A DNA stretch of 64,000 nt from Amphiscolops sp. MND2022 (lineage: Eukaryota), in assembly GCA_964187785.1 (NCBI GenBank), contig OZ076409.1, positions 20,586,001-20,650,000 of the forward strand, written 5' to 3'. A program made the position numbers and the translations under genes. Each line of letters starts with the position of its first letter. Positions within the stretch are counted from its first letter, which is position 1. The notes beneath the pieces were generated by a model. The model worked only from the letters and a program-made list of their open reading frames with translations. It had not been told where the DNA came from and did not search any database. Positions 1 to 64,000 of the stretch are shown here, piece by piece.

Positions 1-3000
1 TTTCGATGCTTCTGTGTTTATCAAACTATCTCCCGATCTCCGATGTTTTTGATCTTTGGGTTCATTCAGTTTCAGAAGGTAGTAGTGTTGTTGGACGTTT
101 CCTATTTGATGGGCTACCATTTATAGCTCATTAATTATGTTCAGTTGATATTGTTGACTCAATTTTTAGAGCAATTTCTGGTCTTCAAGTGCTTTTAACC
201 ACAAATCACATGAACATGCAAAATCTATTTATCCGTTCATAAAAAGGTGCAAAGCTCTGCTCAATCATGCCAACTGAAATTTGAGATCTCGCGGGTTGTC
301 TTTGAAGAAGGTTCTACAACACGGTTACAAAGTGGAAAATTGATGGTACCACCATACATATAATGAATGTAATGTTGGCTGTGGTTGGAGTTGTCGCTTT
401 AACAAGGAAAGGAAGCCTCTAGGTTTCATACTTATCAGCAACTGCAATCGATATGTGTATCTAATTGTATGTGTTTCCTCTCTGAGTGACTGCCCTAATC
501 ACAGAGTGGACACGGCGGTGTGACAACTTAGTCAGCTTAGGCAACACAGAACACAGATAAGACACGGATAAGACAGATAATGACTGCCTTGTTATTTGCC
601 AAGACAGTCAGCCAGGAAATTAGTTGGCTTTGAGGATTCAACCTGGACACCCGTTAACCGCGCCATTATTGGGGTCTACACAGGTATTGGGGTTTAGCCA
701 CTGACGCTAAGTCCAGGGTGCGAAAGGGTCCTCGCGGCGACAAAAAGAGACAAATTATGGGTCCCGTTATGGGGGACAGTCGGGCAATGGACGGGGGGGT
801 TGGTGATCACGCAAGGGGCTTGAACCTGGGAATGCAACAGGGTGGTTAATGGGATGAAGGGGTTTACAGAAGAAGTAGAACGGGTTAGAGGGGAAGCGCG
901 AAAGAAAAGGCGGAAGCATGGGAAAAATGACGTGCAAGCAATGACGCAATCATTTGGAATATTTGCCATAGAACAATTAATGGGTACATGCTTTAATGCG
1001 GCCACAAAGTGGTAGAAAGAATTGTGAAGTTCGTATACCGCGAAGGAAGTAATGTGCATAGATAGCAATGGGCATTGTTGCAGAATTCAATCAATGGAAT
1101 GCCAAATAGCCGTGCAAAATTGATTGTCTCTTCTTCCCGCAGGAGTTGAGCCGTGATAAATAAAAGATTTGCAAAATCACCTCCCGTCCCCGACTTTTGA
1201 CGAAGCGTCAAAGGCACAAATTGAGACTGACGTGAATCATAAGCGCCGCCAGTGCACAAATTGAGCCACTAAACACTAAATCAAACAGAACCCCCCTCCC
1301 AGACCGCCTTCCTTCAAATGCCGGTACCGCTGTAATACTGTCCTCTATTTGTTTTAACTGAAAAATTCATTCCAATCAATCCAGTTATGTCATCTAAAGT
1401 GGGGTGGTAAAAGCCGCCCATGTGAACGAAAAGCCTCATCATTTTTTTTGTTTTTGATGCAGAACTTCAGGCAGGCTTTTCAAGCTAACCAGAACAAACA
1501 TTGCAGCTTTTCTACATCAATCTAACTATTCCCAAGAAAATAATTTCGTAGGAGCCCATAACTTTGTTCAAAAAGTGCGCATAAAAAAGTTTGAATCGGC
1601 TATTACAATTTAAAATTATGACACTTCGACTTTTCGTTTTGCGCCCATATTCCTCACGGAAAGGAAAATTAATCGTTAATCTCTGATTATGCTTTTTCTT
1701 ATAAATTTTGACATGTTCTAAATTTATATTCAAAAGATGAAGCTTCTTTCGCACAGTTTAAACTTAACCACAAGAAAATATGTAGAATAGCAGATGTTTG
1801 AACCTGTTTTGTAAATTGAAAAATGGCCCAAAAGTCCAAAATGCAATGTAACGGCAAGCGCTAAGCGGCTGTATCGTGACATTCGAGTGGAGGAACTGGT
1901 GCCATGGATATGGTCCGAGACAAACAACCATGACATCAGCTCACTTTGTCCTCCTAAGGATAGCCGGTCCCGAGAAGGGGGAACCGTCTTAAAGGACGCT
2001 CTCCGGCCTGTTCCAGTCTGTAACTGCTGAGAATAACGGGCATTATGCTTTTTCTCTTCACAACCACCGTCTAGACAGCCTTTACAAACAATGCCAAAGA
2101 TAAACAGTCTAAATTTCCAATTCCAGGGTGACATGGGAATAAGATCTAAACTGCGAAAACTAGCGCTCGAGCTAGCTAAAACCAGTGAAAATACAGGCAT
2201 GAATATGGCAAACCACACAGCTACAAGCTGGGGGGCAGGGACTCCAAGCACCAAACAAGGATAATTAGGCGAAAAGACGCATTTTCCGGTTCTTGCTACA
2301 TTGGGGTTAGCACCTCAAAAAGAGTCTATTTATGAGTTTTCTAAACGCTCGGGCTTCTGCACTGCGTGTTCCCGTTCGGTCGTCTCCGCGGGCGGCTTGC
2401 TTTGTCTTCCGAAAAGCTTTTTTGACAGGCACTTTGGCCAAATCATGCTCAATTTGCCATGTCAGATTTGAACGAATTTTTGGTCGACTTTTTCTGAAAA
2501 CTCGTTGTACCACAGGCTTCCTTTACACAGAAAAGTCCAATTTTTGACCGATTTAACTTATTTCGACATAAAGTTCAAGGACAAAACAATTGGCTACTTT
2601 TCATTTTTTAAATAAATAAGTATTAATTTGAAAAAATTTGAATTGGACCAAAAAGTTTTCATTTTTTCAGTTTTCGCGTGTGTTCTGTATCTTTTGGCGA
2701 CGCAAAGACTAATAAAAAATTGGTGCTGTCATAATGAGTGAGGGTGGAACTTATCATTGTGCTCAGGGGGTGGTTTCATTTTACATTTAATCATATTTAT
2801 TGGTCGCATAGAGGTGATGGTGAGTGGAGAAAGATTTGAACCAAATACCGATCTTTTGGTAGAATAGAACATCCTTGGACATGAACGTTGAAACAATAGG
2901 GTATTCGAATTGCACTTTAAGAAAGAAAGTGGGAAAAGGTCCTCGACTTGAAAAACAATAATCCCAAAGTTTTCGAATTTTGTCGATTTGTACATTTTCC

Positions 3001-3474
3001 GATAAATTACTTCAATCAGAAAGCTCTTATGATCACGATTGAAACGTGTAACTACCGGTAGTGTTTGGAAATCATATCAGAAATTTTTATTTTTCAGAAA
3101 AACGTAGAACAGTTTTCGAAATTATCTGTCAAGTGTTTAACGTTTAAAAAGCTCCAAGGAAAATCACTAGGTTTGGAGTACGCCTTCCAAAAGAAATCGG
3201 TTTTGCAGTTTTCCTCGTAGAAAATCCTGAGAATGACCCCAAAATCAAGACATTTTAGATGATTGTTGCAATTATTTTGTTAAATTGTCGAGCTGTTTCG
3301 TGTGCTAGAATGGTGTAATCTTTCAACAACAAAAACTGGGTTTCCATTATGCTTTTCAAAAGAGACATCTTTAGTTTCATTTCAGAAACGTTCGTTGAAT
3401 TGACACCAAATGTCTCGAAAACATCAAAATGCTCCATTGTTTGACACTTCGTGTGACGTTATGTGCAATAATAT

Positions 3475-4359
3475 AAGAAGCCGGGACCAGACCATGTTGG
3501 CGCACCGCTCAAGTTTCTTAATCTTGCAAAGGACACTATTTTAAATTGTTACCCTTTTTTCTGTACCAATAATTACCCCAAGAAATACGCCTGAGACTAG
3601 AAAACTACTTTTTCCCCAACAGGAAAAAACCCATTTTCGGACAAGTCCCATAGTGCCGAAGAAGGTTTCAGCTCGCAAAACTACTTTTTCTAAAGTCGAA
3701 ATGAGCGTTGAAAGTGAGGGGTACCCTTCGATCAGATGAATGTTTCGGAAAGACGCACTGAGGTGAAAAAAGCTGAAAAGAAGTGTTTTCAACCATCATT
3801 CAGAAAACTCATCAGTTACACACATCAAAAAAACAAGAAAGAGGTCTTCCTCAAGACTCTGGGAACATATTTCCTTCATAAAAAACCTCAAAATGCTAAA
3901 ATGGAAAAAAAAATAATTCTTCAAAAATTGTTTCCGGAAAAATTTTTCGAAAAATTTCTCCGAATCCTGTAAGTCGCACAGTGCCGAAAAAAACGAAACG
4001 TGGCCAGTTATACTTGCAAAAACTGTGTTTTCTACCTAAAAACAGGTGACGGAGTTTATGATTACAAAAATGTGTGAAAAAGTCTCATAGTCCCGGAAGT
4101 GTTCTAAAGGGGGACCTTTTGGTCTTCCCCTACTTTTCCAACATAAAAACTTTTTTGGTTGAGTGCGGGACTCGAACCCAGGTGCCCTTGCTTTTAACAC
4201 TGCAGGAAATCCGCGTTAAACACTGGGTCAAGTGGAAGTGAAAAGTTACTTGAAAAGTTGAAGAACTTTTCGTAGATCAGGTGTTATTGAAAAAAAATAC
4301 TGACGAAATACTGAGCCATGACTATACTCGTTCTTTCTTGACGAAACGCGCCGACTGAA
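3475..4359 (-). mobile_element. Helentron/DINE-1-like non-autonomous element, family A (degenerate copy)
   Basis: Minus-strand 5' end AGTCGGCGCG (plus GCGCCGACT at 4348-4356); degenerate 3' end (plus AAGAAGCCGGGACCAGACC..TGGCGC at 3475-3503); internal family motifs AAAGTCGCATAGTGCCGAAAA; B-box-like GGGTTCGAGTCCC on minus near 4167-4180. Confidence 0.65.
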
Positions 4360-4931
4360 TATTTGGTATGTTAGGGACTGGTGTCCACATAGTTCAACAA
4401 CAAAACAATTAGGTACTTAGCGTGTTCATACATTAGGTGTTCGCTCTAAAAATGGGCTAAGATGAATCAAAACTTTCATTTCAAATGGCTATTCTTGAGC
4501 CTCAAATTAATGTCGTTGTAGAACAGTTTGGGGCGGTTGATATCTCGCTGCTCAGTTGGCGTCTTGTTTAAATACAATTGAGTATGATTTAATTTGATCT
4601 TTGTACCCGCGAATAAATGATTAAGTGTACGAGCTAGAATCTGCAACGCTGTGGCATGATTTAAATGTTCCCTTGGAAAAACGGATGCAGAGTTTGTCAG
4701 CAAAAAGTATATAACGATACATCGATATCGCGGTCCGTCCACGGAAACGTTTGGATTCGAGCATGGAAAATGTTTCAAAATTGACAGATTTGGGACAAGT
4801 TTCACAGCATCACACTTTCCTTTGAAGTTTCCGGAACAATTGTTTGATAAAATTCAGTGAAGAACCTTTCTATGCATAGCTGAACTTTGGTCAAAAATTT
4901 TAACAACACTTCTTCCAACTAGAACAAGATA

Positions 4932-5100
4932 TTTTCAGTCGGCTTTTCAATATACAAAAAGTGCACGACTCCTACAGAGGCAACTTTTTAGTTTGCGCTT
5001 TTTGAAATACAGAACGTAACCGACTCTTACAGAGGCAATTTTCAGTCGGCGCTTTTGAAATACGAAAAGTGCCCAACCCTCACAGAAAACTTTTTTCTTT
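4932..5100 (+). repeat. Three tandem copies (~53 bp) of the family-A 5' terminal hairpin module
   Basis: TTTTCAGTCGGC(GC)TTTT..AAATAC..AA..GT....GACTC.TACAGAGGCAA repeated at ~4933, ~4985 and ~5039, followed by further family-A internal sequence. Confidence 0.65.
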
Positions 5101-5655
5101 TTTCGTCTGTGGTCACACTGAATGGTCCACTGTTTTGTTCCTTCTTCAATTGTCGATCTTCTATCATCGCGAAGCCAGACTAAAATGTGTTAAGGACCAA
5201 CTAGAAACATTAACAAGGCTGGCAGAGCAAAGAGCCTCATTGAGGTTTTTCAGCATTAATCGCCTTTTTTTCGAAAAAAAAAGCGTTCACAAAATGCTCT
5301 TTCTTCGCGTTTCACACTGTTTTAACTTCGGAAAGTTGTTTACCGAGCATAAAGGATGCGTCTTTGGGATGTTTTGGAACTGTGCAACTATGTTCAGGAT
5401 ACAAGTTTTCTATTAAGATGGTACTGTTGTATAATTTTAGTCAGACAAAAGCGTTTTTCGACTCTACAGGGTTTTCTATCTGAAGTTATGACAATTTGAA
5501 TGAAGCCACTGTGTGTATTTGAACCACAGCGTATTTGAAACTGCTAACACGAGATACTTTTCGCCTATCGGCTAATACGAAGTCAGACCCCTTCCGAACT
5601 CAATTGTTAAGTTACTGAAACAATAAAACTAAAAAAGTCCACAGATGTTAGGGCA

Positions 5656-6304
5656 CCCTTGTCGAGAAAAAAAGCATGTCTTGCAAGATTCTTGCAAGAC
5701 AATCATGAAAAATGTAAATTTTGCAAGATTCTGGCAGAAAAAGCAAATCTTGCAAGAATCTGACAGAAAAGTCATATCTTGCAAGAATCTTGCAAGATTC
5801 TTGAAAGACTTGCATCACCAAGAAGAATTTCTTGCAAGATTTACATCACTATGCAGACAAAAATTCTGCTGCAAATTGAGAAGTTTCTATGGCCGTGAAC
5901 ATAAAGCATTAAAAAATAGAAACAAAGCTCAAAACCACCTGTTTTTATTTAGGATCTTAAACATCGCACAAAAAAATTCTTCTTGAACGGCTCTGTTTCA
6001 ATGCTCACTGGAAGTGCATCGAACTGTATCGGATGAACCCCAAAAAGAGAAGAAAATTTTTCAGCATTGAACCATTTTCAGTTTTGAAGGGAATGACTGT
6101 TTCAATTGCCAAAATATCTTGAGGAGGGGCAGCCTATAAAACGGAGTCTTGGAAGTAAATTTGAACCTTGCAAGATTCTTGCAAGATGACACAAATCTTG
6201 CAAGATTCTTGCAAGAAATCTGCCAGGTTAATGCATTCACTTGCAAGACCTTGCAAGAATGTCTGCCAGAATCTTGCAAGATTTGTGTTTTTTCCCAACC
6301 AGGG
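5656..6304. mobile_element. Non-autonomous TIR element (CMC/EnSpm-like MITE) with CTTGCAAG subterminal repeats
   Basis: Termini CCCTTGTCGAGAAAAAA...TTTTTTCCCAACCAGGG; 2-bp TSD CA (5654-5655 / 6305-6306); arrays of palindromic CTTGCAAG(ATT) at both ends. Confidence 0.8.
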
Positions 6305-6950
6305 CAATTAAAAGTATATTGGACAACTCGGATTCAAAATCGAAAAAAATTGAAAATACCGTCGTAAATTTGGTTGAAGGATAATTTTTGTCAGAAAAGG
6401 CACTAAAGCAGAAAGCGGAACTAAAATTAATCAATTTGAAAAAAAATACAGAACTTTTACACGCAAGAGATACGAACTCCCGCCTTGGAAAGAATTATCG
6501 AGAATAACAAATTTTCAAAAAAAACATGCAATGCCAGAACAATTACCAAATGAGACCCTTACATGGATAGTAAATCCTTCAGGGATGTAAATTTTTTTCA
6601 TAAAAAATTCAAAATGCCGAAATTACCCAAAAGGACCCTCTATCCATGAAAAACATCAAAAAACTAAAAAAGGGACCAGAAAAAAAGGAATTGTTATCGA
6701 AGAAGGCACAGTGCCGAAAAGGAACCAAACGGAGGACGGCATTCAATCTCTATATATTTCACGAAAAATAAAAAAGCATTAAGGAAGTGCTTCTGCAACA
6801 CTGGATGAACCTTAGAACTCCGTATTGTACGAAACTTTCCGACCTTGACACATTGAAAAAACCAAAAACGATGAAAAATATTTTTGATTTCTTTTGAATT
6901 GAAACAAAAAAGAACCTTTTCTGCCTGAAGAACGCAATGTCTTAACAGAA

Positions 6951-7935
6951 CCCTAGGTTACAAGAATCACAAATCTTGCAATATTCTTCCGAATTTCCCC
7001 TCAACTGTGCATTTCTTACAAGAATCTTACAAGTTTGTCCAAGAATCGCAAATTTTGCAAATTTGTTACAAGGTCGAACATTTCTTACAACATTCTGATA
7101 ACATTTTGCAAAAACTGCATTTTTTGTAAGAAATTCTTACAAAAATGTGATGTGTTATTTCGACCAAAATTTCAAAAAATCATCAAATTACCAGCAACAA
7201 CAGCCACAGTTGCCGTTTACAATGCACAAACTGTCCCAGGATCCCAGCAAAAGGGTCCAAATTGTTAATTTTGAGCAAGAAGAATTTGCATGCAATTTTA
7301 CCCCAAAAATTGCTATAACGTATTCCAGCTATGAAACTCCGGACTAAAATTCCGAGAACTCTTCAGCTAATGATGATAGGAATATGAACATGGTACCAAA
7401 TGAAAATACATTTCAAGGGTCTTCTAACGGCTCTAACCCAAAACTGCTGCCAGCTACTGTGATGGAGAAAATCAGTAAAAATACTACAAAACCACCTGCG
7501 CAATGTCATATTGAAAACTTTAAAAACACTGAAAATTCTAGCAAAATTCAACCATCGGTTTCATTTCTTTCCAAGCCCATTTTAACTAGTCAGGAGACTG
7601 CTGAGAATGGAGGACATTGCTCTTTTAGAGGCAGTGACTACATGCAGGGCTGTGATATTGTAAGCGAAAGCTTTACAACAATAACATCAAGCAATGCTCA
7701 TGATGCAAATAAGGCATTCCTATAATTTAAGATCTAGATGCTGTAATATGGGCAATTGTATCATTTTTCGCGTACAGATCGTTTTTTCTTTTGCAGCCGT
7801 TAAATATTCAGATTTATACATTGTTTGTGACATTCTGAGCAGAAGATTTTTGCAGGAGTTAGATTCTAAAAATACATTTTCTTACAAGATCTTACAAGAA
7901 TTCTTGTACGAATTTTGCAGGAGTTGTGACTTGTA
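6951..7935. mobile_element. Degenerate related TIR element with CTTACAAGA subterminal repeats
   Basis: Starts CCCTAGGTTACAAGAATC; TCTTACAAGA-type repeats at 6960-7145 and 7840-7930; right TIR decayed; interior contains an unassignable ORF-like stretch (7384-7725). Confidence 0.5.
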
Positions 7936-8386
7936 ATTTAAGGAAAACAAGCCGGGAGCAGCTTGAAAAGGCGCCCCGTTACAAGCTCTAAGAGAGAAAA
8001 GTCATTTCAAAACAATCAAAAACAGTTATGAATAAGAAATATCAATCTCACTTATAGGAAGAAGAACGGAAGAAATCACTCGACTCAAAAAAGTTTTGCT
8101 TAGCTGAAAATATCAAAAATCTTACAACTTTGGTGTTGGAAAATAGTTTTCCACTCAGAAAAAGCGTCAGTTCTCTGAGATCACAGTGCCAAAAAATCCT
8201 AAACAGAGGATCCTTTCTCATTAGCTTTGCAAACATGAAAATTATAAAAACGTGAAAATAATAAGATTTTTGCTCTCGTGCGGGACACCAACTTACTTAC
8301 TTTTGCTTCCCAAGCAAAGAACTCTCGTTATCTTTCAGGCCAAGTGGAATGTTCTTTCTAATTTTCCACCAGCATCTCTATTGGCA

Positions 8387-8526
8387 TGGGAGAAATTGAT
8401 AGAACGAAAAATTCAAAAAATGTTTTGGTTAATTTAAAGTTTTTTTGTTAACTCTCGATTTTAGGAAACAAAAAACTTTAAATTAAACAAAACATTTTTT
8501 GAATTTTTTTCTATCAATTTCTCCCA
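8387..8526. repeat. Long AT-rich inverted repeat (~62-bp arms, short loop), probable MITE
   Basis: TGGGAGAAATTGATAGAA..AAAATTCAAAAAATGTTTTG.TTAATTTAAAGTTTTTT is mirrored by its reverse complement ending TTCTATCAATTTCTCCCA. Confidence 0.8.
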
Positions 8527-9792
8527 ATTGCTTGAAAATAGCAAAACGAAAAGAGTAGCAGTCTAACGGTCAGCAGTTATATCTTCAAAGCATTGGGAGA
8601 GTTCTTGAAGCACGTAATTCAAGAGAATTATAGAGTCCTAATTTTGTTCAGTAGTTTTTGAGGAAGTACATTGTAAAAACGCACCTTAGGTATTCCGTTT
8701 TTTGCAATAGTACTCCAAATTCTAACAAACACTTCAAACTACGGCTGTAGTAATTATAATTTAGACAGAAGTTACATCAAAAATCAGAATGTTACCATAT
8801 AAGGCAGTACTGAGCAGTACTAAGTGGTAACTTTACAACCGCTTGGTGAAGCAGTAGAGGGGAATAGATGAAGACAGCTAATGAATTACAGATAAAACTG
8901 TCCAGGAGTATCCATTACTGTTCAGGTTAAATAGGTCAAGTTACTTTCGTTCGCTTTGTATACTGTGTAATAATTTACGTCTCTTGAATAGCCTCAAAGG
9001 TCAATGAATTCTATGATATTTCAGGTTGGAATAATGAAAAGCACAAAAAGAGTACTCTTGAAAAAGAGACTTTTCCCCACGGCAACAGGACAACTGACAT
9101 TCGCGTTCTTCAATGAATCAAAAAATCAAACTGTTTTTTGTTTCCATATATGTAAATGTTACGCCTCTAAAAAATGAGCCTTTAATTTTACCGTAACTTT
9201 ACTTAGCATGTCTGACGAATCGGAAAAATGGTTCTCAAAGTTGCGGATATTTGTTCTTAATCTGTTTTCGACGAGGAAAAGTTTTCGAAAATCAGTCAGA
9301 TGTGATAGTCTAGAAATCGAAGAGCCAGAAAAATTGTACACTTTGATTGCTGATAACTTAAGCATCACTTCGCTGGCCGCCCAAGCAATAACAGGTTTGA
9401 GAGAATCACAACAGAGCTCATTTTTTTGCAAAAAATATCGACTGTTGCTCCTGAATTGGTATAAGTTTAGTGAGAAATTCTTATATTAAAATGGTATTCA
9501 GAGCTGCTGCTTACGAATTAAATCCAAGAATTTGGAAATCAGGGAAAAGTTATCGCTACTGGAGCATGCAATTTTTCACAAAGTAGAACGGTAAAGACTT
9601 CTTATTATGTGTCGAAATAGAACACATCTTGAAATGTTTGAATCATTCAATGAAATTAACTTTGCTTTGTTACCTCCCGATACAGGGCCAAATGTTCAAA
9701 ATTTCAGAAATTATTCAACATAGTCGGTTTTTTTAATTGAGTAATGTACAAATTTGATAAAAATTAGGGTAAAAAACACGGGTTTCGCTGAC

Positions 9793-9936
9793 CTGTTGTG
9801 AGGTTTCGCACATAGCTCTGTGGAATGACTGAGAGCAGTCTAAGTTCGGTCAGAGTGAAGTCTGAAGAGGGCTCGGGAAGGGTGACGTTGTTGAACAGAT
9901 CCCATCTCACCACTATTTCAGATGTCTGGTACCCGT
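9793..9936 (-). CDS. Cys-loop ligand-gated ion channel subunit, exon encoding loop B-loop F-loop C
   Basis: Acceptor TGTTTTGTTTTCAG, donor GTCAGC; 144 nt, phase 1 to 1; (Y)GYQTSEIVVRWDLFNNVTLPEPSSDFTLTELRLLSVIPQSYVRNLTT(G); in frame with the preceding exon. Confidence 0.92.
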
Positions 9937-10211
9937 CTGAAAACAAAACAGCTGGTACACAGCGCAACATGCTACCCGAAACAATCCCAACTAATACCAC
10001 CTCTCATTAGTGGGGAATGTAGGGAAATCCTGACAATAGCTACCTTTTATCTGCGAACTGCAACTTTTTGTTGATCTTCAAAAAGTTTAATAAGTTGTAT
10101 ATATAACCTTTACCGGGCGGAGTTGCGGTTATTTTTCAAAATGCATGTATTTCAAGCATATTTCAAGCAGCTTAGAGGCAAGTCGCCGTTCGATTTTGTA
10201 TCCGGTAACTA

Positions 10212-10943
10212 CCCAGGTTTTCGATCTTTGCGAATCTATGCAGATCTGCAGAATTTTTGCAGATCTTTGCAGATATGCGCAGATTCGAAGAAAAATGATC
10301 CACTTAGAAACACAATAGAAACCCCACAGCAATGTCAAACGAATAATAAAAATGTTTAAAACCCGAGAGAAATCTCATTTATGTCAAATGATGAAACATT
10401 TTTCTGCAGCAATCTGTACAGATCTTTACAGATCCAAACAATGACCAGTAGATTACTATAACGTATTCTGAGTTACCAGAAATTAATATTACTCCAACAA
10501 ACCATGTTCCCGAAATATTACAACAACAACACTTTATCAACACATCTACCAACCCAGAAGGTTGCCACATGTCAAATTTCATCCGTCAAAACGAAGTCAA
10601 TAAGGCAAACGAGCTTCTCAAAGTTCACCAACAACTCCAGTCACCAAAACTACTGTGATGGGGACAAATTTTCCTTCTCGAGAATTTTAAGTGATCGAGA
10701 GTATCAACTGACCGAGCCTTGATCAGCTAAAATAGTTGATGAAGTAGTTAAAGAAGTCCAAAAAAGCAGTATATTGGTTCCTTAGAAGCTGCAGAAAAAC
10801 ATATTTCTGCAAATATCTTTAAAGAATATCTGCACACTTCTGTAAAATTATTGCAGATCTGTATGGATCTTCAAGATTCAGTGCAACGATCTTCGCAGAA
10901 CCCTGCAGAAAAAATCCTGTAAAGTTCTGTAAAGTTCTGTAAA
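10212..10943. mobile_element. Degenerate TIR element with TCTGCAGA subterminal repeats
   Basis: Starts CCCAGGTTTT; TCTGCAGA/AGATCT repeats at 10225-10290, 10400-10435 and 10790-10940; right end not recognisable (abuts the palindrome). Confidence 0.45.
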
Positions 10944-11055
10944 GTTGTTGTTAAAAGACTTTTTGCTTTTCTGCGAGTGTTCACATCGGCCGGAATGTAT
11001 ACATTCCGGCCGATGCGAACACTCGGAGAAAAGCAAAAAGTCTTTCAACAATAAC
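10944..11055. repeat. 112-bp spacerless near-perfect palindrome
   Basis: Centre GAATGTA|TACATTC between 10999 and 11000; 56-bp arms with 4 mismatches by manual pairing. Confidence 0.95.
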
Positions 11056-11891
11056 TTACTCTCGAACTATCCTCCAACGGCGTTCCTTAAAGAACACAAT
11101 CGTTAGAACATACAATTGGTTACGCACTCTCGACCTAATATCCAGTAACTTGACAACTTTGTCAGAATCGTCAGTTAAAAGTGTCATTACAAACATAGCT
11201 ATCAATTTTATCTCAAACAATTCTGAAGTCTTCAGTATCTACTTCTAGACTTTCAGATTCAGATTGTCAAACCAATGATTCTAAATAGATTTCTTTGGGA
11301 AGTAAAGTTGGTTCTCAGGGCGAACACTTCAATGTCGATCTGAAAAGCTCTTTTTTCGTCCTTTTGACGTTTCTTTAGTTGACATTTTCCTATGTAACTT
11401 TATATCGTCAATAAATAAACTATTCAAACCTGTTCGTTTATTTTTTCAGAAAAAATGGTAATGGCTGCTGCTAGTACGCAGTTAAAAAGTTTGTTTTTCT
11501 AGAAATCAAAAAAATGTATAAATTTCAGAAATCTCAAAAAATTAACAATAGTGAATTTGATTCTCTCGGATAAACAAAATCAAAAAGGGTTATTTAATAA
11601 GGAACACAAATTTCGAAATTTTGGAATAAATTCCAATTGTCATGCAGTTTCAACCAGTTGCAATAATCAAATGCCACAAAGACGCTTCAAGCAGGTAAGT
11701 GTAGGTCTTTAAAATCTCAAAATCTGAATTTATTGACATTTCATAAGAAGTCATAACAAAAAGTAATTCTAGAAATAACATTTCAGTCATAATTCTTTGA
11801 CAACTTCACCATGATTGTCAGGCTTATTTATGATTTTTCCAAATACTCACTCGAAACTTTTGCTAGACTAGGATTAAGCGTTATTACTTAC

Positions 11892-11974
11892 AGCTTTCCA
11901 CGTGCAGCTTGCATTTTTGAATGTCCATTGGAAAGTATTGCAGATCCATTTTACAGTGACATTTAACTGTCACC
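11892..11974 (-). CDS. Cys-loop ligand-gated ion channel subunit, Cys-loop exon
   Basis: Acceptor CTCTTTGTTTCAG, donor GTAAGT; 83 nt, phase 2 to 1; (R)VTVKCHCKMDLQYFPMDIQKCKLHVES with the C-x13-C signature and FPMD motif. Not in the ORF track. Confidence 0.96.
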
Positions 11975-12484
11975 CTGAAACAAAGAGTTGTACTTCAAAT
12001 TGCAGTTGGTAATATAGAGCGATGTACAAAATGACAAATATACTCATCGTACGGACTTCCTATTCATCTCGTGTATTTGATCAAGAAACGTGTATTTGAT
12101 TGATTATTATAGAAAAACAAAAAAATATGTGTGTAAGTATTGTAATAATGAGATTTTCAATTTTTTAAAGTTTAAAAAAACGAATTTTCTAACAAAAAGA
12201 AGCCTGACGTATCACTTATACTCAACTCGTTGGTCTCAAAAATATTGGTGGCCATAGTAGAAAATCAGTGGATGCAGAACCATCGATGCATCTCCGCATT
12301 CAAAGTGAAGTTTCAATGCATCAAAGCTCAATTGATGAGAGCGGGAATAATGTCTAAAAGTGTTTCGGTTACAACGCCTAAGACTCAATGTATTAGCATA
12401 TGGAATGAAAATAACATGGATTTAGACGTTTTCCCCAAAAACGATCAAGGGAATTGTCCTGCTCGTTCCCCTCAAACGACCTAC

Positions 12485-12714
12485 CTCATGTTATAAAGGA
12501 TGGTGCCGTTGGGGTAGACCTTGATGTAGGAGTTGGGTCTTGTGTTGGTGTGATTCCAGCTGGTCTTGCTGTTGGCGAAGAAAGAGTCAGGCACCCAAAT
12601 CTTCCTGGCATACCCCGCAGTCAACGTTAAAGGCACATCCGAGTCCGCAAACGCCAAGTACTCTAGCCGTGCATCCTGCCACTTTTGAAGGAACGAAAAC
12701 TGCAACTTGAAACT
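12485..12714 (-). CDS. Cys-loop ligand-gated ion channel subunit, exon encoding loops D, A, E
   Basis: Acceptor TTTCTTATTGCTTCAG, donor GTAGGT; 230 nt, phase 0 to 2; SFKLQFSFLQKWQDARL...KIWVPDSFFANSK...PNSYIKVYPNGTILYNM(R); WxDxRL and WxPD motifs of anion-selective (GABA/Gly/GluCl-type) subunits. Confidence 0.96.
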
Positions 12715-13080
12715 CTGAAGCAATAAGAAACGAAAGGAAAGTTAATTCTATCAGACATAAATACAATAAACTTACTTTATTGCATCATTTATAAATAATA
12801 CTCAAGAAGGATGGGGAAGGAACACAATTTCTTGTTTCAGAAAGTTTTCTCCTAAAAATGGTTGAGATTAAATATTCATATTCTTTCGTTGAAAGTTTTG
12901 CAAATTTGGGCTTTTGTTTTGAAGTTCGGTTTTTGAAGGTCTAAATCTCGGATATTCAATTTAGTCTTCATCGAGTTTTCAAGTGCAATTTTTTTGCTTC
13001 GGATGTAAAAATTAGTAGAAAAAAGTTAATGTTCATTTTTTTGTTTAAAATATTCAACTTCACATGAGTTACACACTAAC

Positions 13081-13145
13081 CATATCAGTGGCGTTGACGT
13101 CAAAGATGTTGTCGATAATCATGCTGACGTTCACGATAATTGGCT
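13081..13145 (-). CDS. Cys-loop ligand-gated ion channel subunit, beta1-beta2 exon
   Basis: Acceptor CTCTTTTCCTCTGTTTCAG, donor GTTAGT; 65 nt, phase 1 to 0; (K)PIIVNVSMIIDNIFDVNATDM matches the PxxVxVxxxIxxIxxVxxxxM pattern. Not in the ORF track. Confidence 0.93.
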
Positions 13146-16100
13146 CTGAAACAGAGGAAAAGAGTTAAAGTTGAAAATTTGTTAAAACATCCAGTAATCG
13201 CCTTCGCTAAAAGGCTTTTTGAAGGTTTATTGGAGGAGCCCTTAAAAGATGCAAAGCTCGGAAAGTTTTTGACTCTGCTTCCAAACTTTCATTTCAATGA
13301 AAATAATTTAAAATCGATCCATTAATCTTACAAGACGTGATGTCGGATTTTTTGTCGAGCAATGATGAAATTTATCAGAAGAAGCTCGAGAGTTTTCGAT
13401 GTAGACTTTCAATTATGAAACGGAACCCTCGTTTTAACCAAGTTAAGGTTTGATATATGCATGTTAGCGGAATTTAAACGTTTTTGGTCATTTCCGAGCT
13501 TTTCTGTCGAAAAAATCATTTTTGAAAATTTTTAAGTTGACAAAAAAACGTTTTCTTTGAAATTTTCGGGATAATATTGCAAGATTTTGCAATCTCCTTT
13601 ATTTTTGTTGAGAATTCCGCCATGATTCTTACCGAGAGGTTCAAGAATATTCAAGAATCTTGTCAAGATATCCAAGAGATTTCGCACTGGAATGGTTTTA
13701 GAAAGTCAAACTTTCAGTTTCCTGATTCCTGACTAAAAATCATGAATCAGGAAATGTTCCTACTTTTGAGACTTGAACAATCGTTTGCATGTTGTTCTTT
13801 TCCCCGCTCTTTTGCATAGTTTTCCGCAAGTTGCCATACAAAAAAAGTATTAAAAGTGCTCGTATAATGTTTCTCATTAATTTGTTTGCATAACCTCGTT
13901 CAATCCGAAACACTATGAAGCGACCGACCGGGATTTGAGATGAAATTGCTGTTGTTTCACATAAAGCGTCTGTATTAGACAAGGCGAGCCAACATTTTTT
14001 CTAATTTAATCAGAGCTCTGTCCTAACAATCTTCATCCCAGTACAAAAGACTGATGACGTAATTGCTCACTGGCCTTGATGCGATCGAAAAACTAATTTC
14101 TAAATTCACGGCATGTATCTCAAAACAAATTTCACGTGGAGGCGGAATTCATTAACGGGTCATTCAAGGAAGACATTGTGAGCCCTGGGGTGCTGTATTA
14201 GAACAAAAAGCATTAGCACCGAGCAGTCGTACGTCACAGCCCGTGGATTCCTTTTTCTATCCTCGACCCGCCCGTTAATCCGCCCCGGGAATTTCCCATC
14301 TCCACATAAGGAAGGAAAAACTAGCAAGGATTTTTAGTGACGTTCTATCGGGACGGGCGGTGGATGAGTTAATCGATACTTTATATCGCGGCACCGCTTA
14401 TGGCCTGTTTATACCCCGGTAAATTTAATGATAAAACCTTTTAGTTGCCCCAAAATCTTTAATCCCACAGTACGAAGGACCCAGGGTAAAAAGAAATATG
14501 GAAATACTACAAGTACAGTTAGCATCGCAATCACAGACGTTACAGTAATGTTTCGAAACAGGAATCTGATTTTCCCAAGTGATTCTTCCGGGCTTATCTA
14601 TTGCGCAATAATTACAACAGCAGATAAGAGAAAAAAGCTAACAGGTGACTAAGGTGACTTTCGTCAGTTCGATTCTGCAATTCTTGCGAAAAGCGGCCAA
14701 GATATTAAAAAGAAGCTTTAAGAAATCAATTTTAGGAGCTGCATATGCAAAAAAGTGATCTTAATTTTCTGTCACGAATGATGGTTGTTTGATTTTGAAG
14801 AAATATGTCTCTAGACGATTAAGACTTTTGAAGGCATGCCAAGACGACGAAAATCCGAAAAGGACTCTAGCGCTCACAAAAATTGTTCAGTAATTGATCA
14901 AGAAAGATTAATAGTGTTTGAGAATAACAAAGGAAAATAAAAAAGATAGTTGCAACTTTTCTAGATTATAAGTAGTTTCAATTACCTTTTTACCATGAAT
15001 TTTGCAGAATCAAAATAGAAACGACGTTTCAAGCAAAAACGAATATTTTAAAACTTTATATTTAGCCAAAAACATTGAATAACCAATTAAAAAGTATTTA
15101 AAAGATAATTTTTTAAAAAAAGACACACAGGGATACATTTTTAGGAGAGCAAGAAGAACTTTACAGAGGGATAAGTTTCGAAACTTGGATCGATGGAACA
15201 ACTGCAAAAATGCAAGCAACTACAAGAAAAAGTTGAGTTTTGACCTGCACACTGTTGAAGCAAGGAGTAGGAGAAAATATTTAATCATAAACGATAATTG
15301 CAAGTGAGAGAAAAAGACAGAGGGACAGTGGAGGTCTCACAGTGATTCACGATTGGACTACGGCTCAAAGCAGAGCAACCTGATCCGGTAAGGGCCACAG
15401 CCTCAGCTTGTGGCTCGAAATTAGATTGACTCGCGAAAAAAGGTTGAAAAATACTATGATCAGTATTGACGTGCTTAATGGCACATGTCCTAAATACTAA
15501 CACTAGAACCGTAGAGAGATCAGAAGAGCATTACAAAAACAACGACAACAAAGGCGTTTGTTTGCTTGTTTTACAATGGTCCATTAGTAGAGCTTACCTT
15601 CAATATGTTAGATTTCAAGGATTGACACTCGCGTTGTCGGTGTTCGAGGCACAATTCGTTTAATTTCGCTTTGTTCAAATTTGGTTTCACATGTGTAGTC
15701 AAGACTGCAATGCCAAAATATGTCGCTGTCAATCGAAGACATGACATTGGTAAACAACTTGTCAAGTCACGTCTTCATAATTTCGAACGTTTAGGCTTTT
15801 TTTCTTGATTTTGGTGATCTTTATTTTCAGACAGATACATCATTATCATTTCAAATGAGTTGATATTCTGTAGTATGAGAAATCTGTGATCCATTGGATT
15901 TTCGCTTTTGTCTTTGTAGTATAGAAGACAGAAATCACATTCAAACTTTGATGAACTTTAGCTGTCTGTAGGATTGGTACCCCTAATTACTAATTTCTGA
16001 CCGTCTGGAGATGACCGGTCTATGTTGGCTATTTTTAGCTTAGATATTACGATACGGATAAGACGTAATCTTACCACTCTCTTATAACGTGAGTTCACTC

Positions 16101-17351
16101 TTTCATTCTTGTGTCTTATTCTTGGGGCTCGAAACAGGAAATATTATTGACTACTCAGACCGTTTCCATAAACGTGTGAGTTTCTTTTTTGTTTTTGTGA
16201 GTGAAAATTTAAAATCAATAAATAATCATCATCAACAAAGTGCATTGAAGAAGCTAATAAGCCTGCAAGAAAACACACTTAAACAAAAGAATAACCCCTT
16301 CTGGAGCAAAAAATGGCAGGGCACTAGTTACCCATTGCTTTGAGTGAAATGGTAGTTTTTCTTCGTTTTACACGGTATCTGACAAAAAGGAAGGAAGAAA
16401 TATTTTCCCCAATTATGCGTGTCCGACACCAAGTAGGCATATCTGCTTTTCTAAGTTGGCACACGTGTAAAGCATTCGTAGTGAAGCTGGCCCTTACTGG
16501 AACATTTGGTTCCAAAGGTTGTACCGTAGTTTGCTGTCGAGAAATAGTGTTCGAAAAGGGTGCCAGTTGGAAAATCCAGTTCTCAAATTTTGTTTTGCCG
16601 CGCCACTTGTATTTTTGCCATGATCAGGCCACAAACTTGAAGAGGCTTGAAGGGGGTGAAGGGCTTGCTTGAAGCAAATTATTTTGAGTTGAGAGAGATT
16701 CGAACCAGTTACCGACAGAATGCCAATAGAATGCAACTGACGAATTGTCGTTATAGCAGATCATTCTACGTCCAAAGTGTTTAGGTTTAGGATACAATAG
16801 ATCTGACTGCAATTTCATTCCTGCGATTTAAACTTTAAACGATAATCTTTAAAAAAATATTTTTCGTTTTTCGACTCTACTATAATTACCGTGTTTCATC
16901 GATCATTAAGCATGCTTTCTATTTTCGCGCGATGTTCCAAATTACTTCTATAAACGGGGTTATTCTAGATTCCAGAATAGGAAAGATCATTGGAAATTAG
17001 CGACTTTCTACCAGCAATTAATTTCATTGTCGATTTTTTAACCCTCTAAGGGCTTGTTTTCGAAAATGAGGTGTATATTGATAGTAAATCAGTTTAAAAT
17101 GGACTTTTGATAGCAGATCTTTTTTCGCTGAAGGAATAAAATTACGATTTCTTGAATAGGGGTTGGGGTTGGATTGTTTCTCAATTAGAGCGAGGGGTAA
17201 AAATGCGTGAGGGGTACTTAACATTCGTTACTTCACGTTATTAATTATATTTGTAGAAGCAATTATTAGGTAGAAGTTGATGTAATTTTTGTAGTTATTT
17301 TGATTGTAAATTAGTTAGAAGTTATTAGTAATTGCAGGACGCAAAACTAAC

Positions 17352-17515
17352 TGGGGTTGGGGGGCAACCATCGCCAATCCTTGACGCGTTTGTTGCCCGC
17401 AGTGGAGGAGGAGGAGGGGCTCCGTTCGTTGGAGGTGGAGGGTGAGGACGGTGACGTCAGACTGTCGTCGTTCTCCCAGCTGTTCAGAATCTCTGTCCGG
17501 TAGTCGATCACTGCT
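17352..17515 (-). CDS. Cys-loop ligand-gated ion channel subunit, N-terminal helix exon
   Basis: GC-rich island; acceptor TTCTGTTGTTCCAG, donor GTTAGT (phase 1, fits next exon); AVIDYRTEILNSW-(Ser-rich insert)-RVKDWRWLPPNP, interpreted as helix alpha1 plus a divergent YDxRxRP motif. Confidence 0.75.
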
Positions 17516-17656
17516 CTGGAACAACAGAACCCATCCATACACGTATGCACATGATGCTATTATTTTGAACTCTAAGCACAAAAAATACTCAAGTCGGTGC
17601 TAGCTCATTACCCGAAAAATAACAAAATTGCAAAGGGTCCGTTTTTTCGAAATTTC

Positions 17657-18193
17657 AAAGCCGGGTACGGCCCGAGTCGGCCCGTTCAAGGTTTAAAAAT
17701 AACTAAGTGGCATACAAAAAACACCGCTGCGAATTCTTAAAATCAAATTTACAGTGCCACAAAGTACCCGAAGGGATACTCATAAGATTCGAATGCGCTT
17801 TTACTCTAACTCGGATCATCAAAAATTTAATTTTCGAAAGAAATTTTTGAAAGGTTTTCTTGCTGGAAAAAGTCTCTCGGAAAAACCCGAAAAGGGAGCC
17901 TCTAAGTTCGCGAAACGTTCGCAACATGGAAATGCAAATTTTTCCAAAAAAGAGTCTCAGATCGCCGAAAAAACTCAAACTATTCAAAAAGTTTTGGTGT
18001 TTTGGTGTCACTTTTTTTGCGAAAATTAGATTTATTCCCTCTCCTTGGGAATCGAACCCACGCAAACGCACTATGCCACTCAAACTAAGCCACAAGCAGC
18101 TTATAGAAACCTATAAAAATCTGTCAGTTCACTTAACTTTTGTAAAAAAACCACTGCTATAGTCAGTTAATTCTATCGAAAACGCCAACTGAA
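17657..18193 (-). mobile_element. Helentron/DINE-1-like element, family A
   Basis: 3' end on plus as AAAGCCGGGTACGGCCCGAGTCGGC; 5' end ...GAAAACGCCAACTGAA; internal minus-strand B-box-like GGGTTCGATTCCC near 18047-18059; head-to-head with the next copy. Confidence 0.65.
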
Positions 18194-18198
18194 CACCA

Positions 18199-19035
18199 TT
18201 TTTAGTCGGCGCATTTTCCTTTTAAGGAAAAATGCCCGACTCTTACAGTGACCTTTTTTTCTTCAGACTCACACTGATCGGTCCACTTTTTAGAGAAACT
18301 CCTGAAACCACTAAGGCCAAGTCCGGCCAATGCAAACTTAGTGCAAAGGCCCCCCCCTTTCAGTTTTTTTTTACTTTTTTAAGGTAACCTACAAAACCGG
18401 ACGAGACTATAGGGTCCAAAAAGTGTCAGATTCTCACAGATGCTAGCTTTTTTAGTCGGCACTTTTTCCTTTCAAGGGAAAATGCCCGACTATAACAGGG
18501 ACTGTTTTCTTCAGACTCACACTGATCGGTCCACTTTGAGGGAAACTCCTGAAACCACTAAGGTCAAGTGCCAATCCGGCCAATGCAAACTTAGTGCAAA
18601 GGGACTTTCTTTTTTACTTTTTAAGGTAACCTACAAAACCGGACGAGACTATAGGGTAAAGGGTCCCCCCTTTCGATTCTTTTTCGGCATTGTTTTTTCC
18701 GAAATTTTTTAATGCCTCAAAAGGGTCCCCCTTCGAGTTCTTTAAATTTTGCAACTGAATGTATGTTAATAAATCCTAAAGGGTCCCCCTTTTACATTTT
18801 TTGGAACTATACGACATTTCCCAAAAAAAATTCGAACTTTTTTCTAAAAAAAGTTTTTTCTGTTCCCATTTGGAGAAAAAGTTGTTTGCGAGTGATATCG
18901 AGCTTGAAAGGCACTCTTTGGGTGTCTCGAAACTGTTTTCTGAGCTTCTCATAAATACTTCCTGGGCATATTTTAAAAACTTTGCGCTTTTTGAGCCTTA
19001 GATATAGCGCCGACTTTAGACGTTCTCGTCTTGTT
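18199..19035 (+). mobile_element. Helentron/DINE-1-like element, family A (duplicated 5' portion)
   Basis: TTTTTAGTCGGCGC 5' subTIR with adjacent inverted GCCCGACT; 5' ~220 bp present twice (18199, 18448); 3' subTIR GCGCCGACT, hairpin GACG-TTCT-CGTC and terminal CTTGTT; T-rich flanks, no TSD. Confidence 0.8.
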
Positions 19036-19588
19036 TGATCATGTTTTTACTGAATTGTTTTAATATATGGTCGCTGAATGAACTAAATGTTTTCATAAGG
19101 AATTGACTTGCATGTTCTACCCAACAATTATAGTGAAACTGAGTTTATTCCTCCGAAAACATTTCGAACAGTAATGACATTCGGCTGTTTACATTTTTTG
19201 GAACTATACGAAGTTTCCCAAAAAAAATTCGAACTTTTTTCTAAAAAAAGTTTTTTCTGTTCCCATTTGGAGAAAAAGTTGTTTCCGAGTGATATCGAGC
19301 TTGAAAGGCACTCTTTGGGTGTCTCGAAACTGTTTTCTGAGCTTCTCATAAATACTTCCTGGGCATATTTTAAAAACTTTGCGCTTTTTGAGCCTTAGAT
19401 ATAGCGCCGACTTTAGACGTTCTCGTCTTGTTTGATCATGTTTTTACTGAATTGTTTTAATATATGGTCGCTGAATGAACTAAATGTTTTCATAAGGAAT
19501 TGACTTGCATGTTCTACCCAACAATTATAGTGAAACTGAGTTTATTCCTCCGAAAACATTTCGAACAGTAATGACATTCGGCTGTTTA
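18791..19588 (+). repeat. 397-bp near-identical tandem duplication
   Basis: 18791-19187 repeated at 19188-19584 with few substitutions; TTTA microhomology at the junctions. Confidence 0.95.
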
Positions 19589-22500
19589 GGCCGGCGTTGG
19601 AACGGAAAATCATTCCATTTTGACTTCTAGTATCGAAAACGGATACATTGAAAGTTTGAAGGTTTTAGCATACGCACTCTATAAAAACGTCACCAAAAAT
19701 GTTCGATTTTTTTTGTATCAGCAGTAACGCTTTTGTTACAGCCATACCCATTTTCAGTGAAAATATTTTTACGTTTTTGCTAGAAATTGGTTCATGGTTA
19801 AGGAGCAGCCAATAAATTCGTCAACCTGAGCATTATTCGACAGCGTTATGCTGATTTGTCATGTTTGGAAAACATTTAGTCCATCAAAGGACCATACTAT
19901 GGCCATTGTATGGTTAGAATATATTTTATCTTGTATTGTCATTGTATGACTTCCATATATCACAATTCATGATTTTTTATGATCTAGATGTTTTTGGCAT
20001 GGATCCCAGTCGAGACTGCTGGAACTTTTTCCATGCTGCAGGCCTGCAGGCAGGATTGTTTAATTATAACTCAGAAAATTCAACAAGCTTCAAATGGTAA
20101 ATCTTGTAGAATTACCTTGCAGCTTACACGATTGCACTTAAAATTGAAATTGTTTTCCACTTCGTTACCCGCAGGATCACATAATTTTCACACTCTGATT
20201 TCTCAACTTCTCATCTGACGTGATCACTTTTCTCAAATAGCACGCTGAAGATGACACCATCAGAGGGAATAAACTGTAAAGTGAAAGATCTGCGATGCTC
20301 AACCAGGCAATTCGAATTTCTTTGAGAGCAAACTTTCAGTTGGAGTATCGCACCAACTGATATGTCAAGTGGTTTTCGTAAGTACATTCAAAAATTCCCA
20401 ATTTTGGAGTAGTAGAAGCACTGTGATGTTTCCGACTGTCAAAAATGCACTAGAAGATGTTGAGAGCTATTATTCATTACGTTCGGTATCTCAAAAATCA
20501 AAATACTCATCACTTAGATTTAAATATTATCTCCATGTTGGGGCCTTTCCAAATTTTTCAAATATTAACCTTCTCTAATTCCAACAATCTTTTGACGCCG
20601 CAACTTGAAAACTCTCACTCAGATTTTATTTACAGAGTTGAGTTCGGGAGCTTTCAGATAACGTATGCTACGAAACTTGATTTTTTCCTTAAAGAATGTA
20701 TGGGAAGCTCCACTTTTCGAGTATAAAACTAAACTATAGCAAAACTTGAGAGAAAAAGCGCCGACGGAGCATTATATTTTTTTCTTTATGTAATATACGG
20801 ACCGGAAACAAATGAGAGCGCTTAGAAATTGTAGTAGAATTTCGACACAGAAAGACTTTGTGTAAATGAGAGTGGTAACAAAAATATCCACAGAAGCGGT
20901 GACAATTTTTACAGAAAACACTGACTTCTGTGTACGAGAAAAACCTTCTGTTATAGCTCATACAACTATCTCAAAGTCGAGACAAAAGTATGCAATTCAA
21001 TTTGTTTACGGGTTCATCCGTTTCCTTGATCTCTATCGAGCTTCGGTTCATGAATATTAGTCTAGAAGACTATACACCAAAATAACTCAAAAAGTACCTA
21101 GATTAAACATATTCATTGTGTGATACCGTTGTTTGTGATACAGTACGAAATTAGAAAGCTTATATTCTAAACTCTCTACTCTTTCCTAGTTTCCTAGTCG
21201 TAGAATACAACATAGCGCAGTCAGCCAATCTTTAGAAACAAATAATATGGACCGAACTTTTTATTGCTGAGAAAAACATAGACCAAACCTAGAAGCAAAG
21301 GTTTTGGACAGAACCGCGGTATTCATATCGAGACAGTTGTTAGAACGATTCCGATAATATACGTAGCGGGAAGATAAAATACACAATACACCACTATCAA
21401 AAGGAAAAGACGTCGCTGAATCCAGATGGACCGGAAAAGGACTATTTATCCTAAAAGATTTCATCAGGGGAGTGGGACCCGAAGCACGGTATCAAATACC
21501 CGAGCCGAGTACAAAACGTAACCGGACAGTACAAAAATAAAAGACTTGCTGCGGTTTTCACCAAACATTATCTACCAAAACGCAATACATATCACAACCG
21601 CTGAGATTTCGTCAGGGCTAAACAAACTGAAGACGATACACCCGAAAATTGCTGGAGACGACTGCTTGAAATGGAGAAATAATGCACTTTCAACACAAAT
21701 TCAGCAGAAGAATTATCGATATCCCAATACATGACCACAACCCACAACCACGGACAAAAAAGTACAGGAAAAAATGGTGAAAAGAAAAACATTGGAACTG
21801 AAAAAAACCTTGAACTGATCAAGCAAAATACCTACGAACAGAAAAGCAAAAAAAAATACGATATCGGAATCCTTAATTTCTGCAAAAAAACTATAAAAGA
21901 CGAAGTGATACAAGAAAGGAGAAATTCTGTAAGAGACCGATAAATAGACCAACAGGGAACTGACCACTGGTGGCAACCAGATTTCGCAACGCACCGAATC
22001 GGACACCATTACATAAATGCCCGCGATAGAGGCAAACTGCAACAAATGCAGAAATAAAAGCCACTACGAAAAAGCATTTGCAGATAAAACTTCAACAACA
22101 ACCGAACAGTGAAATGACTAACCGAAGATGAGAAAGAAGAACGGTACAAATCATCAAGCAATTCTGACGAAAGCATGCAAAAATAAAAACGATCGAAAAG
22201 AAGAACAAACACTATACTTTAACGGTAAAATTAAACGGGACGAAGAAAGCACTTTATATTGACGGGGTGACTAACGATAATGCCACCAGACGGAAAGATG
22301 CCGAAATCAACCGAATTTAGGAAAATGAAAATGGGATACCATAATGTTAACAAAAACGAAGTGGAGTTGCGAGGGAACATTCCCGTAAATATGGAATACA
22401 GAAACAACAAACAAAAATGAACATCCTGGTAACCGAAAGAACAGATGTAACACTATTACTCCGAAAAGACTGCACGGAGAGATAAAAAATGACAACCGAA

Positions 22501-23526
22501 ATCATACAAGAGGCCGAGAACAGCCAATCAGGACGCCAGATAATAATCAACAATCGTTCGGACCTGTTTGAGAATAACGGAACGATAAAAAGTTTCGAAA
22601 TAAATATTCAGTTAAATCCGGGACGCTACCCATAAAAACAGTAAATCCGACCGGTACCACTACCTCTACAAAAAGACGTAAGACGAGAACTAGAGAAACT
22701 GATGTAATACGAACATCTGGAAAAAACAAACGATGTAGACGAAGACTGTTTTGTATCCTCGATAGTAATAATCGTAAAAAGCGATGAATTGGTAAAAATA
22801 GCATCAGAATCACGCAAACGGAAAGATACTTGTATCAAAATGAGACCACACATGCCGAATGTGGAAGCCCTACTAAACCAAGTTGCGGTAGAAAAAACAA
22901 CTCGTCTTTTCGAATATAGACCTGGACTAGGCATACGGAAAAACAAAACTATCTGAAGAAACAACCCGACAAAGCGTTTTCACTTTGACACGGGAAAATG
23001 CAGCCGATACTATACCAGTTCAAAAAGGGTTTTCCGGACTTGCCGACATACCCACACTATCCCAAGGAAAACTGATCGAACACTTGGATAAATCACAACT
23101 GCCTGGTTTGACGACATAATTGTGGTAACACGAGAAAAAAACAGGACCACGAGACAAAAACATTTCACGTCGAAAATAAACTAGAAAAAGCCGGTTAGCG
23201 AGCAAGCTAGAGGAAACCCGAATCCTTCATGAACCAGACAAAGTGATCGGAACACTAAATTGATGAAAACAGAATCAACCCGAATAAAGAGAATGTGGAA
23301 TCCATATTGAAACTAAAGCCACCGGAAAACACAAAAGAGTTGATACCATACTTCGGGGCATTGCAATTTATGGCAAATTGTTTACCGAAACTTTCTTACC
23401 GAACAACAAAATTTTCAGGAAAATGAAACAAATGTTAACCGACCGATGGTCCATGTCCAGCACACAATGCGAAAGACAAAGGTAGCATAGTAACAACAGA
23501 CCACCAAGCATTAGAAATTTCGAAAT

Positions 23527-24003
23527 AACAAAACGAAAACGTCTGAAGTCGGCGCTATATTTAAAGCTGAAAAATCACAAAACATTTTGTGGGAAAAAAA
23601 CTTGAAATTTTTGAAATTTTGTTTTCTTTCGGGAGAATGTCGCATAGTGCCGAAAAATGTACAAGAAGGAATCCCTTTGGATTTATTAACATACATTTTG
23701 TTGCAAAAATTCAAAAAAACTCGTAAGGGGACTCTTTGGGGACAGTTACAAAATTTCGAGAAAAGTCGCACTGTGCCGAAAAAATTCAAAGGAGGACTGG
23801 TCAGGCACGTCCGGCGTTGTAGGTTTCCTTGAAAAAGTAAAAAACGAAAGGGACCCTTTGGACTAAGTTTACCTTGGCCTCAGGTGGTTTCAGGATTGTT
23901 TCTAAAAAGTGGACCGATCAGTGCGAGGATTGTAGTTTGACGAAAAACAGTCACTGCTATAGTCGGGCATTTTTCCTTAAAAAGAAAACACGCCGAATAA
24001 AAA
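23527..24003 (-). mobile_element. Helentron/DINE-1-like element, family A, inserted in the RNase H region of Gypsy B1
   Basis: Plus strand AACAAAACGAAAACGTCTGAAGTCGGCGCTATAT ... TATAGTCGGGCATTTTTCCTT...CACGCCGAATAAAA; host sequence resumes on both sides in an A-run. Confidence 0.85.
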
Positions 24004-24242
24004 AACAAACTGGTGTATTAAACCATGCAGCGCGAGATAACCACAGTGGTTAGACGTAATTCGATGTATCAATACAACTTTTTGCCGGCAGTATTTCGAC
24101 ATTTACCGATTATCTCAGCAGAAATCCGGTAGCTGGGGATTACGATGAAGAAAACGTAATTAACATAATACCCGAACTAGTTGAATTGAACTTGAAATAC
24201 GGACCAATCTTCGCCGAACAATCAAAACGCAACAAAGAAAAA

Positions 24243-27062
24243 CATAGGCGCGACGGCATGTCGCGCTTGGTCACGAGCAGAAACGTTCAATGGTCTGCAG
24301 AAGGTGTTACCAATCCTTTGTGTTCCAGGGCCCACAACCTTGTGAATTGATCGAGTCTCAGATGAGGATATTTTGATGGAAGAACTGGAAAAATGAAGAA
24401 AATTTTTTTTGAGTCAAATGAAAAAATGTATTTTTGGCAGAAACCCGAAGACGTCATACTTCATGACGGAAACTTTGATAGTACAAAAAATAGCCTACAT
24501 ACTTGCCTCACTTTGTGAGGGAGAGTGGTTTTCGTATCTATTTCCAGTTCGGAGCAAAATCAGCTACAAATTGGAAAAAAAGGAAAAAATTCAGAAAAAA
24601 ATTTTTCATTACTTTATTTGCTAAAAAAATCCAGAGCGAACAAATTTCGACATCATTTTCAGCCTAAAACGTAGACAACATAAGCCTCGTAAAATTAACG
24701 AAACCATGAACCCAATATTTGGTCTCGGTCATGAGATATACGAGCTCAAGTTAAAAAGAACCAAGATTTTTTTTTGAAAAAAATTGAAGTTTTTTTTGGC
24801 AGAAAAACGAAGGCGTCATACTTGATGACGGTAACTTTGTTGGTCCAAAAAGTAGCCTATATATGCTGTTTTTCTCGAAAGAGAACAGTTTCTGCTTCTT
24901 TTATCAGTTTTGAGAAATATGAGCTACGAACGAGAAAAAATTTTTTGAAAAATTTTTTGTCACTTTTTGCCCAAAAACACTAAGTATGAAAAAAAACTTT
25001 TGACGTCATATTTCAGCCAAAATGTAGCCTATAAAACGCTTGTACAATGTACGAAACCATGGACATTGTATTTGGTCTCAGTTCTGAGATATAGGAGATC
25101 AAAGATGAAAAAACTGTCGAAAATAGCGTTTTTCCAAAACTTTTTGTGAAAAAACCCATGGAGCCGAATTTTTTTCGAAAACATTTTTCGACCAAAATTT
25201 AGCCTAGGATCCTGCGCAATTTTTAGCGAAAACATGATATCCGTATCTGTTCTGGATTTTGAGAAATTTGCCTCACAAGTTTGAAAAATTGGCACATGTC
25301 GCGAATTCTGCGAAAAAAAACATAGGCGCAACGGCATGTTGCGCTTGGCCTCGAGCAGAAACGTTCAATGATCTGAAAAAGGTGCTAAAAATTGTGTATA
25401 TCCCAGATTTCAAAACCTAATGAACTTATCTAGTCTCAGATCAATTAAATTTAGATGAAAGAACTAAAAAGAAAGGTGAGAAATTGAAGTTTGAGAAAAA
25501 TGAAAATTGTAATTTTAGCAGAAAAACGTAGGCGTCAAACTTGATGACGGAAACTTTGATAGTACAAGAACTAGCCTACAGCTTTGCATAACTCTGTGAG
25601 GGAGAAGGGTTTTCGTATCTACTTTCACTTCTGAGAAAAATCAGTTACAACTTGGGAAAAGTGGAAATTTTTCGAATTTGTTCTTCATCCATTTATTTGC
25701 CCAATAATACCAGAGCGAAAAAAATTCGACGTCATTTTTACCTTTAAACATAGCCTACTGAACCCTCGTACAAATTACGAAACCATGAACTCCGTATTCG
25801 TTCTCGGTCCAGGTCCTGATATACAGGATACAGATATACAAGCTCAAGTAAAAAAGAACTGAGAAACTTTTTTCAAAAAAATCAAGTATTTTTAGCAGAA
25901 AAACGAAGGCGTCATACTTGATGACGAAAACATGATTGGTACAAAAAAGCCCACATCCTTTCTATTTGACTTGAGGAAGAATGGTTTCTGTATTTTCGTC
26001 AGTGTCGAGAATTATGAGCTACGAATGAAAAAAAAATTTTTCATCCTTTTTTTAATGAAAAAGCGCAGTCGGAAAAAGTTTCTGACGTCATTTTTTAGCA
26101 AAAAGGTGGCCTACAAAACGCTTGTATTATATACGAAACCATGGACCCTGTATCTGGTCTCGGTTTTGAGAAATAAGGGAAGAAAGATGAAAAACTCTTT
26201 TCAAAAAAACCATGAAGCCGAATTCTTATTGAAAATTTTTTTCGACGAAAAAGTAGCCAAGGATTCTACCCAACTTTTGGCTAGGACAAAGGTTTTTCAT
26301 ATCTCTTTTCAGTTCTGAGGAAAATCAGTTACAAATTATGAAAAAATGGGAAAATTTTCAAATTTCTTCTTCATCCCGTTATTTGCCCAGAAAAACCGGA
26401 GCAAAAAAAATTCGACGTCATTATTGGCTTAAAACGCAGCCTACTGAGCCCTAGTACAAATTACGAAACCATGGACTGCGTCTTTGTTCTCCGTCTTGAG
26501 ATATAGGGTCTCAAGTATAAAATGAATAGGAAAAGTTTTCAAAAAAAAGTATTTTTAGCAGAAAAACGAACGCGTCATACGTGATGACGGAAACTTTGTT
26601 GGTACAAAACCTCGCTTACATCCTTGCTGTTTGTCTCGAGGGAGAATGGTTTCTGTATCTTTCGTCAGTTTTGAGAAATATGACCTACAAATGAGAAAAC
26701 AATTTTCGACTTTTTTTCATTTTTTTTTGCCTAAAAAACCAAGTCTGAAAAAAATTTTTGACGCTTTTTTTGGGCGAAAAGGTGGCCTATGAAACGCTTG
26801 TAAATTACACGAAACCATGGACTCTGTATTTGGTCCTGGTTCTGAGAAATAGGGGATCAAACATAAAAAACAGTCAAAACTTCTTTTTAAAAAAAACCAT
26901 GAAGCCGAATTTTTCTCGAAATTTTTTTTCGACGAAAATTTAGCCCAGGAACCTGCGCAACTTTTAGCGGAAACATGGTGTCCATTTCTGTTATGGGTTG
27001 TGAGAAATTTGCTGCACAAGTTTGAAAAGTTGGCACATGTCACGAAATCAGCGAAAAAAAAA
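24243..27062 (-). mobile_element. Head-to-tail dimer of a rolling-circle-type element (family C) with internal ~360-bp subrepeats, nested in Gypsy B1
   Basis: Unit boundary CATAGGCGC(G/A)ACGGCATGT(C/T)GCGCTTGG at 24243 and 25321 (first unit 1078 bp); both units end ...GGCACATGTC.CGAA.TC.GCGAAAAAAAA; GC-rich hairpin at the minus-strand 3' end; subrepeat GCGTCATACTTGATGACG recurs ~24450, 24815, 25530, 25910, 26575; inserted in an A-run without TSD. Confidence 0.7.
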
Positions 27063-30000
27063 CGTCAACATATGGGCACCTCGCAAAGCTCGAGCCCCAA
27101 AAAAACGTCACCATATGAGCATCTCGCAAAGCTCGTGCCCTCAAAAAGCAGAATTACGTAACGACAACACCGAAGCATAAAATGAGTATAGAAAGAACCA
27201 TTCATAAAGGAGAAGATTTTTCGAGAACAAGAACAACGTGAACAAAACCAAACAGAGCGAAACAACAGCATACGTGCGGCCTGATATTATCACTCCAAAT
27301 TCCAGCCGCAAATTTTTGGAAGAAAATTTTGAAAACATTGACCGCGATAGCTTAAACCACCCACTGGGGAGCCATCTGTGAATTTATGGATATTGGATGT
27401 CGTAACAATAGTCCAGTAGCACGTGGAAAATTAGTGGAGCAGAGAAACGCACAATCCGGTCGCGGAATTCTGAACGGCCGTTGTGACCACGAACCTCAGC
27501 GAGCGGTTTTGAATCATCCCGGCCAAACAAAAGAACACTGGAAGAGTTCGCTGAGAACGATGTCGAATATATATGACGAGAATATAGACAAAATGTGTAA
27601 AAGAGTTTAGACAAAACAGTAAAAACTGGAACATAGAAATCGAATATTGTACGCCACGAATGCAAACTGGAAAGGAGTAGTAGAACGAACAACCAAGACT
27701 TTAAAGAATCTGGTACTTGCAAACATGGAAGATGGTCAACGTTTAACCGGAAGCATAAACCGAGCATTACGAGAGTAATGTCATGCACCGTACACACGGG
27801 ATTAAAAGCAACGCCCTTCGAAAGAGATCACGGAAGGAAAACGAGAACTGAAATAACAAACATCAATAGAGACGGTAAAACGTATTTATCTGATTGGTCA
27901 TAATTTTCCGTTTTAGAACCAATAAGGCCAAAGATACCAATCTATGTGTGGCGCGAGGCGGAGGATGAATATACAAACCATATAGTTATGGTCAGAACCA
28001 AACTGGAAGACGAACAATTATCGGAAGGACCGAAATCTCACAAAAAACTTCGGTTGTCTATCCTTCATCTTTGAAGAAAAAACCGCAACAAAAAATCTTT
28101 AGAAGGATAATTCCAAAATAAAATACAAACCGCTACACGCAGAACCGAGAATACCGTAAACCCAAATACCAAGAAAACAAAGTCCGAAAGTTGTTCATTT
28201 CGAAAGCCTATTACTTTAGATCGAAAAGAAAGTGAGGCGTGAAAAAGAGACACTGAAGAAAGAGACTGAAAAAGAGACACGGTGGTTAGACGGTAAGTAT
28301 GGCCGGTGGGACGAAATCCTCCAGGACATACTCAACGAAAAACTAAAAAGAGCGCAAAACTGGGAGAAGACGGACAGGGACACAGATGATTATTATGATG
28401 AAGATGATGAAGTTGATGAAGATGAAGAAATGCCGGAGATGACCGGTAGACCAGCATACGAAACTTCCAAACGGGACGGCAGGTACATTCCGATACAAAC
28501 GAATCCGGAAGATGATGCTATACAGATCCGTACCGATGAAGAAACATCGGGTTAAAATCTCGAACCTATATTAGAACTGAGTAGATACGGTAGTGTACCC
28601 TATGCAGGAGACATCTGAGGCTAAGAATGAAAGAAAGAAATTTTCATTTTTTACTGTTACTTTTTACTGTCGCTTTTTCATTTTTTACAGGTACAACGTG
28701 GAACCGACATAAAGGGACGCCCCAACCGGTGACGATACTGAAGCCGGCAGTCTTCTTTCCTAGTGATCCGGATTTGACACCACCCGGAACATCAGCAATT
28801 ACCGCATCCAAGATCCTCTTCAACTGAGCCAAGAAAACTGAGAAGTCGAGAGAGGGGAATGTTATACAGTTCATGCGTTTCCTTGACCTCTATCGAGCTT
28901 CTGTTCCTGAACGTTAGTCTAAAGACTATAAGACTTGTTACTAAACAAACTCAAAGAGAACCTAGATTAAACATAATCATTTCGTAATACAGTACGAAAT
29001 TAGAAAGTCTATATTTTAAACTCTTTTCTCTCTCCTAGTGTCTTAGTCGTAGTTTACAACCCCAATAACAACTGTCTTGTTAAAATTGAAAAACATTCTC
29101 GAAACAGAACTCAACCAAATTTTAAGTTTGTCAACAACTAGGTTCGGCAAACTTTTTAAGAGGTGACACTATATCGCACTTCCCTGACTAACTGGTTTTC
29201 GGTTATCTCTAACATTAGTAGTTTTTGACGTCAGTCAAAATTTTGTGTAATGAAAAGGAATAACAAAGTTTGGACTTGTATTGGGGTTTTTCTTTGGATC
29301 ACTGCGCAATCTTTCTTGTTTTGTCAAATATTTTATGTTTCGGACGACAATGTCCATAATCAAATTCTCCGTCTGTTCGCCTCAAAGCCAGGTTCGCTGG
29401 CGTTGAGAAAACCCGTTTATCGCTTCTGTTTGCTACTGTTTTCTGGAGAAAAACTTGAATCTGCCTAATCTGCTCTGTTTCTGAACATTTTTTTCTCTGT
29501 CTTTATTTTGTCCTTCAGTATCACTGTCTCTGCCCCCATACATGGAATTTTGTCTCCGGAGCAGAGTTTTGACATTCCTAATTTTTAAAAATCAAAATCG
29601 CTATTTCGCTGAAAATCTTTTTCTTTAAAGTATTAAACGTTTGAATTCAAAAATGTTTTGAATATAAACGATAACCTAATTCAAATTTTGCCTTATTTTG
29701 CACCCTATTTTGACCTCAGTAAGTGTTGGACTAGGAACAGCACGTTTTATCAACCTTCGGAAAAATTCAAATGAAAAGAAGAAACATGAAAAGAACCCCT
29801 GAGAGTATTTCGTTCGTTTCTGTATTTCAAAAGCCATTTTCGCTCTTGAAAACAGGTGCTGTTGTGAAAAATGAGTTTTAATTTTCTATATCAAGTGCTA
29901 ACGCTAGGATTCAGTCGTAACAAGAAACAAAACAAGAATTATTTGAAATTGTCACCAAACAATTTTAAATGATGAAAAAACAGTCGAAAAAAATTGATTA

Positions 30001-30725
30001 CATGATCTGAATACCAATTGATATGATGGAAATCATGCTAATTCTGAATAATTAGAGTTGCATGAATTTAGACTTTCTTGCTCGTTGAAATTTCAAAGTT
30101 TTAAAATGTAACCTTTTACCAATGTATGCATTATCAATTTTACAGCAAAACCATGCTTAACACCAAGTCAGTTCACCAAATGAAGTTGACCTAATTACCC
30201 TAAATTTACATAATGCTTCAGAGTTGAACAAAATGTCACTGAATTTGCAGTCAATTAGGCATTTTTTTCAACTTATGGAGAAAAAGGGAAAGCAAAAACA
30301 GGGATTGGCAAGGAAAAGTGGAGAGTAGGCTAACAACCGCATAGTCAGTTGTGCATCAGAAAATGAGTGTGGAAACCCCTGGCGTGAAACTTCCTGGCTT
30401 TTACAAGTCACTCTTTGGGGGGTTCCGCCAATATAGGACATAACTCGCCGTGTCTGCATTGTTTATTCCCGCGCTTTTGTCCTGTTCCAGTATAAAGTGT
30501 TATTACTAATGGTGCTTTTGTCGACAGACAGATGGGAGACACAAGGAATGATTCAAGTGTCACCCTTGCTAATCTTGTGGATGCAAATATTGCGACATAT
30601 GCAGTCATATGCAGACTGGTTAGTTCACATCTAACTTCTAAGAAAAGGTTATCCTCAATTGAGGACAATATGAACGAGCCAGGAACAGCCCCAGTAGGAG
30701 CCCTGTTTATGGCTCAAAACCTCAG

Positions 30726-31010
30726 TTTTTAGTCGGCGCATTTTCCTTTGAAGGAAAAATGCCCGACTCTTATAATGACCTTTTTTTCTCCAGACCACAG
30801 ACCTCACACTGATCTGTCCACTTTTTACAGAAACTACTAAAAGTACTGAGGCCAAGTCCGGCCAGCGGAAACTTAGTGCAGAGGGCCCCATCTTTCGTTT
30901 TTTTTTTAAACTTTTTTAATGTTACTTACAAAACTGGAGACTAAAGGTCCCCTCTTTCAATTTTTTTCGGCGTCATGAGACGTTTTTTGACAATTTTTTT
31001 GTCTTCAAAC
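30726..31010 (+). mobile_element. Family A element, 5' fragment
   Basis: TTTTTAGTCGGCGCATTTTCCTTTGAAGGAAAAATGCCCGACTCTTA, near-identical to 18199; no 3' end seen. Confidence 0.8.
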
Positions 31011-32499
31011 GTTCCGAACGAAATTAATAAAAATTGATATTATGCCATACAGAAACCATGTTGAAGCCCGTATGATAATTCAGAGGAACAACTGCCCCAG
31101 ATTTACTCGCAGCAACGAGAAAAACACCTTTTTTCAAGGCCTCAAGAATTCAACGTGGTGATAACGTAACATGCAAAGCGTCCCACAAAAAAGGTTGTCT
31201 ATTATGATAATGATTTTATCTTTTTTAACCTATTTCGTGAAGCTATTTTAGGAAAATCAATGTTGTATATTCACAGAAAAACAGTGATAAGGACATGCCA
31301 TTGGCCACACTCGGGTGCGTATAAAAATTATGAGATTTTTTACCCTGTATTGCATTTTGAACTAAGTGTTGTACATCAGGCTATACATTGCAATCGAAAG
31401 CTCTCACAATTGAAAAATTCTTATCAAATTACAGAAATACATTTTTCGGGAAACCATGTTTGTCCCCTGGAAGAAAAACTTGGTAACGAGAAAATCTGAA
31501 ATTTCAACCGCAGTCAATTCTTTTGAAATTCGTTTTTTTTTTCAACCATAAACGTTCTGTTTATCAACCTTCACATATGAGATAAAGATTCAAAAATTTT
31601 TTTCATTGTTTTTAAATTGAGCCAGGACCTTGTTAAGCAACAAAAACCGAGCTTAAAAACAAGAAGGTCTTTTGCCATTGTGTGAAACGGGCCAATAATG
31701 ATGGGCTTTGGGATGCTTATCTTGGCGCTGAGACAGAACGTCATTTATGAATTCAGGAGGTTGGAGCGATCCCAGATTTCCATCTGTGGTCATGCTTTTT
31801 GACAGGGTCCGAAATACCCCCAGCGGCAACTGAGGTAGAGATGCACACAATGAATGATGGTAAGATTGGCGGTAAATGAAAAAGTGGCAATTTGAATCGA
31901 AAACAATAAGCACCAGCACCTGTTTGGACTAAAGCATTATAATAACAATGAAAAGACTTTATCGTAGGGGTGCCTGGAAATGTTCACTTAATCCGCCTTA
32001 TTTGTATGGAGGCACCCAGTTTGCTTGATTTCAATCACAGATAAAAACACTTCCCATTGTGGCTGTTCCTTTTTCATGTGAGATTACGTCCGCAATCGTT
32101 ACCGGTGAACCTTCCGAGGTTGCGTTTGATGTTCAAAGGCGTCGCTCTCTCATTGTTTATCCTAAACTGTACATGTGCACATTTAAAGACAACGTCATTT
32201 CTGTAGCCATGTGAAAAACATTGAATTCTATCAAAAGCGAGATAAAAACTGAAATTATCAAATTTAGTCAAATTTATGACCAATTTGACAATTTATAGGT
32301 AATATTGCCAAAAAAAGCGATTATTCAAATCGGACTAGATTTCTATTCAAAATTTGGAGCTGAATTAAAAAAATATTCCAGCAAGTTTTTTTCAAGTTTT
32401 TCAAGATACTTCGAAAGTTTCAAAGACTGGTATAAGATTGGTTCCATTATCATTAGAAGTTCTTTAGTCCCACTTTTTTGCCTAGAGGTTAAAGTGCGT

Positions 32500-32713
32500 T
32501 GTGGTAGGTGCTAGAAAACTAACATTACATAACCTAATGCTTATGTGAGAAAATCAATAGTGTGAAATACTTTATTACGTAACATAGTAACAACCTGCCA
32601 AATTATGCCAAAGTGGCAAAATAACAACAATTGCCATAAAACAGAATACCGTTGAATTTACAGTTGCTATCATATTCTTCTTTACTTCCACTCCTGAGTC
32701 GTAGACGTTTACA
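32500..32713 (+). repeat. 5' LTR of Gypsy A
   Basis: TGTGGTAGG...GTTTACA; differs from the 3' LTR at one position (T32538 vs A37735). Confidence 0.98.
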
Positions 32714-35700
32714 TGGCGCTGCGAGCAGCTGACGATGATCAATCAAATGCCCCAGTCCCTGGACTGAGTTACTTCTGGCAAGATGCCGAAAAATCCCCTT
32801 CATACGACTGGGATCAATGGCTGCAACTATTTGAGGTAGCAGTGTTGGCCCGTCACTCAATTTCTGTTTCCGAATTGACAAGAAATGCAGAACAACAACC
32901 CCGGGCCCAAGCACTGATGGGAAACATGGAGGAAGCCCCTGCAGCAAGAAAGGTAATCAGCTTATTGTACATATCATTGGGAAAAACGGGCAGAAAAATG
33001 CTCATGGACAAGTTCCCCCAGATTAATATCTTACTGATCCAACTACAACAATTCCTCCAATTTTGTAACGAGTGTTTCCAAATACGTCGAAACAGAACGA
33101 TGGACAAACATACCTTCTTGTCACGAAAACAGAAGCCATCGGAATCACTACACCAGTACTGGAACGTCCTCAATGGGTTAGCAGCCAAATGTGACTTTGG
33201 TAATCAAACAGAAGGCTTGGTGTACGATGTGTTTGTACTGAATATGGCAAATAAGCAGGTACAGGAGAAGCTGTGCACAGAGCCGAAAGAGACCCCGGCA
33301 GAGGCATTACAGTTCGCCATAGCATTTGAAGACGGATTGAAAAGACAGAGAACATATGGCTACATCGGAAACGAGACGAAAATCAAAGAAGAACCAGTTT
33401 GTACAATAAGTGGTAATCGACAGAACACAAAAGAATGCTGGAGATGCGGTGCCGGTAATTTTACAATGGACCACTTGAAATTCTGTAAAGGACCAAATGC
33501 GACATGTAATTACTGCGGCAGAAAAGGCCACTTGGAGAAAGTTTGTAACCAAAAGAAAAAGGATAATTTACAGCAAAGTGGTAGATTCAGAGCAAGTGGC
33601 AGTAGTGAACAAATAAACCGCCGCGTCCGATTGGTCGATCAGGAAGAAGAAGAGGATGACGATAATTTCTTGGTTTTGAATATAGATGGCCAAAGCGAAA
33701 ACGTAAAACCGTACTACATGGAAGGGTTTATTAACGGAAATCGCTTCAAAACAATGATCGACTCAGGTTCGCCAGTAACCATTTTTGCGCTAGATGAAAT
33801 TAAACAGATCATGCAAAGAGAAAAATTACAAGTGCGTCAAATGATCAAAGGCGAACGGTACGTGGATTTCAACGGGAAGCCGTTGAACTTACTGGGATAC
33901 GTTTTCTGCGAATTACAAGTGGGGGACCAATACATTAAAAAGGCAAGAATTCTAGTCACAAAGAGCGGTACAAAATCGATCATCGGCAGAGAATGGTTGT
34001 CAACGTTGAAATATACAATTGCCCCAGCTAACAAAGGTGAGTGTGAAGTTAATTCAATTGAAAAAGAAGAAGAACTAAGTACGGAAACCAAGCAATTTTG
34101 TAATGATTTTCCACAACTGTTCAAAAGAAATGGGAAGATAAAAGATCATGAAATCAAAATAAAGCTAAAACCGGACGCAAAAATCACGCAACAAAAAGGG
34201 AGACGAATCCCAATTCAACTACAAAACGCGGTAGATGCGGAAATAAAACGATTACTAAAAGAAGGCCATATAGAAAAAATTAACGAAATCAAAGATGACG
34301 TATTTATACAGCCAACGGTAATAACAGTGAAGAAAGACCGTTCAGTAAAAATTGCGTTGGATGCAAGAGCGCTAAATCAAGCCATTGATAAAGATAAATA
34401 CCAAATGCCGAACCTCGATAATTTGTTAGACATGGTGGCTGAAAAGCTAGATAATGAAGAAGGTGAGGCATGGTATTCATCAGTCGATATGACTTACGCA
34501 TACGGTCAAATTCCACTACATTCGCTAACAGCGAAACACTGTAATTTTCAAATTATTGGCGGAGAATCGACGGGGACGTACCGATTTGTAACAGGTTTTT
34601 ATGGTCTGACGGTTATGCCGACAGAATTTCAAAAAGTAATGGATTTGTTATTAGCAAAATTTAGAGAAGTGTTTGTCTTTATCGATGATATTTTAATTGT
34701 AACCAAGGGAAACAAAGCTGAACATTTGAACAAAGTGCGGGAAATTCTAAAAGTGCTAGATAAAGCAGAATTACAATTAAAGGCGGGAAAATGCAAATTT
34801 GCTAAACAAGAAATCGAGTGGTTAGGGTTCAAATTGACAAATTCGGGCATTTCGCCAATAAATTCGAAAGTACAAGGAATTACAGAAAAACTCAGACCAA
34901 CGAATTTGAAAGAACTAAGATCGTTCTTAGGCGCAGTGAATCAATTCAACAGATTTGTCCCAGATTTGGCTACAATTTGCTTTCCATTCCGTTCAATTTT
35001 AAAAAAGGAAGCTAATTGGGAATGGAATGAAGAACACGAAAAAGCATTCAAAAGAATTAACAAAGAAGTGAGAAAAGTCGCGGAATTGACGCATTTTAAA
35101 AGAAACAAAGAACTGAGAATAATATGCGACGCCAGCAAACAAGGATTAGGCGCGGTACTTCAGCAAAAGGAAAAAGAAGGGTGGAAACCAATTTCATACG
35201 CGTCAAGATTTTTAACTGAACTAGAAGCAAAATATTCAATAAACGAACTAGAGTTAGTAGCCGTAGTCTGGTCAGTGGAACATTTTAAAAATTACGTGTA
35301 CGGGATAAATTTCGGAGTAGTGTCAGATCATAAGGCGCTACAGAGCGTTCTAAAGTCGAATAAAGGAAACAAAACGTATTCAAGTAGACTCACAAGGTGG
35401 GTGGATAGACTCCTTCCTTTCGATTTCAATGTAGTGCATGAACCTGGCAGAACCTTAGGTTTAGCAGACTATTTGTCACGCCATCCTTCCGAATATAATG
35501 GTTCAATTCTAAAAGCGGAAGAATTGTTTAATAATTGGTTTACGATAAATGTGGTGAAAGAAATCGTCCCAACATTAAATAGAAAGTCAGCAAAAGAAAA
35601 TGAACCAATCAGAAGCGAGGAAAGTTTTGGAAGAACGAAATTGGCAAACAAGAGTGTGCTAACAATTCACCAGCCTACGCAGTCGAGCGTAAATTGTGAA

Positions 35701-37374
35701 CAAATAAACAAAACGCCAATTAACGCAGAAATGGCGAATGATCTAGTCAATTCAAAAATCAGCCAAGTTTACGTAAAGGCTAATTACGAAAATGACAAAA
35801 ACATTCAAAAAATTATTCGTTTAATAAAAAAGAAAGATTCGTCTGTAATTGCTCGACTACCGCCCCCGTGGAGGGAAAAATTCTCATCATTTAGCTTAGA
35901 TTCTCAAGACCTACTTTATATGGATCAGAGATTAGTGATTCCAAAAGATATGAGAGAGAATGTTTTACGCGCTATCCATTTCGGCCACGCAGGGAGAGAC
36001 GCGATGCTACGGGAAGCGTCAGACGTATGGTGGCCAAGGATCCATAGAGAGATCATGGAAAAAGCAAAAAGTTGCGTGGACTGCCAAAATGCAGGTAAGA
36101 ATCTTAAATGTCTAAAGAGTCAAAAAGATTTTGGAAAACTACCGGAAGCGAATCAGCCTAATGACGAAATATCCTTAGACTTTGCTGGCCCATTTCAAAA
36201 TGAAAGAAAACAGAAAAAGTATTTGTTAGTCTCGGTCGATAATAATTCAGGTTGGCCGGATGCAATGTTTTTACCAAACCCAACGGCTGAAAAGGTAATT
36301 GAATTCCTGTTAGAGTACATTGCCAAAAATGGAATTCCGAAAAGAATACGGACGGACCCGGGAACAGTGTTTACGGGGGACAAATTCAAAGCATTTTGTA
36401 GAGAAAAATTCATTCAACACATAGTATGCCCAAGACGTGACCATAGAGGAAATGGGAAAGTTGAGAGAATGATTCGAACAGTAAACGAAAGGCTTAGAAC
36501 AAATAGAAACATAATTGTTCAAAAGGACACAACGGGAATATCAAATATATTATTTGCGCTAAGATCGGAAAAGGGAGCGGACAACAAATCAGCTTTTGAA
36601 AAGCAAATGGGTAGAACACCAAATACATTAAAATCTGCTATGATAAGAAAGTGTATTTTAGAAGAAGACCCAAAGCTCCAAATCGAACCCGAGGACTTCA
36701 GCGAAGAAGGCGACTCAACAATTCTCGTAAGAGAACGCGTGAGAGGTACCAAACTCGAAGGAAATTTCAAAAAGATGAAAGGAAAGGTGACCGCTGAAAG
36801 TGAACACACCATCACAATCCAGCCGAAAGCCGGAAAAACAACAATACTGTCCAAGCGAGATGTGGCTAAAGTAAACGAAGGAGCCAGCACAAGCGCAATG
36901 AAACAAAATGAAGAAACCAGCACGAGCGCACAAAAGCCATTTAAAGCAAAGAAAGCAAAGAAGCAAAAAGTGGCAGCGGCAAAGAAAAAGCCAGTCTGGG
37001 AAGAAATAGCAGAAAGGGAATTCTTTCGAGGCAGACTCGCATCAAACGAGGGCGAAGAAAAAGAAGAACAAACTGAACCAGAACAACAAGAAGAAAGTGC
37101 TGAAGCAAATAGCGCAGACGAATCAACAATACCGGCAAATGAAGAAAAAGAAATGAAGACAACGGAAAGCATGGAAGAAGAAGAAAAGAACAAAGAAAAG
37201 AAAGTACCCGTGAAGGGAAAGATAAAGTGGGAGAAAGTAGCGCAAAGAAGTTCAACGCGAACCCAGAAAAAGCCTGATTGGCTAGGAAACAACATAATGG
37301 TCACAAAGATCGAACAGGAATCCAGCGTAGGAGAAAGTCTACCGAGCGTATACGAAATACCTCCTCCTCAATAG
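32713..37374 (+). CDS. gag-pol: Gag-Pol polyprotein (1553 aa, single ORF)
   Basis: Two Zn knuckles (CWRC-x8-H-x3-C, CNYCGRKGHLEKVC), protease IDSGS, RT (DMTYAYGQ, FYGL, FIDD), RNase H (CDASKQGLGAVL, NELELVAVVW, SDHKAL), integrase HHCC (HFGH...CVDC) and D-D-E (LDF, TDPG, VERM), acidic/Lys-rich tail ending RSSTRTQKKPDWL. Confidence 0.97.
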   Translation: MALRAADDDQSNAPVPGLSYFWQDAEKSPSYDWDQWLQLFEVAVLARHSISVSELTRNAEQQPRAQALMGNMEEAPAARKVISLLYISLGKTGRKMLMDKFPQINILLIQLQQFLQFCNECFQIRRNRTMDKHTFLSRKQKPSESLHQYWNVLNGLAAKCDFGNQTEGLVYDVFVLNMANKQVQEKLCTEPKETPAEALQFAIAFEDGLKRQRTYGYIGNETKIKEEPVCTISGNRQNTKECWRCGAGNFTMDHLKFCKGPNATCNYCGRKGHLEKVCNQKKKDNLQQSGRFRASGSSEQINRRVRLVDQEEEEDDDNFLVLNIDGQSENVKPYYMEGFINGNRFKTMIDSGSPVTIFALDEIKQIMQREKLQVRQMIKGERYVDFNGKPLNLLGYVFCELQVGDQYIKKARILVTKSGTKSIIGREWLSTLKYTIAPANKGECEVNSIEKEEELSTETKQFCNDFPQLFKRNGKIKDHEIKIKLKPDAKITQQKGRRIPIQLQNAVDAEIKRLLKEGHIEKINEIKDDVFIQPTVITVKKDRSVKIALDARALNQAIDKDKYQMPNLDNLLDMVAEKLDNEEGEAWYSSVDMTYAYGQIPLHSLTAKHCNFQIIGGESTGTYRFVTGFYGLTVMPTEFQKVMDLLLAKFREVFVFIDDILIVTKGNKAEHLNKVREILKVLDKAELQLKAGKCKFAKQEIEWLGFKLTNSGISPINSKVQGITEKLRPTNLKELRSFLGAVNQFNRFVPDLATICFPFRSILKKEANWEWNEEHEKAFKRINKEVRKVAELTHFKRNKELRIICDASKQGLGAVLQQKEKEGWKPISYASRFLTELEAKYSINELELVAVVWSVEHFKNYVYGINFGVVSDHKALQSVLKSNKGNKTYSSRLTRWVDRLLPFDFNVVHEPGRTLGLADYLSRHPSEYNGSILKAEELFNNWFTINVVKEIVPTLNRKSAKENEPIRSEESFGRTKLANKSVLTIHQPTQSSVNCEQINKTPINAEMANDLVNSKISQVYVKANYENDKNIQKIIRLIKKKDSSVIARLPPPWREKFSSFSLDSQDLLYMDQRLVIPKDMRENVLRAIHFGHAGRDAMLREASDVWWPRIHREIMEKAKSCVDCQNAGKNLKCLKSQKDFGKLPEANQPNDEISLDFAGPFQNERKQKKYLLVSVDNNSGWPDAMFLPNPTAEKVIEFLLEYIAKNGIPKRIRTDPGTVFTGDKFKAFCREKFIQHIVCPRRDHRGNGKVERMIRTVNERLRTNRNIIVQKDTTGISNILFALRSEKGADNKSAFEKQMGRTPNTLKSAMIRKCILEEDPKLQIEPEDFSEEGDSTILVRERVRGTKLEGNFKKMKGKVTAESEHTITIQPKAGKTTILSKRDVAKVNEGASTSAMKQNEETSTSAQKPFKAKKAKKQKVAAAKKKPVWEEIAEREFFRGRLASNEGEEKEEQTEPEQQEESAEANSADESTIPANEEKEMKTTESMEEEEKNKEKKVPVKGKIKWEKVAQRSSTRTQKKPDWLGNNIMVTKIEQESSVGESLPSVYEIPPPQ
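32714..32728 (+). promoter_or_regulatory. Primer binding site (tRNA-Ser type)
   Basis: TGGCGCTGCGAGCAG immediately after the LTR; complement CTGCTCGCAGCG-CCA resembles animal tRNA-Ser 3' ends (recalled, not searched). Confidence 0.8.
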
Positions 37375-37688
37375 CAGCAAAAACTGAAAACTGAAACTCA
37401 TTAAACATTCCCGAAAGCTTGATAACTCAGGGCTTACTTATAGTTATTGCCATTGTCATGTAATCTGTAATCTTAAACCCAACCCGCAGTTTGAGTTTTA
37501 AAAGAACTGGTGTTGTAGTAACATTTGTTCAAAAATTGTTAATTGTGTTTTTAGTTGATACGTATTATCATGAAAAAAGTAGCAATCTGTAAAAGTATTG
37601 GCTAAACGATGGACCAATCACATAACAACGTTAATGTAAACGTAATTAAAGTTCATTTGTACAAAACCCCATGACCTTCATTAATACC

Positions 37689-37696
37689 GAGGGAAG
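37689..37696 (+). promoter_or_regulatory. Polypurine tract of Gypsy A
   Basis: GAGGGAAG directly abutting the 3' LTR. Confidence 0.8.
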
Positions 37697-37910
37697 TGTG
37701 GTAGGTGCTAGAAAACTAACATTACATAACCTAAAGCTTATGTGAGAAAATCAATAGTGTGAAATACTTTATTACGTAACATAGTAACAACCTGCCAAAT
37801 TATGCCAAAGTGGCAAAATAACAACAATTGCCATAAAACAGAATACCGTTGAATTTACAGTTGCTATCATATTCTTCTTTACTTCCACTCCTGAGTCGTA
37901 GACGTTTACA
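37697..37910 (+). repeat. 3' LTR of Gypsy A
   Basis: 214-bp direct repeat of 32500-32713, followed by TSD TGCGT. Confidence 0.98.
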
Positions 37911-38185
37911 TGCGTGCTTCAAAGCAGAAAACAGTGGATTTGAATCCCGCTTTCAACGGCATTTTTTCTTCATATTCAAAACTATTTTTAAATTTTTTTA
38001 TAGTTAAACTAAATAAACTGTGAGATTACACGTTTTTTCATGCAGTGGGTCATTGTTCGAACTTTCGAAGTGCATTGCCGACTGTCAGACTGTCATCATT
38101 AAAAATCTCAAACAAAAAATCGTTCATCGTAACATGAAAATACAAATGTGGAAGTTCTCCTTTAAATTTTCTCGGTATTGGGCAA

Positions 38186-38533
38186 TTTTATTATTATTTT
38201 CCGACCCACATTTTCAATGGGGGAGGAAAATCATGATCTATGTTGCGTTTTTTTTCCAAATTTTGTCAAAACTCCACCTTATGCTAACTACACTTACTCA
38301 GTCTCCCTACTGAGAGGAGGGAATAATATCTAAAGTAAAAATGGGAATAAGATCTAAAGGGACTAAGATCTAAAATTTCAGGACGGGAATAAGATCTAAA
38401 GGGAATAAGATCTGAAATTACTAAATTTTAGATCTTATTATTTAGATCCTATTCCCCTCCCATAATACCTATGGCTCCAGTGATGAAGGCGAAAAGGGAG
38501 GAAAATATCCCGGTTCTTAGCAGGAGTCTTGTT
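38186..38533 (+). mobile_element. Helentron/DINE-1-like element, family B, with GGGAATAAGATCTAAA minisatellite
   Basis: 5' TTTTCCGACCCAC...GGAAAATCATGATCTATGTTGCG core; 3' GGAAAATATCCCGGTTCTTAGCAGGAGTCTTGTT; ends shared with 48481-48882 and 51384-51695. Confidence 0.75.
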
Positions 38534-38613
38534 TCTCAAAGAACATCAGTTTGATAGGCTGTTTTTGTTGTGTTGTTGAAGTCTCTGGATATTAATATAC
38601 ATAAAGTTGTTCA

Positions 38614-39931
38614 TTTTTTGTCGGCGTTTCGGAAAAACATTCACAACTCTTACAGTGGGAACTTTTTTACTCAGTGCATTTGAAGAAAAATGCCCGACTC
38701 TTACAGTGGCTAGTTTTTTCGTCGGATTACAGAGCTCACTCTGTATGTACCATGTTTGGTGTCGAGGTTAATCGGTTCAGTGGGAACATACCGGTTGCTG
38801 CAGTCCCCGCTTCAGTCAACATTTTTTTGTGCTTTTGCAGGTAGGTGGAGGTTCGCAAATATTGCGCTATATCCGAACTTTTGACGTTATATCCGAAGTA
38901 AATTACGTTCTACTAAGGACGATGCGGAGGTTGCGCTATATCAAAAAAATGCACTGGATTAAGATTAAGTTTTTAATACCATTTTTGCAAGGTAACTTGA
39001 TACAAACTATATGCCACTTAACCTAAAGGTTACCCCACATTTCCAGGACTGGTGACGGGGTTTGAGAAGCAGAAATACGTGGGTTCGAGTCTCGCTTAGA
39101 AATAGATGTTTAGGTTTGCAAAAGTAAAGGACCCCGTTTGGAATTTTTTTTGGCACTTTTTATCTTTTTTTTCCAGCAGCTTTTTCAACCGAAGTGCCCC
39201 TTTTTGATTTTTAGCAGCAACAAAGCAAAGCGTTTTGCGAGCATAAAGGGCCCCGATATAGTTTTTCGGCACTATGCAATTTATCAAATTGATTTTTCTG
39301 AACAAAAACTTTCGAATTTAAAACAATTTGAAAATTTTTCAAACTCATTTGTTTGCAGGTATTTTGTTAAGTTTTTGCAGGTTTTTCAAGTATTAGGGTG
39401 ATCTCTTTTGAGGTCCTTCAGATCTTTTGAGTAATTTCTCAATCTTCGCTTTTGGCATTTTGCGTCTTTTTTCCCACCAAAAAAACTTTGTCAAATGGTA
39501 GCTCCTTCACATTTTATAAGGTTTTGAGTTCAGAAAAAAGAAAAAGCGTTTTGTGAATTTAGAAGGTCTTTTGTTTGGTTTTTTTGACACCATCAAATGT
39601 GTTTCCGGGAAGCAACTTTTTTCGGTATTTTTTCAAAAATTGCCTTGCTAGATGCAACTTTTCTGGAAAAACAATCATTTGGTCAAAGGGTACTTCATCC
39701 ACTTTCATCAACGATTTCGGCTTGGAAAAAGGTGTTTGGTGAGCTTAAAGCTCCTCTTTTGCCCCTGTGAGATTTTTCCGAAGAAATATTCGAGTCTTAT
39801 GGATATCCTTTCGGGTATTTTCTGATCCAGTAATTTTGATGAAAATTTTCACAATACTGTTCCTCCGAATATCCACTTTGCTGTATTCGAAACTTGAGTA
39901 GGGCACCGACTTAGGCCGTTAACTGCTTGTT
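38614..39931 (+). mobile_element. Helentron/DINE-1-like element, family A (long degenerate copy, triplicated 5' module)
   Basis: GTCGGCG...ACTCTTACAGTGG module repeated at ~38614, 38663 and 38714; internal B-box-like GGGTTCGAGTCTC at 39081; 3' GGCACCGACTTAGGCCGTTAACTGCTTGTT. Confidence 0.7.
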
Positions 39932-42266
39932 TGTTCTAGCAACAAAATACTGTTAGAACCTGGCAAAATATAAGAGTAAACGCGACTGAAAAAATAATTG
40001 TCCTGTCACTTTAAGAGTATCGGTGGAAAAATGAAAAATACAGAAAAAAGGAGCAATGCGAAATTTTTGTGGTACGCTATAAGATGGAAATTGGTTACCT
40101 CAAATCGAGGAACTTTGTTGACAACAAGCGCGACTGATTAAAACTTCGTGAAAGTTTTGACTTCTAAGCCCTCTCGGGATTTTCAGGCTTGATATGCACA
40201 AGATACTTGGAAATACTTTAGGGCTCAAATTAATTCGATAAATTTTTCAAACAATTTATACGGAGTTTACTTGAAAAGTTTTTCTTGAAACCTCAGAATC
40301 AACCGACTAAGGAATTTTCGGAAAATCAATATTTTTTGATTGAAAAAACAACTTCGGAAGTTTTCCACACAATTTTGACATATGAGACGCTCTGTTTTTC
40401 GGGAGTCTTTAAGATCTTCAGCATCAAATTTCCCGATTACTGCTTCTTCAGTTCTTGTTCACAGAGAAAAACTTTCATTTGTTTCTTCGTGAATTTGTAA
40501 ATGAGAAAAAAATTAAGTTTTCGTGTTCTACTGATTAGCTGAAATTTTGCTATTTCAGACTTCACTGAACGAAAAAGGAAAAACAATTGCGGCCTCAATT
40601 AATAAACATAGTTTTGAATAGTGGTGGATACATTACCTACAATTTTTTGTGCTGATTTTTTTTCTATCCCCAATTTTTACATTCTGACGTACTTTGTTCA
40701 TGTTGTTGTCATAAGGAATGCCTTGTATTTTCCGCAATGTGTCAAAATTTGAGCTAGGAACGCGGATGTCTTGCATTTGGGGTGTCAAATCTCCAGAAAT
40801 TGCGGAAGTCTTTTTTAAATTTATATTTTTGTCTTTCATATTCTTTTTTTGCCCAGCAATTCCTGCCAAAATTTGAAGCGTTCAAAAATAATAGAGCAAA
40901 ATTCCTATTGGTTTTGTGATCTAGTAGCAAGTACGTAGATTAGTTTGAACCCCGCGCAATAACGAAACTGTTTAATGTTTTCAAACTGAACTATTCAAAA
41001 TGTGTTTGCTAATGTAACGAAAATAAATTAAAATTCGATTCTTTTGTCAAGTCATGCTATTAACACTAAAAACCTGGCGATATATATATTTTTTGAAATT
41101 GTGATTCTTTTTGCCAGTAGCCCAGGACGGGAAAGTCTCAAGTCGGTGCCCCGCTTAGTGCAAAGGTTTTAGAATATGCTCAAGGCGTTTTTGAGTAAAA
41201 TCAAACATAACAGTACGAATAAATACCCAAAGGAAGCCTTTTGTGCTCAGAAAATGTTCTTCTCTAACTGAAAACTTAAAAATAACAAATTGACGAAAGT
41301 CGCATAGTGCCGAAAAAACCATAAAGGAGCCATTGTGTTTTAAAACTCTTGTTCGTGTCCAAAAACATCAAAAACCTAATAAGGGATTCTTTTGGAGAGT
41401 TGTAATTTTTCCGAAAAAAACCCTGAGGGGGATCATTAAGTATCAAAAAGTTCCGAAGATACGGTTAATGCTACAAAAAACTCAAAAGTAGTACCTTTTA
41501 GCCCCCTTGGGCTCCTTTGGTACCCTTTAGAGTTTAGGTCTAAAATCTGAAAAAGAAAACCCTTCAGTGTGAGTTCTTTGGTCTTACAAAAAAACTTGCA
41601 GCTGCAAAAGTATGTAAATTTCTACTATATTGACATCGGAGTTTTCTGAGCCGTCAAAGCTTCCGAAACCAACATGTATACTACGTGCTCAACGCAACTT
41701 GTTGTTTCTCAAGTAAAAAAATACTAATTTTTCGTATTCATTATACAAAAAACTGTCAAAAAATCGTATCTTGGGAAAAGTTACCTCCAAGTTGTTGAAT
41801 GGTTTAGTTAGAGTCTAATCATTTGGAATGTTTTTGCAATAAGTAATGTAGAAAGCCATTTTGGAAAGTAAATTCTGATTTTCAACCCACGGTATTTTTT
41901 CTCTTTTTCTCATTCTTTTTCTCTTTTGTTTTCTGAGAACCATTATAGTTCAAAAAGCACCAAAAATCCAAATTCGAAAGAATTTGGTTTTATTATGGAA
42001 CCAAAACATCATCAATCAATGTTTTTAGAAACCAAAAAAGTACCTTTGATTATTCCTAAAGATCTTCAATGCTCCAAATAGAAAAACAAGCAAAGCAAAG
42101 TGATATACAAAAAGTCAAGTTTGTAATGTTTTAGCACTTCATGAGCTGTTTCGGCCTTTTCTCTGTGTTTTTAGACAACTATGTGCTGTACGTCCTCGTG
42201 GTCATTTTGACATTTGAAGTTTCTATTTAAAATTTGGTCAGGTGTTTGAAGGCAAACTAGCTTGTT

Positions 42267-42390
42267 GGGAGGAGCATGGTGTAGTGGTTAGAGTATTTGG
42301 CTTGTACTGGGGCGGTATAAGGTTCGAATCTCTCTCAACTCACCATTGTTGGGCCTTGAGCAATTCCTTCATCCCTAGCTCAGTGGTATG
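42267..42390 (+). mobile_element. tRNA-derived SINE (degenerate)
   Basis: A box TGGTGTAGTGG (42277-42287), B box GGTTCGAATCT (42321-42331), then GTTGGGCCTTGAGCAA.TCCTTCA, resembling the CCTTGAGCAAG block that follows the tRNA head in many animal SINEs; no cloverleaf. Confidence 0.65.
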
Positions 42391-43164
42391 GTCAGAGAAA
42401 AAGAAATCACGCACGGAGCAGAGCAAAATAGAAAAGAGCAACGGTGAGCAGTCAGACCTCTGTGATCTTGAGAAAGTCACTTTGAAACCACAATTTCAAG
42501 CCCACCATTTCTTCACTACTTGACTGCAAATATTGTACCATAGCTGGCTGTGGGGAGATAGTATCCGAAAGTGCGCCGACTTAGAAAAACAGAACTGTTT
42601 TTTCGGCGTCCAGCCCGCGGAATTGGAAAAATTAATTTTCTTCTTGCTTCTTCGACTTGAACTTTCATGAAAAGTTTCAACTTTTTTTCGGGAGGCGGAA
42701 ATTTCATCGTATTCGCAAATCCAAAAACCGTCGTCAGAAATCTGGTCGTCAGAACTTTTGTTGTAGTTATTATAAGTAACCAAATTTATAGCGTTTACTA
42801 GAAGGTATTGATTTATTTGTTCAAATATTTAAATATTAATTTCAAGATCTTAAAAACAAGCTTCAATTGAACACCCTGTCAATGTCAAGGTGAACAGTTT
42901 TTGTTGAGAAACCTAGTAAATGACCCACAAAAAATGAAACACTTATTAATTTTTCTCTCAGGTCAAAGTTTTCTCTCGAAAAGTGCAAAATTTATTGGTT
43001 TTTATTAAGTAGGTACTTATTGATTTACGTTCAAAGTACCTGCCAAATCTGACTGATATCCTCAAGACGGATGGTGTTTTGAATGATTGACAAGCGACAA
43101 AATGGAATTTAGAAAACTCTTGGCATCAATGATTCAACAACGATTTTTAATAGGCAAGTTAAGG

Positions 43165-44265
43165 TTAAATTGATTTCGTTGAATATAAAATTACAAAAGT
43201 AATATTACAATCAACAAGGACGGGAAATTAGTTTTTCAACTCTTCCAATGCTCCCGCCCTGAGAACTAACAAAATAAATTTTCAGGAGATACTTTAATAA
43301 TTTGACCTAGGAAAATAAATTATGTAAATCTCTGTTATTGGTAATATAGTTGCAATTCATTTTTTAAACATGCGCTGCGCAACTAGCTTTACTCTTTTTT
43401 TCAATTTTTTTGGTAGCAAACTGTTTTCTTTTAACCAAGTATGGAGTTTTAAATTTGATATTTTTAAAGATCTTTGACAGAGTTTTGTACGGGTGTACAC
43501 TGATGTTATCAGTCTTTTTTTTTATATTTCTTGTGTTCACTTTTGAGGGAACAAAAAAAAGATTTCAAAAAATTGATTAGTGAGTTTCCTCTGATTTCGT
43601 TGATCACTTCATGGAGCATTCGTTTATGTAAAGTTCGAAAACCGTTTGCAGCTGATTTTCTTCCATTATATAAAGGATTGAGTCGGATTGTTTTTTGAAA
43701 AACATTGCTCAAAAAATTCTCGGCTGAGCTTTTTCAATTGGTTCTTAACTTGCTTTTGTAGTGGCTCCATATGCCAGCAGACCATAACGTCAGATTTAGC
43801 GTATGAGTTACAGAACAAATTGAGACATTTTTTCGGGTACAATTCTCGTATCCTGTAAAGTAATCCACAAAATCTGTTTAATTTCTTTGTGATCATTTTG
43901 ATATGATTTTTGAAATCTAGCTTACTGTCCAAAAAAAGTCCCAAGTATTTACAACTGTTTTTCAACTCAACTTGTTGGCCAAAAGCAGATTCATTCACTA
44001 GTAACGCATTTCGGAATCCAATAGATTCGCATTTTTCAGTATTTACTGTTAGTTTATTCCGTTTAAACCAAGATGTTTTTCTTTGGATATCGTCGGTGCT
44101 TTCGTTTTCCGAGTTTTTATTCATATTGCATACTGAGGTATCATCCGCAAAAAGAGATATCTTACTATTTTTACAGGTTGACGGTAGGTTGTTTATATAT
44201 AAAAGAAACAAGAAGGGCCCCAAAATTGATCCTTGTGGGACACCAGTGACAATCGATTTCATGCA
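43165..44265 (-). mobile_element. 5'-truncated non-LTR retrotransposon (CR1/L2 group) with RT C-terminal remnant
   Basis: ORF 43666-44262: GVPQGSILGPFLFLLYIN, LFADDT, KLTVNTEKC, KYLGLFLDSKLDF; frameshifted downstream; 3' UTR stem-loop GGGCGGGA...TCCCGTCC (minus strand, ~43218-43259). Boundaries approximate. Confidence 0.9.
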
Positions 44266-46204
44266 AGCTAAAGTACGACAAATTACTTAAGAACGTGATT
44301 ACCGAAGACGGAATTGTTGACGACAAAACTGCTGACGACTATTGACGTAGTTCACAAAGTTCTAACAGCCCTAATAATTTGATTTTTGCAATGCTAGCTA
44401 AAATGTTTATGACAGTATAATTCAGTTATTCGTCACTTAAAATGATTTTTCTCCACACATAGAACCATATGTCCTAAAAGTTCTGTTGAAATGACGCGTT
44501 GTTTTCAAGTATGCTGAGGAATTCTATCATCTTTTGAGAGTAAAATCTTTCAACAAGCTTGAATTCCGCTTCCTGAGCTTTAGAACACAAAAAACTTAAT
44601 GAGCCACGTTCGATTGAAGCTTCGAATCATTTTAGTTCAGTTTGACTATCTGATTGAAAGTAATGCTTTCGATGGTTATTGAGGAATTCGGGAAAAAAAT
44701 TCATACCTGGTGCTTTGAAGTATGGCGATTATAAGTAAAACCGAATTCATTTTGTACCGAAGGTTTTTTTCTGAATACGGGATCATTATAAATAATTAGG
44801 ATGAAACTGATGTCGAGTGGTTTGCAATGGGCTTAAAGCTTCAGTTTGGCTCTTAAGCTAACTCACAGAGGTGTGCAAAGTTTTGATATAGCACGGACTT
44901 TTTGGGACTAAGGAGATTTTGCGGCTGTGATTTTTCAAATGTGTATTTCAAGAAGAGGATGGATTTCATGAGTGAAGTTGCAGAGGCTCCAAGGAGGAAA
45001 CTGATAATGAGACCATGGGGTTACTATAATGCAATTGTGTGACAGTTTATCTCGAGAAGGTAAATAATTTGGACATTTCAGCGGAAATGGCGCCGTTGGA
45101 AATTATCTGGCTTGGCTGTGGATGTATGCAGCATGAATGAATAAAGATGTACTTGAATGTACATGAGTGTACGTGAAGGAATTAAATGGTATGTATTCAT
45201 ATTTCGCCATGGATACGCAGCGGGAGAGAGAAGAAAAGAAACGGCTTAGTTGAGCAAACATTTGTGACGGCCGTGGCTTCCATATTCGATGGATGAGTGA
45301 AATGAAAATAAGAACGAGAGACTTTTTTCAACTCTTACTGCTGGGTAGATGCTACCGGCCGCACTGTGGCGAGAATTATTTCTGTTCCAGGAATAATATC
45401 TGGTTGCTCAAAGCCTGGCTACTGCATGGTTAAGGGCTGCAGCAAGGGTCATAGAAGAGAGAGATAAACTGCGGAGTGAACAAATACACCCAGAGTGATC
45501 AAAGTTGCATTGCAATAAAGTTAATTGAATTTGTTGCAGCTTCATTTCCAGCCGAGCTCCAGGCTTGTGGATAAAGTGTGTCGACGGGCATGAAACGTCA
45601 TGGAAGGGATACACCTTACCTTGGAACCTCTCCTTATATGGTGCAATGCCACCTGTCACTGGGCGAGCTAAGCTTGATAAGGCACCCCGCCCAAAATATT
45701 GAGGAAACGGAGGATAAAAGTGAGCGTGGGATGTAAAGACCAGTCAAATAACTTTTGAGGGAGCGGGTTTTGATAGGCAGCAATTGTGTAATTCAAAAGT
45801 TGGGTAACTTAATTGATATTCATGCAAACATGGGCGTTATCACAGTGCGCTAACGCAGTCTGCTTTTGGGAAGGATAAGGGTTTCAGGTTGCTTGTTTCC
45901 TTTTTTCTGCGCTGTTTTCACTTTGTTTGTAGATGTTTGTCGGTGTTTGTTTCTTCATTGAGTACGTTCCAGTCCCGAGCGGGTACGTAAGCAGTGGCTG
46001 TGGGGGTCTTTCAACAGCGATGAATGGAAAGGGGGAATTGGAGAGACAAAAAGAAGGAGGTCTAAAGTCCCCTCATTAGGAAATGGCCACCTTATTTTGT
46101 CGTTGTCTTATTCTCTCCCGCCAAATTTATCTCTTCATTTTGTTAATAATTTTTGATCCCTTCTAACATTTCGTCAAGCACCACTACCGTGCCGTCGCCG
46201 CCGC

Positions 46205-46490
46205 CGTCGCTACAATTGGCAAGTGTTGTAACCGGTACCTTCTGATTGGTTCTTATTTCAACCACACCATTGCGTGCTACCATAGACATACTAGCACAAC
46301 AGCAGCGGCGGTGGTTCCTCCAAATCAGTTGTACTTCAGTTTCGTGGAATTGGATAGATTAACATAATAAGTACTAGCTTCAGAGTATACGGTACCAGCG
46401 CTGGCTACGTTTGTTGGTGGTCGTGGACAATCTTATACTTCGCGCAGCTCCTATAAAGCAACGGCTAGCTGGTTTCTTTCAGCGGCGTTT
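46205..46490 (+). promoter_or_regulatory. Candidate RNA Pol II promoter (TATA + Inr + CCAAT boxes)
   Basis: CTATAAAG at 46451-46458, Inr-like TTTCAGC with A at 46481 (29 nt downstream), ATTGG motifs at ~46215 and ~46245, inside a transposon-free block of about 3 kb. Confidence 0.4.
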
Positions 46491-47274
46491 GTTCAGCTGG
46501 AATATAGTCGGTTGCGAACTGGTTTCGGCGGGAAGTAAGATTAAAATTGAAGATAGAAGATAGGTGTACACGCAGCAAGGAGAGAAAAAAGAGGAAATAA
46601 TAGGATCAATTGTTTGCTCTTCAAAACGGCGACAACTCGACGACAGAGGGATAACTAGTTTAGACCGTTGCAACAAACAAATACAGCAGCACCTCTCGTA
46701 CACCAATGGCCGGCCTTTCAAGTGCCGCGGCTCTCCCGTCCAGGTATGAAATCCAAAGTGGCTCTGTCACCAACAAGCCAAACCAATTGGACCAAGATTG
46801 CAGCTGAAGAAGAAGGAATCACACTCGCAATTGCGACTATATTAATAATTTTTGTTGCCAATAAAGACGACGGTGCAATAAATATAGATAGAAACTCTTT
46901 GGTGCACTTGGTCGACGTACCGCCACATAAACAGTATCAGGATGTGCTATGTCGGTCGTGTGTCGTACTTCATCTTAAAACAATCTCAGGAAAGAAAGGA
47001 AAAGGAAGAAGAAAAAGAAACATTGAAGGAAGAAGCGGCGCGGCAGAGAATTGAAGGAGGAGAGAAAGAAAAAGACAAAACAGAGGACGACAAAGTGTAT
47101 GATGGTTGAAAACTAGTGTTGCCAGTTATGGTGCTACCACCGTGTTTATCTTGCCTCTCTCCCACCGTCTTCTCGCCTCACCTAACTGATTTCCTCTCAC
47201 TATCTCTCCCTATCTTCCCTCTTCCTCTCCCTCTACCACCGCCTGAACAAAATACCAGCCAAGGAGCCTCCGAA

Positions 47275-47330
47275 ACAACAACAACCACTACTATTACTAC
47301 TACTACTACTACAGCGACTACTGCTACTGT
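47275..47330 (+). repeat. (ACA)n/(ACT)n imperfect trinucleotide microsatellite
   Basis: ACAACAACAACCACTACTATTACTACTACTACTACAGCGACTACTGCTACT. Confidence 0.9.
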
Positions 47331-48480
47331 GTTAGTGACGACTATGTAACAACCTCAGCTTCTCGTTTCGTTGTTCCACGACAATTGTTTAATTGTTTGC
47401 GATCTCTTCTTTTCCCCAAAGTTCTTCTCTTATTCCCAGCAAACAGAAGCTGAGGAAACAAGACCTTTCCTACTGTTACTGTTTGGTGACTGTCCTATCC
47501 TATATACTCTGCCAACGAGCAAATAGAATCTGTTTTTTTTTTAAATCTACCACTTGCTTTCCTTCTTTAAAATCGCTTCTCCTTGGCAAATAAACTCATT
47601 TTCAAATATGATGATTACGTCATCGAAGCATTGAACAGTTTCCTGTGCCTCAACTCCTCTGTAAATCTACTCTCTTGCTTGCACTTGATTCGCTCCGTTG
47701 AAGCTGCTGTTTTGAGCTGCTGAAGCAATTTTTGCTTGAGAGGGAAACAGTAGCTTGTTGAAAATACAAATACCTGATACATATGTATACATATATCTAT
47801 CTCTATGCGTTTTTTTGTCTTCTGTTTTTCGTTTTTATCGCTATTTCCCATTCTAAAAGGCGGCGTTATAGAAAAAGTATTTATAACAGCGTTAATTTCC
47901 TCCCCAGGTACGAAAAAATGGGAAAATTATGAAAATAAGCATTTCAATTACAAATTGTTTCTCTGCCATTATAGGCTGACACAGTGCAACAAATAGTACA
48001 AACAGTCACAGTAATGACGAGTCAAATCTTTGCATTGTTTCGCGATTAACCAAATTTTAATCCATACACGACAAGACATTTTCTTATTACACAAGGTACT
48101 AAACAGGACAATGCACTTCCCTTATAATAAACCACTAGAAGGATGGAAAAAAGAAACGCAACTTATAATTCTCCATGAAGTCAAAGCAGGCGTTTGAACT
48201 AAATCGCTATGATATTAGTTCACATCAAGAACATCTAAGAAATTGATCTAATGACAAACGAGAATGCAAGAGAGTTCAATTATTAGGCAATTAAACTAGA
48301 ACAGTTCCATTACACACTTGAAGGAAGCTTCATCATTTTAGTCCCAGAAACAATTTCTTACTTGAGAAAAAATTTCATTATGATAAACATGACAGTCAAC
48401 AGCCAATTTTGAATGAAAAAATTACACGTGATCGTTATGGTTATTTGTCGCATTAAGAATGTTCACAGGAACGATTATTA

Positions 48481-48882
48481 AAAAGACGCCCGCTAAGCAC
48501 CGGGATATTTTCCGCCCTGTTCGCCTTTACCAACTGAGCCATAGCTATTTTGGGAGGGGGGAATAGAATCTAAAGAATAAGATATAAAATTTAGTGATTT
48601 TAGATCTTATTCCTTTTAGATCTTATTCCCTTTTTTGACTTTAGATATTATTCCCGCTGTCAGCTATTTTAGTTACTTGACTAGTAACTGAAATCGTCAA
48701 GTAACTTGACTAGTAACTGAAATTGTCAAGTAACTTGACTAGTAACTGAAATAGTCAAGTAACTAAATGCAAAATAGTCAAGTGGATTAAGTGGAGTTTT
48801 GGCAGAATTTGGAAAAAAACGCGTCACAGATCATGATTTTCCTCACCCATTTATAAAATATGGGGTCGGAAAATAATAACAA
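48481..48882 (-). mobile_element. Helentron/DINE-1-like element, family B, carrying two minisatellites
   Basis: Reverse complement of family-B ends (AGACGCCCGCTAAGCACCGGGATATTTTCCGCCC ... GGGGTCGGAAAATAATAACAA); TTAGATCTTATTCC repeats plus ~31-bp GTAACTTGACTAGTAACTGAAAT.GTCAA repeats. Confidence 0.8.
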
Positions 48883-49958
48883 GGATAAACTGAATCTCGA
48901 AAGCAACTTGAAGACCATGTAAGGATCAAATCATTTTCCAGAACTTGGCAAAAAATAAGTTTTTTTTTCACCAAGTCGCAGAAGTTGTCTATTAATCGTC
49001 GACGATTAGGGCAACAGTTCTCATCTCCTTGTGAACATTTTTCGTATAAAAAAAATTATCGAATCTTGTTGGTTCCATGATTCCATCAATGTTTCCAATC
49101 AATTAGTCTTAAACAACATGAATCGTCAGTGATCGAAAACAGAGTCTACTCGTTTCCAATGAAAAGTGACTGGTGATTCTGAGAAACCAAGCAATTAGTA
49201 TTTCGAACTCGTTGAAAAATGTTTCTGGGAAACGGTTATTTGATTATTTGAATTCATTTGGTCAGATGAATATAATTAGTCTAAACTGAGCACAATTATA
49301 ACAAAATTGTATTTACTCTTTAGTAGACACATATCTGACCGGGACGCAGTTACAATCGATTATCACTTTTTGCGCAAACAAATGGATGGTCCGTAAAGTT
49401 TGGTCATTGTTCCGAAAAATCTGTTTTCCTGCGTTCAACGAAGTTTCCATGCAATGACATCAACAAAAATTTACCAAGCGAGGTTTTTTATTCAAATGGA
49501 TTTTCTTCAAATGGATTTTTGTCTCTGGCGGCTTTGATTTTAGAGGTAAATGAGAAAAGTTTTGACATCCAAATTGAAATAAAGTAGTGACAACCAAAAT
49601 AGTAATAACTTCGAAATACTGTCCCATTTCTTTTTGGCATGACTAAAAAGTTGACGTGAAAATGTCTGACCTTTCCAATTGCTAATACTTGTTGTTGAAC
49701 TATATTCCAAACTTAGTGTTTACGAACATTTTGTTCATTATATTCCGCACATGCTTCCATATCTTTTTTGGTTACGACCAAACTGACACTAAAGGTTTCC
49801 TTTTTTCAGTTTCAAACCTTTTCTGCAATTATTTTTTTTACAGTTTTCATATTTTTCGTTAGTTTGACTATCTAAAAAGGTGCCAACCGAAAGAACCTGC
49901 TACCGATGGTGCTTCTTTTTAGGGGACTAGAAAGAAAAATTATGTTGAAAAAATGTCT

Positions 49959-50260
49959 AACAAGCCGGGAACGGCCCAAGTCGACGCTATACCTAAGGCT
50001 CAAAAAATCGAAGGGGGAGCCTTTTGGAGACAAAAAAATTCGAAAAAAAGTCGCACAGTGCCGAAAAAAATTGGAAGGGGGGACCCTTCAGTCTCGTCCG
50101 GTTTTGTATGATACGTTTAAAAAGTAAAAAATGAAAGGGTACTTATGGTAAAAACACAAAAATGCACATAATGCACAAAAAGTGGACCGATTGCGTTGAA
50201 CTGACGAAGAAAATTAGCCACTGTAAGAGTCGGGATTTTCTTCGAAAACGCCGACTAAAA
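49959..50260 (-). mobile_element. Helentron/DINE-1-like element, family A (short complete copy)
   Basis: AACAAGCCGGGAACGGCCCAAGTCGACGCTATA ... GTAAGAGTCGGGATTTTCTTCGAAAACGCCGACTAAAA; both termini present. Confidence 0.85.
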
Positions 50261-50663
50261 AGACAACAAAAACCCTCAACAGTTTTCGATCGTCTCAGAA
50301 ATATAAAACACCCACAGAGAGTTTAAGTAGCTACCCATCCGTACTCTGCTACCAAAATCAAACCGATGTTTCATATCCTTGAAAACCATTCAGGCAATTC
50401 TGTGCAGTTTTCAAATTTTTGAAAAAACGTGTGATTGGACGACGAGCTTTTTGGAGTTTATGGATATAAAAGTGCTTTAAATAGACCCCGAAAAAGACTT
50501 CAAATTCAGATTCTTATCATTGAGTTCAATTTTTAGCACAGTTTTTCGTATTTTGTAGTTAGGAACTCCGGAAAGTTCCACGTCGGCACAATAAGCTATC
50601 AAATAAACATTATTTTATGGAGAGACGTTTGTTTAAATTGAAAAATTAAAATGCTTAAAATCT

Positions 50664-50700
50664 CGGTTTCAAACAACGGTTTCAAACAACGGTTTCAAAC
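50664..50700 (+). repeat. 13-bp tandem repeat x ~3
   Basis: CGGTTTCAAACAA repeated. Confidence 0.9.
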
Positions 50701-51383
50701 ATCTTTTTGAAACGAATAGAATAGTATTGCGTCACAGAAAAAGTTCTAGAATTGATGATTTATTACTTGACCGATCGCTAACAGAACGCATGGACAAATA
50801 ATCACAACACATACAACTTCAGAATTCAGAATGGGGTGCCACAGGAATCGGAACTAGGTCCACTACTCTTCATCTAGTACATCATTTACTTAGAAAAACA
50901 GCTGGAAAAAACAATTTGTGTTGTTCGCTGTTGATGCTACTATAAATAGCCCGGAACAATATCACAAAAAAACAAATAATACAATCAAAGTGTAATTTTC
51001 GGCTCAAGAAAACGAAAGAAGAGGCCAATACTTAGTAAAGAACAGTCCTTCAAATTTTTCTGTAAGCACTTTGAGATACATCAAGATTGTAATTTGAAGT
51101 TTCTTGAGCATATTATCGATCCAATTTTATGAGGTAATCTACCCGCGTTCGTGCTTATTAACCTCGAAAGTTCCACCTCATGTTTTATAGCTCCTTCGCT
51201 AATTATATAATTAGCTCAGTTTATGGCACTCTTATTATGGCCTCTTCGTTTTCGTTTATGGAACAGCAGCCAAAACCAACCCTGCAAAAAGTTGAAGGAG
51301 AATTATAGGAACATTTTTTCAAGAGGAAATCGAATCCTCTCTCTGGTAGTTTTCAAAACACGAAAAAATTGACTGTTTTCTAA

Positions 51384-51695
51384 TTGTTGTTTGCCGCCCA
51401 CATATAATGGGGAAGGAAAATCATAATCTATGTTGCGTTTTTTTCCAAATTCTGCCAATTCTCCACGATTTCCATCTTCACTTGACTATTTTAGTTACAT
51501 GACTATTTTAGTTACTTGATTATTTCAGTTACTTGAACTGTCAAATCTTCACTTTACTACTCGATTTAGTAACTTCTAATCATCATAGCGCAGTTGGTAG
51601 TGCGTCTGCCTGGCAGACACGAGATCGTGGGTTCGAATCCGTGCTGATGCGTTAATTTTTAGCGGAAAACATCCCGGTTCTTAGCGGGCGTCTTG
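51384..51695 (+). mobile_element. Helentron/DINE-1-like element, family B, containing a tRNA-derived segment
   Basis: Family-B termini; GACTATTTTAGTTACTT repeats; A box TAGCGCAGTTGG (51586-51597) and B box GGTTCGAATCC (51630-51640) just before the 3' end GCGGAAAACATCCCGGTTCTTAGCGGGCGTCTTG. Confidence 0.8.
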
Positions 51696-54068
51696 CTTGT
51701 TTTAAAACTTGCTGAGGAGATGATCAGAAAAACCTAAACACGAGTCCATGTCTACGTATTATGAAAACCAAGAAAATTGACATTTTACTTTTATTACCAG
51801 GTGGAGTTTGAAGAACTTAATCCACCAACTTACAAAAGAACTCTCAACAAAAGCAAATCTTTGAAAAGTGGCTTAAGAGAAACGTTCAATAGGTTACAGC
51901 AAATGAAATTGACAGCGTCTGAATTGGAAAAAAAATGACGAGTTTTCATTCTATTCGTTAGATTGGAAAAGCTTCAATTACGTGAAGCCTTCCAGGATCA
52001 ATTTTGAACCCAACCAAGTGTTAGGATTGGTTCCCGGACGGGGACTCAAAGAGCCTATGCTTATTCACCGTTTTATTTGATATACTATTTCTGGTTTGTA
52101 TTTCTTGAATTCTATTCATAGTACATATCAAAAAATAAACTTCTTTCAACTCAATCGTTTCCGTATTGAATATTGCATCTACTAAATTGGCTGAATCTCG
52201 AGTATTTTTTGATCATCAGTCGGTTCTATAAGTAGAAGTTTCAGGTTGTTTACCGGCATTGGTTGCTCTGGTACGGCTTTTCCTTCATAACATTTTCAAA
52301 ATTCACATGTTGTACGTATAAAATATCGAACCAACGGCGCACCAGAAACTGGAAAAGTTTAAAACGGCTGCTGATTCGTATCGGTTGATTCGAGCATTGA
52401 ATAAGCTTTGGCGCGCAGTTGACACTTTCAATACCAAAGTTGACGTTTTATCAGACATGGTAACCATAATTCAGGCCTTAGAGCCAGCCGCCTACGTGTA
52501 GTTTGATGGAAAGTTCAATAATGACTTGAACGTGAGTTGATTTGATTGATTCTGGATATGCGATTGCAACAAAACCCAAATAGCAGAACCTGTGTCGAAA
52601 GCTGATGATTCATTGAGTAATGGAAGTGGTTTTTAAACGTCACGTGTTTGGAGCATCGAATAGTTGCATCGAAAAAGAACAAAAACAGCTTTAGATGATT
52701 CATTGTTTGTTATATGTTCGAAATACATAACAAAGTTTTTGATCGTCGAAGATGCTCATCAAAATCTCAGAAACTGTATATTTCCTGGATTCCATTCTAT
52801 TTGTATAAACAGAATTTCTCGTCTGTTGTATACTTCGAGTAGGAAGAATAAAAAGTTCATGTTAATACAATCTTCTGTTCGGTATAAATAAGGTTGATTG
52901 AATGATAAGCTCATCCATTAAAAGCTATAGAACAGTTTGGCAGGTACTTTTTTTAGCATTTCAAGTGGTACTTAAATGGCATATCACCTATACGCTACAC
53001 AATCTCGCACAATCCGACAAAACAAGCCAATATTATATGTCACATTTTTGTGACCAGGTTCGTACAAAAAATGACATCTTGTTTTTTGAATCCTTCAATT
53101 TACAGACACAAACAATGGTGAAATGCTCAAGTGAAGAATCATCAAAATCTTTACTTGCAGTTCGAGACAGATGAAAAAGTTTGAAAAAGTTTCTGACGAA
53201 GCACTGCTCAGCAAAGCAGCTATTAAAAAGGGTATGCAAACGAGAGAACAGTGATGAAAAATTGGCGGTGGTCTCTAAAACATGACATTATTCAACCGCC
53301 ATATAGTTTTCAAAGCATGTGGTTTGAGAAACTGCTGACTTTCTCAATTAAGCTTTAAATGATTAGTTATTAGTCTCTAGTTGTACTTCTGACCAACGAA
53401 CGTTCAAAACAGCAAATGATCATCAGAGAAAACGAGCATTTTATTATAATTCACTGACAGGTACTTATTCATTTGTTTGTTATACCTGGATTTTTCTGAA
53501 GATACAGAAGTATTCTAGGGGAAATGGGCTGATAGTCTCAAGGAGTGCTGTCAAAGTTCGAACTGGATCTGGTTTCACTCGAATTCATCGTTTTTGGTTC
53601 GTGTACAGAGCTTGCAAATTTTTATATTTTCTGCCCAAATTTCTTGAGGAAAAGGAAAACTAACCTCTTAGCGGCATTTTCTATTTTTTTTTGCCTGAAA
53701 ATCATTACTCAAAGCAATTTCTTCCACAAAATTCAATGACAAAAGAAAGATTGGCAGTATATATTTTACGAAGATTTTTGAATTCCACGCTTTTGCTACG
53801 AAACACAGACTATAGAAGTAACTTTATTCGAGACTGATAAATTCTGATAATTCTATAAATTTATAACATTCTCCTTTATGTTGTCCCGCCACTTACTGTA
53901 GTTACCGTGCGTGGCTGGGGGGAGAGACAGGAGTTCAAAACCCGCGCTTGATCAAAAATGTTTTCAGTTGTTTAAAAGTAGGCTCAAAAGTAGGTCAAAA
54001 GTCTGTTTTGGGTTTTCTTCGATACTGAGAAACATTTTTTCCAAAAAACTTTATTTTACCAAAGCGGT

Positions 54069-57000
54069 TGTTACGATTCATCCACTTTAGTGACCTCTAC
54101 CGTAATTCGGTTCATGAACTCAGTCTGAAAATACAGACAGTACGAGTTGTATGTAAAAAAACTCACAAAACAACTTAGCCTACTTACATGCATCTATATA
54201 TACATTCTAGATTTGTATTTGATCGAATACAGTTGTATAATTGAAGCATCATACATTTTATATCTTTTCCCTATCGTTCTTAAAACCTTAACCCTAGAAT
54301 AGAACATGGCGCAGTCAGCCGAATTTTAAAACAATACAAAATTTTAATGGCTGAAAAAATCGCAGTACCGAATCTAGAGGCAAAGGCCGGAGACGGAAAC
54401 CCGGTATTCACACCGAAACAATGGTTGGAACGATTCCGGCAATTCACGAAACGGGAACATAAAATAGATATCACACCATTGATAGAAGGAGAAGAAGTCA
54501 CAGAAACCGGATGGACCGGGAAAGAGAAATCTATCCAGGAAGATTTTATCTGGGGAGTGGGACCCGAAGCACTGTACCAAATTACTCGAGCCGAGTATAA
54601 AACGGATCCGGACAGTATAAAAATCAAAGATTTGATTCGATTATTCCTCGAATATTACTCACCGAAACGCAACACCTACCACAACCGCGGAGATTTCTTT
54701 TGGGCGAAGCAGACAGAAGAGGAAACACCCGAAGAATTCTGGAGAAGACTGATCGAAATAGAGAAAGAATGTAATTTTAGCACAATCACAGCTGAAGAAT
54801 TACTAATATCCAAATTCATGACAGCGATCACCGATAAAAGACTACGGGACAAATTGATGAAGGAAAAAACGTTGGAACTGAAAAAAAAACGAGCGAACTA
54901 ATAAAACAGAACACCTACGAGAAGAAGAACACGAAAAACACAATCCCGGAAGCACTAATCTCGACAAAAGAAAAGCAAGCGATAAGAGAAGAAGCAATAC
55001 AAAGAATGGAGAGATTCGGTACAAGACCGAAAAACAGAACAACAACAAATAGACCGTGTAGATGTTGCGGGATGCAAAACTGGACACCAACGCATAACTG
55101 TCCAGCAAATGAAACGAACTGCAACAAATGCGGAAAGAAAGGACACAACGCAAAAGTATGCAGACAAAAACATACCAACAACCGAACAGTGAAAAAACTT
55201 ACCGAAGAAGAAACAGAAGACCGAAGTGAGACATCAAGCGAATCAGATGAAAGCATACACCACATAAAAGAAATAAAGAAGATCGAAGAAGAGAACAAAC
55301 ACTATACGGCAACAGTTAAAATAAACGGTATAAAGGAGGAATTCATACTTGATACCGGATCACCGATAACAATAATGCCACCGGACGAAAAAATTCTAAA
55401 ACTAATTGAACTACAGAAAATCACAAACAGATACCAAGATGTAAACAAAAATGAAGTGAAATTCCGTGGAAAAATACCGATGAAAGCAATACGAAAGCAA
55501 CAAACAAAAAATGGAAATATTGATAACCGAAAGAACAGACATAACACTTTTACTCGGAATGGACTGGATGAAGAAATTTATATTAACAATCGGAAGAATA
55601 CAACTGGCCGATAACAACCAATCAGAACGCGAGAAAGTGTTCAACAAATTTCCGGACTTGTTCGAAAACAATGAAACGATAAAAGACGCCGAAATAAACA
55701 TTCAACTGCAGTCGGGACACTATCCGGTAAAACAAAAAGCCAGACCGGTACCACTACATCTACAAAAAGATGTAGGGCGTGAAATGAAAAGATTAATAAA
55801 ATCCGGACATTTAGAAAAAATCAATAACGTAGATGAAGATTGCTTTGTTTCACCAGCGATCATAACAGTAAAAAGCGACAATTCAGTGAGAATAGCGTTG
55901 GATTCGAGAAAACTGAACGACAGCTGCATCAAAATGAGACCCCACATGCGAATATGGAAGAACTGCTAAACCAAATTTCGGTAGAAACCACCCGGGACCG
56001 AAAACTACAATTATTCATCTCCAAAATAGATCTGGATTACGCTTACGGTCAATTGAAATTGTCGGAAGAAACAAGCCGACAATGCGTATTCGCACTAACC
56101 GGAGGAAACTTCAGCGGATACTACCGATTTACGGACTTGCCGACATACCCAGAATATTTTTGGAAAAAATTGACCGAACACTTGAATATTGCACACCGGC
56201 ATGGTTAGATGACATAATCATAGTAAAACGAGGAAGCAAACAAGATCACGAAAAGAAATAATTTGACGTGTTAAATAAACTGGAAAAAGCCGGGTACTGT
56301 GCAAGTAAAAGAAAGTCTGAATTCTTCATGAACCAATCAAAATGGTTGGGACATGAGATCGATGAAAACGGAATTAAACCGAACGAAGAAAAAGTGGAAG
56401 CAATACTACGGTTGAAACCACCGGAGAACACAAAAGAACTAATTTCATTCCTCGGAGCAAAACAATACGTGGCGAAATTCTTACCGAAGCTTTTGGAGCG
56501 AACAGACAAGCTGAGAAAACTACTGAAAAAAATGAACCATGGATATGGGGAGGAAAACAACAAAAAGATTTAGAAAAGATAAAACAAATGTTGACCGAAG
56601 GACCATGTCTAGCACACTATGCAAAAGATAAAGAAAACATAGTGACAACAGACGCTAGCACAACCGGTCTCGGAATAACACTATGGCAAAAACAACACGA
56701 TGGAAACACAAAACCGAAGCATTCGGTAGCAGATATTTGAACGACACCGAAAAGAAATACTCAATCGGTGAATTGGAATTACTAGCAGTTGTATGGGGCC
56801 TAGAAAAATTCCGATTCTACCTTTACGGAAAGAAAGTACATTTGTATACAGATCATCAAGCGTTAGTACCACTAATTAAACGGAACCGGTGTAATAAACA
56901 ATACAGTGCGAGACTAACACGGTGGTTAGACCGATTAACACATTTTGATATATCAATCCAACATATCGCCGGTAACAATTTGAAATTTACAGATTATTTG

Positions 57001-59716
57001 AGAAAAAAAGGGGGAGCCACGCCGGAAGAAAATTACGATGAAGAATACGTAATTAACATATTAACCGAACACGCTGAATTGAACTTGAAATACGGACCAA
57101 TATTCGCCGGCCAATCAGAACGCACCGAAAACAAAACAAAATTACAACCCGAGAAATTATGGACATAATTCGACGCCGAAACAATAGCCCGGAGACAAAG
57201 AGGCTAATCGAACAGAGAATTGCGCTGTCTAGACCGGGTACCCTGAGACGCCGGTACGACCACCAGAGCCAAAGAACGATATTCGCACCACCTCGGCCAA
57301 ATAAAAAAAGCCGAGAGGAAATTGCGGAAATCGATGTTGAACTGATGAGAAGATCAAACAGACTAGGCGGAGGTTATCAACTGCTACAAGAAGAGACCGA
57401 AAACAATCCGGAAGAAGGAGAAATCGAGCAAGAACCGGAAGATACGAAAAAAGACAGCATAATAATGCGCGGAGACAATTTACCAATTGTAAACTTATCA
57501 AGTACAATACGGAAGGCAAAGAGGCCAAGTACATACAAATTAACCACATCGTGAGAAATTTGACAGCGAACAAGAAAATAACTGAAGACAACATTAAAAA
57601 AGCGGAGTTCGAATTTATGCTGGATTTGAAGACATTAATTTCAAAGACCGCATAGATCCGGAACTAACTCGCGTCAGAACAAGCATGAGAAGAGAGGACC
57701 GAGAAACCGCACCAGACGGATACAAACCGGTATTTGAAAAGTTATCTATCCGATGGGGCCTTGTATTCGTCGATGACCAGACAGTTGTACCAATCGACCT
57801 AAGAAGAAGATTACTTGATATCCTGCATTTCGGCCACTCCGGAATGACAAAAATGGAGACCGAAGCCAAACTCTTTTGGTGGCCGGAGAAGAAAAACGAT
57901 ATCAAGACAAAAGTGAAAGACTGCACCGCCTGCCTCGCATCAGGTAAAAATTTAAAATACCAATTACCGAAAAAAACACTACGGAAAACTAGAAACATTA
58001 ACTGAACCCCGACAAGAATTACAAATCAATTTTAATGGAAAATTACATAATAAAAACATCCACGGAGATGTACAAATACTAATCGCTATAGACAGACTTA
58101 GTAGATGGCCAACCGTAAAAATTTGCAAAACTTCGGAGACAAAAGAGGTAATACAATTCTTATCAAGCAATTTCAACTTATACGGAATACCAGAAAAAAT
58201 CAAATCAGATAAAGGGGGCGCCTTTATCTCAAAAGAATACCGTGAATTTTGCAAAAACCGAAATATTGAAATCAAATATTGTACACCCTGAATACATACG
58301 GGAAACGGACCAGTAGAACGAGCAATCCAAACACTAAAAAACCTAGTAATAGCAAATATGGAAGACGGAAAAAATTTAACCGAAAGTGTAAATCGAGCTT
58401 TACGAGTAATGCGATTCACCGTACACACGGGATTAAAGAAAACACCTTTCGAATTACATCACGGAAGGAAACCGAGAACCGAATTACCAAATAACATTAA
58501 AGACGGTAAAACATATCTATCCGATTGGTCAGAACTTTCCAATTCAGCACCAGCACGGCCGAATATTCCGATTAACGTTGGCCGCGATGCGGATGGTGAA
58601 ATCACGAACCACATCGTGATGGCACGGACAAAAGCAGAAGAGACACAAGCAATCGAAGGATTGAATTCACTGAAGAAGAAAAATTCGGTTAGCTATCTTT
58701 TCAAATTTGTAGAAAAGAACCACAACAAAAAATGTCTTGAAGGAAAATTCCAAAACAAAATCCAAACCGCAATAAGCGGAACCGAAAATACTGTGAAAAC
58801 AGACGCGGGAAAAATAATAAGCCAAAAATTTATTTCGGGACCATTATTTCAGACCGAGAAGAAGTTGAGGCGGGAACAAATACCGCTAACGGACAATGAA
58901 ATCCAGCCAAAGAACAGACACTGTCTACTGGGGCTGGACGGAAAATATGGCCGCTGGGATGAAATCCTGCGAGACATACTCAACGGAAAATTAAAGATAG
59001 TGCAAAACCGGAAAAAGACGGAGGCCGATACCGAAGAAGAAGACGACGAAGATGACAAAGAATAGCCGGCAACAACCGAAAGATAGACATATGACACATC
59101 GGAACGAGACGGCCGATACGTCCCAGTGCAAACCAATCCGGAGGATGATGCACTGCAACTCCACACCGATGGAGAAATACCGGGTGAGAATAAAAGTAAT
59201 AACATAATTCGGCGCTCTAACCGAAATGTAGTTAAACCGAATAGATACGGTAGCATACCATACACCGGAAATTTCTGGGGATAAATAACTAAAATATGTT
59301 TGTTACAGAACCATCGTGGAACCGACATAAGGGAACCCAAAACCTGACAACATACAGAAACCGGCGGACTTTATCCCCAGTGACCCGGAACTGACACCAA
59401 ATGGAACACAAACCATGTCAGTATCAAAAACCCTCTTCGATTGGACAAAAAGATCTAAGAAGGAGACAGAGGCGGAAATGTTACGATTCATCCACTTTAG
59501 TGACCTCTACCGTAATTCGGTTCATGAACTCAGTCTGAAAATACAGACAGTACGAGTTGTATGTAAACAAACTCACAAAACAACTTAGCCTACTTACATG
59601 CATCTATACATACATTCTAGATTTGTATTTGATCGAATACAGTTGTATAATTGAAGCATCATACATTTTATATCTTTTTCCTATCGTTCTTAAAACCTTA
59701 ACCCTAGAATAGAACA
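54069..59716 (+). mobile_element. Ty3/Gypsy LTR retrotransposon, family B (copy B2), both LTRs present but coding-defective
   Basis: 238-bp TG...CA LTRs (54069-54306, 59479-59716; 3 substitutions), TSD GCGGT (54064-54068 / 59717-59721), PBS TGGCGCAGTCAGC (54307-54319, tRNA-Ser-like), purine tract before 59479; appears inserted in a family-A element. Confidence 0.97.
54347..59284 (+). pseudogene. gag-pol: Fragmented gag-pol of Gypsy B2
   Basis: Successive ORF fragments give Gag, Zn knuckles (CRCCG..HNC, CNKCGKKGHNAKVC), protease LDTGS, RT (DLDYAYGQ, WLDD), RNase H (TDAS, ELELLAVVW, TDHQAL) and integrase (HFGH..CTAC, SDKG); about ten frame changes plus in-frame stops. Confidence 0.93.
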
Positions 59717-60439
59717 GCGGTATCCTTTACAATTTTTTGAGGTTTTCAGCAGAGAAAAAGTAAATTGCGAGTCTAAGAAGGTTCACACTCTCGGTTCTGT
59801 GCAACCTTTCGTTTTTTTAAATGATTCCAGATAAGAAAGATTTTTTGAGCCATAAGGTTCACCCTTGAATAGTATTCGGCACTGAAACTTTCATCGAACA
59901 TTTTCCCCACAGGCCCTAAAACAACCAAAGATGTCACCCTTAAGACTCGGAAAACGGTTTTACTTAACCGAAAACTCAAAAAACCAAAAATTGTGCAATA
60001 AAATTGATTTTTTTTCAAAAAAATGTCTTCGATTAGTCTCAAAGTGCCGAATAACTGTGAGGGGTCCTCTATGCTCGCAAAACGCTTTGTTTTGCTAAAA
60101 AGTAAAGGTGGTTTTGGAAAAAAGTCGCATAGTATCAGAAAAACCAAAGAAGATCTTTTGTTTTTTCTCTACCTTTTCCAGCTTAAGAAAATTGGCTCGA
60201 CAAATTTTGTACATCAACGTCGTCGGCTGGCACATACATGAATTTCGTTGAATTTCTCAAAAAGGGAAAATAAAAAGTCTGCATCTTCTAATCATTTTGC
60301 TATCAATCACGACACTTACATGCTTGAAAAGATGAACCTTGAAAAGTGAAAAGTTTCAGAACAAATCTCTTGAATAATTGACCAAATATGGCAGTTTGAT
60401 TGCGACAGGTTAGTGTGTGGGAATTAACGTGGCCTCACA

Positions 60440-60617
60440 ATGTTTGACAACTTCTTGAAGTTCATCCAGAGTCTGAAGGAGAAACGGTACAGTGGGCTGG
60501 GGGACAGACTCAACTATTACTACACACCCTACATCTTCGGGGCTCTCGCCATGGCAGGCACCTTCACAAACTACGTGGAGGACCCACTCGACTGCTGGAC
60601 ACCTGAATACTTTACAA
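60440..60617 (+). CDS. Innexin (gap-junction/pannexin family), first coding exon
   Basis: MFDNFLKFIQSLKEKRYSGLGDRLNYYYTPYIFGALAMAGTFTNYVEDPLDCWTPEYFT matches the innexin DRLNYxxT-TM1-YxxxP(I/L)xCWxPxxF pattern; GC-rich codons; phase-1 donor A|GTAGGT at 60618; later exons not found in the window. Confidence 0.92.
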
Positions 60618-60918
60618 GTAGGTTTTTCATATAGTCGACCAAAACCCCCTCCCTCCGGCATGGCCTATTCGCTGCTTTGCCGACAACACAGTCCATTACC
60701 ACAAATAACTCAAATTAATCGGATCTATCTTGACCTTCTTGAATTTCGATGTTTTCGGAGTTATCCATATTTCAATATTGGGAAGTTTGTGAAATAACGT
60801 AATTTGAATTAAGATTAGTACAGTTTAGAACTTTTCTGTTTTTTAGCTTTCTAAAAGAGAGATCACTCATGTGATGGAAAGGAGATGAATAAGGATATGA
60901 TAGGATAAGTGATGATAA

Positions 60919-61882
60919 CCCTGGTTGAGAAAAAATGCGTTCCTTGCAAGGATCTTGCAAGATCCTTGTAAAAATGCAATTACTTGTAAGATCTTGCAAG
61001 GAAATTTTTTCCTTGCAAGATCTTGCAAGGTAATTTTTTCCTTAGAAAATTTTTCAGAAATATTAACTTGCATGATTTTCCAAAAAAAATCACGGAACCA
61101 TGGAAGTGTAAGGAACAAAAAGCAAAAATTCTAAATTGTCAAAGTTTCAAATTGGATTCATGAACCGATCCTTTGGCCATAGTTTCTGCAGAAATTGTGC
61201 TTATTCGAGATCATTTTCATTGTTGTTGGGTGTTATTTTGTTAATTTTTCAATTCAAAAACCAGTTCTTATGGTCTGATCAGTTTTATGATTCATCGAGT
61301 TTAGTCTATCTGACGACAGATCCGGAATGCTTTCATTAATTTTACACATTTTCTCTGATTCTACATTTCTTCTTTTCTGAGACCCGCAGGAGGCCACGTT
61401 CTTGTCGTGGGTCTCGTCAAGTGCGATACTATGTATCTCACGAGCTGAGTGCCTCCCTAAAAATGCAGCATAAGGACTTCGGCAAGCAATTATTGTGAGC
61501 TCTGTTGACAGGTAGCTGCCATTTCCGACATTCTTACTATCTTTTTTATACATGGTTATACTGTGATCTTAGTATCGTAAGTATGTTTTGACAACCCAAT
61601 TAATTTTCCAATGAATTTTTTTCCTTGCCAGAATCTTTCAAGGAAACACTTCCTTGCAAGAATCTTCCAACGAATTTTTTTCCTTGCAAGAATCTTTCAA
61701 GGAAACAGTATTCCTTGCAAGAATCTTTCAAGGAAACAGTATTCCTTGCAAGAATCTTACAAGGAAATTTATTCCTTGCAAGATTCTTGCAAGATGTCTT
61801 GCAGAAAAATGCATTATCTTGCAAGACCTTGAAAGAAAATCTTGCAAGATCCTTGCAAGGAACGCATTTTTTTCAACCAGGG
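60919..61882. mobile_element. Non-autonomous TIR element (CMC/EnSpm-like MITE) with CTTGCAAG subterminal repeats, in the innexin intron
   Basis: TIRs CCCTGGTTGAGAAAAAATGCGTTCCTTGCAAGGATCTTGCAAGA / TCTTGCAAGATCCTTGCAAGGAACGCATTTTTTTCAACCAGGG; 2-bp TSD AA; 31-bp higher-order repeats at 61650-61780. Confidence 0.88.
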
Positions 61883-63420
61883 AAGTAAAGAGATGATAGG
61901 ATAAGTGTTGAACGGTAGATTTGTAACTATATCAAAAATTTAGTTTACAAGCGGAGACTTGGATTGATTCAAATGCGTGAAGTTGATAGGAATAAACAGC
62001 GTAGTTAATAGTGCGCTTTCAATCTCGTGAGCGTTCGCGCGCTGGTAGTTTCTTTTACTTTTAGCTGGTAGGTAGTAAGACGCTTTTCTAGTGTGTGAGT
62101 CCTCTGTAAAAGTTAGCAGGACGATGGGAACTTTTATCGTTTTACCATCATCGATTTCACGTTCGCTGGTATTCATTCCACAATGAGAAGCTGATGAAAC
62201 GCTGAAATGAATACACGACAGTCGCTTGACGCTTCGCTGGCTGTCGAGCTACATTTTTCATCGTTATTTCTCTGTTATTTCAATTTTATGTTTTCCTCGT
62301 TTGTGGCATGTTTTCTGCATGGAATTGTTTCCTGTTTACCAACTTTCAATGCAGAATATTGATTAAAGAGGCTCATATAAAAATAAATAGATAGCTCAGA
62401 TTCAGAGGAGAAAAGGATTACAATTAAGTAACAAAGAGTTGTCCAAAACCATGTGTTTCAATAGACAACTCCATAATGCCCATAGATAAGTATGGTTGAC
62501 ACAAAATGTTCACTATTTATGTAATAGAACTGTATTTCGATCATGCTGGAGATATTTTGTCTGGGGCTATTCTGTTCCGGGTGCTTTTGTCTGAGGCCTG
62601 GGGTGCTTTTCATGGTGGCGATTTGGTCTTAGGCATTTTTGCCTGTACACGCAAATGATGATATGACGTCATAGATCTCGTGTAAAGAACCAGATTGGAA
62701 AAAAAATGTATCGATGCGATTCAACATACATTGCTCGACTTGTTGGGTTATACAAAAACGCTTGTATAAAAGATATTTTCCATTTCGATTTAAAAAAGAT
62801 GTTCGAGTTTTAAATTTGTAGATTGTTGGTGGGATTATTCACAGAATCGTAGGATGTAGTTTAAGACGTTTGGATCAATGTGAAGGCTGATTCTGGTAGC
62901 TAATGTGTTCGAACCATCGGCATGTTCCTGGCTTTATTTTACTTTGAAAGAAAGTAAATTTCCAAAAACTCTGCAACTTTTGATCAAAAACGAAGATGTC
63001 AATTTTCAAAAACACTCACAACTAGCTGGAAAGAAGTCAATGTTTTGTTTTACTATGGTGAAAAAAACTTCAGGTACATCGAGTAAAATAGCTTGAACAA
63101 AAGAGAAGCAAGTATTTATGCAATAACTCGACGAAATCAGAAAAACTGCTTGATTTTTACCAGTTTCATTACCGTATTGAAGGAATACACTTTCGAGAAC
63201 ATCTACTGCCTATCTCATTACTTTATTATTGACTTTAAATTCAGAGATGTCTATACAACACGATCACAAACAAACATGAAAACTATAGGAAGATAAACAG
63301 GAAATGGAAGGCGTTAAAGTCCGGAAAAGTGGACTTTAGAGTTTGGAGTAGAAACAAACCTAAAGTTTTTTAGTTTCCTTTTTTTGCCGAAAAACTGACG
63401 TTTTTGTGGTCGACTGGTAG

Positions 63421-64000
63421 TGTTATACGGTGCAATACCGTGTCCGAATTTATTCGGTTCATCAAGTGCCAATCAAAAACAGACTGTTGAACAACAAAGT
63501 ATAATTGTTCCTATTTTTGTTGATACATATTTATATATACATATGTATGTTAGATTAATCTTTTGGAACCATTGTTGCATAGAATTGATATAGAATATAG
63601 TTTGGCACAAAGATACTTTAGTACTGCAATTCATCTTTTTAATTTACCAAGTGGAAATACAACATGGCGCACTCAGCAAACTAACTTATTTCAATTCTGA
63701 CGAAACAAAGAAACAATGACACAAGAAGCAACACAACTCGAGGTACCGAACTTCGAAGCAACAACAGACGGAAAGAAAATCTTTACACCGAAACAATGGC
63801 TTGAACGATTCCGGCAATACACAAAACGGAAATACAAAACGGACATTGCGGAACTAATCCGGGGCGAAGAAATAACACAAACAGATTGGGCCACGAAAGA
63901 AAACCAGGTACAAGATGATTTTGTATGGGGTATTGGCCCAGAAGCTCTATACCAAATGACAAGAGCAGAATACAAGACCGAGCCGGACAAAATCGCAATC
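63421..64000 (+). mobile_element. 5' end of a third family-B-related Ty3/Gypsy element (copy B3), truncated by the window
   Basis: Putative LTR 63421-63664 (TGTTATAC...TACAACA), PBS TGGCGCACTCAGCA at 63665; predicted TSD GGTAG. Confidence 0.88.
63716..64000 (+). CDS. gag: Gag N-terminus of Gypsy B3 (open to window end)
   Basis: MTQEATQLEVPNFEATTDGKKIFTPKQWLERFRQYTKRKYKTDI...DDFVWGIGPEALYQMTRAEYKTEPDKI, colinear with B2 Gag (FTPKQWLERFRQFTKR, WGVGPEALYQITRAEYKTDPD). Confidence 0.9.
   Translation, partial: MTQEATQLEVPNFEATTDGKKIFTPKQWLERFRQYTKRKYKTDIAELIRGEEITQTDWATKENQVQDDFVWGIGPEALYQMTRAEYKTEPDKIAI

Follow-up and report, generated by a model that had tools for sequence, protein, structure and literature searches.

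Does a retrotransposon in the genome of Amphiscolops sp. MND2022 carry a coding exon hidden behind the stop codon of its pol gene and, if so, to which protein does this exon belong? To our knowledge, the pol of LTR retrotransposons is usually regarded as intron-free. A sequence-only reading of the locus had proposed a spliced exon, under coding constraint, that would continue across the polypurine tract (PPT) into the 3' LTR. The DNA analysed, hereafter the window, is a stretch of 64,000 nucleotides (contig OZ076409.1, positions 20,586,001 to 20,650,000 of the forward strand), and positions given without a prefix are those of the window.

The element and its family

The exon belongs to element B2, whose LTRs (54069-54306 and 59479-59716) are 98.7% identical and flanked by the target-site duplication GCGGT. 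TG..CA LTR ends, a PBS, a PPT, and a short target-site duplication, the hallmarks of Ty3/Gypsy elements, are all present in the B2 family. In relatives of B2 the Pfam domains follow the Gypsy order (PR, RT, RNase H, HHCC, rve), and the best PDB matches of the integrase are the PFV and Ty3 integrases. There are natural copies with an uninterrupted frame of about 1,760 codons; without splicing, the element reads from gag through pol in this single frame and terminates in a basic tail. The copies in the window are as follows.

54069..59716, + strand: element B2, decayed, Ty3/Gypsy-type, recognized by its LTRs, its target-site duplication, and Pfam domains in relatives
28551..28827, + strand: older copy B1 with an equivalent layout (donor 28551, acceptor 28690, exon 28691-28827, final TGA)
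63421..64000, + strand: 5' end of family B3, a relative; its 3' end is found past a nested insert, outside the window

A terminal coding exon behind pol

59309..59444, + strand: terminal coding exon with a KPADF motif, 44 codons in the window's subfamily and 35-44 elsewhere
59459..59478, + strand: polypurine tract, downstream of the exon stop and non-coding

The splice signals described by the sequence-only reading, i.e., the donor CGG/GTGAGA at 59183/59184, the pol stop TAA at 59282-59284 inside a 125-nt intron, and the acceptor TTACAG/59309, are all in place, and the homologous exon that it saw in B1 is present behind the acceptor at 28690. We fetched 119 natural copies via DNA, protein, and pattern matches, a sampling that favours those with the exon still present. 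Of these, 106 have a YAG acceptor and 113 start the exon with G. Homology between copies begins at the acceptor, and the exon start is preceded by AG at 139 genome matches, compared with 0 for a reversed control.

The proposed coding constraint was confirmed. In 14 copies, which are hand-chosen subfamily representatives whose pairs are not independent and whose dS is near saturation, the first 23 codons of the exon have a dN/dS of 0.10 (pS 0.70, pN 0.17); the values for four other frames are 1.2-1.9. A further set, of 12 copies, gave 0.12 for the exon. The two alternatives to coding that had been named, an antisense frame and an RNA structure, were also checked: the codon-aligned antisense frame gave 0.27, and the RNA of three out of three exons folds no better than shuffled sequences (z -1.0 to -1.4). 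The 15-residue hydropathy is below 0 in three exons. The hidden exon is real.

Its extent had been overestimated. Rather than remaining open across the PPT into U3 as a module of 75-90 aa, the frame ends upstream of the PPT in 95 of the 119 copies, after 35, 43, or 44 codons, with TAG, TAA, and TGA interchanging among copies, and its real length is 35-44 codons. In the window copy the stop position (59442-59444) reads TGG and one base is missing near 59336-59338; B1 has TGA at 28825-28827, the same place as the stop lost in the window. The downstream frame that had been read as 'FxDLYRxSV' is broken in most of the closest loci (27 of 30), whose U3 lacks one base relative to the window's subgroup. 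Since the window copy lacks both the stop and one base, B1 keeps its TGA, and most close copies differ in U3, the reading into the LTR is an artefact of the window copy. Retroviral nef and sag are U3-overlapping ORFs that form small 3' accessory coding regions; unlike them, the exon stops upstream of the PPT and never enters U3, and the likeness that had been drawn to them falls because exon size and U3 overlap were both wrong. The absence of an initiator ATG was not confirmed for the window's subfamily, which has one in frame five codons upstream; across the 119 copies, however, an in-frame ATG on that side occurs in only 49, and in 3/22 of one subfamily group. The CTAA taken for a branch point is found in only 38 of the 119.

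Intron-less genomic copies as a record of splicing

Because LTR elements replicate via RNA, we searched the 1.07-Gb genome, in which the window is part of contig C1, for copies without introns. Pattern and protein searches followed by DNA checks yielded 16 loci from which one or more of three segments, termed I1, I2, and I3, are missing at GT-AG borders.

C6:29.60, C3:53.90, C1:69.85, C5:58.36, and C9:22.70 Mb: I1, I2, and I3 absent (5 loci)
C13:45.10 Mb: I1 and I3 absent (1 locus)
C9:2.54 Mb: I2 and I3 absent (1 locus)
C1:25.19 Mb: I1 and I2 absent (1 locus)
C8:56.86, C7:35.15, and C13:17.51 Mb: I2 alone absent (3 loci)
C11:11.69, C2:56.66, C13:49.30, C2:26.04, and C6:39.85 Mb: I3 absent without loss of I1 or I2 (5 loci; C6:39.85 Mb is the less certain call)

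In the window copy, these introns and the exons between them are laid out as follows.

57944..58547, + strand: intron I1, phase 1, 603 nt when undamaged and 604 here; absent at 7 of the 16 loci
58548..58687, + strand: exon I1-I2, 47 codons in the pol frame, with a basic SPKKK stretch at its end
58688..58852, + strand: intron I2, phase 0, 165 nt; absent at 10 loci
58853..59183, + strand: exon I2-I3, about 111 codons in the pol frame, with an acidic run
59184..59308, + strand: intron I3, phase 1, 125 nt; absent at 12 loci

All joins preserve the pol frame and lead into the exon of 35-44 codons. Several show a one-base substitution, that of I3 in the tandem pair at C3:53.90 Mb is 2 nt short, and some joins of older copies were assessed against relatives of just 71-85% identity. 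Two spliced loci retain paired LTRs and target-site duplications (99.1% identity, GTATC; 97.0%, ATTAC). The first spliced copy, with two LTRs and a duplication, lacks I3 and also 603 nt whose borders are the equivalents of 57944 and 58547, and is read through both joins as far as the exon in a single natural frame, 1,038 codons long; RT, RNase H, and HHCC were detected there by Pfam, but no rve. The second lacks I3 and 165 nt that match 58688-58852.

Few copies are spliced (2 among the 145 places that match the exon-start pattern), and intron-less copies reveal only RNA that was packaged. A search for the exon start after GG or TG gave 6 matches, as against 7 for the reversed control, consisting of 2 spliced copies and 4 AG-to-TG changes; a further pattern search gave 9, of which 3 were spliced (two being a tandem duplicate) and 6 were point variants. 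Thirteen junction candidates were fetched, 11 of them spliced and 2 unspliced. In addition, at least 8 protein relatives in the database span a junction; these may partly be identical loci from another assembly and were left out of the count of 16.

The losses have occurred repeatedly. In a tree of the I2-I3 exon with 57 rows, from which 9 others (1 spliced) with short or missing alignment were left out, the 15 spliced rows require at least 10 independent origins, and a single clade is rejected (p-AU 5e-6). The ends of I1 share a microhomology of 4 nt (TCAG), and the I1 join taken alone could be a template jump; at I2 and I3 the microhomology is 1-2 nt, and the many other deletions among copies avoid the intron borders. 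I1, I2, and I3 have been removed at GT-AG borders, singly or jointly, from RNA extending from LTR to LTR, which subsequently underwent reverse transcription and insertion, and their exact GT..AG loss in RNA-derived copies marks them as spliceosomal introns. The RNA of the element loses three in-frame introns by regulated or partial removal, and the terminal exon is read in the pol frame.

The proposal of the sequence-only reading that the donor at 59183 joins the exon in the pol frame, replacing the RRSxR..KP tail of integrase, is borne out by 12 intron-less loci. As an account of the splicing, the alternative tail swap was incomplete, as there are two further in-frame introns and in the spliced form seen most often the catalytic core is missing as well. 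A direct join from 57943 to 59309, which had been suggested as well, gave 0 matches to a strict pattern; the partner of the 57943 donor is 58548. At the 3' end of B3 beyond the window, proposed as a place to check for the same acceptor and frame, the acceptor is present, the set of six splice sites is complete, and a KPADF exon of 29 codons has its stop upstream of the PPT.

Two groups of copies deserve separate mention. C11:11.69 Mb (L302) and C2:56.66 Mb (L303) are sister copies (support 100/95), 88% identical, from which only I3 is absent, and possibly stem from a lineage whose fixed tail is the exon and that transposed in this form. All three sampled copies of one subfamily (L300, L305, and L306), which was sampled through junction candidates only, are without I2, by either inherited loss or repeated splicing, whereas a similar database protein, P0024, keeps it.

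Introns as integrase modules

Each intron, when retained, is one module of integrase, and its removal cuts that module out while the zinc finger stays. I1 is the entire catalytic core (residues 281-481 of the 727-aa integrase region), with D309, D369, and E405 of the DDE triad all inside it. I2 is a strand-rich segment (residues 529-583), which we infer to be the SH3-like domain of the integrase C-terminus, and I3 comprises the basic pol tail RRSNR..KPNRYG and the pol stop. The I1 acceptor is kept in 27 of 28 aligned copies; in the same 28 no conserved donor was found after gag or PR, at a threshold that also missed the weak I2 donor.

The arrangement has left a footprint at the codon level. 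Only 2 of 68 Gly columns are GGT in all 12 copies, and they are those at the two phase-1 donors. GC3 is 0.44-0.50 in exon parts versus 0.29-0.31 in intron parts in all four copies tested, a contrast that survives amino-acid matching (p 0.0002-0.0004). By part, dN/dS is 0.04 in an Arg-rich domain that precedes integrase, 0.09-0.10 in the shared exons, and 0.12 in the terminal exon. Since purifying selection acts on every part, introns included (0.04-0.16, apart from 0.37 in the retained pol tail), the retained and the spliced forms both matter. Selection on the shared exons is equally explained by full-length integrase; the terminal exon alone is unique to the spliced forms.

The predicted product and its possible roles

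A fully spliced message would encode an integrase-derived accessory protein without the catalytic core. This triply spliced form, of about 470 aa, would consist of the Arg-rich N-terminal domain, the HHCC zinc finger, the basic stretch, the acidic stretch, and the new tail, and on the sequence patterns described above we consider that such a core-less accessory protein, made from spliced RNA, is probably the selected product.

The Arg-rich domain has 19 Arg in its first 85 residues. In the triply spliced frame HHCC is the sole Pfam match, two ESM Atlas queries gave no usable match, and by hydropathy (at most 0.97 over 19 residues) the spliced protein is free of transmembrane segments. The structures predicted by AlphaFold were of low quality (mean pLDDT 47 and 64), and the best hit of the Arg-rich domain in a fold search (Z 4.4, rmsd 5.9, 83 aligned) is not meaningful.

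As a separate observation, integrase carries an N-terminal extension of ~170 aa (L177:4025-4570; window ~57159-57600), made up of an Arg-rich helical part, a beta-hairpin, and an acidic linker. This extension has a dN/dS of 0.04, is absent from family A, a second Gypsy family in the window, and has no Pfam, Atlas, or fold match.

The spliced protein would bind the unspliced RNA of its element and help it to escape from splicing or to leave the nucleus. Such a role in RNA handling, like that of CERV for the element Cer1, is tentatively put forward as the most likely job. It is favoured because the element has three working introns and yet must deliver unspliced RNA, and because the retained domain is Arg-rich and lineage-specific; resting on Arg content and analogy, it is a lead. 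As in CERV- and Rev-type systems, the element RNA is multiply spliced (5 triply spliced loci). Pfam, Atlas, and fold searches, the last with weak underlying models, revealed no likeness to CERV or Rev in sequence or fold.

Other explanations of the spliced copies have to be weighed against a core-less accessory protein. The selected product could be a full integrase in which removal of I3 only swaps the basic tail for the exon, altering targeting or nuclear import, with I1 and I2 splicing as by-products. I3 is indeed the intron most frequently absent (12 of 16 loci), the two sister copies that lack I3 alone and keep the core fit a working tail-swapped integrase, the retained tail is less constrained than the exon (0.37 against 0.12), and integrase C-termini are described as bearing localisation and targeting signals (bioRxiv 2024.04.02.587720). 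However, a tail swap is improbable, as it leaves unexplained the invariant GGT donor of I1, the I1 acceptor in 27 of 28 copies, the drop of GC3 within I1 and I2, and the triple-spliced class (5 of 16 loci). Alternatively, the core-less protein might be a self-repressor whose zinc finger poisons integrase multimers, or splicing might divert RNA from integrase in some tissues. The product would be identical to that of the accessory reading and only its role would differ; the removal of one integrase module by every intron while the zinc finger stays is in keeping with it, and the somatic P-element isoform provides a precedent (bioRxiv 2023.05.27.542554). Repression is conceivable but unlikely, since removal of I1 alone would suffice, and neither a new conserved tail nor an Arg-rich domain at dN/dS 0.04 would be called for.

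Splicing could also set stoichiometry, so that an element with a single ORF makes less integrase than Gag, PR, and RT, the tail merely capping the protein. Both the continuous gag-pol frame of natural copies (about 1,760 codons) and the existence of full-length RNAs in spliced form would suit this idea, and copia and BARE are described as splicing for Gag (PMC3735527). Nevertheless, RT and RNase H are retained, so there is no excess of Gag over Pol; no donor is conserved behind gag or PR in the 28 aligned copies; the frame is kept at all joins though a stop would suffice; and a mere cap would not require a dN/dS of 0.1, all of which makes this explanation very improbable. There is scarcely any probability that the exon is not reached by splicing at all, being instead a free 49-aa ORF that starts at the upstream ATG, a product of readthrough or frameshift, or an RNA structure, or that deletions by chance produced the intron-less copies. 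Some subfamilies do have an in-frame ATG, gene callers give ORFs of 49-53 aa, and I1 has its TCAG microhomology, but the upstream ATG is confined to 49 of 119 copies, homology begins at the acceptor, three of three exons fold unremarkably (z -1.0 to -1.4), the microhomology at I2 and I3 is 1-2 nt, three exact losses coincide at 5 loci, and other deletions fall elsewhere. This explanation is largely refuted by the intron-less copies.

A candidate internal promoter

57111..57161, + strand: remnant of a putative internal promoter and conserved ATG (CCAATCA at 57111, ATG at 57159)

The core-less protein would probably also be made from an internal CCAAT/CAGTC promoter in the linker between RNase H and integrase. 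The ATG at 57159 opens the Arg-rich domain before integrase, and most of the linker is deleted in the window copy. The linker has a dN/dS of 0.58, i.e., weak protein constraint, yet its synonymous divergence is low (pS 0.33); upstream of the ATG, 42 of 53 linker-bearing copies have two CCAATC boxes and 45 have GCAGTC, and GC3 steps up from the ATG onward. In family A the same motifs occur in a different codon frame. Against a promoter, the CCAATC boxes occupy one codon frame within the B2 family (CAA TCA, Gln-Ser) and may be protein-driven, and the two complete spliced copies examined keep gag-pol as far as the zinc finger and so lend it no support. No splice acceptor is conserved before the ATG of the Arg-rich domain. 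Judging from the motifs, we lean slightly towards an internal promoter in the linker. A third CCAATC, which likewise speaks for protein-driven boxes, is present in 12 of 12 copies near the PR-RT border (element ~1325, window ~55617) and may reflect either a codon effect or a second promoter.

A more elaborate possibility, which we regard as rather unlikely, is that the lineage is a complex retroelement in which the integrase gene forms a second transcription unit, with a CCAAT promoter and three module-bordering introns, and yields either full integrase or a Rev-like regulator, tail-swapped integrases being a third, transposition-competent form. Encoded in the same frame, the regulator would then unite the HHCC finger with an Arg-rich domain that is new and a terminal exon of its own.

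Comparison with known spliced elements

CERV of Cer1 is the closest known case. Cer1, a Gypsy/Ty3 element of C. elegans with no stop between gag and pol, is described as having a five-exon CERV mRNA that joins peptides common to Gag to an exon behind pol, and the resulting protein of 517 aa as being required for export of Cer1 genomic RNA (PMC10309623). The B2 lineage resembles this system in its multi-exon spliced message, in the union of polyprotein-frame peptides with an exon behind pol, in a predicted non-Env accessory product, and in the splice sites that remain in the genomic RNA. In contrast to CERV, which uses pieces of Gag and a large last exon and has a function shown, the pieces here are from integrase, the last exon has 35-44 codons, and the product is predicted from genomic copies.

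Splicing is reported to favour Gag in copia and BARE, and to take place between ORFs or across rt in Ogre and CRR (PMC3735527). As in these elements, partial splicing of the RNA changes the proteins made by a single-ORF LTR element. However, in those cases pol is removed or frameshifted, or the splice lies between ORFs, whereas here RT is kept and three in-frame introns excise integrase modules. Tor elements are described as expressing env from promoters within pol (PMC4402516), and sORF2 of MDG1-group elements as a transmembrane protein (bioRxiv 2025.03.14.642691). Unlike these two and errantivirus env, the present product has no transmembrane segment and no conserved ATG of its own, and its exon is fused to integrase sequence.

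The P-element repressor derives from less spliced RNA. In both systems the element's own recombinase gene is alternatively spliced to give a non-catalytic isoform (bioRxiv 2023.05.27.542554); unlike in the P element, a DNA transposon, the active enzyme here requires that all introns be retained. According to the same long-read study in Drosophila, the spliced cases described before it were P, gypsy, and copia. In the literature searched, as far as its texts were accessible, the spliced products of LTR retrotransposons are Gag, Env, and the Gag-derived CERV, and nothing there describes in-frame introns within the integrase of a Gypsy element, subscription papers, Repbase, and preprint supplements lying outside the search.

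Spliced accessory mRNAs of LTR retrotransposons are already known, and what is new is that integrase itself is modularly spliced. This splicing spans subfamilies near saturation at synonymous sites as well as family B3, and it offers a route to an accessory gene that needs no new DNA past about 40 codons. It opens to test how an element with three working introns delivers its unspliced RNA. Intron-less genomic copies and GC3 steps together map retrotransposon splicing without RNA data, an approach applicable to any repeat-rich genome.

Other features of the window

Family A (32500-37912) has one frame of 1,558 codons. It contains three phase-1 donors (34037, 34463, and, directly after the zinc finger, 36095) and a phase-1 acceptor at 36661 that with the third donor delimits 567 nt, in frame and bracketing the catalytic core; CCAATCAG and GCAGTC lie upstream of an ATG at 35731. 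Two pattern searches of the genome gave 0 matches to intron-less copies of family A, which on these sequence features may be of the same architecture as the B2 lineage.

B1 is broken up by unrelated repeats at 23500-27200, including a degenerate array (24235-27061) with units of several hundred bases, and B3 is split by an insert of ~6 kb just outside the window (C1:20652-20658 kb) that holds an 825-codon open frame with no Pfam match. A tandem duplication of ~400 bases with 99.3% identity occupies 18791-19588, and an innexin exon (PF00876, E 1.7e-6), which marks the host as an animal, is located at 60440-60619, ~720 bases downstream of the 3' LTR of B2.
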